Source: a bacterium
GTDB taxonomy: Bacteria; Pseudomonadota; Alphaproteobacteria; Rs-D84
Assembly (NCBI GenBank): GCA_014803525.1
Contig: JAAVBP010000004.1
Location: 121,369 to 185,368, forward strand
DNA: 64,000 nucleotides
Reading direction: 5' to 3'
Within the stretch, counting starts at the first letter, position 1, and the number at the start of each line of letters is the position of its first letter. Made by a program: the position numbers and the translations under genes. The notes under the pieces were generated by a model. The model worked only from the letters and a program-made list of their open reading frames with translations, was not told the origin of the DNA and made no database searches. Shown piece by piece: positions 1 through 64,000 of this stretch.

Positions 1-184
1 CATACGTGGCAATATCGCGGCGCGATTTGGACTGCGTTCGACAATCATCTTTTCGACTGTCCGCACGGCGCGGCGACTGGGCAAAAATATCAGCATGCGC
101 GCAATGTCCGCGTTACCATCCGCCATCATCACCTGCCACAGCGCGTCCAACATACGCGCCGGATTTGATACACAAAAGATATTG

Positions 185-739
185 TTATTTAATGCCAATT
201 ATCGCCCTGATGGGGTCCAGCCCCGTTTTCTTTTCCGCCGATGTTTCGATGATTTCCGGCGCCATCGCACCGTGTTCGTTATGGTCCAGTTTTATCTGCT
301 TGTCCTCGCGCACGCGTTTGTCTTTTTTTGTATACACGATCTGATACGCAATCGCATTTGCATCACAGAAATCCATCAAATCCAAATCAGAATCACGCGG
401 CCCGATACGTGAATCGATCAGGATAAACAGTCTGCGCAATTGCCGCCGGGATAATAAATATTCTTCCAAACGCGCCAGCCACCGCATCGCGTCTGTTTTG
501 GATACCTTGGCATAGCCATACCCGGGCAGGTCTGCAATAATCACACGATCATCAATGTTAAATAAATTTAAAGACTGTGTACGGCCCGGTGTGTTTGATG
601 TGCGGGCCACCGGCGCGCCCACCACCGCATTAATCAACGATGATTTTCCAACATTACTGCGCCCGATAAATGCGTATTCCGCAAATGCGGTGTTCGGCAA
701 CGATTTCACTGTTTCAAATGATCCCATAAATTTAATCAT
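185..739 (-). CDS. engB: Ribosome-biogenesis GTP-binding protein EngB/YihA
   Basis: G1 motif GRSNVGKSSLINA, G3 DLPGYG, G4 TKKDK; start taken at MIKFMGSF, which overlaps the rsmI stop by 8 bp. The longer ORF 185..844 is rejected as an upstream extension. Confidence 0.8.
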   Translation of the reverse strand: MIKFMGSFETVKSLPNTAFAEYAFIGRSNVGKSSLINAVVGAPVARTSNTPGRTQSLNLFNIDDRVIIADLPGYGYAKVSKTDAMRWLARLEEYLLSRRQLRRLFILIDSRIGPRDSDLDLMDFCDANAIAYQIVYTKKDKRVREDKQIKLDHNEHGAMAPEIIETSAEKKTGLDPIRAIIGIK

Positions 740-1529
740 TATTATTTGCCTCCACCAGGCGACGATACGCCTCTTTCTTGGATATTCCCGCACGGGCCGC
801 CAGGTCAGCTGCGGCCGATTTTGTTGACGTTGCCACAACATCATTTACGATTTCTGAAATCTCGGCATCTGTCATTTTATGTTCGGGCGCCGGCGCGACA
901 ACAATTACTATTTCACCACGCGGCGGCGTGATATTCATCAATTCCGCCGGATATCCGATAATCGTTTCTTCATAGATTTTTGTTATCTCGCGCACGATGG
1001 CAATCTTGCGTTCCGGCATCACACGGGCCAACACACCAATTGTCGCCATAATACGATTTGGACTTTCGTAATAAATAATCGTATGGCGGATTTTATTGTC
1101 TGCCGCTACCCTCTTTTCATCAAAGAAACCGCAGAACGTAAACCGGTCTGTCGGAAATCCCGATAATACCAATGCCGATATCGCCGCCGTCGGGCCCGGC
1201 ACCATAAAGACCGGCACACCCGCCGCGCGCGCCGCACGCACCAATCGAAATCCCGGATCCGACACCCCCGGCATGCCGGCATCGGACACGGCGGCAATTG
1301 TCGTGCCCCCGATTAGTTTTTCAATCAATTCCGGCACAACATCACGTTCATTGTGATCGTGCATGGCACGTGCCGGCGTCTTTATATCAAAATGCGATGC
1401 CAATTTCCCAAACACGCGTGTGTCTTCGGCCGCGACCAAGTCCACAGACTTCAATACATCCACCGCGCGCGGCGACATATCCGATAAATTTCCAATTGGT
1501 GTTCCAACAATATAAAGCCCTGATTGCAT
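732..1529 (-). CDS. rsmI: 16S rRNA (cytidine1402-2'-O)-methyltransferase RsmI (tetrapyrrole-methylase fold)
   Basis: N-terminal LYIVGTPIGNLSD...AAEDTR and GxSDPG motifs typical of RsmI; RBS AAGGA precedes the ATG; divergent from an lpoA-like gene as in E. coli. Confidence 0.8.
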   Translation of the reverse strand: MQSGLYIVGTPIGNLSDMSPRAVDVLKSVDLVAAEDTRVFGKLASHFDIKTPARAMHDHNERDVVPELIEKLIGGTTIAAVSDAGMPGVSDPGFRLVRAARAAGVPVFMVPGPTAAISALVLSGFPTDRFTFCGFFDEKRVAADNKIRHTIIYYESPNRIMATIGVLARVMPERKIAIVREITKIYEETIIGYPAELMNITPPRGEIVIVVAPAPEHKMTDAEISEIVNDVVATSTKSAAADLAARAGISKKEAYRRLVEANNND

Positions 1530-1565
1530 TCATCATCCTTTTGTAGTAAAATGATACAGAATAAA

Positions 1566-3161
1566 ATGGATTTTTCAATGCATATGAATAAATTTTTGGC
1601 TTTTCTTGGCCTGACAGGCACTTTGGCGGGATGTAATGGCACGATGACACCACGCGACACATGGCATTCAGAATACGGGTCACTTAGCACCGGGACGCCG
1701 ACCACAATGATGTATGGCACGCCCGCCACGGATGATGCATCACATAAAATGTCGGTGTTATTACCACTTAGTGGTGAAAACGCGGCAACAGGCCGGGCCC
1801 TGCGCACCGCGATTGAGGCCGCCGTTATCCAACGCGCACCAAACAGCCTTAGTGTGACATTCCATGACACCGCCGTCGGTGCATCCACGGCGATAAATAC
1901 GGCATTATCCGAAAATCCAGATGTTATTGTCGGCCCACTGTTTGCGGCGGATGCGCGTACATTACGCGCAATGAAGCCAAATGATATGCCCGCAATATCA
2001 TTTACATCAGACGCCAGCGCACTTGGCAATGGCGTTATGACAATGGCCCTGATGCCGTCAAACGGGGTTGAGGCAATTGTTCGCGAAATGGCCACCGACG
2101 GGTCAACAGGTATGCTGATATTGGCGCCAGAATCAAATACCGGGCGCCTGATGGCGGCGGCGGCACGCGCCGCGGCAACAAACAACGACATTCCGGTATC
2201 AGGCGTTGTTTTTTATCACGAACGTGACACAGAATCGATTAAAAATGCGGCCAATGCGGCAGCACTGTACCCGGCACGCAGCGCCGCAAACAAGCGCGCG
2301 CGCGAAATACTGGCCGACGTATTGAATACAGAACAGTTGACCGCAATTGAAAAATCATCCCTGTCACGCCAACTGGATAATATATCAAGAACAGAAACAC
2401 TGGGGCATCTGCCGTATAATGCCGTGTTATTCTTAGGCAGCGCAGATGATGCAAAATCATTGGCATCATTTCTGCGATACTATGGCGTATCCGCACGTGA
2501 CGCACGTTTTTATGGAACAGCCATGTGGGACGGCGCATTTACCAGTTCTGATATAACAATGTCTGGGGCGAAATATCCCGCATTGTCAGAAACCAATCCC
2601 GCATTCGTAAACCTGTATGAACAAACCACGGGCACCACACCAAACCGCATTGCATCGTTTGGCTATGACGCCGCAAATATGGCAATGGGAACAATATATT
2701 CCAGAAAATCCAATGCGGCATACCTGATGGACCCCAGTGGTTATGTCGGTATTGACGGCCTGGTTCGCCTAACCCCCAGCGGGGCCAGCCAGCGCGCCCT
2801 GCGCATAATGCAAATTTCCGGAAACGGCGCAATCGCAATGCGTGCGGCACCCGATAACTTTATCACCCAGATTTACAGCATTGATCCGGCAAAGCTTGCC
2901 CCGGCACGCCCAATGACGGTGGAAACCCCGGGAATAAATCCATTGTCATACATCCAGATTCCAGACCGCGTACGTGGCAAATACAAATCAAAAACATATG
3001 GTGCAAATGCAACCCAATCCACAACCACGCACCAGGAAAATATTATCGCCATCATACCCGAAGATGATGAGGAAACGGTTGTATCAAACCCGGAATTTCA
3101 ACCAAAACCACTTGAAACGGTCAGTCGCACATACATCGACAGCGTTGAAATAAACGAATAA
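1566..3161 (+). CDS. LppC/LpoA-family periplasmic lipoprotein (PBP-activator-like, periplasmic-binding-protein fold)
   Basis: Lipoprotein signal LAFLGLTGTLAGC; length about 530 aa; divergently placed next to rsmI, the conserved position of lpoA (yraM). Start codon uncertain (1524, 1566 or 1578). Confidence 0.5.
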   Translation: MDFSMHMNKFLAFLGLTGTLAGCNGTMTPRDTWHSEYGSLSTGTPTTMMYGTPATDDASHKMSVLLPLSGENAATGRALRTAIEAAVIQRAPNSLSVTFHDTAVGASTAINTALSENPDVIVGPLFAADARTLRAMKPNDMPAISFTSDASALGNGVMTMALMPSNGVEAIVREMATDGSTGMLILAPESNTGRLMAAAARAAATNNDIPVSGVVFYHERDTESIKNAANAAALYPARSAANKRAREILADVLNTEQLTAIEKSSLSRQLDNISRTETLGHLPYNAVLFLGSADDAKSLASFLRYYGVSARDARFYGTAMWDGAFTSSDITMSGAKYPALSETNPAFVNLYEQTTGTTPNRIASFGYDAANMAMGTIYSRKSNAAYLMDPSGYVGIDGLVRLTPSGASQRALRIMQISGNGAIAMRAAPDNFITQIYSIDPAKLAPARPMTVETPGINPLSYIQIPDRVRGKYKSKTYGANATQSTTTHQENIIAIIPEDDEETVVSNPEFQPKPLETVSRTYIDSVEINE

Positions 3162-3163
3162 AA

Positions 3164-3189
3164 GAAACGGGGCTATGCCCCGTTTCTTA
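3164..3189. terminator. Bidirectional rho-independent terminator between convergent genes
   Basis: Hairpin AAACGGGGC-TAT-GCCCCGTTT flanked by A/T runs. Confidence 0.6.
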
Positions 3190-4212
3190 TTTCATATTTA
3201 TTTCAAAAAACTCTTCAATCTTATCAAACGGAATCACATCCATATTGTCGTATAAATCAACATGATTTGCGCCCGGGATAATTACCAGTTCTTTGTTATC
3301 CCCTTTTAGCTTTTTAAACGCATCTTCACTGAAATAACGACTGTGCGCGTTTTCCCCATGCAGCATTAAAACAGGGCTGCGAATCTCACCGATGTATGTC
3401 AACAATGGCATATTCATAAACGGCAGATTTGACGTCACACGCCAACCATCGTTTGATGCAACCGAACGCTTATGATAACCACGCGGCGTTTTATAATATG
3501 CCCAATAATCTTTCATAAATTGAGGAGCATCATCATCCACCTTGTCCGGCAAACCGCCCGCGAACGCAGGCGTCCCGTTTTTAGCATCCGCTGTACGTTG
3601 CGCATTCATGGCCACGCGCGCCGCATAACGGGCATCAGCGTTATTATCCGCATCAAAGTATCCGTTGGCGTTAACACGCGACATATCATACATGGTCGAT
3701 GTCACAACCGCACGAATACGCGGATCATTTGCCGCCGCATTCAATCCCATTCCGCCAAATCCACAAATTCCAATAATTCCGATTTTGTTTTCATCAACAT
3801 CGCTACGGGTTGTTAAATAATCAACCGCCGCAGAAAAATCTTCGGTATTGATATCAGGCGACGCAACATTACGCGGCGTGCCCCCGGAATCACCCGTATA
3901 AGATGCATCAAACGCCAATGCCACAAAACCACGCGATGCCATTTCCTGTGCATATCGACCGGACACCTGCTCTTTGACCGCACCAAACGGGCCGGACACT
4001 GCAATTGCCGGCAATGGTTCGACACCGCGATTTTTCGGCATATACAGGTCACCAGCCAATTCTATACCATAACGATTTTTAAAATGAACACGCGTCACAC
4101 TGACATCTGGATTTTTGGCAAATGTTTTGTCCCATGCGCGCCCGCGCCAAATAAACACCGCCGCCACAATGACAATCAATGCAACAGCAATAACTGATAT
4201 TGTTTTTATCAT
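3187..4212 (-). CDS. Dienelactone-hydrolase-family alpha/beta hydrolase, membrane anchored
   Basis: N-terminal TM helix; nucleophile-elbow-like GICGFGG (Cys nucleophile as in DLH family); downstream His in ...PGANHVD; RBS AAAAAGGAGAAAG. Confidence 0.55.
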   Translation of the reverse strand: MIKTISVIAVALIVIVAAVFIWRGRAWDKTFAKNPDVSVTRVHFKNRYGIELAGDLYMPKNRGVEPLPAIAVSGPFGAVKEQVSGRYAQEMASRGFVALAFDASYTGDSGGTPRNVASPDINTEDFSAAVDYLTTRSDVDENKIGIIGICGFGGMGLNAAANDPRIRAVVTSTMYDMSRVNANGYFDADNNADARYAARVAMNAQRTADAKNGTPAFAGGLPDKVDDDAPQFMKDYWAYYKTPRGYHKRSVASNDGWRVTSNLPFMNMPLLTYIGEIRSPVLMLHGENAHSRYFSEDAFKKLKGDNKELVIIPGANHVDLYDNMDVIPFDKIEEFFEINMK

Positions 4213-4347
4213 ACTTTCTCCTTTTTATGGAACATAATATAAACCATAGAGCTAACTCCAACACAAGTTATTTTTTATAACAGAATCCATTCCTGTATTT
4301 TGCAACGAAAAATTATGGCACCATAGGCATATAAAAGGAGACATCAC

Positions 4348-4647
4348 ATGCCATCATTCGGTGATATAAATACGGTATACAATCCAACAAAAAAATTAAA
4401 CAAAGAAGAGATCATTCGCGCCCTGCAATTCGGCATTGCATCAGAATACGAAACTATACAGATATATCAGCAAATCATGGCCAGCACAGATAATGATGCA
4501 GTAAAAACAGTACTGACCGATTTAACAAACGACGAAATGCACCATGCGGGCGCACTGTTGAAATTGATTCATATATTGGCGCCGGACGTTGCCGCCCAAT
4601 ATGAGCACGGCGCAGATAAAGTTCTAACGGAACTGGGGATAAAATAA
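4348..4647 (+). CDS. Small ferritin-like / rubrerythrin-like protein (possible EncFtn-like)
   Basis: 99 aa; E-x-x-E and E-x-x-H (NDEMHH) carboxylate/His spacing typical of small diiron ferritin-like proteins; RBS AAAAGGAG. Confidence 0.35.
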   Translation: MPSFGDINTVYNPTKKLNKEEIIRALQFGIASEYETIQIYQQIMASTDNDAVKTVLTDLTNDEMHHAGALLKLIHILAPDVAAQYEHGADKVLTELGIK

Positions 4648-4654
4648 ATAAAAA

Positions 4655-4730
4655 ACGCCGGTAAAACCGGCATTTTTCATTTCTGGTGGGAGTGGGTGAA
4701 CAATTTTCTAGCCATTGACTTCCCTAAAGC
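4655..4730. repeat. Terminator hairpin fused to a tRNA-Tyr 3'-end fragment (copy 1)
   Basis: AACGCCGGTAAAACCGGCATTTT hairpin followed by TGGTGGGAGTGG.. and AACAATTTTCTAGC; about 85% identical to the copy at 5708-5790; TGGTGGGAGTGG matches the 3' acceptor end of the tRNA-Tyr at 19036. Confidence 0.6.
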
Positions 4731-4732
4731 TC

Positions 4733-5113
4733 TTACCGAGAAATTTGACGTAAATATTCGCTTCTAATATTATCTATTCTGTTATGCAGTTTTTTCTCCG
4801 CATTCAGCATTCTTTGAGCAAACACCAACGCAGCAATAAATTGAGCCCCAAGAAACGCAAAATACCAATAACTATCGCTAACATCTCGTGTTTCACAACA
4901 TTTTGCCATAGTATATATCCCAGCCGCAAGATTGACTACCAGGTCACCCGCAAAAACAAATCCCCACGGCTTAACCGGAATTGTCGCACGACTATACAAT
5001 TTACGCAGTTCTTTATCTTGTTCCGGTGTCAGTTTCAGACCAGACACCACATCATCATATTTCTGGGCAATAAAATTTTTCTCAAAATTAGTTTGCTGTT
5101 TTTTATTTTGCAT
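4733..5113 (-). CDS. Hypothetical small membrane protein
   Basis: 126 aa ORF with a hydrophobic stretch (FVFAGDLVVNLAAGIY... FLGAQFIAALVFA) and an RBS; lies between the two terminator/tRNA-fragment modules. Confidence 0.4.
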   Translation of the reverse strand: MQNKKQQTNFEKNFIAQKYDDVVSGLKLTPEQDKELRKLYSRATIPVKPWGFVFAGDLVVNLAAGIYTMAKCCETRDVSDSYWYFAFLGAQFIAALVFAQRMLNAEKKLHNRIDNIRSEYLRQISR

Positions 5114-5204
5114 ACTTTTTTCCCTTTATATCAAGAAACAGAGTACACCAACCGTCATACATGTCAAACAAAAAAACATGACACTAAGTTCCCCTCATGC
5201 AAGA

Positions 5205-5705
5205 GATGTGTCGCAATATGGTGGCTGATTCCCTAGGCGCCACGCGCCTGTGGGGCACTCGTTAGCACTCAAACTTCGCCCTGCTCGTTTTCGTTTACTC
5301 GTAGTCGAACCTGCGACATACATCGCATGGTTCAAATCCAAAAGACACAACCGACCGTGGCTGGATTCGCTCGGACTGACATCCTGCGCGGCAGTCGTAT
5401 CGTTTGCTATCGCAAACTCCCAATCGCTAACGCTCTTGGACTCCTTGTCGAACCAGCTGTTTGCGTTCCGCAAACTTCACCGCTGCCTCTCATCTGCCCA
5501 TCCCAAACCAAAACAAAAACCGACCATTCGGTCGGTTTGTGTTTTGGTGGGAGTGGCTGATTCCCTCGCCCGTCGCACTTTGTGCGCCGCGGCTGTGGGG
5601 CACTTGTACGGCGCGAACGGCGCATACGCTTGTTCTTGCCGACAGCGTAGTCGAACCTGTGACATACGTCACATGACTCAAATCCAAAAGCCACGACCGA
5701 CAGAA
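5205..5705. repeat. Two degenerate tandem units of about 330 bp carrying tRNA-Tyr 3'-end-like fragments
   Basis: Unit 1 at about 5218-5545 and unit 2 at about 5555-5705 share GTGGCTGATTCCCT...CTGTGGGGCACT...GTAGTCGAACCTG[C/T]GACATAC...CAAATCCAAAAG; fragments GTGGCTGGATTCG at 5380 and TGGTGGGAGTGGCTG at 5546 match the 19036-19060 tRNA-Tyr 3' end. The overlapping small ORFs are judged spurious. Confidence 0.55.
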
Positions 5706-5707
5706 AT

Positions 5708-5790
5708 AAAAACGCCGGTTAAACCGGCATTTTTATTTCTGGTGGGAGTCAATGAACAATTTTCTAGCTACGGATTTCCTTGGATTCCTT
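5708..5790. repeat. Terminator hairpin fused to a tRNA-Tyr 3'-end fragment (copy 2); candidate distal att of the island
   Basis: AACGCCGGTTAAACCGGCATTTTTATTTCTGGTGGGAGTcaATGAACAATTTTCTAGC; direct repeat of the tRNA-Tyr 3' end lying 13.3 kb from the intact tRNA. Confidence 0.55.
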
Positions 5791-5864
5791 AGCATTGGAC
5801 ACGATATAAAACAATTTAAGCAGATAATATCCATACAAAACACAAAATAAAAACACTATCAGCT

Positions 5865-6770
5865 TCACATTTGTTCTTTAGTACCCACAGGGACTCTCTT
5901 TGTTATTTCACAAAAACTATTATCCAGATATTCAATATTATTATCAATTTTCACAAAACAGCCCTTCTCTACTTTTCTAACCAACATATAACACGTATCT
6001 GCTTTACAAACCAGTGTATTTGAAGTATTTATATCGCCTCTTGATTTGGAAAATCCTGCCATAAAAATAAAAATTATAACCCATAAACACTTTGAGATAT
6101 TTTTTACCGATATATTTGGAACAAAGGAATCAAAAAGTAAAAATGCAAAAAACATAGCTACAAATATTACAGTCGTCCAAAAACCACATGTCATTCGCTC
6201 TATAATAATTGCTGACACTAAAAGAGCTAATACCAACAACATCACAAAAACTATCAAAAGGTAATTTAATAGAGCATTCATAACACCTTTCTTTATTGCA
6301 CACTTCACTTTCAATATAGCAGTCGAAAGTTTTTCTTGTTTCTTTAAAAGCCCCTTCATTCCTCTACAACATTTTCCTGAACCAAATAGCTTTTTGGTAT
6401 GTGATGATATTTTATATGTCTTATAGCAAGCCTCAATAAACTTTGGCAAAACCCTTATTATATCAATTAGCCTACGTGTTGTATTCTTAAAATCTTTTAC
6501 AGCAGCAACAATAATATTATCATTGTTAATTGGTATAAAGGGGAATAAGAAACCAATAAGATAAGCCAACTCAAGGAACATACCCGGCATAGTACCTGCA
6601 TAATAGTCACCAACTGTAAGGAATTCAATGTATTGAACGTTAATAAATCTGAAATACCCCAAATTGAACCATACAGCAACTAAAATCAATATACCAATCA
6701 ACGTTAAATAATATTGCTGAATCCATTTTAGAGAAAACACTTCTGTTTTATCATTTGATTTTTTAGACAT
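5865..6770 (-). CDS. Hypothetical polytopic membrane protein (very AT-rich, island cargo)
   Basis: Multiple hydrophobic helices; start chosen at MSKKSND with RBS AAGGGG; Lys/Ile/Asn-rich composition atypical of the flanking core. Confidence 0.5.
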   Translation of the reverse strand: MSKKSNDKTEVFSLKWIQQYYLTLIGILILVAVWFNLGYFRFINVQYIEFLTVGDYYAGTMPGMFLELAYLIGFLFPFIPINNDNIIVAAVKDFKNTTRRLIDIIRVLPKFIEACYKTYKISSHTKKLFGSGKCCRGMKGLLKKQEKLSTAILKVKCAIKKGVMNALLNYLLIVFVMLLVLALLVSAIIIERMTCGFWTTVIFVAMFFAFLLFDSFVPNISVKNISKCLWVIIFIFMAGFSKSRGDINTSNTLVCKADTCYMLVRKVEKGCFVKIDNNIEYLDNSFCEITKRVPVGTKEQM

Positions 6771-7021
6771 TTGATTACCCCTTATGTGCATAATATATAA
6801 AAAATGATACGCATACATTCCTTATTGTCAACCTCCCCCTAGGCCCAACACCCGACATCATAGAACCGAGCATAGTAAAGACGCCCCCCTAAACCTACTG
6901 CCCCAAAAGGCAATATGTCACAGATTTACTGATACAAGGTTGTAATGGATAGGCCTTTACGCGCGAAGCCAATCCGTCACCACCGCAAATTTCAATAGGA
7001 ATACTTTTTTAACGCTTTTTG

Positions 7022-7049
7022 TTGACATCAGTTGTTTTGATGATAGAAT
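7022..7049 (+). promoter_or_regulatory. Sigma70-like promoter (TTGACA-N16-TAGAAT) oriented toward the alpA-like and MTase genes
   Basis: Near-consensus -35 TTGACA at 7022 and -10 TAGAAT at 7044 with a 16-nt spacer. Confidence 0.45.
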
Positions 7050-7251
7050 GATAAACATCAAAATAATTGAAAGATATCTATCTAACTCAATTATTTATCT
7101 AAATTGCGAATAGCTTTTATCAACATCGCAATTTAATTTATGAATTTCTTAAATTTTTAAATTTACTGATACTCTCTCTGTTCTGGACAGGGCTTTTTTT
7201 ACACTTTTTTACTTAAAACTACAAATTTCCAACCAATCAACCAACCAAGAA

Positions 7252-7430
7252 AAACGGGCATTTTTTGCCCTTTTTTCATACACAAAAAAGGAGATATGCC
7301 ATGCAAAAAATCCATTCACCGCCATTATTTATCCTTTTTATTTAAATTTTAACTAACCAATTTTTCTCAATCAACCAAGGGTCGTGCTTTTGCACGGCCC
7401 TTTTTTCATACCTAAAAGGACACATTATGG
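7252..7430 (+). repeat. Duplicated hairpin-plus-leader module (GC hairpin, TTTTTTCATAC, AAAAGGAG, ATG)
   Basis: 7252-7310 GGGCATTTTTTGCCCTTTTTTCATACACAAAAAAGGAGATATGCCATG and 7375-7430 GGGTCGTGCTTTTGCACGGCCCTTTTTTCATACCTAAAAGGACACATTATG; the second copy drives the 84-aa ORF. Confidence 0.4.
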
Positions 7431-7681
7431 CAACATTTACTATTAAACCCGCAACATCTACAACCCCAAAACAAGTTATCATAATCGGAGCAGAAGATAT
7501 GTTATCGCCTTCGGAAGTAGTGCGTATCGTTGGCGTATCTCTCAAAACATTACGCAAATGGCGGGAACTTCGTATCAATCTGGCTTTTTGCGAATGCGAC
7601 CGCTCCGCAAAATATCCGGCAAGCGCAATAAATGAATATCTGGCAGCGACATTTTGTTCGGTAATAATCAAAAAAGCATAA
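7427..7681 (+). CDS. AlpA/Xis-family HTH protein (putative excisionase or regulator)
   Basis: MLSPSEVVRIVGVSLKTLRKWRE resembles the AlpA/MerR-type HTH_17 excisionase motif; located in the island. Confidence 0.45.
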   Translation: MATFTIKPATSTTPKQVIIIGAEDMLSPSEVVRIVGVSLKTLRKWRELRINLAFCECDRSAKYPASAINEYLAATFCSVIIKKA

Positions 7682-8011
7682 TAAGAGCAGAAAAAATAAA
7701 GGGCAAGACCCTATTTTTTTATTTTCGGGGCACGAAATCCCCCAAAGTTCACAAAGTCCACAAAGTAAACCAAATCCCACACCACATTGCAAATCTAGTC
7801 AGTTATTATTTCTACGACGCGAAACAAAGGAGACGCAAACAAATGAATAGCAGTTAAACAACAAACCAATACAGCACAACGACTAATCAGTCTATGCGCT
7901 GATAAAACAAGAAATTTTAACCGTAAAACTCTCAGCTTGCAATCGCGGAATGCGATTCCTGTACGGGGATTTTTACACCTAAAAAGTCCAAAAATAACAA
8001 AGGAGAAAACA

Positions 8012-26143: not shown

Positions 26144-26524
26144 ATGAGAATGAAATTCATTATTCCAATATTACTGCTTGGCGCATGTGCATCCGTGAAT
26201 CGGGGCAGTATTGATAACGCCACAATACTGAATTGGGAAAATGAATCCGTCACGACCGAACAATTTGTTCGCGATCACAAGGCATGCCTGGGGATAACAA
26301 AACCATCTTATATGCCGCGGTCACGCCTGGCCAAACTGATTGCCCCGAACCAAAGCGGCATGATGCCGGATTGGGACGGCCTGTGGGTAACATTTCAATC
26401 AAATGAATACAAAGACGTGGGCCAGCGCAGTTTGATGTCCGTCCCACGCAACACAACGTCCAAGTCTGTTGGATATTATCGCAAATGCATGTTCCGTCGC
26501 GGATATTTGTTGCGTGCGATGTAA
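26144..26524 (+). CDS. Hypothetical lipoprotein
   Basis: Lipoprotein signal IIPILLLGAC; 126 aa. Confidence 0.45.
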   Translation: MRMKFIIPILLLGACASVNRGSIDNATILNWENESVTTEQFVRDHKACLGITKPSYMPRSRLAKLIAPNQSGMMPDWDGLWVTFQSNEYKDVGQRSLMSVPRNTTSKSVGYYRKCMFRRGYLLRAM

Positions 26525-26576
26525 TTTTTTCTGTTGGCCCTTTTTTATCGGATAAAAATATGCTATAATTGATGCC

Positions 26577-27257
26577 ATGAAACGTTCATTCTGGTTTTGG
26601 CTGTGTTTTGTGGTGTCAATAATTCTGGCCACTTATTTTTCAGTGCGAATAATAATGACGGCACTGGGGCACGGAAATGTGGCCCACGTACATAATATAT
26701 CCATATCGGCTGATATGCGCGGACCGGAATTGGGCGCGGTGGCGGCGGCCGCGGCGGTGGCCCCGGGTGCACATTCATATTCGGTTGATTTGGATACATT
26801 GGCCGCACGCGTGTCCGACACCCCCGGCGTGCGCATGGCCGCCGTACGCCGCATGCCAAACGGTAATATTTCCGTACGCGTAAAAATGTATCGCGCCGTG
26901 GCCCAGTGGACCGATGGCGATGCGTTTTATCCACTGTCGGCGGATGGGACAATTGTGCGCCGCCCATCAGACGCACGCGATCCGGCATCTGTATTATTCC
27001 GTGGCGCACTGCCCGATGATATTTCCGAAATAACCGATGCCGCCCGCAATATGACGCGTTACATAAACTATCTGGAATGGATTGAAAATCGCCGATGGAA
27101 CATAATAACAACGGACGATATAAAAATAATGCTGCCCGAAGATAATCCGACCGCGGCGATTGCAACACTGATGATGCTGCAAAAGAAACACGATATATTA
27201 TCCCGCGACATTCACGTTATTGACATGCGCGACGATGCAAGAATATTGGTAAAATAA
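26577..27257 (+). CDS. ftsQ: Cell division protein FtsQ (POTRA-containing)
   Basis: N-terminal TM, periplasmic POTRA/FtsQ-like domain; immediately upstream of an ftsA-like gene in the conserved order. Confidence 0.6.
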   Translation: MKRSFWFWLCFVVSIILATYFSVRIIMTALGHGNVAHVHNISISADMRGPELGAVAAAAAVAPGAHSYSVDLDTLAARVSDTPGVRMAAVRRMPNGNISVRVKMYRAVAQWTDGDAFYPLSADGTIVRRPSDARDPASVLFRGALPDDISEITDAARNMTRYINYLEWIENRRWNIITTDDIKIMLPEDNPTAAIATLMMLQKKHDILSRDIHVIDMRDDARILVK

Positions 27258-27260
27258 CAA

Positions 27261-29039
27261 ATGAATCTGTTTGATTCTTCTTTCTTGTGTTTGGATATCG
27301 GCCGATCCGGCGTTCGCGGCGCGGCCCATCGCGTACGCAGTGCGCGCATTGATAAATCCGCCGTTTATTCTTTTGACAGCACAGACACCGTGTATGCATT
27401 AAAGTCTGTGATTGACGAATTGGAAAAACAAATCGGGGCGCATTTTGATACAGCATATGTAACCGGTGATTTTGGACCGGCCGAATTCAATATGACGGTA
27501 AAAAGTATCAATTGGGGCGCGGAACATAAAATCAGCACCGCCGACGTACGCAATCTGATATCCCAGATAACACCGCCAACCGGCATGTTTCCAATGCATA
27601 TAATTCCGCTACGTTACGACACACCGACGGCCCGAAACATTTTATCCCCAATCGGACATACAGACAACGCACTGGTATCCGCATTCAGCGCAATATTTTA
27701 CGACCAACCCAGAATGGACGAAATTATGTCCGACATGCGGCGCGCCCATATCCAGTCGTCGGGATTCTTTGACCCGCAATTTTTATTAAGTGCAACACTG
27801 CGCCGACCGCACGAAAACATAATGTTCATAGACTTGGCCGAAAGATTTACAACCGCATCCATATGGACAGACCGCGGTCCCGTTATGTTCAAGCAAATTC
27901 CGGTTGGCGGCGAAAAAATAACACGCGATATCGCAGAAAAAATGCATATAGATATAACGGCGGCAAACAGCATAAAACGTGCAGTTTCAACATTGATTCC
28001 GATGGAAATGGACCGATTTACCCCGGCCGATCCGGCATATGATTTTTCACGTGCGGATATAAACGAAATTATTTTACCGCGCATGCTGGAAATCGCCGCA
28101 CAAATAAAAGACGCCGCAACAACGGCGATCGGAAAATACAGACCGGTAAAAATAATGCTGACCGGGGGCGGCGCAGAAATAGATGGCGCAACAGACTTTT
28201 TTGAAAACATCTTTGCAATTCCAACAACAAAATTACCGTATGACGCAACGGCACGGGCGTTGGCGGCGTATGTATGGAAACTGCAATCACCACGCGTTGC
28301 CGCCGCACACGCCCGCCAAGAACGATGGGCACGTCGCACAAATTGGATTCGGCGCCGGTTTAATATAAAACGACGTCCACGCGCACGCTTTATCCCCATT
28401 ATGCCCAGTACATTATGCTTTGACATGCGACGCGATGACACATATTCACTGTTTAAATCCGGCGGCATATCAATGATTCATGTAGATATAATGGATGGTT
28501 TTTACGTTGACCGTGTCGCCGGCAGTATCGCCGAATTAAAACAAATTCGCGCACATACGGACGCACATCTGCACGTGCATTTAATGACGGAAAGTCCATC
28601 CGTTTGGGCCGCCGACGCAATTGCCGCCGGCGCAGATACCGTGATCGTATCAACCAATACATCCGGCCTGCGCGCGGCCCTGCGCGAGATTCGGGCGGCC
28701 GGTCGCCGATGCGGCGTGGCATTGAACCCGGATTCCGATGTATCAATATTAAAACCAATTTTGCGCGATGTTGATGAAATAATGGTTATGTCGGTTACCC
28801 CCGGTGCGGCGGGACAAAAATTTGATACCGACGCATTAAAGAAAATCGCAATACTGGACGCGACACGTAAAAAATATGGATTAAAGTATAAAATCACTGT
28901 TGATGGCGGAATAAATGCCGACACATCGAACCCATGCTGGACCGCAGGCGCGGACGCATTGGTGTCTGGATCATATCTGGCGCGCGCATCTGATTTTCCA
29001 TTGGCGGTACAAAGCCTGTTGCGGCACCCGGAAAAATAA
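27261..29039 (+). CDS. ftsA: FtsA-like actin-fold protein fused in-frame to ribulose-phosphate 3-epimerase (Rpe)
   Basis: N-terminal 370 aa: FtsA-like (LCLDIGRSGVR..., IMLTGGGAEIDGATDFFENIFAIP). C-terminal 215 aa: Rpe motifs (PSTLCFD...IHVDIMDGFYV, HLHVHLMTE, MVMSVTPG, VDGGIN). No stop codon between the two parts. Confidence 0.6.
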   Translation: MNLFDSSFLCLDIGRSGVRGAAHRVRSARIDKSAVYSFDSTDTVYALKSVIDELEKQIGAHFDTAYVTGDFGPAEFNMTVKSINWGAEHKISTADVRNLISQITPPTGMFPMHIIPLRYDTPTARNILSPIGHTDNALVSAFSAIFYDQPRMDEIMSDMRRAHIQSSGFFDPQFLLSATLRRPHENIMFIDLAERFTTASIWTDRGPVMFKQIPVGGEKITRDIAEKMHIDITAANSIKRAVSTLIPMEMDRFTPADPAYDFSRADINEIILPRMLEIAAQIKDAATTAIGKYRPVKIMLTGGGAEIDGATDFFENIFAIPTTKLPYDATARALAAYVWKLQSPRVAAAHARQERWARRTNWIRRRFNIKRRPRARFIPIMPSTLCFDMRRDDTYSLFKSGGISMIHVDIMDGFYVDRVAGSIAELKQIRAHTDAHLHVHLMTESPSVWAADAIAAGADTVIVSTNTSGLRAALREIRAAGRRCGVALNPDSDVSILKPILRDVDEIMVMSVTPGAAGQKFDTDALKKIAILDATRKKYGLKYKITVDGGINADTSNPCWTAGADALVSGSYLARASDFPLAVQSLLRHPEK

Positions 29040-29225
29040 AATCACACAATATCAAGAAAACCGGCATACGCCGGTTTTCTGTTTTTGCAAGCACATACTT
29101 GTTTTTATTAGGTCCAGGTTATTTAACCGTGAATCTGCAGGGATATGGTTCGGGGCCTGTTGAAAAGCCCATAAGCAGTGTCTGCATAAATATTATGCAC
29201 TATTAACACAAAAGAATAAAGGGGC

Positions 29226-29639
29226 TTATTTTCCCATATTTCCCATTATTACAACCCGGCGTCCGTCACCATGCGCGGTTATATATATATTGATTGTATC
29301 CGCCGGCAAAAATTCCGCCGCAATATCTGGCCATTCAATTAATGTAATGTCGTTGGCAATTGCATGCTGTAACCCGATTTCGGCCAATTCATCACTATCC
29401 TCTATCCGATACAGGTCAAAGTGTGATATCCCATCATAATTTTGCACAATTGTAAATGTCGGACTGGGGACAACAGTGTCCGCACCACGCAAAGTTTTTA
29501 TAATCGCGCGCGCAATTTCAGATTTTCCCATTCCCAAATCACCATGCAGTGCAATTGTCGCCGGCGCATGTAATTTCCGTGCGAAATCTGCCGCCCAACC
29601 GCGCAATTCATTAACATTATTTGAGATAAATTCTGTCAT
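29226..29639 (-). CDS. tsaE: tRNA threonylcarbamoyladenosine biosynthesis protein TsaE (YjeE)
   Basis: ALHGDLGMGKSEIARAII Walker-A-like motif and size (137 aa) typical of TsaE. Confidence 0.75.
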   Translation of the reverse strand: MTEFISNNVNELRGWAADFARKLHAPATIALHGDLGMGKSEIARAIIKTLRGADTVVPSPTFTIVQNYDGISHFDLYRIEDSDELAEIGLQHAIANDITLIEWPDIAAEFLPADTINIYITAHGDGRRVVIMGNMGK

Positions 29640-29642
29640 ACC

Positions 29643-31646
29643 CTACTCCACCAACAACAAATCATCTTCCAATTTTCTTATCGCGTCACGATATTCGCCG
29701 GCCGCTTCGAATTCCAGATCTTCGGCCGCGCGACGCATTTTTTTCGTCAGTTCTTTTATTTCCTTGCGTATCGACGCCGCGTCCATAACACCGCCATCTT
29801 TGTCATAAACAAATCGTTTTTTCTTATCGGTCTTTTCATCTTTTTCGCCAACCTCGGCAAATACGGCCTTGGTCACAGTTTTCGGTGTAATACCATGCGC
29901 GGTATTATACGCCATCTGTTTTTCACGACGACGCGCGGTTTCCGTCAACGCCGCATTCATCGAATCTGTAATTTTATCCGCATACAGAATCACACGCCCA
30001 TTGGCATTACGTGCCGCACGCCCGATTGTCTGAATAAGACTGCGTGTGGAACGCAAGAAGCCTTCTTTATCCGCATCCATAATCGCAACCAATTCGCATT
30101 CGGGCACGTCCAACCCTTCGCGCAACAGGTTAATACCAACCAACACGTCGTATTTACCCAATCGCAAATCACGCAGCAATTCAATACGTTCCAGTGTTTC
30201 AATATCACTGTGCAGATATTTTGCACGCACACCATTTTCGTTTAGATAGTCGGTTAATTGCTCCGCCATTTTTTTGGTCAGTGTTGTCACCAACACACGA
30301 CCACCCGTTTTATTAACAGTCTGTTTAATCTGGTCCAATAAATCATCCACCTGACTCAAAGTGGGGCGAATATCACACACCGGATCCAGCAGGCCGGTCG
30401 GGCGTATCACCTGTTCCGATACAATCCCGCCCGATTGTTCTAATTCCCATGGCGCGGGTGTGGCGGATACAAAAATTGTTTGCGGCCGCAACGCATCCCA
30501 TTCGTCGAATGTCAGCGGTCTGTTATCAATACATGCCGGCAAACGGAATCCATATTGTGACAACGTTTCCTTGCGCGCGCGGTCACCGCGTGACATGGCT
30601 GATATCTGTGGTACCGTCACATGACTTTCATCAATAAATAACACCGCATCCCGTGGCAAGTATTCAAACAATGTCGGTGGTGGCATCCCCGGTGCGCGGC
30701 CCGATAAATAACGTGAATAGTTTTCAATTCCACGACATGTCCCGGTACTCTCCATCATTTCGATATCGAAATTCACGCGTTCGCGCAGACGCTGTTCTTC
30801 GATATATTTCATATTGTCACGGAAATAATCCAGGCGCTGTTTTAAATCATCCTTGATCTGACCAATTGCCTGGATAATACTGGGCATGGGCGTTGCATAG
30901 TGCGTATTCGGATAGACTGCGACCCTATCCAACCGCCGCAGTTTGGCACCTGTCAGGGTATCAAATTCCCAAATTTCTTCTATTTCATCACCAAAGAAAG
31001 ACAGTTTCCATCCGCGATCCAATGCATGCGACGGAAACAGATCCAGCGTATCCCCACGCACACGAAAATCACCACGCTCAAACGCGGTATCATTTCGTTT
31101 ATACTGAATATCCACCAGGCCGCGCATAACATCCCGCATGCCGACTTTATCACCCGCATTTAATACCAGTTTCATACCGGCATACTGCTCTGGCGATCCC
31201 ATACCGTATATAGATGATACAGACGACACGACGATAACATCGCGTTCTTCCAGCATGGCGCGCGTCGCACTGTGCCGCATGCGATCCAATTGCTCGTTAA
31301 TGGACGCATCTTTGTCGATATAAGTGTCGGTGGTTGGCATATATGCCTCGGGCTGATAATAATCATAATACGATACAAAATATTCGACATGATTGTTTGG
31401 AAAGAATGACTTCATTTCCGTATACAGCTGCGCCGCCAGAATTTTATTCGGTGCCATAATCAACGCTGGGCGCGACAATTCTGCAATAACATTGGCCATT
31501 GTAAATGTTTTACCAGACCCCGTCACACCCAATAATACCTGGGACCGGCGACCATCACGAATGCCATCCGCCAATTCGGCAATGGCGGTTGGCTGGTCCC
31601 CCATGGGGGCATAATCACTTTGAAGATCAAATATGCTCTTTTTCAT
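29643..31646 (-). CDS. uvrB: Excinuclease ABC subunit B (UvrB)
   Basis: GVTGSGKTFT Walker A, helicase motifs, beta-hairpin region, C-terminal UvrB/UvrC-interaction coiled coil; 667 aa. Confidence 0.9.
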   Translation of the reverse strand: MKKSIFDLQSDYAPMGDQPTAIAELADGIRDGRRSQVLLGVTGSGKTFTMANVIAELSRPALIMAPNKILAAQLYTEMKSFFPNNHVEYFVSYYDYYQPEAYMPTTDTYIDKDASINEQLDRMRHSATRAMLEERDVIVVSSVSSIYGMGSPEQYAGMKLVLNAGDKVGMRDVMRGLVDIQYKRNDTAFERGDFRVRGDTLDLFPSHALDRGWKLSFFGDEIEEIWEFDTLTGAKLRRLDRVAVYPNTHYATPMPSIIQAIGQIKDDLKQRLDYFRDNMKYIEEQRLRERVNFDIEMMESTGTCRGIENYSRYLSGRAPGMPPPTLFEYLPRDAVLFIDESHVTVPQISAMSRGDRARKETLSQYGFRLPACIDNRPLTFDEWDALRPQTIFVSATPAPWELEQSGGIVSEQVIRPTGLLDPVCDIRPTLSQVDDLLDQIKQTVNKTGGRVLVTTLTKKMAEQLTDYLNENGVRAKYLHSDIETLERIELLRDLRLGKYDVLVGINLLREGLDVPECELVAIMDADKEGFLRSTRSLIQTIGRAARNANGRVILYADKITDSMNAALTETARRREKQMAYNTAHGITPKTVTKAVFAEVGEKDEKTDKKKRFVYDKDGGVMDAASIRKEIKELTKKMRRAAEDLEFEAAGEYRDAIRKLEDDLLLVE

Positions 31647-31696
31647 TGTTAATTAATAATATAATTCATTATAATAAAAAAACAAGGAAAGAGAAA

Positions 31697-34171
31697 ATGG
31701 CATTAAAACCCAGAACATTTCGGAAAATATTTATCGGCGTATGCGCCATGATCGCAATTATCGCCACCGCAATTATCACAATTCCACCAATGTTTACCCT
31801 GAATAAACTAAAGCCTGAAATCCAGGCCGCCATTACCGCACAAACCGGTGTCCCGGCCCAGATTAACGGCGATGTACATTTCAGTTTAATTGGTGCGACC
31901 ACAATTGTCGCACGCGATATAACAATTCCCGATGGCCACATTGGCGCGGCATCTTTCCGGGTGCCACTGGGGGCGCTGTTTGATCTGTCACGCGCGCGTT
32001 TGGACGGCCGCATTGGTATATATGATGCGAATGTATCGATTGCGCGCCTGACCCCGGCAAATGGGAAATATGACATTGAATTGCATAACTGTAATGTTAC
32101 ATTCCTGGGCAAGGAATATAAAATTATTACCGGCACAATGAACAATAACGAATTCCACGCGATTGTCCGCACGAACCAACATAAATATGACATCACGCTG
32201 AACGGTGACGCATTTTATGTAACGAATAAAAATAACAATCTGGTTATTACGGGAAATTTAACCGAAAATGGTGGCGCGCGTGGGACAATGTCACTGCATG
32301 CAATTGATGTAAATAAAATGTTCGAATTCGATGAACCGAAAATTCCTGATTCATTGGCGCTGGATATGAAGTTCGATTGGGATGGTGAATATGGGGTTCT
32401 ATTTTCAGATATAACGGCACCCAATTTTTCGGGCAACATTGATATCGCCCCCGATGGCGCACGTAGTATTGAAATAAAATCAGACGATATAACATTTGAT
32501 TTTTCATTCCTGTTACATCCGACAAATATAATGCGCGATATGTCGTTTAATTTGAACCTGCGCGGCCATTTGACATTGGGCAACCGCAATTTTTCAAGAT
32601 TGATTATTCGCGCGGTGGCACACCACGGCATATTAAAAATAGACCGCATTGTGGCCGATGACACCGTTATTTCCGGCGGCGAAATCAGTTCCACCGGCGC
32701 AAAAAATCTGATGATATCAACCAAACTAGACGGTCAGACCGCAACGTGCATTTTTAATGGTACGCCACAAAAATGGTCTTGCGAAAAATTTAGCTATCGC
32801 GATATGACGGGCAACCTTGCCGTCGATGGCGACACATTTAACGTATCGGTAACGTCCAGTGGCGCAATGCCATCGGATAATGAAATACGCGATATGACAT
32901 CCATCCTGGGCCGACGCGGCATGATAAAATTTATATTCAATGACGCCGCCGGCACAATGAATATTGATGGAAAAAAAATACAAACCGATTTTAAATTCGC
33001 ACGCGATAAAACACTGGGATGGTTGCGCGGTGCATCAAATTTCATACCAGAATTTATGCGCGATGAAATTGGTGACTTTGCATTAAGTGCGAACCGCGTC
33101 ACATTCCGCCCACACAGTGGCCGATGGGAATTAACCACCGAAGGCGACGCATTCGCAATATCGGGCACGCATCTGTACGACTGGTTCCCGGATATGGATT
33201 TAACGGCGATAAACGACGGGGAATATTTTGTATCCGGCATCCGCCGCGGGGATAATATATCCAATTTAACAGTGCGCTTTTTGGGCCATGAATTTATCGG
33301 CAGTGCCACCGGCAAAAACATCACATTAAAAACAGATACCCTGAACATAGATTCTTTTATCAAACAGGAATTTATCGATAACTATTCCGAAATGGAATTC
33401 CTAACAGATTCACCAATTATGCTGCCGTTTGATTTGCCGGTAAATATATCTCTCAGTGCGGAAACACTGATATACAACGGCGACGAATATAAAAATTTTG
33501 TGTTCAGTCTGAAAAACAACACACAAACATATTCCATATCAGACCAGGCCCGCGGACGCGCCCTGGCCATCATTACACGCGATAAAAAGAAATATGAAAT
33601 ATCCATCCAGATGAATAAATTCAAAACATCGGGAATGCTGTTGGCGGGGACAATGCCACTGAACATCCGCGACACAACAATCACCGGTGAAACAATAATG
33701 CAAACATCGGGCCAAATTGCACACGATTTGGAATACAATATGGTTGGTACATTGGATTTCGTATTTTCCGGCGGAACACTGGTTGGAATTGGCATTGATG
33801 AATTTTATGGTGCGGCGGAAAACATAACAACATTTAATGCCGAATACGCAATTGCCGCGGCACTGGACGGTGGCGAAACCGCATTAAAAGAAATGCGCAT
33901 TCGTGGCGAATTTGAACGCGGCGATTTTCACACCACCGAACCGGCAACAATATCAATGCGGCACGCAACCGCAACCGGCAATATCGAAATCCAGGACGAC
34001 AAAATGACCGCAGATTTGGACGTCACAATGCGCGCCACATCGCCGTCACCAACCGCCATCACATTGGATATATATCCAGACGGATCGCGTTCATATTCAC
34101 TGTCGGAAATAATGCGGAATTTTGACGCAGGATTCATGCGCCAGTTTATAAAAACACATACGAAATTTTAA
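31697..34171 (+). CDS. Large membrane-anchored AsmA-family-like protein
   Basis: Start MALKPRTF with RBS AAGGAAAGAG; N-terminal TM; about 825 aa, beta-rich and Asn/Thr/Gly-rich, resembling AsmA/TamB-like proteins. The upstream extension of the 888-aa ORF is rejected. Confidence 0.4.
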   Translation: MALKPRTFRKIFIGVCAMIAIIATAIITIPPMFTLNKLKPEIQAAITAQTGVPAQINGDVHFSLIGATTIVARDITIPDGHIGAASFRVPLGALFDLSRARLDGRIGIYDANVSIARLTPANGKYDIELHNCNVTFLGKEYKIITGTMNNNEFHAIVRTNQHKYDITLNGDAFYVTNKNNNLVITGNLTENGGARGTMSLHAIDVNKMFEFDEPKIPDSLALDMKFDWDGEYGVLFSDITAPNFSGNIDIAPDGARSIEIKSDDITFDFSFLLHPTNIMRDMSFNLNLRGHLTLGNRNFSRLIIRAVAHHGILKIDRIVADDTVISGGEISSTGAKNLMISTKLDGQTATCIFNGTPQKWSCEKFSYRDMTGNLAVDGDTFNVSVTSSGAMPSDNEIRDMTSILGRRGMIKFIFNDAAGTMNIDGKKIQTDFKFARDKTLGWLRGASNFIPEFMRDEIGDFALSANRVTFRPHSGRWELTTEGDAFAISGTHLYDWFPDMDLTAINDGEYFVSGIRRGDNISNLTVRFLGHEFIGSATGKNITLKTDTLNIDSFIKQEFIDNYSEMEFLTDSPIMLPFDLPVNISLSAETLIYNGDEYKNFVFSLKNNTQTYSISDQARGRALAIITRDKKKYEISIQMNKFKTSGMLLAGTMPLNIRDTTITGETIMQTSGQIAHDLEYNMVGTLDFVFSGGTLVGIGIDEFYGAAENITTFNAEYAIAAALDGGETALKEMRIRGEFERGDFHTTEPATISMRHATATGNIEIQDDKMTADLDVTMRATSPSPTAITLDIYPDGSRSYSLSEIMRNFDAGFMRQFIKTHTKF

Positions 34172-34404
34172 CCGCGACGCGCGCGTTCCAGCATTCGATC
34201 CCCGCCGATTAAATCCGCGCGCCGCCCGCGAATAAATTTGACAATTGATGGATATATACCCCGTTCCGCATATGGCGCATACAGGTTTCCATTACGCTTT
34301 TCCAAACGTGCAAAGTCATACTTATCTGCGCCCGCCGACAGTGCCGCCGCCTGGTACGGTGTTAAGTTTAATAATTCTGTTAATTGACTAAAACCGTTGT
34401 CCAT
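34168..34404 (-). CDS. Hypothetical small protein
   Basis: 78 aa from MDNGF with RBS GGAGAG; overlaps the AsmA-like stop by 4 bp. Confidence 0.35.
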   Translation of the reverse strand: MDNGFSQLTELLNLTPYQAAALSAGADKYDFARLEKRNGNLYAPYAERGIYPSIVKFIRGRRADLIGGDRMLERARRG

Positions 34405-34479
34405 GAATACTCTCCGAATATGAATATAAGTATACATGGGAATGTTTGTGTGCCAATAGGTTTGATTTCATAACGAAAA

Positions 34480-34870
34480 AGCGTACAGCCCCCGCCCACA
34501 TCGGGCCCCGCGGAAATATAATTTCCGTGGGTGATTCGCGGGGGCAATTAGCTTGGTGCTAGGCTCGATATAATGCCCACCGCCGCGGGCGGGGGTGGCA
34601 AATATAGGGAAGTACGTAAACGGCCACCCCCAGTCGCCCTTGGCGACAGCCCCCGCCCGGGCGGGGGCCATTAGTCCGAGCTGTGAACGTACTAATTCCC
34701 ACCGCCGTTCCCGGGCCCCGCAAAAACGAATGTTTTTGTGGGTGAACTGCGGGTGGGGCATGCGAATGCATGACGGTAAGACATAGATTGTGTCGCAGAG
34801 CAATTCCCACCGCCGTTGGCGGGGGGTGATGGCGAATGCCATCGGGGGGTGGCTATAATAATTTGCTTTT
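34480..34870. repeat. GC-rich palindromic repeat cluster (copy A)
   Basis: Modules GCCCCCGCCCGGGCGGGGGC (perfect palindrome), CCCACCGCCG..GGCGGGGG, GGGAATTAGTAC; reverse-complement copy at 49930-50170 (for example AATTCCCACCGCCG..GGCGGGGGGTGATGGCGAATGCCATCGGGGGGTGGC). Overlapping ORFs are judged non-coding. Confidence 0.6.
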
Positions 34871-35072
34871 CCAAAAACAATCCGATATAATATTCAATGC
34901 ATCGGGTGACGCCCGGTGCGAGGTGTGATAACCTCTAGCAACATTTCTCCAACGTTGGTTGGAGGGCTGTGATATATATGAATAAGCAGCACTATCGTTG
35001 TTATAGTTATCAACCTCCAACCGCTTCTCGTCAAAGCGGACTTTTTTATAAAAAAAAAGCAAGGAGGAAAAA

Positions 35073-35360
35073 ATGAAACAAAACAAAATCGATAACACGG
35101 CGGGACGCCTGGGGCGTGCATTATACGATGCACGTATTGCGTGTAATATCCCATATGATAATGCGGCAATGTTATTACATATAACGCCGAATGAATTATC
35201 AGAATACGAACGTGGCACCACAGAAATTCCCCATGACATAATGATACGTATGTTGGTAATGGGTTATAAACTGATACACGCCCGCACGCTAGAGGAGAAA
35301 TATCGTCGTCAACGCAACACGTTTAAGAAATTAAAGCAACCCGTCGCAGCCCCGGAATAG
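35073..35360 (+). CDS. XRE-family HTH transcriptional regulator
   Basis: LGRALYDARIACNIPYDNAAMLLHITPNELSEYERG matches the Cro/C1-type HTH; RBS AAGGAGGAAAAA. Confidence 0.6.
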   Translation: MKQNKIDNTAGRLGRALYDARIACNIPYDNAAMLLHITPNELSEYERGTTEIPHDIMIRMLVMGYKLIHARTLEEKYRRQRNTFKKLKQPVAAPE

Positions 35361-35451
35361 TTCGCTATTAACTGGATCGCTTCGTTTCATGCGCAATGAA
35401 GTGAGTGACAAAGGCTTCTATCTGAACTCTGCACGGATCAACACTAAAAAA

Positions 35452-35471
35452 AACGGGGCGATGCCCCGTTC
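35452..35471. terminator. Bidirectional rho-independent terminator
   Basis: AAAAAAAACGGGGCGATGCCCCGTTCTTTTT. Confidence 0.6.
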
Positions 35472-35474
35472 TTT

Positions 35475-44996: not shown

Positions 44997-45872
44997 TTAC
45001 CAATATAACCCGCGCAGTTTCTGACGCCATGCGCGCACCGGTATAATCGCGGCGATTACGCGCGTTATACTGCGCATTATATATGAAAACCTGTTGTTCG
45101 GAATCTTTTTATCTGTCGTCCCACGCAGCCATTTTGTACCACCGTATTTTGGTGTGTTCTTTTCGCGACTGATAATCTTTACCATAACCGCATCACCCGG
45201 CGCCAAGTGTTTCAGTTTATGTTCCGGATAACCATACGCCCGCCCACAGAGCAAGAAATCACGCGTCGCCAGATATGCATTCAGGTGACTTTCGTCATCG
45301 ACAACGGCATTGATTCCGTTTTTAATATCCGTCTGAACATTTTTGGCAAGTGCCCCACACATTTCCAAAAACGCATCCGCGGTACCGCCGTTGAACGCGC
45401 CGCATACATAATGACGCCCGGTACCGAACGGCACATATGCGGTGGATTCCGGTCTTCTTTCAAATGGGAATACATCTGGCGTATCACGCCAGATGTCGCC
45501 ATGGCGACCGGGATGCAAACTGGCGCACAATCCGCCGTCCCATTCACGCGGCGCAATTTCGGATAAATCTGTATCATTTATAAATTTGAAATTCGCATTG
45601 AAAAAGAACAAATAATCAAATTTAGACAATTCTTTTTTATGCGCATAAAACATTTCAAACCGCAGCAGACTGTCATACGGCCAACCGCGCTTTTGGGCCG
45701 GAATAATGGTCACATTCGGCATATCCATCGCCGGCGTTGGATTATCGGTCCAGATAAAATAATGTTTATCCGCATGCAGCAAATGTTTTTCACAGGATTC
45801 ATAAAATTCATCCCAAAACACCGTATAACGCCCCAGCGCAATGTATAAAATTCCAACCTTTGCCATAACCAT
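44997..45872 (-). CDS. Glycosyltransferase family 6 (ABO / alpha-1,3-GalT-like), bacterial NxN type
   Basis: ERRPESTAYVPFGTGRHYVCGAFNGGTADAF...DDESHLNAY parallels the GT6 ERRxxSAAYIPFGxGDFYYxGxxFGGT...WHDESHLNKY block; FNANF replaces the eukaryotic DVD motif, as in Bacteroides GT6; RBS AGGGGGAT. Confidence 0.7.
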   Translation of the reverse strand: MVMAKVGILYIALGRYTVFWDEFYESCEKHLLHADKHYFIWTDNPTPAMDMPNVTIIPAQKRGWPYDSLLRFEMFYAHKKELSKFDYLFFFNANFKFINDTDLSEIAPREWDGGLCASLHPGRHGDIWRDTPDVFPFERRPESTAYVPFGTGRHYVCGAFNGGTADAFLEMCGALAKNVQTDIKNGINAVVDDESHLNAYLATRDFLLCGRAYGYPEHKLKHLAPGDAVMVKIISREKNTPKYGGTKWLRGTTDKKIPNNRFSYIMRSITRVIAAIIPVRAWRQKLRGLYW

Positions 45873-45888
45873 ATCCCCCTGATTGTTT

Positions 45889-46659
45889 TTATTTTAATAC
45901 CAATGCCAGACCACAATGATCCGTCGGCTTTTCGGCCAGGCGCGGTGCCATATCAATCTCGCACGATTTAACCATTTTGGCCGCCGCACGATTGCACAGG
46001 AAATAATCCAGGCGCAGTCCCTGTTTATTTCCAACCGTATCACGACCACGATATCCATACCACGTGTAATCTATTTCATCCGGGTGCAATTCGCGCCATG
46101 CATCCATCCACCCCGACGCCAACCAGTCGCGCATGATCGCACGCGCCTGGGGCGCGGCAATTGCGATACCAACATAGTTTGCAGGTTTCCATACATCACG
46201 ATCTTCGATTGCAACGTTAAAGTCACCACCAATAATAACAGGTTCTTCTGAATCCAGATACATGGATATGTAATTTGTAAATGCCTGCATCCATTCCAAT
46301 TTGTATGGGAACTTTGGTGAATCCACCGTATCGCCATTTGGCATATAAGTATTTATTACGCGAACACGCCCATCAATCACGCATTCGATAAATCGCGCGT
46401 TCACATCGGCGTATCCCGGCATGCCGCGTGTGACATCTTCGATTGAATATTTTGAAAATATCGCAACCCCGTTCCAGCTTTTTTGGCCAAACACCTTGAT
46501 ATTATAACCATATTCATCAAACAGGTTATGCGGGAACACCGCGTCTTCGACTTTCAGTTCCTGAACCATGATTACGTCGTATTCCGCCCCGCGCAAAATA
46601 TCGATAAAACTTTGCGCATGTGCGCGGATTGAGTTAATGTTAAGTGTTAAAATTTTCAT
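45889..46659 (-). CDS. xthA: Exodeoxyribonuclease III (XthA, AP endonuclease)
   Basis: MKILTLNINSIRAH...VQELK N-terminus and C-terminal ...DHCGLALVLK typical of ExoIII/APE1. Confidence 0.85.
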   Translation of the reverse strand: MKILTLNINSIRAHAQSFIDILRGAEYDVIMVQELKVEDAVFPHNLFDEYGYNIKVFGQKSWNGVAIFSKYSIEDVTRGMPGYADVNARFIECVIDGRVRVINTYMPNGDTVDSPKFPYKLEWMQAFTNYISMYLDSEEPVIIGGDFNVAIEDRDVWKPANYVGIAIAAPQARAIMRDWLASGWMDAWRELHPDEIDYTWYGYRGRDTVGNKQGLRLDYFLCNRAAAKMVKSCEIDMAPRLAEKPTDHCGLALVLK

Positions 46660-46729
46660 ATTTGCAATATTCCTTTCTCAGGATTATAATACTGCCTGTC
46701 CAATATAAAAACAACAAGGAATTTTTATT

Positions 46730-48310
46730 ATGAACATGTATCAATTACTGGAAAGTGCTGTTGCAAAGTGGCCGGATAATTTATTTCTGGTCCGCGAAGG
46801 CGTAACTTTCTCAGGATTTATTGAATTGGTTAAACGGCGTGCGGCCGAATTGCATGCGGCCGGCGTACGACGTGGTGACATTGTGGGTGTTCTGTCACAT
46901 AATATCCCGCAAATGCCGACAACAATGTTTGCGGTATGGTATCTGGGCGGAACGGTATTATTGCTGGATACCAATTTAACACCATATGAATATGACAATA
47001 TGACATCAACCACAGACTGTCATATCGTGGCGGCGGAAAAGTCTTTCTTTTACAAGACCAAGAAATTTAAATTCTTTGACATCACCCAAGAAGATGGCAA
47101 GCCCAATGGTCGTCTGAAACCGGCGCCATTGGAACCATTGGATGTTGCGACATTGTCATTTACATCGGGTTCAACGGGCAAGCCCAAGGTTGTGCCGCTG
47201 ACACACTATAATTTAACATCATGCGCCACATCACTGGAAGATATGCATGATTATATCAAGGCCGGCGATATAATGTACGGATTTTTACCCCTGTACCATA
47301 TATATGGATTTGCGGTGGAAATTTTGGCGACATTGCACTATGGCGCGGGCGTATTGTTACAGCCAACCGTTAACCCGAAAGAAATCATGGCGGATTTCCA
47401 GAAATATCGCCCCCAGGCAATTCCGGCCGTCCCCCGCTTGTTTGAGGTTATTCGCAACCGCATCATCGACACCCTGAAAGGCAAACATATTTGGTGGTTG
47501 GCATCACTGGTGCTGAAATACGGTAAAACGTTGAACAAGATTGGTCTTGGATTTTTGGTCAGCAAGGTTCAAAAACCTGTGCGTGAAATATTTGGCGGAC
47601 GCGTATCGTTGCTGATCGCGGGTGGCGCGGCCACCAAGCCCGAGGTTGAAACATTCTATGAACGCCTGGGCATGCGCTTTATCCAGGGATATGGTCTGAC
47701 CGAAACAGTTGGCCCGATTTGTATATCCAAGCCACTGAAAAAACGTGAAGCGTTTGCATTTGGTGCGCCGACATCGAACAACGAATGCGAAATTCGTGAC
47801 ACGAACGAAGATGGCGTTGGTGTTTTGTGGCTGCGCGGCCCCCAGGTGTTCGGCGGTTACCTGAACAACCAGGATGCAAACGAAGTCGTATTTGACGAAC
47901 GCGGATTTTTCAATACCGGTGACATGGTTACAATGGATAAAAACGGGGAATTACACTTTGCCGGCCGTAAAAAGCAGGTTATCGTTCTGGATTCCGGTAA
48001 AAACGTTTATCCCGATGAACTAGAGGCACTGTTTATGAAAATCCCGGGTGTAAACAACGTCGCGGTCTTTGAACATAAGATCAAGGATAAAACCGTCGCA
48101 TACGGCGTATTCAGTGTTGATCCGGATATGACAATGGAAAAATTGGCCGCCGGCGTCGCAGGCGCAAACAAAAAAGTTGCCAGTTATAAATGGGTAACGC
48201 ACTTTGCAATGACGACGGATGAATTACCGACGACCAGCACGCAAAAGATAAAACACCATCTGGTGCGTCAGAATTTAATCGACGGCAAATATCCAACACG
48301 TAAAGAATAA
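46730..48310 (+). CDS. AMP-dependent acyl-CoA synthetase/ligase (long-chain fatty-acid CoA ligase-like)
   Basis: AMP-binding motif SFTSGSTGKPKVV, YGLTET, and hinge/K motifs; 526 aa. Confidence 0.8.
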   Translation: MNMYQLLESAVAKWPDNLFLVREGVTFSGFIELVKRRAAELHAAGVRRGDIVGVLSHNIPQMPTTMFAVWYLGGTVLLLDTNLTPYEYDNMTSTTDCHIVAAEKSFFYKTKKFKFFDITQEDGKPNGRLKPAPLEPLDVATLSFTSGSTGKPKVVPLTHYNLTSCATSLEDMHDYIKAGDIMYGFLPLYHIYGFAVEILATLHYGAGVLLQPTVNPKEIMADFQKYRPQAIPAVPRLFEVIRNRIIDTLKGKHIWWLASLVLKYGKTLNKIGLGFLVSKVQKPVREIFGGRVSLLIAGGAATKPEVETFYERLGMRFIQGYGLTETVGPICISKPLKKREAFAFGAPTSNNECEIRDTNEDGVGVLWLRGPQVFGGYLNNQDANEVVFDERGFFNTGDMVTMDKNGELHFAGRKKQVIVLDSGKNVYPDELEALFMKIPGVNNVAVFEHKIKDKTVAYGVFSVDPDMTMEKLAAGVAGANKKVASYKWVTHFAMTTDELPTTSTQKIKHHLVRQNLIDGKYPTRKE

Positions 48311-48315
48311 AAAAC

Positions 48316-48336
48316 GGGGCACCGCCCCGTTTTTTA
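48316..48336. terminator. Bidirectional rho-independent terminator
   Basis: AAAAAACGGGGCACCGCCCCGTTTTTTAG. Confidence 0.6.
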
Positions 48337-48357
48337 GTGTGCAAATTGGCGGCACAC

Positions 48358-48945
48358 CTAAAACAAATACCCCATTGCGACGCCAATGCGACTGTGACGC
48401 GCAGATATTTTTACCGGCACGTCCGATATACTGTCACGCAGGCGCGCACGCGACCATATCTCATATACCTTTATAAACGTATTATCCGATATGTTTATTC
48501 GCATGCCAATGCCGCCACCATATATAAACCCGCGGTCATGAAAATGCGCGTCATCAAACTTTACGTCCGTAATGCCAATTTCCCCGATTGCATACGGTGT
48601 GATGGCAAATGGTAAAATCGGCAATTCCAAGATGGACGTAATATTGCGCATACGCATTCCATCCACATCACGCCAAGACACATTTGCACCAACAGCAACA
48701 CCATAAACATCAATTCCGGCAGTGATATTCGGCGCATCAAATTTGTATTTTTGTGTTTCGTTAAATTTATATCCCAATACATCTATCTTTGCGTGCGTTT
48801 TGGCACGAATATCAAATCCGGTGGATATGTAAAAGTAATTATCATTATGCTCTGTTATACAATCTGAATATATTTCGATTATTTCATCCGCATATGCCAT
48901 GCCACTTATCAGCCCCAGCGTTAATGCGATTGCTGCCTTACGCAT
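48358..48945 (-). CDS. Small outer-membrane beta-barrel protein (OmpW/Omp25-like)
   Basis: Signal peptide ending AYA; alternating hydrophobic beta-strand pattern; C-terminal ...GVAMGYLF. Confidence 0.5.
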   Translation of the reverse strand: MRKAAIALTLGLISGMAYADEIIEIYSDCITEHNDNYFYISTGFDIRAKTHAKIDVLGYKFNETQKYKFDAPNITAGIDVYGVAVGANVSWRDVDGMRMRNITSILELPILPFAITPYAIGEIGITDVKFDDAHFHDRGFIYGGGIGMRINISDNTFIKVYEIWSRARLRDSISDVPVKISARHSRIGVAMGYLF

Positions 48946-48974
48946 ATTTGCCCCCCATTGTTTTTAATTTAAAA

Positions 48975-49570
48975 CACCGCATTGATGAGATGCGGTTGGA
49001 GGTTGAGACTATAATTTTCGGAAAAATTAGTGCCGCTTATTCAATATATTCGCGGCCCTCCAACCAACTTTGTTGATTGGAGATATTTTTTGTCATCTCT
49101 GACACCGAAAATTTAGGGTTCTCACACCCCCAACGGTATAACTTTCGTTATACTGTTGCAGGCATGTTAACACGATATTCAAAAAAAGTAAAATAAAAAC
49201 CGCATGCTTGTAGTGCGGTTGGAGATTGAGAACTATAAATTTTCGGTAAATAGTGTCGCTTATTTATATATATCACGACTCTCCAACCTGCTGCTGGAGA
49301 TGTTTTTTGTCATCTCTGACACCGAAAATTTATGGTTCTCACACCAATTAGTTTACACTATATCGCATTATTTCCGTAATTGCAAATTATAAAACCACAC
49401 CGTCCTGCAGGCACCCCGGACCGCGCCCCGCAAAAACCTGTTTCTGTGGGTGGTTCCCAGAGGGGAATTAAAAAACCACTGGAAAAAAATTTCAAGTGGT
49501 TGGAGGTTCATAACAATCCAAGTTGCTCACCTTATTCAATATATTCGGTGACCTCCAACCCATGGTTGGA
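48975..49570. repeat. Three copies of a palindromic MITE-like element of about 150-170 bp
   Basis: Copies at about 48975-49135, 49200-49370 and 49485-49570 share GCGGTTGGAGGTTGAGACTATAATTTTCGG...CTCCAACC...TGTCATCTCTGACACCGAAAATTTAGGGTTCTCACACC; terminal inverted repeats GAGACTATAATTTTCGG / CCGAAAATTTAGGGTTCTC. Confidence 0.55.
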
Positions 49571-49929
49571 TATAAATGCGTCCGCGCCATGCACAGGCGC
49601 GCCCTTGTGTTATCGAGGTTATCAAGCCCCAAATTTGCAGCAGGGTACAAATCAATGCGTTTCATTATACCATTGCCTGAATAAATTCAAACAAAAAAAT
49701 ATAAAGCCCATTTAAAACACTAAAACGGGACTGGAGTTAGCAGCTGCATCCTAGAATGCAAGTGACCCCGGAGGGGGGGGTCACCATCCAGTCCCTATTA
49801 CAGAACTGGTGCGGTTTCGTTCGCACGCGGACGGGTACTGTATTATGCGCAGGTTGTTAGTCCCGCATAGCATGTCTCCATACTACGTGGCATAGGTTAC
49901 ATCACACATATATAAAAATCCAGCACAAA

Positions 49930-50170
49930 ATCCCAATTGCAAATTATTATGGCCACCCCCCGATGGCATTCGCCATCACCCCCCCGCCCGCGGCGGTGGG
50001 AATTAGTACATTCCATACTCGGACGAATTGCCCCCGCCTGGGCGGGGGCTGGCAGTCGCAAGACTGACTGGGGGTGGCCTGTTACGTACCCCGCGATATT
50101 TGCCACCCCCCGGTGCTACGCACCACCCCCCGCCCGCGGCGGTGGGAATTAGTACATTCCCGGCGAGATC
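49930..50170. repeat. GC-rich palindromic repeat cluster (copy B, inverted relative to 34480-34870)
   Basis: Reverse complement of segments of copy A: GGCCACCCCCCGATGGCATTCGCCATCACCCCCCCGCCCGCGGCGGTGGGAATT and CTCGGACGAATTGCCCCCGCCTGGGCGGGGGCTGG; a related fragment lies at about 49400-49470. Confidence 0.6.
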
Positions 50171-50276
50171 TAAAGTTCCCCTCATGTACAAGAGGGGAAC
50201 TTAGTCTTCGACTTATATGAACTCTGCACACTGAAAACTGAACACTATAAAAAATCCCGGTAAAAACCGGGATTTT

Positions 50277-50846
50277 TTACACCATAAACGGCAGGTTTTC
50301 CAATGTTCCCTCTACCACCCGTACATTTACATCAATCCACATAAATATCGTATCCGGTGTGCGTGGAATATCCGGACAGAACATATCGGTTGATAACAAA
50401 TGACTGGTGTTCACCGACAATTTTGTTATCAAATGGTCATCGTCCAGCAATGTGTAAATCGGACCGATATCACGCGGCGTATTTGTGCCAATTTCATGTT
50501 CATTTTGCGGCGCACGCAGACCGTCAAACAATGTCTTGATCCGGTTATCAATATCAGACCGCGTCATGCCGACAATTTCAGGGTGCATCATCTGGATATC
50601 CAATTCCGCAACCAGCTTTAAATTCGGTGTAACAATCGGATTCCAATCAATACCGCCAACATGCTTGGTCGTGATCGGACTTTTGGTTGCATTTGGCAAC
50701 ATAAACTTGGTCATATTGTTCCACGGACTGTGTTCGACCAGCTTTTTCAACTGCGGATGAAACTGCATCCGGATGTCGGAAATATGCTGGGCCCGCTTTT
50801 TCGGATTTATCAATATTTCGCCAAAATACAGCAATTTGAATTTCAT
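50277..50846 (-). CDS. Hypothetical protein
   Basis: 189-aa ORF preceded by a terminator; no recognisable motif. Confidence 0.45.
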   Translation of the reverse strand: MKFKLLYFGEILINPKKRAQHISDIRMQFHPQLKKLVEHSPWNNMTKFMLPNATKSPITTKHVGGIDWNPIVTPNLKLVAELDIQMMHPEIVGMTRSDIDNRIKTLFDGLRAPQNEHEIGTNTPRDIGPIYTLLDDDHLITKLSVNTSHLLSTDMFCPDIPRTPDTIFMWIDVNVRVVEGTLENLPFMV

Positions 50847-50923
50847 GGTATTTAATCCCCTTTTTCCTTGCTAATTATATCAGAAATTGCTATGGTTTTC
50901 ATAGAAAAAAGAAAGGAATTTAA

Positions 50924-53323
<2,400 letters not shown>

Positions 53324-53342
53324 AGAAACAAAGGAATACGGT

Positions 53343-53579
53343 ATGACCGCTGTAAATGATTCACAAAAAAAAGTAACCGTACATGACGAAGACGTCAGGG
53401 TCATTAATGGCATGAACGTTTATGTCGATCGTGATGGCAACGTCATTCGCACAGAACGGCGCGACACCAAACGAAAATCATTTGCGGCGGCAACCGATAA
53501 ACTGAACGCGAAAATGCCGGATAAAAAAGAATTGTCACCGGCGGAAATTATGGCGTTGCAAAGTAATCAAAACGATTAA
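53343..53579 (+). CDS. Small hypothetical protein
   Basis: 78 aa from MTAVND with RBS AAAGGAATACGG; the longer upstream extension is rejected. Confidence 0.4.
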   Translation: MTAVNDSQKKVTVHDEDVRVINGMNVYVDRDGNVIRTERRDTKRKSFAAATDKLNAKMPDKKELSPAEIMALQSNQND

Positions 53580-53582
53580 TAA

Positions 53583-54230
53583 ATGTTCACGGCGGATTGG
53601 TTTAATTCTTTGGATAAAACTTTGCGAGATATGGGAATGGATTCCGATGCGCAAAGTTTTGATGAAATCAAGGCCAACCTGTCCGCGCGTCATATTTGCA
53701 CGCCTTCTGCGTTCGCAACGCATTGCGCATATGTAATTCTGGCCGGTGGTTTTTCACAACAAACCGCAAAAAAAATTCATGCAAAAATTATGGACGCAGT
53801 TTATGCGCATGGGGCCGACTTTGATACGCTGATTGCGCTGTTTAATAATAAAAATAAAATTAATGCAATTTGCAAAATATGGGCCAATCGCGATGAACTT
53901 TGTCACGCGTATTATGAATTGAATGATACCGATGCGCGAATTGCATATTTATCCAAATTGCCGCATATTGGAAAAATCACAGCAAATCATCTGGCTCGAA
54001 ACTTGGGCGAAGATGTTGTAAAATATGATATCTGGATTCAACGCCTGGGCGTCATGTTTGCCGGCAACGCGCAGCTGGCTGATAAAATCGATAACGGGAA
54101 ATTAGATCCGGAAATCAAGCGCGCATGCGATGAAATGTTTGCGACATTGTGCGAATGTACCGGATTGCCACGCGGGTACATCGACGTCGTTTTATGGAAA
54201 AGTTGTCAGCAAGGATTAATAAAATTATGA
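53583..54230 (+). CDS. HhH-GPD superfamily DNA glycosylase (MagIII/3-methyladenine-glycosylase-like, no Fe-S)
   Basis: Helix-hairpin-helix LPHIGKITANHLARNLG followed by a catalytic-Asp region VVKYDIWIQRLG; no Cys4 cluster; 215 aa. Confidence 0.5.
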   Translation: MFTADWFNSLDKTLRDMGMDSDAQSFDEIKANLSARHICTPSAFATHCAYVILAGGFSQQTAKKIHAKIMDAVYAHGADFDTLIALFNNKNKINAICKIWANRDELCHAYYELNDTDARIAYLSKLPHIGKITANHLARNLGEDVVKYDIWIQRLGVMFAGNAQLADKIDNGKLDPEIKRACDEMFATLCECTGLPRGYIDVVLWKSCQQGLIKL

Positions 54231-54889
54231 ATGTGAAAATCGAACAATCTTGGAAAGATGCGTTGGGGGCGGAATTTGAAAAAGATTACTTTATCAAATT
54301 AACCGATTTTGTTCGCGCAGAATATATGTCCGGCCGGGCCGTCTATCCAGCCCCCGCAAATATTTTTAATGCGTTCAATTTATGTCCACTGGACCAGGTA
54401 AAGGTTGTAATAATCGGCCAAGATCCATATCACGAACCGGGCCAGGCGCATGGGCTTTGTTTTTCTGTTTTGCCGCCAACACCGGTGCCGCCATCACTGG
54501 TCAATATTTACAAAGAAATTGAAAATGATTTGGGGCGACCATCCGTCACGCATGGTGACTTAACACATTGGGCGGCCCAGGGTGTATTGTTATTAAACGC
54601 AACGCTGACCGTACAGGCGCACCGCGCCGCATCACATACCGGCCGCGGTTGGGAACAGTTTACAGACGCCGTTATCCGCACGGTCGCAAATCGCGAAAAT
54701 ATCGTCTATATGCTGTGGGGCAGTTTTGCCCAGCGCAAGGCGGAATTTGTAGATCCGCAAAAAAACCTGATATTAAAGTCTGTTCATCCATCGCCATTGT
54801 CCGCGCATCGTGGATTCTTTGGCAATCACCATTTTAGTCGCGCCAATGAATACCTGGCTGCGCATGGGTCGGCGCCAATTGAATGGTAA
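54227..54889 (+). CDS. ung: Uracil-DNA glycosylase (family 1)
   Basis: VVIIGQDPYH water-activating loop, LLLNATLTV, HPSPLSA; start at MNVKIE overlapping the upstream stop. Confidence 0.85.
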   Translation: MNVKIEQSWKDALGAEFEKDYFIKLTDFVRAEYMSGRAVYPAPANIFNAFNLCPLDQVKVVIIGQDPYHEPGQAHGLCFSVLPPTPVPPSLVNIYKEIENDLGRPSVTHGDLTHWAAQGVLLLNATLTVQAHRAASHTGRGWEQFTDAVIRTVANRENIVYMLWGSFAQRKAEFVDPQKNLILKSVHPSPLSAHRGFFGNHHFSRANEYLAAHGSAPIEW

Positions 54890-54965
54890 TTCCGAAATAA
54901 TGGCCACAGTTGAATCCACATGCTTTTTCTGGTATAATTACACAAAAAAACAAAGGATTCTATAA

Positions 54966-57029
54966 ATGGCCGAAACATTTATTAACCAAGAAAATTTGAA
55001 ACAATTTCAGAACTGGCTGTTGAATTTAAAGACATCAGACCAGCCGGCATATAAATTGGCCCAGAATTTACGCTTTGACCTGCCGCTGGCGGTTATTCTG
55101 GACGGTGCGCCAACATTACCGCCACTGGCCCAGGAAGTATTGGCCCATGTTATCGCCGGACAACGTGGATACCAAGACCAGGCCGCAGATGCGAAAACAT
55201 TACTGGACATGGCCGAATTACAACCAATATTACTTGGCAAAGTATATGCCATATCCGGTAATTCTCACAGCGGACACATATATTCCAAATTATTACAAGA
55301 ACTGCGCAAACGCCCATTCGAAAAAAACATTCCGGCGATATATGCAATGATGCACTTTGGGCCTGTATATGGATCTGATGCGGGCATTGGTGACATAACC
55401 AAAACATCGGCCCAGAATACAAAAATCCTGAACAAGATTTTTGCAAATTCCGACAGTCGCAGCAACCGCGACCAATTCCGCAACAGCGCGTATGAATTTA
55501 TCAATAGTCTGGATATGAGCAAACTGTTAAATTTCGCCGGTGCATCAACGGAATTTCGCGCCCGCATAAATGCTGCAAACTTTAACGGTTGGAATAATGA
55601 TAAATATGACAAGATGGCGAAGTTAAATCCGGAACTGATTGATGAACAAATTCTGGCCAACTTTATTAATACGCCAAAGCCTAAACAGAAAGATATATCC
55701 GACGCTAAATCGCAAAAAGAAAAGAATGCAAATATTTTGCCAATATCTTATACCCGGCCACGCGATGCATTACTGCGCCTGGTCGAACGCCAGGAAATCC
55801 ATGATCCCAACAATTATGGTCATGAAAAAACATTGACCCAGCGGTACAATGATCTAAAGACCCGCATGCAAAAAGCAAAAACATGGCCGGCGGGTAATTC
55901 AGACTATGAAACATTGGCGCGTGATGTTTATCGCATGGTGATCCAGCGTGATATCATCGATGGTCGCGCGGCGGATTTATCCCCAGCCGAATTGGAATTG
56001 GCACTAAGCGCCGACAAAGACGGATTCTATGTACGTAAAGTGCCGGACAGCGTTTTAAAGAAATTGAACATTCGCCTGAACCGGCGCCAGGATGCAATCG
56101 TATCCGCACGCAATTCAACCAATCCAGATATGACAGTACGGTTGAATAAACTATCCTCTGCTGATAAACGCGCGGCAATTGAACGGGCACAGCGCACCGT
56201 TGCGGCGGACGCGCCCATGCGCGAACAATTGAATGCGGAATTGGCCGCATATGACCGGGATTTTAAAGAGGTAAAACTTGACAGTCTGAGCGCACAAGAT
56301 GCAAACACCGTTTATACCGACATGAAAGATATCCAGGCGGCATATAAACGCATTCGTGATAACTTCAAAGACGGCGCGCCCAACGCGCAAGAGGCGCACC
56401 TGACCACCCGCGAAATGGAACGCGCAATATATGGATATATTGTCAGTTCGACACCGCGCAAAATTGATATTCCCTCACAAAAAAGTCTGCCGATATTTGG
56501 GCGCGGTACGGAACAAAAACGCCGCGAAGCGATGGAAAATGCAATCAACAATTTTAACAAAGTACTTGCGAACGTGCGCGAACATATGAACCCAATACTG
56601 ATAGGTATGTGGGATCAGTATTGCGGTGCAATTTTGAATCCTGATTTTTTAAAGCACGCACATGACGAATACAACCGCGCATCAAAACTCGCTGAATCCA
56701 CAAAATGGGAATTTGACAGCACACATCGCAACCGCCGTACAATTGAGTCAGAACAAAAACAGTATGCGTTTAAAAAAGAACAGTTGGATAACGCAAAGAT
56801 TACTTTTGACCAGCAACAGAACCAAATGCGTGACATGTCACGTCGTCATATGGGCCACGACCAGACGGGCGAATTAACCCCGGTGACAAGCGACATGACG
56901 CCAGAGGAAAAGGCCCGCGCGCGCGAGAAAAATCGTAAAACACTGAACGATCCATTGGCCGCACGCAAGGGTAAAAAGCCTGCAAAAAATCTGGCTGAAA
57001 TGCTGGCAAATGCCGATATGGACAGATAA
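54966..57029 (+). CDS. Large hypothetical protein without signal peptide (orphan; possible secreted effector)
   Basis: 687 aa, Lys/Glu/Asn-rich, predicted helical, no recognisable motif; RBS CAAAGGATTC. Confidence 0.5.
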   Translation: MAETFINQENLKQFQNWLLNLKTSDQPAYKLAQNLRFDLPLAVILDGAPTLPPLAQEVLAHVIAGQRGYQDQAADAKTLLDMAELQPILLGKVYAISGNSHSGHIYSKLLQELRKRPFEKNIPAIYAMMHFGPVYGSDAGIGDITKTSAQNTKILNKIFANSDSRSNRDQFRNSAYEFINSLDMSKLLNFAGASTEFRARINAANFNGWNNDKYDKMAKLNPELIDEQILANFINTPKPKQKDISDAKSQKEKNANILPISYTRPRDALLRLVERQEIHDPNNYGHEKTLTQRYNDLKTRMQKAKTWPAGNSDYETLARDVYRMVIQRDIIDGRAADLSPAELELALSADKDGFYVRKVPDSVLKKLNIRLNRRQDAIVSARNSTNPDMTVRLNKLSSADKRAAIERAQRTVAADAPMREQLNAELAAYDRDFKEVKLDSLSAQDANTVYTDMKDIQAAYKRIRDNFKDGAPNAQEAHLTTREMERAIYGYIVSSTPRKIDIPSQKSLPIFGRGTEQKRREAMENAINNFNKVLANVREHMNPILIGMWDQYCGAILNPDFLKHAHDEYNRASKLAESTKWEFDSTHRNRRTIESEQKQYAFKKEQLDNAKITFDQQQNQMRDMSRRHMGHDQTGELTPVTSDMTPEEKARAREKNRKTLNDPLAARKGKKPAKNLAEMLANADMDR

Positions 57030-57037
57030 AGGAAACG

Positions 57038-57060
57038 CCCAAACGGGCGTTTTCTTTTTA
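57038..57060 (+). terminator. Rho-independent terminator
   Basis: AAACGCCCAAACGGGCGTTTTCTTTTT. Confidence 0.6.
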
Positions 57061-57231
57061 GTATTCCATTTTCATCAGTTCAAACGTAAAACATATAGAG
57101 AATTTTGGTGCCCATGGGGCGCCATAAATGCATTAGATGTTGCGGATTGTGATGCTTTTTGTGATGGGAGTGTATTAGACATACATGACCGGAAACAAAA
57201 ACGAGCAAACGTAAAACAGATGATGTATTTA

Positions 57232-64000: not shown

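What the first reader, a model, noticed from the sequence alone, without database searches (positions are those of the whole stretch)
4655..5790. Array of decayed tRNA-Tyr 3'-end copies fused to terminator hairpins, left of an island
The 12-15-mer TGGTGGGAGTGG(CTG) is the complement of the 3' acceptor/CCA end of the tRNA-Tyr at 19036. It recurs at 4686, 5546 and 5741 (the last partial), and the fragments GGTGGCTGATTCC / GTGGCTGGATTCG occur at 5221 and 5380. Two of the copies are each preceded by a near-identical terminator hairpin (AACGCCGG[T]TAAACCGGCATTTT). Between them lie two degenerate tandem units of about 330 bp. This looks like scars of repeated integration and excision at one tRNA attachment site, with each element bringing its own terminator-plus-att module.
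Basis: seen in the sequence. Interest (0 to 1): 0.5.

Follow-up and report, generated by a model that had tools for sequence, protein, structure and literature searches.

The report
tRNA-Tyr island scars and tRNA-linked repeats
This stretch is the far edge of foreign DNA inserted at the end of a tyrosine tRNA gene, and between the insertion scars sit three copies of a conserved, folded, tRNA-end-mimicking RNA-like module that related gut bacteria carry behind several other tRNA genes and that no RNA database lists.

Summary
The repeats are real. TGGTGGGAGTGG occurs exactly at 4684, 5545 and 19036 (0.01 expected), with a 10/12 copy at 5740. Related genomes have an empty site: the terminator abuts tRNA-Tyr directly, so window 4696-19035 is inserted DNA. 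Another relative carries a different 1.1 kb insert at the same core. The 13.3 kb island (5750-19035) ends in a large serine recombinase whose ORF reads into the tRNA. Homologues do the same at tRNA-Tyr, Asn and Gln.

The GC-rich interior (5219-5702) is not decay. It holds three copies of a 140-160 nt unit also found behind tRNA-Pro, Ser, Met (in this window, 38067-38222) and Gln in related Alphaproteobacteria. Each unit ends in about 19 nt of its own tRNA's 3' end. Its 5' strand is complementary to that end. Covariation supports four helices: 97% of cells paired, against 27-41% when the partners are slid. The closest known analogue is the E. coli tRNA-linked repeats, with no sequence homology and no Rfam match. 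Function is inferred: a read-through RNA and/or a reiterated attB landing pad.

The parts
4646..4683 (.). Native bidirectional terminator hairpin. It is the outer arm of the tRNA-Tyr attB and the end of the EncFtn-like gene (4348-4647).
   Evidence: Called as a terminator on both strands. In the empty-site relatives the same hairpin directly abuts the tRNA-Tyr 3' end.
4684..4695 (-). Core copy 1 (CCACTCCCACCA on the minus strand). It is the outermost attL of the whole insertion.
   Evidence: Exact 12-mer. Homology to L002 stops at 4698.
4696..5218 (-). Remnant cassette. It carries the half-site TGAACAAT at 4697-4704 and a 126-aa gene with no family match at 4733-5113 (minus strand). No recombinase and no inner half-site are present.
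   Evidence: TGGTGGGAGT-NNN-YGAACAAT at 4684-4704. No Pfam hit. Found only in contigs identical to the window.
5219..5356 (-). Unit A. A tRNA-linked-repeat-like unit whose 3' end is GAAUCAGCCACCA, a tRNA-Tyr end with 6 nt lost.
   Evidence: Covariance model hit 5213-5356, 51.3 bits, E 4e-11. nhmmer to L030 gives E 2e-12.
5357..5506 (-). Unit B. A divergent unit that keeps both halves of the tRNA-Tyr T arm (AGCUGGUUCGA ... CGAAUCCAGCCAC) about 78 nt apart. It has no CCA end and no following hairpin.
   Evidence: Repeat families D4 and D5. Not recovered by model R1, and only weak nhmmer hits.
5507..5544 (.). Hairpin/terminator between units C and B.
   Evidence: Inverted repeat I3. Called as a terminator on both strands.
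5545..5702 (-). Unit C. The complete unit. Its last 19 nt equal the last 20 nt of tRNA-Tyr minus one C, and its 5' strand GGUCGUGGCU pairs with AGCCAC..CC.
   Evidence: Model hit, 44.8 bits, E 2e-9..
5702..5739 (.). Hairpin that is 96% identical to the native terminator. It is the attB outer arm as it stood before the island came in.
   Evidence: Repeat D6 and inverted repeat I2. Terminator call.
5740..5760 (+). attL of the 13.3 kb island: core TGGTGGGAGT + CAA + half-site TGAACAAT.
   Evidence: The same left-end sequence is present in the L004 insert.
5750..19035 (.). 13.3 kb integrated island. It carries a C5 methylase, an RCR Rep-like gene, a 1207-aa surface protein, a resolvase and a large serine recombinase.
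   Evidence: Absent from syntenic relatives. Pfam hits. The same gene set occurs at tRNA-Gln in L048.
17485..19203 (+). Large serine recombinase. From residue 517 on, its ORF is the antisense of tRNA-Tyr and tRNA-Gly.
   Evidence: Pfam Resolvase + Recombinase + Zn_ribbon_recom..
19026..19047 (+). attR: half-site TTGTTCA + ATG + core, which is the start of the tRNA-Tyr 3' end.
   Evidence: Joining it to 5740-5760 gives ATTGTTCA-atg-TGGTGGGAGT-caa-TGAACAAT, an inverted-repeat attP.
19036..19122 (-). tRNA-Tyr(GTA), the integration target.
   Evidence: ARAGORN and Rfam.
38067..38222 (-). Related 'type 2' unit behind tRNA-Met (38255-38331). It ends in the last 15 nt of tRNA-Met. A decayed second copy lies at 37901-38036.

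Best explanation
Two layers are superimposed in this region.

Layer 1: attachment-site scars (mostly shown).
- The 3' end of tRNA-Tyr is the attB of a family of large serine recombinases.
- A 13.3 kb island (5750-19035) integrated there. The copies at 5740 and 19036 are its attL and attR cores, flanked by the inverted half-sites TGAACAAT and ATTGTTCA.
- The copy at 4684 is the attL of an older, now gutted element, of which the 126-aa cassette at 4696-5218 remains.

Layer 2: tRNA-linked units (identity shown, function inferred).
- Before those insertions, tRNA-Tyr was followed by hairpin, unit C, hairpin, unit B, unit A, hairpin.
- These are three copies of a roughly 150-nt tRNA-linked unit on the tRNA's strand.
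- Each unit folds into a multi-helix structure. Its closing stem is made from a copy of the neighbouring tRNA's T-loop-to-CCA segment and a complementary 5' strand, so it imitates the acceptor end of that tRNA.

Inferred steps.
- The units are transcribed by read-through of the tRNA's terminator and trimmed like a tRNA, as described for E. coli tRNA-linked repeats.
- At the DNA level, each 'unit 3' end + hairpin' is a second copy of attB. This lets elements stack in tandem without disrupting the tRNA. The older cassette appears to have used unit A's copy.
- What the RNA itself does is unknown.
For: Insertion polymorphism:
- The exact 12-mer occurs 3 times against 0.01 expected.
- Empty sites occur in syntenic relatives (74-94% nt identity, both flanks aligned), and a different insert sits at the same core in others.

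Recombinase:
- A large serine recombinase sits at the tRNA-proximal end of the island.
- Homologues at 89%, 52% and 47% identity all read into the antisense 3' end of tRNA-Tyr, Asn and Gln respectively.
- The half-site motifs occur only at the junctions, with 0 expected by chance.

Units as a conserved family:
- A pattern scan and a covariance model recover units in more than 12 loci from other Alphaproteobacteria MAGs. Each lies directly downstream of a tRNA and a hairpin, in the same orientation.
- The last roughly 19 nt match the local tRNA, including species-specific variants, for Pro, Ser, Met, Tyr and Gln.

Structure:
- On the model-fitted alignment, 97% of cells are paired against 27-41% when slid. 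14 of 35 pairs carry double changes, and 0 of 500 shuffles reach the observed values.
- P3 has three Watson-Crick states, P4 has seven different stems, and P2 has four variants.
- RNAalifold on a plain MAFFT alignment also finds P1 and a 9-bp stem with four G.U pairs. That stem is valid only on the tRNA-sense strand.
- P1 alone, on an unfitted alignment: 96.7% of cells paired against 37-51% when slid.

Independent parallel:
- L048 has tRNA-Gln, a recombinase island, a hairpin, then a Gln-type unit (34.8 bits, E 5e-7).

Known analogue:
- E. coli tRNA-linked repeats share 18-19 nt with the 3' end of the upstream tRNA or rRNA and lie between two terminators (PMC8144298).
Against: - No expression data exist. 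Transcription, processing and any RNA function are inferred.
- Single units do not fold much better than shuffles (z -0.7 to -2.1). The z of -7.3 for the whole region probably owes much to the two long terminator hairpins, though this was not tested separately.
- Most Pro-type units are nearly identical over 97 nt. This could reflect recent horizontal spread rather than selection, and it means the covariation rests on few independent events.
- The main covariation count used an alignment fitted to the model.
- Several Pro units have one mismatch in P1. The duplex-energy test for cognate specificity was not discriminating.
- Relatives with the empty site have no units at tRNA-Tyr, so the unit array is itself an acquired, variable feature.
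- Unit B is not recovered by the model.
- No inner junction of the older cassette can be recognised.
Confidence: 0.58

Rival explanations
1. Pure scars. Every tRNA-Tyr-like fragment is the displaced or imported att copy of a separate integration event. The GC-rich DNA between them is decaying remnant sequence with no function.
For: - The site is demonstrably used repeatedly.
- Tandem elements separated by partial tRNAs, together with degraded remnants, are documented for tycheposons (bioRxiv 10.1101/2020.12.28.424599).
- Pro-type units contain two partial tRNA-Pro-like stretches (tRNA 39-59 and 39-77). This suggests the family originally arose from tRNA fragments.
Against: - The same unit body is conserved in many species at other tRNAs, with compensatory changes in four helices.
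- The unit always has the same orientation and position relative to a tRNA and a hairpin.
- Neutral remnants would not keep a 5' strand complementary to whichever tRNA end they carry.
Confidence: 0.12
2. DNA-level element only. Each 'hairpin + unit + tRNA 3' end' is a miniature non-autonomous integrative module, or a reiterated attB landing pad. It is kept or spread because recombinases act on it, and its hairpins are protein-binding or single-stranded-DNA features rather than RNA structure.
For: - Cassettes and islands are joined exactly at unit 3' ends and cores in the window and in L025, L030, L037, L038, L017 and L016.
- The duplicated segment spans the tRNA end plus the hairpin, which is a full attB, at tRNA-Ser in L034 and in the window.
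- Arrays differ between strains.
Against: - Four G.U pairs in an invariant 9-bp stem work only as RNA on the tRNA-sense strand.
- Serine-recombinase sites are about 40-50 bp (established knowledge), which does not explain conservation of a 150-nt multi-helix body.
- No recombinase lies within 8 kb of most tRNA-Pro units (and the loci).
Confidence: 0.2
3. The units are working tRNA-like or tmRNA-like molecules, or plain tRNA pseudogenes, that are charged or used by the translation or tRNA-surveillance machinery.
For: - The closing stem imitates the acceptor stem, with a discriminator base and CCA.
- The 5' motif UUUGGAUUUGA recalls the tmRNA 5' motif GGAUUCGAC. This comparison is from memory.
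- The model gives weak hits on the tRNA-Pro genes themselves (13-14 bits).
Against: - ARAGORN finds no tRNA or tmRNA there.
- Rfam tRNA and tmRNA models give nothing, even at E<=10.
- Read by eye, no frame in the units has a conserved tag-like ORF ending in a stop.
- The acceptor mimic carries a conserved 2x2 internal loop in the Tyr, Pro and Ser units.
- There is no anticodon arm.
Confidence: 0.06
4. The units are guide RNAs for a recombinase, like IS110 bridge RNA. They would carry target-identical and target-complementary segments that programme insertion at a given tRNA end.
For: - Three segments of each unit change with tRNA identity on an otherwise homologous scaffold.
- Units co-occur with recombinase islands at tRNA-Tyr and tRNA-Gln.
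Against: - No IS110-type DEDD recombinase is among the neighbouring genes that were scanned.
- Serine recombinases are not known to use RNA guides (established knowledge).
- The target-like segments pair with each other rather than lying in open loops.
- The half-sites flanking the core explain targeting by protein.
- Most units have no recombinase nearby.
Confidence: 0.03

Closest known systems
tRNA-linked repeats (TLRs) of Escherichia coli, including the tyrT-distal 178-bp repeats / RtT RNA (Rfam RF00391) and RrA/RrB/RrF behind 5S rRNA
   Same: - They lie downstream of a stable-RNA gene in the same orientation.
- The last 18-19 nt are identical to the 3' end of that upstream gene.
- There are one to several copies per locus.
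- They can sit between two terminators and be made by read-through.
- Their function is largely unknown (PMC8144298).
- The classic example is also at a tRNA-Tyr locus.
   Different: - There is no sequence or covariance-model similarity.
- The host is different: uncultured gut and rumen Alphaproteobacteria.
- Here one homologous body serves five tRNA identities, with a matching complementary 5' strand and covariation-supported helices.
- The unit ends double as junctions of recombinase islands and cassettes.
- These last features were not compared in E. coli TLRs.
Genomic islands in tandem at tRNA genes (tycheposons of Prochlorococcus; islands catalogued in Islander)
   Same: - Site-specific integration at a tRNA 3' end.
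- The island is flanked by a full and a partial tRNA.
- Successive integrations push older elements outward.
- Degraded remnants and integrase-less cargo modules occur.
- A minority use large serine recombinases (bioRxiv 10.1101/2020.12.28.424599; PMC4383910 abstract).
   Different: - Here the recombinase is a serine enzyme whose own ORF crosses the junction into the tRNA.
- The common core is only 10-12 bp, with inverted half-sites.
- The inner 'partial tRNAs' are structured conserved units rather than simple displaced fragments.
Large serine integrases with a short common core (phiRv1, Bxb1 type)
   Same: - Domain set Resolvase + Recombinase + zinc ribbon.
- An attP built as an imperfect inverted repeat around a short core shared with attB.
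- Core lengths of 8-12 bp for Bxb1 and phiRv1 are recalled from memory.
   Different: - The target is the extreme 3' end of tRNA genes, and subfamilies are specific for Tyr, Asn or Gln.
- No recombination directionality factor was identified.
- Activity is untested.

Membership tests
Site-specific genomic island at a tRNA gene | The inserted segment is absent from the same locus in related genomes | tested here: met
   L002, L003, L007 and L009 have the terminator directly next to tRNA-Tyr. Both flanks are syntenic.
Site-specific genomic island at a tRNA gene | Flanked by a direct repeat that is part of the tRNA 3' end | tested here: met
   10-12 nt cores at 4684, 5740 and 19036.
Site-specific genomic island at a tRNA gene | Recombinase gene at one end, with conserved linkage to the target | tested here: met
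   The large serine recombinase at 17485-19203 abuts the tRNA. Homologues abut tRNA-Tyr, Asn and Gln.
Site-specific genomic island at a tRNA gene | Excision to a circle with an attP junction and a restored attB | not testable with these tools
   This needs raw reads or PCR. Only an in-silico attP with inverted half-sites could be reconstructed.
tRNA-linked repeats (E. coli TLR / RtT) | 18-19 nt at the unit's 3' end identical to the 3' end of the upstream tRNA | tested here: met
   Unit C has 19 of the last 20 nt of tRNA-Tyr. The Pro, Ser and Gln units have 19-20 nt, and the Met unit has 15 nt.
tRNA-linked repeats (E. coli TLR / RtT) | Located immediately downstream of that tRNA in the same orientation | tested here: met
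   True at the tRNA-Pro, Ser and Met loci. At tRNA-Tyr (window) and tRNA-Gln (L048) only the recombinase island intervenes.
tRNA-linked repeats (E. coli TLR / RtT) | Homology to the described family (Rfam RF00391 RtT) | tested here: not met
   There is no RtT hit at gathering score or at E<=10. The units are therefore an analogue of the E. coli family, not a member.
tRNA-linked repeats (E. coli TLR / RtT) | Transcribed with the upstream RNA and processed | not testable with these tools
   No expression data are available. Terminator-like hairpins flank the units.
tRNA / tmRNA genes | Recognised by ARAGORN or by the Rfam tRNA or tmRNA models | tested here: not met
IS110-type bridge RNA | Adjacent DEDD (IS110) recombinase gene | tested here: not met
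   Pfam on ten ORFs between 1524 and 19203 gives only serine recombinases.
Integron cassette array (attC sites) | IntI tyrosine recombinase and attC sites with RYYYAAC/GTTRRRY cores | tested here: inconclusive
   No tyrosine recombinase is among the ORFs scanned. Read by eye, the unit ends do not carry the attC consensus. The whole window was not screened for intI. A weak hit resembling sRNA-Xcc1, recalled as an integron-cassette RNA, lies at 37684-37774.

The most novel reading that the evidence does not exclude
The units define an undescribed class of tRNA-linked structured RNAs in gut and rumen Alphaproteobacteria. They share a roughly 150-nt multi-helix scaffold whose acceptor-like closing stem is re-tailored to whichever tRNA gene lies upstream (Pro, Ser, Met, Tyr, Gln). 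They also act as modular, reiterated attachment sites, so that tRNA loci grow into cassette and island arrays without loss of the tRNA.
Probability: 0.35. Interest if true: 0.72.

Novelty: new variant of a known kind. Interest (0 to 1): 0.55.

Why it matters
The scar part is ordinary biology, but it comes with a useful detail. It reveals a family of large serine recombinases that target the extreme 3' end of different tRNA genes and whose own reading frame crosses the junction. These could be of interest as programmable-by-family integrases.

The unit part bears on an old loose end. tRNA-linked repeats have been known in E. coli since 1978 and have no accepted function or origin. Here an unrelated lineage shows the same principle in a clearer form:
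- one conserved scaffold,
- ends that track the neighbouring tRNA,
- covariation-supported structure, and
- direct physical use of the unit ends as junctions of mobile DNA.

This makes two hypotheses testable: that the units are processed tRNA-mimic RNAs, and that they are spare attachment sites.

Tried and rejected
- **Rfam.** Searches at gathering score and at E<=10 over the units, the tRNA-Met locus and a tRNA-Pro locus gave only tRNAs and noise.
- **tmRNA or two-piece tmRNA.** No ARAGORN or Rfam support, and no conserved tag frame when the frames are read by eye.
- **Protein coding.** The 180-aa ORF at 5250-5792, called as a gene in one metagenome, runs through terminators and repeats and is not credible.
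- **Tandem Repeats Finder.** Nothing found.
- **Viral contig scans.** One chance hit inside a tail-fibre gene. No close relatives of the recombinase.
- **blastn against phages and plasmids.** No match.
- **Folding of single units.** Not clearly better than shuffles.
- **Duplex-energy matrix for cognate against non-cognate closing strands.** Not discriminating, because G-rich strands pair promiscuously.
- **Plain MAFFT alignment of whole units.** The 3' third was misaligned, so a trimmed alignment and a covariance-model alignment were used instead.
- **Bridge-RNA, retron, group II intron and integron attC readings.** Considered and set aside. The partner enzymes are missing among the Pfam-scanned neighbours, and read by eye the unit ends lack the attC consensus.
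- **Inner end of the 126-aa cassette.** It could not be found.
- **Literature searches.** Nothing describes these units.
Full report
**1. Checking the observation**

The window has tRNA-Tyr(GTA) at 19036-19122 and tRNA-Gly at 19147-19221, both on the minus strand.

The complement of the last 12 nt of tRNA-Tyr, TGGTGGGAGTGG, occurs exactly three times: at 4684, 5545 and 19036. Shuffles give 0.01 expected. A 10/12 copy lies at 5740. With two mismatches allowed the count is not significant (8 against 3.5), so only the exact copies carry weight.

A local alignment of the tRNA against 4600-5800 gave:
- tRNA 68-87 at 5545-5563 with one C missing,
- tRNA 67-79 at 5357-5369,
- tRNA 59-69 at 5448-5458,
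- tRNA 68-79 at 5221-5231.

The two hairpins at 4651-4677 and 5708-5734 are 96% identical and score as terminators.

The 'two 330-bp units' are really three units of 138-158 nt (A 5219-5356, B 5357-5506, C 5545-5702). A and C are the most alike. Tandem Repeats Finder sees nothing.

**2. The outer copies are attachment-site cores**

The EncFtn-like protein encoded at 4348-4647 occurs with an identical sequence on nine metagenome contigs.
- Two contigs are identical to the window here.
- Four (L002, L003, L007, L009) have the terminator followed at once by tRNA-Tyr and tRNA-Gly.
- Three (L004, L005, L008) have a different 1.1 kb insert, carrying a 283/284-aa gene. In L004, which reaches both junctions, the insert is bounded by the same core.

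L002 and L004 align with the window on both sides, at 38-4698 and 19022-29399. Identity is 74-81% over most long blocks (67-87% over all) and 94% next to the site. Window 4696-19035 is therefore inserted DNA relative to syntenic relatives.

The tRNA-proximal end of the insert encodes a resolvase (16497-17096) and a large serine recombinase (17485-19203; Resolvase, Recombinase and zinc-ribbon domains). From residue 517 on, the recombinase ORF is the antisense of the tRNA.

Homologues show this linkage is a family property:
- one at 89% identity lies against tRNA-Tyr in another contig,
- one at 52% overlaps tRNA-Asn,
- one at 47% overlaps tRNA-Gln.

The junctions carry TGGTGGGAGT-NNN-YGAACAAT at 4684 and 5740, and also in the L004-type inserts. 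They carry TTGTTCA-NNN-TGGTGGGAGT at 19026. Neither pattern is expected by chance. Joined together they give an inverted-repeat attP, which is the usual design for serine integrases. The tRNA-Gln island in L048 has the same design with different half-sites (TTGCACAT / ATGTGCAA). That the recombinase made these junctions is an inference from this anatomy.

**3. The inner copies are something else**

A pattern taken from the best-conserved part of units A and C found true homologues in seven other Alphaproteobacteria MAGs (Candidatus Enterousia and unnamed gut or rumen lineages) and in five metagenome contigs, two of which (L034 and L035) carry the same sequence here.
- In most of them the unit lies directly downstream of tRNA-Pro(TGG) and a long hairpin, on the same strand. 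In others it follows a cassette that ends in the same core.
- Its last roughly 19 nt equal the last 19-20 nt of that species' own tRNA-Pro, including species-specific variants.

A second, related unit type is found:
- behind tRNA-Met in this very window (38067-38222, ending in the last 15 nt of tRNA-Met),
- behind tRNA-Ser in L034,
- in tRNA-Pro arrays in L025, L016 and L017.

In L048 a Gln-type unit lies at the far end of a recombinase island inserted at tRNA-Gln. This is the same layout as in the window.

A covariance model built from four Pro units recovers window units A (51 bits, E 4e-11) and C (45 bits, E 2e-9), but not B.

**4. Structure of the units**

Helices:
- **P1, the closing stem.** The 5' strand of every unit is complementary to the tRNA-derived 3' strand: GCGAAA/UUUCGC (Pro), GUGGCU/AGCCAC (Tyr), GAGAGGGA/UUCCUCUC (Met), GAUGAUG/CUUCGUC (Ser). 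In the Tyr, Pro and Ser units a 2x2 internal loop follows, then two or three more pairs and a short CCA-containing overhang. This is an acceptor-stem mimic.
- **P2.** The apical hairpin has four compensatory variants.
- **P3.** Three Watson-Crick states: CCC/GGG, CGC/GCG and GGC/GCC.
- **P4.** Seven unrelated stem sequences.

Statistical support:
- On the model-fitted alignment, 97% of cells pair against 27-41% when the partners are slid. 14 of 35 pairs have double changes, and no shuffle reaches the observed values. That alignment leans towards the structure.
- RNAalifold on a plain MAFFT alignment independently finds P1 and a 9-bp stem, UUGGAUUUG/CAGGUUCGA. Its four G.U pairs make sense only for RNA on the tRNA's strand.
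- P1 on an unfitted trimmed alignment gives 96.7% of cells paired against 37-51% slid.

Weak points:
- Single units fold no better than shuffles.
- The Pro units are nearly identical over 97 nt, so independent events are few.
- Nothing shows that the units are expressed.

**5. Origin and history (inference)**

Pro-type units contain two stretches resembling tRNA-Pro 39-59 and 39-77. Unit B and the type-2 units keep the cognate T-stem 5' strand. The family is therefore tRNA-derived.

In units A and C, only the part from the T loop onward, together with the complementary 5' strand, is Tyr-specific. The rest is close to Pro-linked units (unit A against L030, E 2e-12). This points to re-tailoring of an existing scaffold by recombination in the universal T-loop sequence.

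At tRNA-Ser (L034) and in the window, the segment 'tRNA 3' end + hairpin' is duplicated on both sides of the unit body.

The simplest history for the window is:
1. tRNA-Tyr, hairpin, C, hairpin, B, A, hairpin.
2. An element integrated at the attB copy formed by unit A's end. Only the 126-aa cassette and its outer junction at 4684 remain, and unit A's core has lost 6 nt.
3. The 13.3 kb island then integrated at the true attB.

In L025, L030, L037, L038, L017 and L016, small promoter-plus-gene cassettes ending in ...CACGACCA or ...CCCGACCA alternate with units behind tRNA-Pro. No relative of the window's two serine recombinases is detectable in these loci (tblastn). Unit ends thus serve as junctions more generally.

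**6. Comparison with known systems**

The closest analogue is the E. coli tRNA-linked repeat family. It has 22 copies at ten loci, and each shares 18-19 nt with the 3' end of the upstream tRNA or rRNA. Some lie between two terminators and are made by read-through. Function is mostly unknown (PMC8144298). The units here meet the positional and 3'-end criteria but have no homology to RtT, so they are an analogue and not a member.

The island layer matches tRNA-targeted islands that accumulate in tandem, as described for tycheposons. The difference is a serine recombinase that reads into its target.

**7. Verdict**

The region combines ordinary integration scars with a probably new, conserved tRNA-linked unit family. 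Its structure is supported, and its function is open: a read-through RNA, a spare attB, or both.

Noticed in passing
window 37901-38222 (minus strand), downstream of tRNA-Met 38255-38331: A second tRNA-linked unit locus in the same window. The order is tRNA-Met, long hairpin, a 'type 2' unit ending in CCUCUCCCGCUACCA (the tRNA-Met 3' end), another hairpin, then a decayed second unit.
   Followed up: partly
window 37684-37774 (minus strand): A weak hit to Rfam sRNA-Xcc1, which I recall as an integron-cassette sRNA. It scores 33 bits against a gathering score of 53, E about 5e-4, and has a good closing helix. It lies just beyond the tRNA-Met units. It may be chance or another cassette-borne RNA.
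   Followed up: partly
window 17485-19203 (plus strand); L039-L049: The large serine recombinase ORF runs across the att junction, so its last 55 residues are antisense tRNA-Tyr and tRNA-Gly. Homologues likewise overlap tRNA-Tyr, tRNA-Asn and tRNA-Gln (for tRNA-Asn and tRNA-Gln the ORF ends inside the tRNA). Excision would therefore change the protein's C-terminus. In the tRNA-Gln homologue's loci (L043-L045, L048, L049) the recombinase gene follows a 199-aa resolvase and a 62-65-aa ORF; in the window a 199-aa resolvase likewise lies upstream.
   Followed up: partly
L025, L030, L037, L038, L017, L016 (tRNA-Pro loci): Small cassettes of about 1 kb, each a promoter plus one gene, alternate with units. 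Each ends in a conserved arm of about 70 nt (...TATAATCTCAGTTCGCAAACCGCC...CACGACCA). Each is preceded by a TTCGAA-rich promoter-like region that is conserved across species. tblastn finds no relative of the window's serine recombinases in these 8 kb loci.
   Followed up: partly
window 3183-4698 against L002/L004: The segment next to the attachment site, holding the hydrolase and EncFtn-like genes, is 94% identical to relatives whose other flanks are only 74-81% identical. The EncFtn-like protein is 100% identical across them. This suggests recent exchange of DNA adjacent to the att site.
   Followed up: no
window 19036-19122; L002; L039: tRNA-Tyr has a C4:U69 mismatch in its acceptor stem and a low Rfam score (39 bits). 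The same acceptor sequence is present in empty-site relatives, so the mismatch is native and not a by-product of integration.
   Followed up: partly
window 19123-19146: The spacer between tRNA-Gly and tRNA-Tyr is 24 nt here but 5 nt in L002 and its like. The extra roughly 19 nt is flanked by a short AGAT repeat.
   Followed up: no
L048 16674-17687: A reverse-transcriptase gene (RVT_1, 337 aa) lies a few kb beyond tRNA-Gln in the genome that carries the Gln-type unit. No link to the units was examined.
   Followed up: no
window 5865-6818 and 12686-16309 (minus strand): The island cargo includes a 317-aa protein with no family match directly inside attL.
   Followed up: no

Follow-up and report, generated by a model that had tools for sequence, protein, structure and literature searches.

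FtsA is among the most conserved proteins of the divisome, and its function is generally taken to require a free membrane-targeting helix at the C-terminus. Engineered FtsA anchor variants, attributed to Pichoff and Lutkenhaus in 2005, reportedly established that FtsA has to be tethered to the membrane by a modular amphipathic element in order to function; such anchor and tag variants are artificial constructs, in contrast to the natural fusion considered here. FtsA normally attaches to the membrane by an amphipathic helix at its C-terminus (PMC8897712). The literature searched contains no account of a natural FtsA that ends in an enzyme domain. In the Alphaproteobacteria, a connection between metabolism and division is known from Caulobacter GdhZ, KidO and CitA, metabolic enzymes which moonlight as division regulators (PMC7083601). 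Each of these enzymes is a protein of its own, with FtsZ as its binding partner or CtrA as its target, and CitA acts independently of catalysis.

The locus described here likewise links an enzyme or fold of central metabolism physically to the division and cell-cycle machinery. It differs in that ribulose-phosphate 3-epimerase (Rpe) is covalently fused to FtsA in the predicted protein. With canonical FtsA (E. coli, T. maritima, S. aureus; 1E4G, 4A2A, 7Q6D, 3WQT) the fusion shares an actin-like fold with a 1C subdomain, a place after ftsQ, the phosphate-1 and adenosine motifs, and an amphipathic basic helix after the last helix of the fold. It departs from canonical FtsA in having no ftsZ downstream, in the position of the helix, which is internal rather than C-terminal, and in a 210-residue enzyme domain that follows the helix; its identity to the solved FtsA proteins is only 13–18%. 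A literature search on FtsA fused to ribulose-phosphate 3-epimerase found no published description, and neither FtsZ nor the fusion comes up in the main text of the paper on Rs-D84 genomes (PMC12306168).

The fusion ORF, its neighbours and its relatives

The window, by which is meant the whole 64-kb stretch of DNA analysed, contains the following features.

26577–27257, forward strand: ftsQ-like gene, 226 aa, probably co-transcribed with the fusion (PF03799 FtsQ_DivIB_C, E=6e-9)
27261–29039, forward strand: whole FtsA–Rpe fusion ORF, ATG start, 592 aa without an in-frame stop; stop codon at 29037–29039
27261–28283, forward strand: FtsA-type actin-fold domain, subdomains 1A/1C/2A/2B, residues 1–341 (AF2, Foldseek, omega)
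28287–28361, forward strand: basic amphipathic linker helix, residues 343–367, probably a former FtsA membrane-targeting sequence that is now internal (AF2 helix, muH)
28362–28394, forward strand: polybasic unstructured stretch, residues 368–378 (NIKRRPRARFI), leading into beta-1 of the barrel (AF2)
28395–29018, forward strand: ribulose-phosphate 3-epimerase (beta/alpha)8 barrel, residues 379–586 (PF00834, 2FLI, Foldseek)
28401–28403, forward strand: internal ATG (M381), the sole candidate for an independent Rpe start (codon survey)
28479–28481, 28485–28487, 28578–28580 and 28902–28904, forward strand: metal/catalytic tetrad H407, D409, H440 and D548 (2FLI alignment)
29055–29090, forward strand: intrinsic-terminator-like hairpin and T tract, 16 nt past the stop codon (consensus match only)

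The first-pass annotation had described a single ORF fusing an FtsA-like part to a complete Rpe-like barrel, and the ORF and the profile matches agree with this: Pfam and NCBIfam profiles place the FtsA-like region at residues 25–321 and the Rpe region at 380–586. The motifs that it quoted are all present, namely LTGGGA (residues 300–305), IHVDIMDG (406–413), HVHLM (438–442), MSVTPG (510–515) and VDGGIN (547–552). The predicted protein consists of the FtsA-fold domain (1–341), a basic amphipathic helix with a polybasic stretch (343–378) and the Rpe TIM barrel (379–586), and its AF2 model has an overall pLDDT of 89.

One database match (P0001) is the identical protein, and at least 120 clusters have the same two-domain architecture; the 120 clusters listed at 63–78% identity are all 556–596 aa long with both domains present. 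An uninterrupted fusion ORF of 588–598 codons lies directly after ftsQ in all 80 of the best related species-level genomes, which are independent assemblies from Candidatus Enterousia, assigned to the GTDB order Rs-D84 in a 2025 paper. Among these genomes is a circular 958-kb metaFlye long-read chromosome (L066, OZ007020.1), and hundreds of metagenome clusters have the same uninterrupted frame. The genomes compared are all MAGs or metagenome contigs, and the named carriers are Alphaproteobacteria or Rickettsiales MAGs. Fusions persist down to ~25% identity in the FtsA half, with no fission event seen across this divergence, and no complete unfused close relative was found among 1.84 billion representative proteins. 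Judged by this conservation, the FtsA–Rpe fusion is a real, selected architecture which is so far undescribed.

The ftsQ-like gene ends 3 nt upstream of the fusion ORF. Its PF03799 match confirms the earlier placement of the ftsA-like gene directly after ftsQ, as does the finding that all 79 loci examined have an ftsQ homologue immediately upstream of the fusion; the distant loci L081, L083 and L087 have one too. The remark that no ftsZ follows was also correct for the window and for related loci. With E. coli FtsZ as a tblastn query, ftsZ was absent from the 64-kb window, from 80 related loci with 6-kb flanks, and from L081–L085 and L087; the sole match in the window and the 86 loci searched was in the control locus L086, which has the classical order ftsQ-ftsA-ftsZ. 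No second copy of rpe or ftsA was found within the window, and no tkt or rpi gene among 30 window ORFs scanned against Pfam. The terminator-like hairpin downstream has an 11-bp stem with 6 GC pairs, followed by GTTTTTGCAA. Elsewhere in the window lie genes for a type IV pilus-like ATPase, a platform protein and a PilO-like protein.

The two domains and the linker

The actin-fold signatures reported earlier for the FtsA-like half are borne out by the AF2 model, in which this half takes an FtsA-type fold (pLDDT about 90–96). The best Foldseek matches of the model are the FtsA structures 1E4G, 4A2A, 7Q6I and 7Q6D (target-normalised TM 0.65–0.73 over 350–390 aligned columns), while TM against PilM is only 0.53–0.54. 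The phosphate-1 motif is LDIGRSG at residues 11–17. The motif LTGGGA (28158–28175) had been taken for phosphate-2, which was a mistake: on alignment it falls in the adenosine-motif stretch of FtsA proteins of known structure (T. maritima ‘vvltgggakipr’) and is the adenosine motif. The phosphate-2 counterpart is FIDLAERFT (189–197), of the T. maritima type (D-L-G/A-x-x-F-T) and not DxGGGT. A loss of ATP binding, suspected from the degenerate ‘DLAERFT’, was dropped because T. maritima FtsA, crystallised with ATP, has ‘NLGYNFT’ as its equivalent. The FtsA half has diverged strongly, matching T. maritima FtsA at E=7e-4; PF14450 is marginal at 33.7 bits against a cut-off of 31.8, and the FtsA equivalog TIGR01174, at 73.6 bits, falls below its cut-off of 175.85. 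SHS2_FTSA (PF02491, subdomain 1C) scores above cut-off in the distant fusion members P0141 (26.1) and P0150 (33.2). Omega values of 0.03–0.08 indicate purifying selection on this half.

It had been supposed that the Rpe barrel replaced the membrane-targeting helix of FtsA. This is probably wrong, as a basic helix striped with W, I and F (343–367) occupies the position of the FtsA tail. The helix, ERWARRTNWIRRRF, has a muH of 0.61 compared with 0.62 for the E. coli FtsA membrane-targeting sequence, and its hydrophobic stripe (Y349/I350/W356/W362/I363/I366/F367) is conserved. Residues 368–378 have no secondary structure in the AF2 model and a lower pLDDT, and the family consensus of this polybasic stretch is H/R/K-R-K-P-K-K-R. 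Across the family the 37-residue linker has a mean net charge of +10.6, with both charge and length conserved; over 80 loci its length is near-constant and its indels are always multiples of three. The sequence and the model together suggest that the internal helix is probably the former C-terminal membrane-targeting helix of FtsA, retained as a linker. That it still targets the membrane is a provisional reading, because the linker hydrophobic moment exceeds that of shuffled controls only modestly (0.68 versus 0.57, with 44% of sequences above the mean + 1 sd). The most divergent fusion group (P0149, P0150, P0160, P0161) is without the linker helix.

The Rpe half aligns with 2FLI over its full length (E=1.4e-36), and Foldseek gives a TM of 0.91, an rmsd of 1.7 Å and 34% identity to the same structure. 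It scores 143.3 bits with PF00834 (cut-off 21.1) and is barely above the cut-off of the NF004076 subfamily (166.4 against 165), while it falls below those of the strict rpe equivalog TIGR01163 (150.8 against 212.6) and of AlsE NF007266 (136 against 271); its substrate is not certain, because the TIGR01163 cut-off was missed. With stand-alone Rpe (S. pyogenes 2FLI, Chlamydomonas RPE1 7B1W, human 3OVP) it shares the full barrel, the catalytic tetrad, three active-site methionines (M411, M442 and M510 in the 2FLI alignment) and the phosphate-binding glycines, tetrad and methionines being as defined in bioRxiv 10.1101/2022.09.29.510120. It differs from the stand-alone enzymes in an N-terminus tied to FtsA by a basic linker, in a loop that reads PGAAGQ and not PGFGGQ, in its score under the rpe equivalog cut-off, and in that some fusion members are catalytically dead. 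Among solved structures, it is nearer to Gram-positive and plastid enzymes than to proteobacterial ones.

The earlier worry that catalytic Asp or His residues might be lacking on alignment proved unfounded, as all are present. All 44 close relatives compared have the tetrad and the methionines without exception, and 16 of 18 diverse fusions keep them; the tetrad is lost in P0133, P0134 and P0289. Omega for the Rpe half is 0.01–0.10, which points to strong purifying selection. According to PMC12306168, most of the non-oxidative pentose-phosphate pathway is present in Rs-D84 genomes. The Rpe domain in this genome most likely still interconverts ribulose-5-P and xylulose-5-P.

Explanations for the fusion

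We consider it probable that the locus represents a genuine, ancient gene fusion, typical of Candidatus Enterousia and the gut Alphaproteobacteria with reduced genomes around it, and that its product is a single chain of about 66 kDa which holds an Rpe barrel at the membrane beside FtsA. It is likely that rpe first took the place of ftsZ downstream of ftsA, and that the ftsA stop codon was then lost. The internal amphipathic helix would lay the fusion protein on the inner membrane face, so that the Rpe barrel would be held at the membrane next to FtsA; its active site would stay free because the linker enters the barrel at the N-terminal, non-catalytic face. A partial non-oxidative pentose-phosphate pathway has been reported from these organisms, and the Rpe domain would serve it. 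Dimer or hexamer contacts are typical of Rpe. More tentatively, the barrel may also be structurally important to the FtsA half, for example via such contacts, because selection still acts on the domain in one AT-rich lineage where three of the four catalytic residues are gone.

In that lineage, represented by P0134 and P0289 at 25.6% GC, the tetrad changes are H to Y, D to T and D to C, and the dead domain is still matched by PF00834. Between the two proteins the Rpe domain has 81% amino acid identity and an omega of 0.21, compared with 73% and 0.39 for the FtsA half, values that come from one pair at a GC content where dS estimates are unreliable. A search with P0134 for further dead-Rpe relatives returned P0289 alone, so the selection test rests on this single pair. 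A barrel that is dead yet conserved hints at a non-catalytic, structural role of the Rpe fold.

The fusion could instead be a neutral ‘frozen accident’, in which the role of FtsA in division and that of Rpe in sugar metabolism are independent and uncoupled, fission being mutationally hard in streamlined genomes. Rs-D84 genomes are indeed described as <1 Mbp and highly compact in PMC12306168, and a fusion can be long-lived because genes are hard to split and not because it confers a benefit. Most members have intact catalytic residues, and the linker is the least conserved part of the protein (38% mean identity, omega 0–0.47); a pTM of 0.64 combined with high pLDDT suggests that the model has no fixed packing between domains. 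We nevertheless regard this as rather unlikely, given that linker length and charge are conserved and that fission is not seen down to ~25% identity. Moreover, the dead Rpe of the 25.6% GC lineage is kept at an omega of 0.21, and decay or deletion would be the expected fate of a neutral appendage.

A stronger version of the membrane-held fusion is put forward as speculative, and we would not favour it as it stands. Here the Rs-D84 Rpe barrel would be an integral module of the divisome. Through its dimer or hexamer contacts it would gather FtsA and the internal helix into clusters on the membrane, and in species with intact catalysis its binding of pentose phosphates would tune FtsA assembly; it would be purely structural where catalysis has been lost, and ftsZ might be relocated or absent.

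The first-pass annotation suggested looking for an internal ribosome-binding site and start near position 28400. An ATG is present at 28401; its conservation and a ribosome-binding signal are not. Were it used, one ORF would give two products, a free soluble Rpe starting there (from TTG elsewhere) and the fusion as a by-product. In 80 sequences the codon at position 381 is ATG in 33, TTG in 18, TTA in 25 and CTG in 4, so that 51 would offer a start and 29 would not. The 25 nt upstream are C-rich coding sequence in which no Shine-Dalgarno-like motif was found, nor the purine- or AT-rich leader typical of real starts; the missing Shine-Dalgarno motif is weak evidence, because about half of the genes in the window also lack a clear one. 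Initiation at M381 would in addition cut into beta-1, where F377-I378-P379-I380 are nearly invariant. The codon survey shows no conservation of a separate start for Rpe; this start was rejected on this ground and on its upstream sequence, and the two-product explanation is improbable.

There is a similarly slim chance that the N-terminal half is a diverged FtsA/PilM-like paralogue with another role, the true ftsA-ftsZ pair lying elsewhere. A score far under the FtsA equivalog cut-off, weak PilM matches, the lack of an adjacent ftsZ and the pilus-like genes within the window would all fit such a paralogue. The position directly after ftsQ in every locus, a fold closer to FtsA than to PilM, the FtsA-specific SHS2 1C domain in family members and the lack of a second ftsA-like ORF in the 64-kb window argue for FtsA itself.

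Finally, of the two options first offered for this ORF, the genuine fusion is strongly supported, and the frameshift or assembly artefact, in which a stop codon or base lost in assembly falsely joins separate ftsA and rpe genes, is rejected as scarcely credible: each half does resemble a complete stand-alone protein and an ATG does stand at the beginning of the Rpe part, but the same frame is intact in 80 of 80 genomes from many studies and assemblers, the long-read chromosome among them, none of which has separate ftsA and rpe genes here, and in hundreds of clusters, and the linker has indels only in multiples of three and is under purifying selection in the fusion frame.

Implications for division in Rs-D84

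The genuine fusion that we favour would mean that in a whole order the tail of FtsA is enclosed by the actin fold on one side and an enzyme barrel on the other, without an adjoining ftsZ, and that FtsA can carry, or even make use of, a large cargo at its C-terminus. It offers a natural experiment in how an internal membrane-targeting helix functions. That one lineage has retained a dead barrel suggests structural co-option of an enzyme fold, as with the moonlighting enzymes of alphaproteobacterial cell-cycle control, and finds a parallel in the catalysis-independent action of CitA.

In databases the fusion proteins are labelled only ‘ribulose-phosphate 3-epimerase’ or ‘hypothetical’, and in metabolic and cell-biology reconstructions of these gut symbionts FtsA would therefore be counted as absent and Rpe taken for an ordinary enzyme. 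If the barrel does prove to be a module of the divisome, the fusion would constitute a hard-wired link from sugar-phosphate status to cytokinesis.

The fusion reading frame and its spread

The ORF at 27261..29039 (+) is one frame of 592 aa, which starts with ATG and has no in-frame stop codon. This bears out the first-pass annotation, which had read it as FtsA running on into ribulose-phosphate 3-epimerase (Rpe) and whose quoted motifs were all found in place. The upstream gene and the two parts of the fusion are as follows:

26577..27257, FtsQ-like gene (PF03799, E=6e-9), its stop codon 3 nt before the start of the fusion ORF
residues 25-321, FtsA-like region (profile searches, PF14450 and TIGR01174)
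residues 380-586, Rpe region (profile searches, PF00834 and NF004076)

A terminator-like hairpin (29055-29080) lies 3' of the ORF, and tsaE and uvrB, on the opposite strand, converge on it.

The fusion is real, lineage-wide and under selection. Searched against 5.8 billion protein clusters, the protein gave 781 matches, and all 120 of those listed have both Pfam domains and a length of 556-596 aa, at identities down to 63%. A locus scan with one genome per GTDB species was used to take the best 80 loci (59-77% identity), each aligned from residue 1 to 584-592; the frame is unbroken over 588-598 codons in 80/80, and the start codon is conserved (Met in 79, a Val codon in one). The loci were produced by numerous independent studies and assemblers, and one of them lies on a circular 958,618-bp metaFlye chromosome (L066, OZ007020.1); the linkers differ in length by a few codons only, never disrupting the frame. 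The alternative that a sequencing or assembly artefact conceals two genes, also raised by the first-pass annotation, is thereby refuted and was rejected.

The FtsA half alone (residues 1-343), run exhaustively with HMMER against 1.84 billion representatives, returned 924 matches. The top full-length matches are 552-623 aa long, down to ~25% identity, and are followed by ordinary FtsA proteins of 390-440 aa. All long matches whose sequences were read are FtsA-linker-Rpe proteins (P0122, P0124, P0125, P0128, P0130-P0134, P0141-P0143, and further P0149, P0150, P0154, P0160 and P0161); the shorter close matches that were read (P0121, P0123, P0126, P0127) are contig-end truncations or frameshifted, and none of the sequences read is a close relative both complete and unfused. 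In distant members ftsQ still adjoins the fusion, and much of the gene order around the pair survives: lolD-lolE, two unknown genes, a small lipoprotein, ftsQ, the fusion, tsaE, uvrB and asmA. Because fusions persist to such low identity, with synteny kept and no such unfused relative, the fusion is an old one, and it seems to mark the lineage as a whole.

Omega (NG86 estimates, 25 closely related pairs) is 0.03-0.08 for the FtsA part, 0.01-0.10 for Rpe and 0-0.47 for the linker; mean pairwise amino-acid identities are 63%, 77% and 38%, respectively. These values indicate that the FtsA and Rpe domains are both functional proteins, and that the linker is translated in the fusion frame under weaker constraint than the domains.

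The sole candidate for an internal Rpe start is M381 (28401-28403), which takes the place of the Ala in 'IAPSIL', the N-terminus usual for Rpe. Its codon in the 80 sequences is ATG (33), TTA (25), TTG (18) or CTG (4). The 25 nt 5' of it are C-rich coding sequence, lacking the purine-rich or AT-rich leader found before real starts in the window; a clear Shine-Dalgarno core precedes only 10/26 window genes, which weakens the meaning of its absence at M381. The residues directly before it (F377, I378, P379, I380) are nearly invariant and make up the start of beta-1. Judged from codons and context, production of Rpe on its own is not conserved in the fusion family.

Domains and linker

An AlphaFold2 model, built with a 44-sequence family alignment (mean pLDDT 89.3, pTM 0.64), comprises:

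residues 1-341, FtsA-type fold, with a 1C-like insert at ~74-148
residues 343-367, continuous helix
residues 368-379, unstructured basic stretch
residues 380-586, (beta/alpha)8 barrel

In a Foldseek search of the PDB, FtsA structures rank first (1E4G, 4A2A, 7Q6I, 7Q6D, 3WQT; TM 0.65-0.73, normalised to target, over 350-390 columns), with PilM at just 0.53-0.54. PF14450 scores 33.7 bits, slightly above its cut-off, and the FtsA-specific SHS2 domain exceeds the Pfam cut-off in the distant fusion members P0141 and P0150. In contrast to canonical FtsA, the half fails the strict sequence equivalog (TIGR01174, 73.6 bits, well under the cut-off of 175.85), and neither ftsZ adjacency nor the C-terminal helix is cleanly seen. 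The N-terminal half is FtsA-like and probably serves these organisms as their FtsA.

The C-terminal half is an Rpe family member by fold (Rpe 2FLI, TM 0.91, rmsd 1.7 A), Pfam score (PF00834, 143 bits; NF004076, 166.4 bits, cut-off 165) and catalytic residues. Rpe enzymes chelate a metal through a His/Asp/His/Asp tetrad, whose two Asp act as acid and base, while three Met stabilise the intermediate (10.1101/2022.09.29.510120). Alignment with S. pyogenes Rpe (E=1.4e-36) places the tetrad at H407, D409, H440 and D548 and the methionines at M411, M442 and M510. The catalytic Asp and His, whose loss the first-pass annotation had allowed for, are thus all present; tetrad and methionines are invariant in 44/44 family members, and the tetrad occurs in 16/18 diverse fusions. 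From general TIM-barrel geometry, the linker would join at beta-1, on the face opposite the active site. The Rpe domain of the window protein is most likely an active epimerase, since Rs-D84 genomes retain most of the non-oxidative pentose-phosphate pathway, transaldolase excepted (PMC12306168); its exact substrate is not certain, because the strict rpe equivalog cut-off is missed.

Ordinary FtsA attaches to the membrane by an amphipathic helix at its C-terminus (PMC8897712). In the fusion, the helix after the actin fold bears a conserved hydrophobic stripe (Y349, I350, W356, W362, I363, I366, F367) amid Arg and Lys, and the net charge of the 37-residue linker averages +10.6. The hydrophobic moment of 'ERWARRTNWIRRRF' in the window protein is 0.61, compared with 0.62 in the membrane-targeting sequence of E. 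coli FtsA. The helix is probably the former membrane-targeting helix, which has become internal; the reading is kept tentative because the linker moment exceeds shuffled controls only modestly (0.68 vs 0.57) and the fusion group that has diverged furthest (P0149, P0150, P0160, P0161) has just a short, basic, proline-rich linker.

Locus, ftsZ and host lineage

The first-pass annotation's broken dcw arrangement is correct and lineage-wide. By tblastn, E. coli FtsZ has no match in the 64-kb window, the 80 loci with 6-kb flanks or the loci L081-L085; as a control, this query recovers ftsZ from locus L086 (55% identity). Domain calls in the distant locus L087 include neither Tubulin nor FtsZ. The nearest unfused FtsA, P0153, belongs to a dcw cluster of textbook order, in which ftsZ lies downstream. 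In the window lpxC (62564-63499, -) does not adjoin ftsZ, in contrast to the common ftsZ-lpxC adjacency; in the distant fusion loci L081 and L085, no more than a few kb separate lpxK-lpxC from ftsQ and the fusion. Three genes without a Pfam match (24294-26524; 444 aa, -; 106 aa, -; lipoprotein-like, 126 aa, +) lie between lolDE and ftsQ, and are syntenic with ftsQ-ftsA::rpe in ~56/79 related loci and in L081, L083 and L087.

Named genomes with the fusion are Candidatus Enterousia or 'uncultured Alphaproteobacteria/Rickettsiales' from human and animal guts. A 2025 paper assigns Enterousia to GTDB order Rs-D84, whose members all have reduced genomes, mostly <1 Mbp, without respiration and most biosynthesis but with MreB, RodA and MrdA; it mentions neither the FtsA-Rpe fusion nor FtsZ (PMC12306168). 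Other features of the window are a probable integrated mobile element (7937-19203), of which the first three lines below are part, and several separate genes:

7937..9715 (+), 592-aa protein whose C-terminal half carries a C5 cytosine methylase domain
12686..16309 (-), 1207-aa ORF, no Pfam match
17485..19203 (+), large serine recombinase
41540-43804 (+), VirD4/TraG-type coupling protein
44997-45872 (-), family-6 glycosyltransferase (PF03414, the ABO blood-group transferase family, E=4.5e-26), here in a reduced-genome gut alphaproteobacterium
54966-57029 (+), 687-aa ORF, no Pfam match at E<=1e-5
57383-62027 (-), cluster of PilB-like ATPase (T2SSE), T2SSF platform protein and PilO-like protein

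The coupling protein and PilB-like cluster are secretion or pilus machinery and may be tied to the proposed partner-dependent lifestyle.

A non-catalytic barrel and the meaning of the fusion

A sister lineage of 25.6% GC (L083/L084 and L087, encoding P0134 and P0289) has a gene order identical to that of the window; the P0134 source contigs, of 146-198 kb, share its synteny. In both proteins Y-T-T/S replaces H-x-D, C-G-D replaces D-G-G, and the PG..GQ and SGS phosphate-binding motifs are gone; the FtsA nucleotide motifs are eroded as well (phosphate-1 D to S, adenosine GGG motif lost). P0133 has lost its Rpe motifs similarly. The Rpe-derived parts of P0134 and P0289 still score 85-89 bits with PF00834 and, in this one pair from a compositionally extreme lineage, share 81% identity at omega 0.21, the FtsA parts 73% at 0.39. 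This suggests that the barrel is retained for a reason other than catalysis. Because Rpe enzymes form dimers which assemble into hexamers (10.1101/2022.09.29.510120), oligomerisation of FtsA is the obvious candidate role.

No description of the FtsA-Rpe combination was found in the literature, and databases name the protein 'ribulose-phosphate 3-epimerase' or 'hypothetical'. What looks like another natural FtsA fusion is P0193, a 665-aa protein from another lineage, in which ~270 residues resembling the C-terminal part of FtsZ precede a canonical FtsA. The nearest conceptual relatives are GdhZ, KidO and CitA, metabolic enzymes with moonlighting roles in how Caulobacter divides and controls its cell cycle (PMC7083601); these are separate proteins, unlike the covalent FtsA-Rpe. 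The fusion would carry more weight should the barrel prove to belong to the divisome, in a structural or regulatory capacity, or should the genomes prove to be without ftsZ.

Follow-up and report, generated by a model that had tools for sequence, protein, structure and literature searches.

A putative GT6 glycosyltransferase subfamily of gut Alphaproteobacteria with an altered substrate-binding site

The open reading frame (ORF) at 44997..45872 (minus strand) lies in a 64,000-nucleotide stretch of DNA from an alphaproteobacterium of the order Rs-D84 (contig JAAVBP010000004.1), referred to here as the window. A sequence-only reading had assigned its product to glycosyltransferase family GT6, the family of the mammalian ABO and alpha-1,3-galactosyltransferases, and had raised molecular mimicry of host glycans. 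The questions addressed were whether the product is a genuine GT6 enzyme, which donor and acceptor it would use, and whether blood-group mimicry should be expected of it.

The gene, its family, and its predicted fold

An ATG-initiated ORF of 291 aa fills this interval exactly, ending in a stop codon at 44997..44999 (minus strand); its identification as a GT6 coding sequence was supported by the ORF list, Pfam, the match to BoGT6a, and the dN/dS ratio. The true start is probably Met3, the ATG at 45866, giving a protein of 289 aa. This was deduced because a Shine-Dalgarno-like AGGGGGA, found by inspection at 45874..45880 (minus strand), is spaced 7 nt from this second ATG and 1 nt from the first and because the nearest homologues begin MAKVG and are 289 aa long. 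Strong purifying selection acts on the gene, the dN/dS against close relatives being 0.06-0.10. Its GC content (0.462), GC3 (0.476), and codon usage resemble those of the adjacent housekeeping genes, so there was no sign of recent transfer, and recent acquisition from a eukaryote or another phylum was ruled out by this neighbor-like composition and the bacterial nearest relatives. No GT6 paralogue was found by tblastn across the window.

The product was assigned as a genuine GT6 glycosyltransferase from profile searches. PF03414 (Glyco_transf_6) was the only Pfam family matched (E=4.2e-26; 91.9 bits, with the cut-off at 25; residues 5-203). The best and only NCBIfam match was NF041524 (Gltr_6), over residues 5-221 at E=2.3e-67; the score of 226.9 bits was below the curated cut-off of 250, which puts the protein outside the subfamily in NCBI's definition. 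In the databases the relatives are named "hypothetical protein" or, generically, "glycosyltransferase," which is consistent with a sub-threshold NF041524 score.

The best solved relative was BoGT6a of Bacteroides ovatus (PDB 4AYJ, 4AYL, 4CJ8, 4CJB, and 4CJC), an enzyme from Bacteroides rather than an alphaproteobacterium, whose residues 2-243 aligned with residues 5-250 at E=6.3e-42 and 35-38% identity. Human ABO chains (GTA and GTB) and bovine alpha3GT (GGTA1) share the family and fold at 26-29% identity, matching at E values of about 2e-23 and about 1e-14, respectively (HMMER). The resemblance to ABO and GGTA1 that had been seen by eye is thus far beyond chance, and the peptides on which it was based, ERRPESTAYVPFGTGRHYVCGAFNGGTADAF (residues 138-168), VDDESHLNAY (191-200), and FFFNANFKF (89-97), are all present in the translation. 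Common to this protein and the ABO enzymes are the blocks ERR..STAY.P.G.G..Y..G.F.GG and DES.LN.Y. The description "eukaryote-like" is an overstatement, as the nearest relatives are bacterial (6e-42 for BoGT6a versus 2e-23 for the human enzyme).

The catalytic domain, residues 5-250 (45123..45860, minus strand), was predicted to adopt a GT-A fold from the BoGT6a alignment and from an AF2 model searched with Foldseek. The model had a pTM of 0.70 and a pLDDT of 71, with values below 50 in the loops 121-152 and 239-257. Target-normalized TM scores were 0.80-0.84 against BoGT6a and 0.63-0.70 against GTA, GTB, and alpha3GT, and all of the best 50 PDB matches were GT6 enzymes. At moderate model confidence, the predicted fold is therefore superimposable on the solved GT6 structures, and the assignment to GT6 with the bacterial NxN variant agrees with both the fold and the family HMM, which returned GT6 and nothing else.

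Active-site residues and the clade that shares them

[quoted passage not shown] In the HMMER alignment, FFFNANFKF faces VCVDVDMEF of the human enzyme and FFFNANLLF of BoGT6a; NxN therefore occupies the DXD position, as had been proposed. In BoGT6a, where the role of Asn95 has been described, the metal's part in binding the UDP diphosphate is taken by Lys231 and Arg243 (PMC3961637). Their equivalents, the C-terminal cationic residues K238 and R250 (K238...R250; 45123..45161, minus strand), are conserved clade-wide and beyond. Independence of divalent metals is presumed, since NxN replaces DVD, from this motif and the Lys/Arg pair only. The UDP-binding residues Y16, W64, D67, R71, N92, A93, K238, and R250 are conserved in the alignments, as are the UDP- or galactose-contacting residues Y16, W64, D67, R71, N92, and D193.

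The predicted catalytic loop is V191-D192-D193-E194-S195 (45288..45302, minus strand), with E194 corresponding to Glu303 of GTA/GTB, Glu317 of alpha3GT, and Glu192 of BoGT6a. D193-E194-S195 is invariant in the two alignments made (A1 and A2), so that the glutamate to which the sequence-only reading had tied its assignment is conserved, and the triplet is kept in nearly all full-length relatives. The two residues preceding it depart from the family. V191 stands in place of the acceptor-stacking tryptophan, Trp189 of BoGT6a, which is conserved and stacks on the acceptor in all solved GT6 structures (PMC3516806), and D192, in this protein and its clade, in place of the donor-sugar-contacting histidine, His190 of BoGT6a; the human counterparts are Trp300-His301.

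The acceptor site is likewise a mixture of kept and replaced positions. Loop 1 begins with H120-P-G-R123 (45504..45515, minus strand; alignments and PMC3516806), in which H120 and G122 correspond to the BoGT6a acceptor positions A1 (His122) and A2 (Gly124); R123 replaces Phe125 and is followed by a 4-residue insertion relative to BoGT6a. S235, just upstream of K238, corresponds to position A7 (Ile228). The acceptor contacts of BoGT6a kept here are thus H120, G122, Y155 (Tyr153), E194, and a small residue at S235, and those replaced are Phe125 by R123, Thr134 by P136, Trp189 by V191, and Trp218 by K219, the last being Lys or variable in the clade. Since the Trp-His pair is replaced by Val-Asp, the acceptor and possibly the fine recognition of the donor would differ from those of BoGT6a, GTA, and GTB and are not transferable by homology.

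The segment Y155-V-C-G-A-F-N-G-G163 (45384..45410, minus strand) is the counterpart of that governing donor-sugar selectivity (PMC3516806). Its C157-G-A-F160 corresponds to M266-G-A-F in GTB, L-G-G-F in GTA, A155-G-G-L in BoGT6a, where it specifies UDP-GalNAc, and H280-A-A-I in alpha3GT. The most likely donor, by analogy, is UDP-Gal, because C-G-A-F resembles the M-G-A-F of GTB and not the x-G-G-x of the GalNAc-transferases GTA and BoGT6a. The analogy draws on a single residue, Ala159, and the change of His to Asp beside the donor O6 could alter the donor.

These features recur in a tight clade of about 130 sequences of at least 51% identity, in which the ORF is intact. YVCGA is invariant in the clade alignment A2 and near-invariant in the whole clade, and V191-D192 is near-invariant. 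Among 146 wider-family domains, none has CGA or an Asp at position 192; this position is His in 126, and position 191 is Trp in 108. Val191 alone was ruled out as clade-defining, as Val occurs there in 11 of the 146 domains and VHDES in 9; on the alignments, it is Asp192 with Cys157, not Val191, that is clade-specific. One sequence, P0091, is intermediate, combining YLSGA with VHDES and a Ser. The clade is accordingly described as a discrete, uncharacterized GT6 subfamily in gut Alphaproteobacteria, defined at the level of sequence by YVCGA...VDDES...S235, where other GT6 enzymes have Trp-His-Asp-Glu-Ser. Its sources are gut Alphaproteobacteria of humans, rodents, ruminants, and horses, and some of the bins are labeled Ca. 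Enterousia, a genus of the order Rs-D84 with genomes of <1 Mb; dependence on partner cells has been proposed for Rs-D84 bacteria. The closest relatives of the organism studied here carry only the label "Alphaproteobacteria bacterium." No paper dealing with this subfamily, or with GT6 in Rs-D84 or Enterousia, was found in the library searched. Contrary to what had been stated, GT6 is not a rare family in bacteria: after clustering at 50% identity, 2,149 clusters matched at E<=1e-3 (1,326 at 1e-10), and a set of species-representative genomes included 93 places with confirmed relatives.

Residues 251-291 (45000..45122, minus strand) form a basic-hydrophobic-basic (BHB) tail, identified by scanning hydropathy, hydrophobic moment, and charge and by AF2. 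Its net charge is +8, helices are predicted at 261-275 and 280-287 (AF2 secondary structure), and within it KK..R precedes SYIMRSITRVIAAIIPV, which in turn precedes RAWRQKLR. The tail is conserved in the clade. Unlike the ABO enzymes, the protein has this amphipathic C-terminal tail instead of an N-terminal transmembrane helix and stem, its catalytic domain beginning at residue 5. A BHB membrane-association domain is found generally among bacterial GT6 enzymes, native BoGT6a included, the crystallized form of which was C-terminally truncated (PMC3516806); the extension was therefore dropped as a novelty. NxN, the BHB tail, and the Lys/Arg pair place the protein, by sequence features, in bacterial "clade 3" GT6 (Thiyagarajan et al. 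2012, PMC3516806), and since these and the catalytic Glu are published bacterial GT6 hallmarks, the kind of enzyme is already known.

Genomic context and the glycan target

In the window, an exonuclease III-type Exo_endo_phos gene (45889..46659, minus strand; ORF list and Pfam) lies upstream and co-directional, its stop 16 nt ahead of the GT6 start, with synteny only in the closest relatives. Co-transcription of the two genes is possible, and no functional link is drawn from it. Downstream are the co-directional orf164 (44417..44911, minus strand), with what looks by eye to be a signal peptide plus membrane segments, and orf186 (43836..44396, minus strand; ORF list). Both accompany the GT6 gene in the closest lineage only, and a Pfam scan of the two gave no significant family. 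Promoter and terminator counts over 43700..46900 did not exceed those of shuffled sequence and are therefore uninformative on operon structure. Pfam scanning of about 40 larger ORFs of the window (those of at least 150 aa, outside 60101..63984) found no glycosyltransferase, GT11 included, besides GT6. PagL was found in the window by Pfam scan, from which lipid A is taken to be made.

Since the locus itself has no other glycan gene among the scanned ORFs, the link to lipopolysaccharide (LPS) comes from more distant members of the clade (57-66% identity), some of which carry the gene in LPS-core or multi-glycosyltransferase islands. At one such locus (L002) the GT6 gene adjoins genes for GT32, GT9, GT8, HldE, GmhA, GmhB, an epimerase, and an MsbA-like ABC transporter; at another (L035) a gene of the Wzy_C/O-antigen-ligase family is immediately downstream; and at five (L022, L023, L032, L037, and L046) it is found within islands of GT32-like, GT4, GT2, RgpF, GT8, and GT92 genes. 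Bacterial GT6 enzymes have been described as acting in O-antigen synthesis (PMC3516806).

We consider it probable that the protein is a functional, membrane-associated, metal-independent retaining GT6 enzyme of a separate subfamily, acting on a glycan of the LPS/O-antigen type with UDP-Gal as the likely donor. The BHB tail would anchor it at the cytoplasmic face of the inner membrane, where it would take a galacto-configured sugar from a UDP-sugar and attach it in alpha linkage to a lipid-linked surface-glycan intermediate, either the outer core of lipooligosaccharide (LOS)/LPS or an O-antigen-type polysaccharide. More tentatively, the Val-Asp pair together with Cys157, Ala159, and Ser235 may mark a GT6 subfamily of new donor-acceptor specificity, forming a non-ABO alpha-linked terminal epitope on another acceptor scaffold. 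Gut Alphaproteobacteria, the reduced-genome Rs-D84/Enterousia lineage among them, would then retain the enzyme because this surface epitope serves life in the gut or on a partner cell.

That the enzyme is instead a histo-blood-group-type synthase, transferring alpha1,3-Gal (B-like) or GalNAc (A-like) onto the Fuc-alpha1,2-Gal (H-type) of LPS in mimicry of host glycans, is rather unlikely on balance. BoGT6a, the closest characterized enzyme, has this activity (PMC3516806), and the three positions said to tell fucosylated from non-fucosylated acceptors apart are in the GTA/BoGT6a state (H120 at A1, G122 at A2, and the small S235 at A7) and not Gln/Trp/Trp as in alpha3GT. The likeness of CGAF to the MGAF of GTB and the gut association of all hosts of the clade would also fit. 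Against this, the acceptor contacts Trp189, Phe125, Thr134, and Trp218 are replaced by Val, Arg, Pro (P136), and Lys or a variable residue, respectively, and the clade signature is missing from every other GT6 sampled.

The GT11 results bear on the same point. E. coli O86 WbnI, a bacterial blood-group-B galactosyltransferase of GT6 that uses UDP-Gal and provides the model for Gal-specific bacterial GT6 function, is encoded within the O-antigen cluster, paired with the GT11 fucosyltransferase WbnK. In a comparison with WbnI by description only, neither the surroundings of this gene nor those of its annotated relatives revealed a WbnK-type partner: besides the scanned ORFs of the window, the annotated neighbors in the relatives' glycan islands at L002, L005, L022, L023, L027, L035, and L037 included no GT11 fucosyltransferase. 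Given the altered substrate pocket of the clade, blood-group mimicry is therefore not to be assumed.

A target other than LOS or O-antigen, namely, a capsule or exopolysaccharide, a glycolipid, or a protein, was deemed improbable. It would accord with the solitary GT6 gene in the window and with the Caps_synth (capsular polysaccharide synthesis) and RgpF-type genes that neighbor GT6 in several relatives; the heptose, GT9, and MsbA-like context at L002, the ligase-family gene at L035, and the published O-antigen role point rather to LPS-type assembly. Much less likely still is a translocated effector, whose basic C terminus would be a type IV secretion signal for a VirD4-type protein and which would modify host or partner glycans. 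A VirD4/TraG coupling-protein gene is indeed about 1.2 kb away (41540..43804), the tail is strongly basic, and the proposed partner-cell dependence of Rs-D84 would suit such a role. This adjacency is not conserved, however, virD4 being absent from the conserved clade neighbors and replaced by an autotransporter in a relative of 88% identity (L007); the basic tail is general among bacterial GT6 enzymes (PMC3516806), and the GT6 neighbors elsewhere are cytoplasmic glycan-assembly enzymes. An inactive, decaying enzyme in a reduced genome, as the missing Trp-His dyad and the score under the NCBIfam cut-off might suggest, is scarcely credible against an ORF intact in about 130 relatives with such low dN/dS, invariant catalytic and UDP-binding residues, and retention in gut Alphaproteobacteria of different lineages, Ca. 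Enterousia among them.

Significance

As the evidence stands, the protein is an ordinary, correctly recognized GT6 member with uncharacterized specificity. It represents a distinct and strongly conserved branch of the family that spans uncultured gut Alphaproteobacteria of humans, rodents, ruminants, and horses; in genomes of <1 Mb, as in Ca. Enterousia, few dispensable genes survive. The ABO-like and alpha-Gal-like antigens by which natural anti-glycan antibodies are primed in vertebrates are believed to come in part from bacterial GT6 enzymes. Were the product of this branch a host-like epitope, such antigens would have a further source in these little-studied symbionts. If, instead, a new specificity results from the altered Trp-His site, the range of catalysis known for GT6 would grow, and the enzyme would be useful in glycan synthesis as a tool that needs no metal.

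Identity and catalytic residues of the GT6 protein

The sole Pfam match of the protein encoded at 44997..45872 (-) was PF03414 (Glyco_transf_6; E=4.2e-26; score 91.9 bits, gathering cut-off 25). Its best match among PDB sequences was BoGT6a, the metal-independent GT6 of Bacteroides ovatus (4AYJ; E=6.3e-42, residues 5-250), followed by dozens of human ABO transferase chains (~2e-23) and then by bovine alpha-1,3-galactosyltransferase (alpha3GT; ~1e-14). An AlphaFold2 model was generated from a 17-sequence alignment of the clade, that is, of relatives at least 51% identical to the window GT6. The model was moderate (mean pLDDT 71.4, pTM 0.70), and its weak segments, 121-152 and 239-257, are the counterparts of loop 1 and the C-terminal segment, both mobile in BoGT6a (PMC3516806). 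All 50 matches listed by Foldseek against the PDB were GT6 structures, with target-normalised TM-scores of 0.80-0.84 for BoGT6a and 0.63-0.70 for the human ABO transferases GTA and GTB and for alpha3GT. The GT6 identification made in the sequence-only reading was thereby confirmed, and the three peptide blocks it quoted are all present in the ORF. The only NCBIfam match, the GT6 subfamily model NF041524, scored 226.9 bits, below its cut-off of 250, in agreement with how the relatives are named in databases ("hypothetical protein" or, generically, "glycosyltransferase").

The ORF has an ATG start and 291 codons, from which residues are numbered. The true start is probably Met3 (ATG at 45866), because the closest relatives are 289 aa long and begin with MAKVG, and because a Shine-Dalgarno-like AGGGGGA (45874..45880, -) is spaced 7 nt from this second ATG versus 1 nt from the first. 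Upstream, an exonuclease III-type gene (45889..46659) has its stop 16 nt before the GT6 start. Downstream and co-directional are orf164 (44417..44911, -) and orf186 (43836..44396, -), both without a significant Pfam family. The orf164 product is hydrophobic and begins with MKKILALFACLMPAAAFA, which is signal-peptide-like by eye, while that of orf186 ends in NCCIE; the two are kept beside GT6 only in the closest lineage (the window and related loci L007 and L009-L012).

Residue equivalences were derived from HMMER and MAFFT alignments, with roles as published for BoGT6a (PMC3516806, PMC3961637). The NxN variant previously proposed at the DXD position was found as N92-A-N94, with FFFNANF opposite FFFNANL of BoGT6a and VCVDVDM of the human enzyme; Asn95 of BoGT6a touches the UDP ribose and phosphate (PMC3961637). 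The catalytic Glu, on whose conservation the earlier identification had been made to depend, was kept as E194 (Glu192 of BoGT6a, Glu303 of GTA), D193-E194-S195 being invariant in two alignments (A1 and A2). Residues contacting UDP or sugar were retained as Y16, W64, R71 and A93 (BoGT6a Tyr13, Trp66, Arg73 and Ala96), and D67 corresponds to Asn69 of BoGT6a and to Asp in the human enzyme. K238 and R250 are equivalent to Lys231 and Arg243 of BoGT6a, a cationic pair that binds diphosphate instead of Mn2+ (PMC3961637).

Residues 251-291 form a basic-hydrophobic-basic (BHB) tail (KK..R, SYIMRSITRVIAAIIPV, RAWRQKLR; net charge +8) with helices predicted at 261-275 and 280-287. The tail was rejected as an extra feature relative to crystallised BoGT6a, which ends near residue 246, since that construct was C-terminally truncated and bacterial GT6 proteins typically carry a C-terminal BHB membrane-association domain along with NXN (PMC3516806). 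The architecture is thus that known from bacteria, and the protein is a genuine GT6 of the NxN/BHB type described previously.

Substrate pocket and clade signature

Trp189 stacks on the acceptor in every solved GT6 structure, and His190 touches the donor-sugar O6' in the BoGT6a model (PMC3516806, PMC3961637), whereas the window GT6 has V191-D192. Also replaced, by R123, K219 and P136, respectively, are Phe125 and Trp218 of BoGT6a, which make hydrophobic contacts to 2'-fucosyllactose, and Thr134, which hydrogen-bonds the acceptor (PMC3516806, PMC3961637). The positions termed A1, A2 and A7, said to discriminate fucosylated from non-fucosylated acceptors (PMC3516806), are His (H120), Gly (G122) and small (S235), which is the GTA/BoGT6a state and not that of alpha3GT. 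The donor-selectivity segment is C-G-A-F, compared with M-G-A-F in GTB and H-A-A-I in alpha3GT, which use UDP-Gal, and L-G-G-F in GTA and A-G-G-L in BoGT6a, which use UDP-GalNAc. By analogy, the donor would more likely be UDP-Gal than UDP-GalNAc.

The query and BoGT6a were aligned with 120 database hits and with 77 ORFs taken from species-representative genomes, 199 sequences in all. Y-V-C-G-A (155-159), V-D-D-E-S (191-195) and S235 were near-invariant in all full-length proteins at least 51% identical (~130 sequences), and in this alignment other bacterial GT6 proteins (<=45% identity) had Y-[FYV]-x-G-[GSC], [WYFV]-H-D-E-S and I/L/Q/M at 235. A wider sample was taken of 146 GT6 domains from the next-closest 50%-identity clusters of the whole protein universe. 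Neither VDDES nor CGA occurred in any of the 146; His was kept in 126 and Trp in 108, and an acidic residue at position 192 was seen once (VEDES). As Val was present at position 191 in 11 domains (VHDES in 9), Val191 by itself was ruled out as clade-specific, and the clade-specific changes are therefore His-to-Asp and Cys157. Judged by its motifs (YLSGA, VHDES, S), the related protein P0091 (45% identity) looks like an intermediate. In the 50%-identity library the clade is reduced to a single full-length representative (P0076, 58%), and the next sequences are at <=46%. The window GT6 belongs to an uncharacterised subfamily that is sharply set apart and altered at the Trp-His site.

Genomic settings and proposed role

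Neighbours within 6 kb were clustered in 39 clade loci and recurrent clusters were annotated, which gave four lineage-specific settings (A-D) plus termite-gut bins. Setting A, shared by the window and the nearest relatives (80-100% identity), consists of acyl-CoA ligase, exonuclease III, GT6, orf164 and orf186, in that order, and lacks glycan genes. Setting B is housekeeping (Amidase_3, PrfB, AhpC, HU and AccA/D), sometimes with an APH-like kinase, GT32 fusion or RgpF nearby. In setting C (L022, L023, L032, L037 and L046), GT6 lies within a multi-glycosyltransferase island flanked by recA and typA that holds two or three GT32-like genes, GT4, GT2, RgpF, GT8, GT92/GT2 and a hexapeptide acetyltransferase. 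In setting D, Lgt precedes GT6, which in L002 is followed by GT32, GT9 (heptosyltransferase family), GT8, an acyltransferase, HldE, GmhA, GmhB, an epimerase and an MsbA-like ABC transporter, an LPS inner-core/heptose cluster. The termite-gut bins carry several Caps_synth+GT61 fusions upstream of GT6, and L035 has a Wzy_C/O-antigen-ligase-family gene directly downstream. GT6 is thus physically linked to LPS/surface-polysaccharide assembly genes in about one-third of the 39 loci, in agreement with the published role of bacterial GT6 in O-antigen synthesis (PMC3516806).

We propose that the BHB tail would anchor the enzyme to the inner membrane on its cytoplasmic side and that a UDP-galacto-sugar, probably UDP-Gal, would be used without a metal cofactor. 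The diphosphate would be handled by N92, K238 and R250, E194 would act in retaining transfer, and the sugar would be joined in alpha linkage onto a lipid-linked LOS/O-antigen-type intermediate. The product may resemble blood group B, the alpha-Gal epitope or another structure, and the host-glycan mimicry put forward in the sequence-only reading is at present a hypothesis. A true blood-group synthase acting on an H acceptor would match the state of A1, A2 and A7; the 2'-fucosyllactose contacts are replaced, no GT11 fucosyltransferase was found among the neighbours annotated in the clade loci, and this reading is considered unlikely. A non-LPS target, compatible with setting A and set against the linkage in other loci, is more doubtful still.

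An identical GT6 protein (P0015) is encoded on three contigs whose downstream DNA is wholly different (regions compared: L002 10864..20864, L003 5000..14500 and L004 3300..11100). The gene is followed by the LPS-core/heptose cluster in L002, by a Tlde1-domain protein and genes of unknown function in L003, and in L004 by a serine recombinase and a HamA+helicase pair that looks like a Hachiman defence system. The contigs of L013 and L017 end a few hundred bases past GT6. In the P0015 lineage the gene adjoins a hypervariable region.

The window also holds gyrB, uvrB, aspS, ftsQ/ftsA, RNA-modification genes, a lone VirD4-type coupling protein, type II/IV secretion E and F genes and PagL, consistent with a small-genome Rs-D84-type chromosome. 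The PagL-family lipid A 3-O-deacylase gene (38433..39032, +; E=4e-11) implies that the organism makes and remodels lipid A. A single 592-aa ORF (27261..29039, +) joins an FtsA domain (194-323) to a complete ribulose-phosphate 3-epimerase domain (381-573), and is either a genuine FtsA-Rpe fusion or two adjoining genes joined by a frameshift or by loss of a stop codon. A low-GC island (4000..20300; GC 0.34-0.43 versus 0.45-0.50 elsewhere in the window) has mobile-element hallmarks: a C5 DNA methylase (7937..9715), a Rep ORF2/G2P-like protein (10127..10702), a 1207-aa ORF without a Pfam match (12686..16309), a resolvase (16497..17096) and a large serine recombinase (17485..19203). At its 3' end the latter ORF overlaps with tRNA-Tyr and tRNA-Gly (19036..19221, -), which suggests integration beside tRNA genes. 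The stand-alone VirD4/TraG-type type IV coupling protein gene (41540..43804, +) is surrounded by RNA-modification genes, and the nearby ORFs scanned included no further vir genes; T2SS/T4P-type E (ATPase) and F (platform) genes occupy 57383..60117 (-); both may bear on the lineage's proposed partner-dependent lifestyle. That GT6 is a T4SS effector, as its neighbour VirD4 might suggest, is highly improbable, since proximity to virD4 is not conserved and the C-terminal tail is generic.

Selection, distribution and significance

Pairwise dN/dS against five relatives (80-90% identity) was 0.06-0.10, an approximate value as dS (~1.1-1.5) is near saturation. The GC, GC3 and codon usage of the gene were indistinguishable from those of gyrB, uvrB, aspS and other neighbours, which ruled out a recent import, and no GT6 paralogue was found in the window. 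GT6 is therefore a long-resident, selected gene, and an inactive remnant is scarcely credible.

In a pattern scan that used a single genome for each species, relatives were confirmed at 93 places, of which ~35 belong to the clade (>=55% identity). The clade hosts are nearly all uncultured Alphaproteobacteria from the gut of human (including Hadza), mouse, goat, deer, horse and yak. Several bear the label Candidatus Enterousia, placed in Alphaproteobacteria incertae sedis by NCBI taxonomy and in order Rs-D84 by GTDB (PMC12306168); the closest relatives of the window are labelled just "Alphaproteobacteria bacterium", so that its organism is placed in Rs-D84 by inference. Members of Rs-D84 are reported to have genomes below ~1 Mb, fermentative metabolism and probable partner-cell dependence (PMC12306168). 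Clade-type GT6 (57-66% identity, full YVCGA/VDDES signature) also occurs in Bacteroidota-assigned bins, namely the termite-gut bins L027, L034, L035, L036 and L039 (labelled Bacteroidales, Paludibacter or Bacteroidia) and L015 (a "Bacteroides fragilis" cleanbin). A few of the termite-gut bins, those labelled Bacteroidales or Paludibacter, have clade members at 57-60% identity. These Bacteroidota-assigned loci have GT32-fusion neighbours in common with the alphaproteobacterial islands; either a glycan module has passed between the phyla, or the contigs were mis-binned or mislabelled.

Grouped at 50% identity, the whole GT6 family amounts to 2,149 clusters at E<=1e-3 (1,326 at 1e-10, 228 at 1e-30), so the earlier description of GT6 as rare in bacteria is outdated. 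Many members reach 500-1065 aa, and their GT6 domain is N-terminal, central or C-terminal (P0127, P0136, P0158, P0166, P0168 and P0231; L079, L082 and L083 from Prevotella, ~670 aa). These are multi-domain fusions, presumably bifunctional glycosyltransferases, of which the BoGT6a papers (PMC3516806, PMC3961637) make no mention.

The bacterial NxN/BHB type of GT6 was already known, and the window protein adds to it a member from the subfamily with the altered Trp-His site. The find would gain in interest if this subfamily has a new specificity, or if it makes a host-like epitope on widespread gut symbionts.
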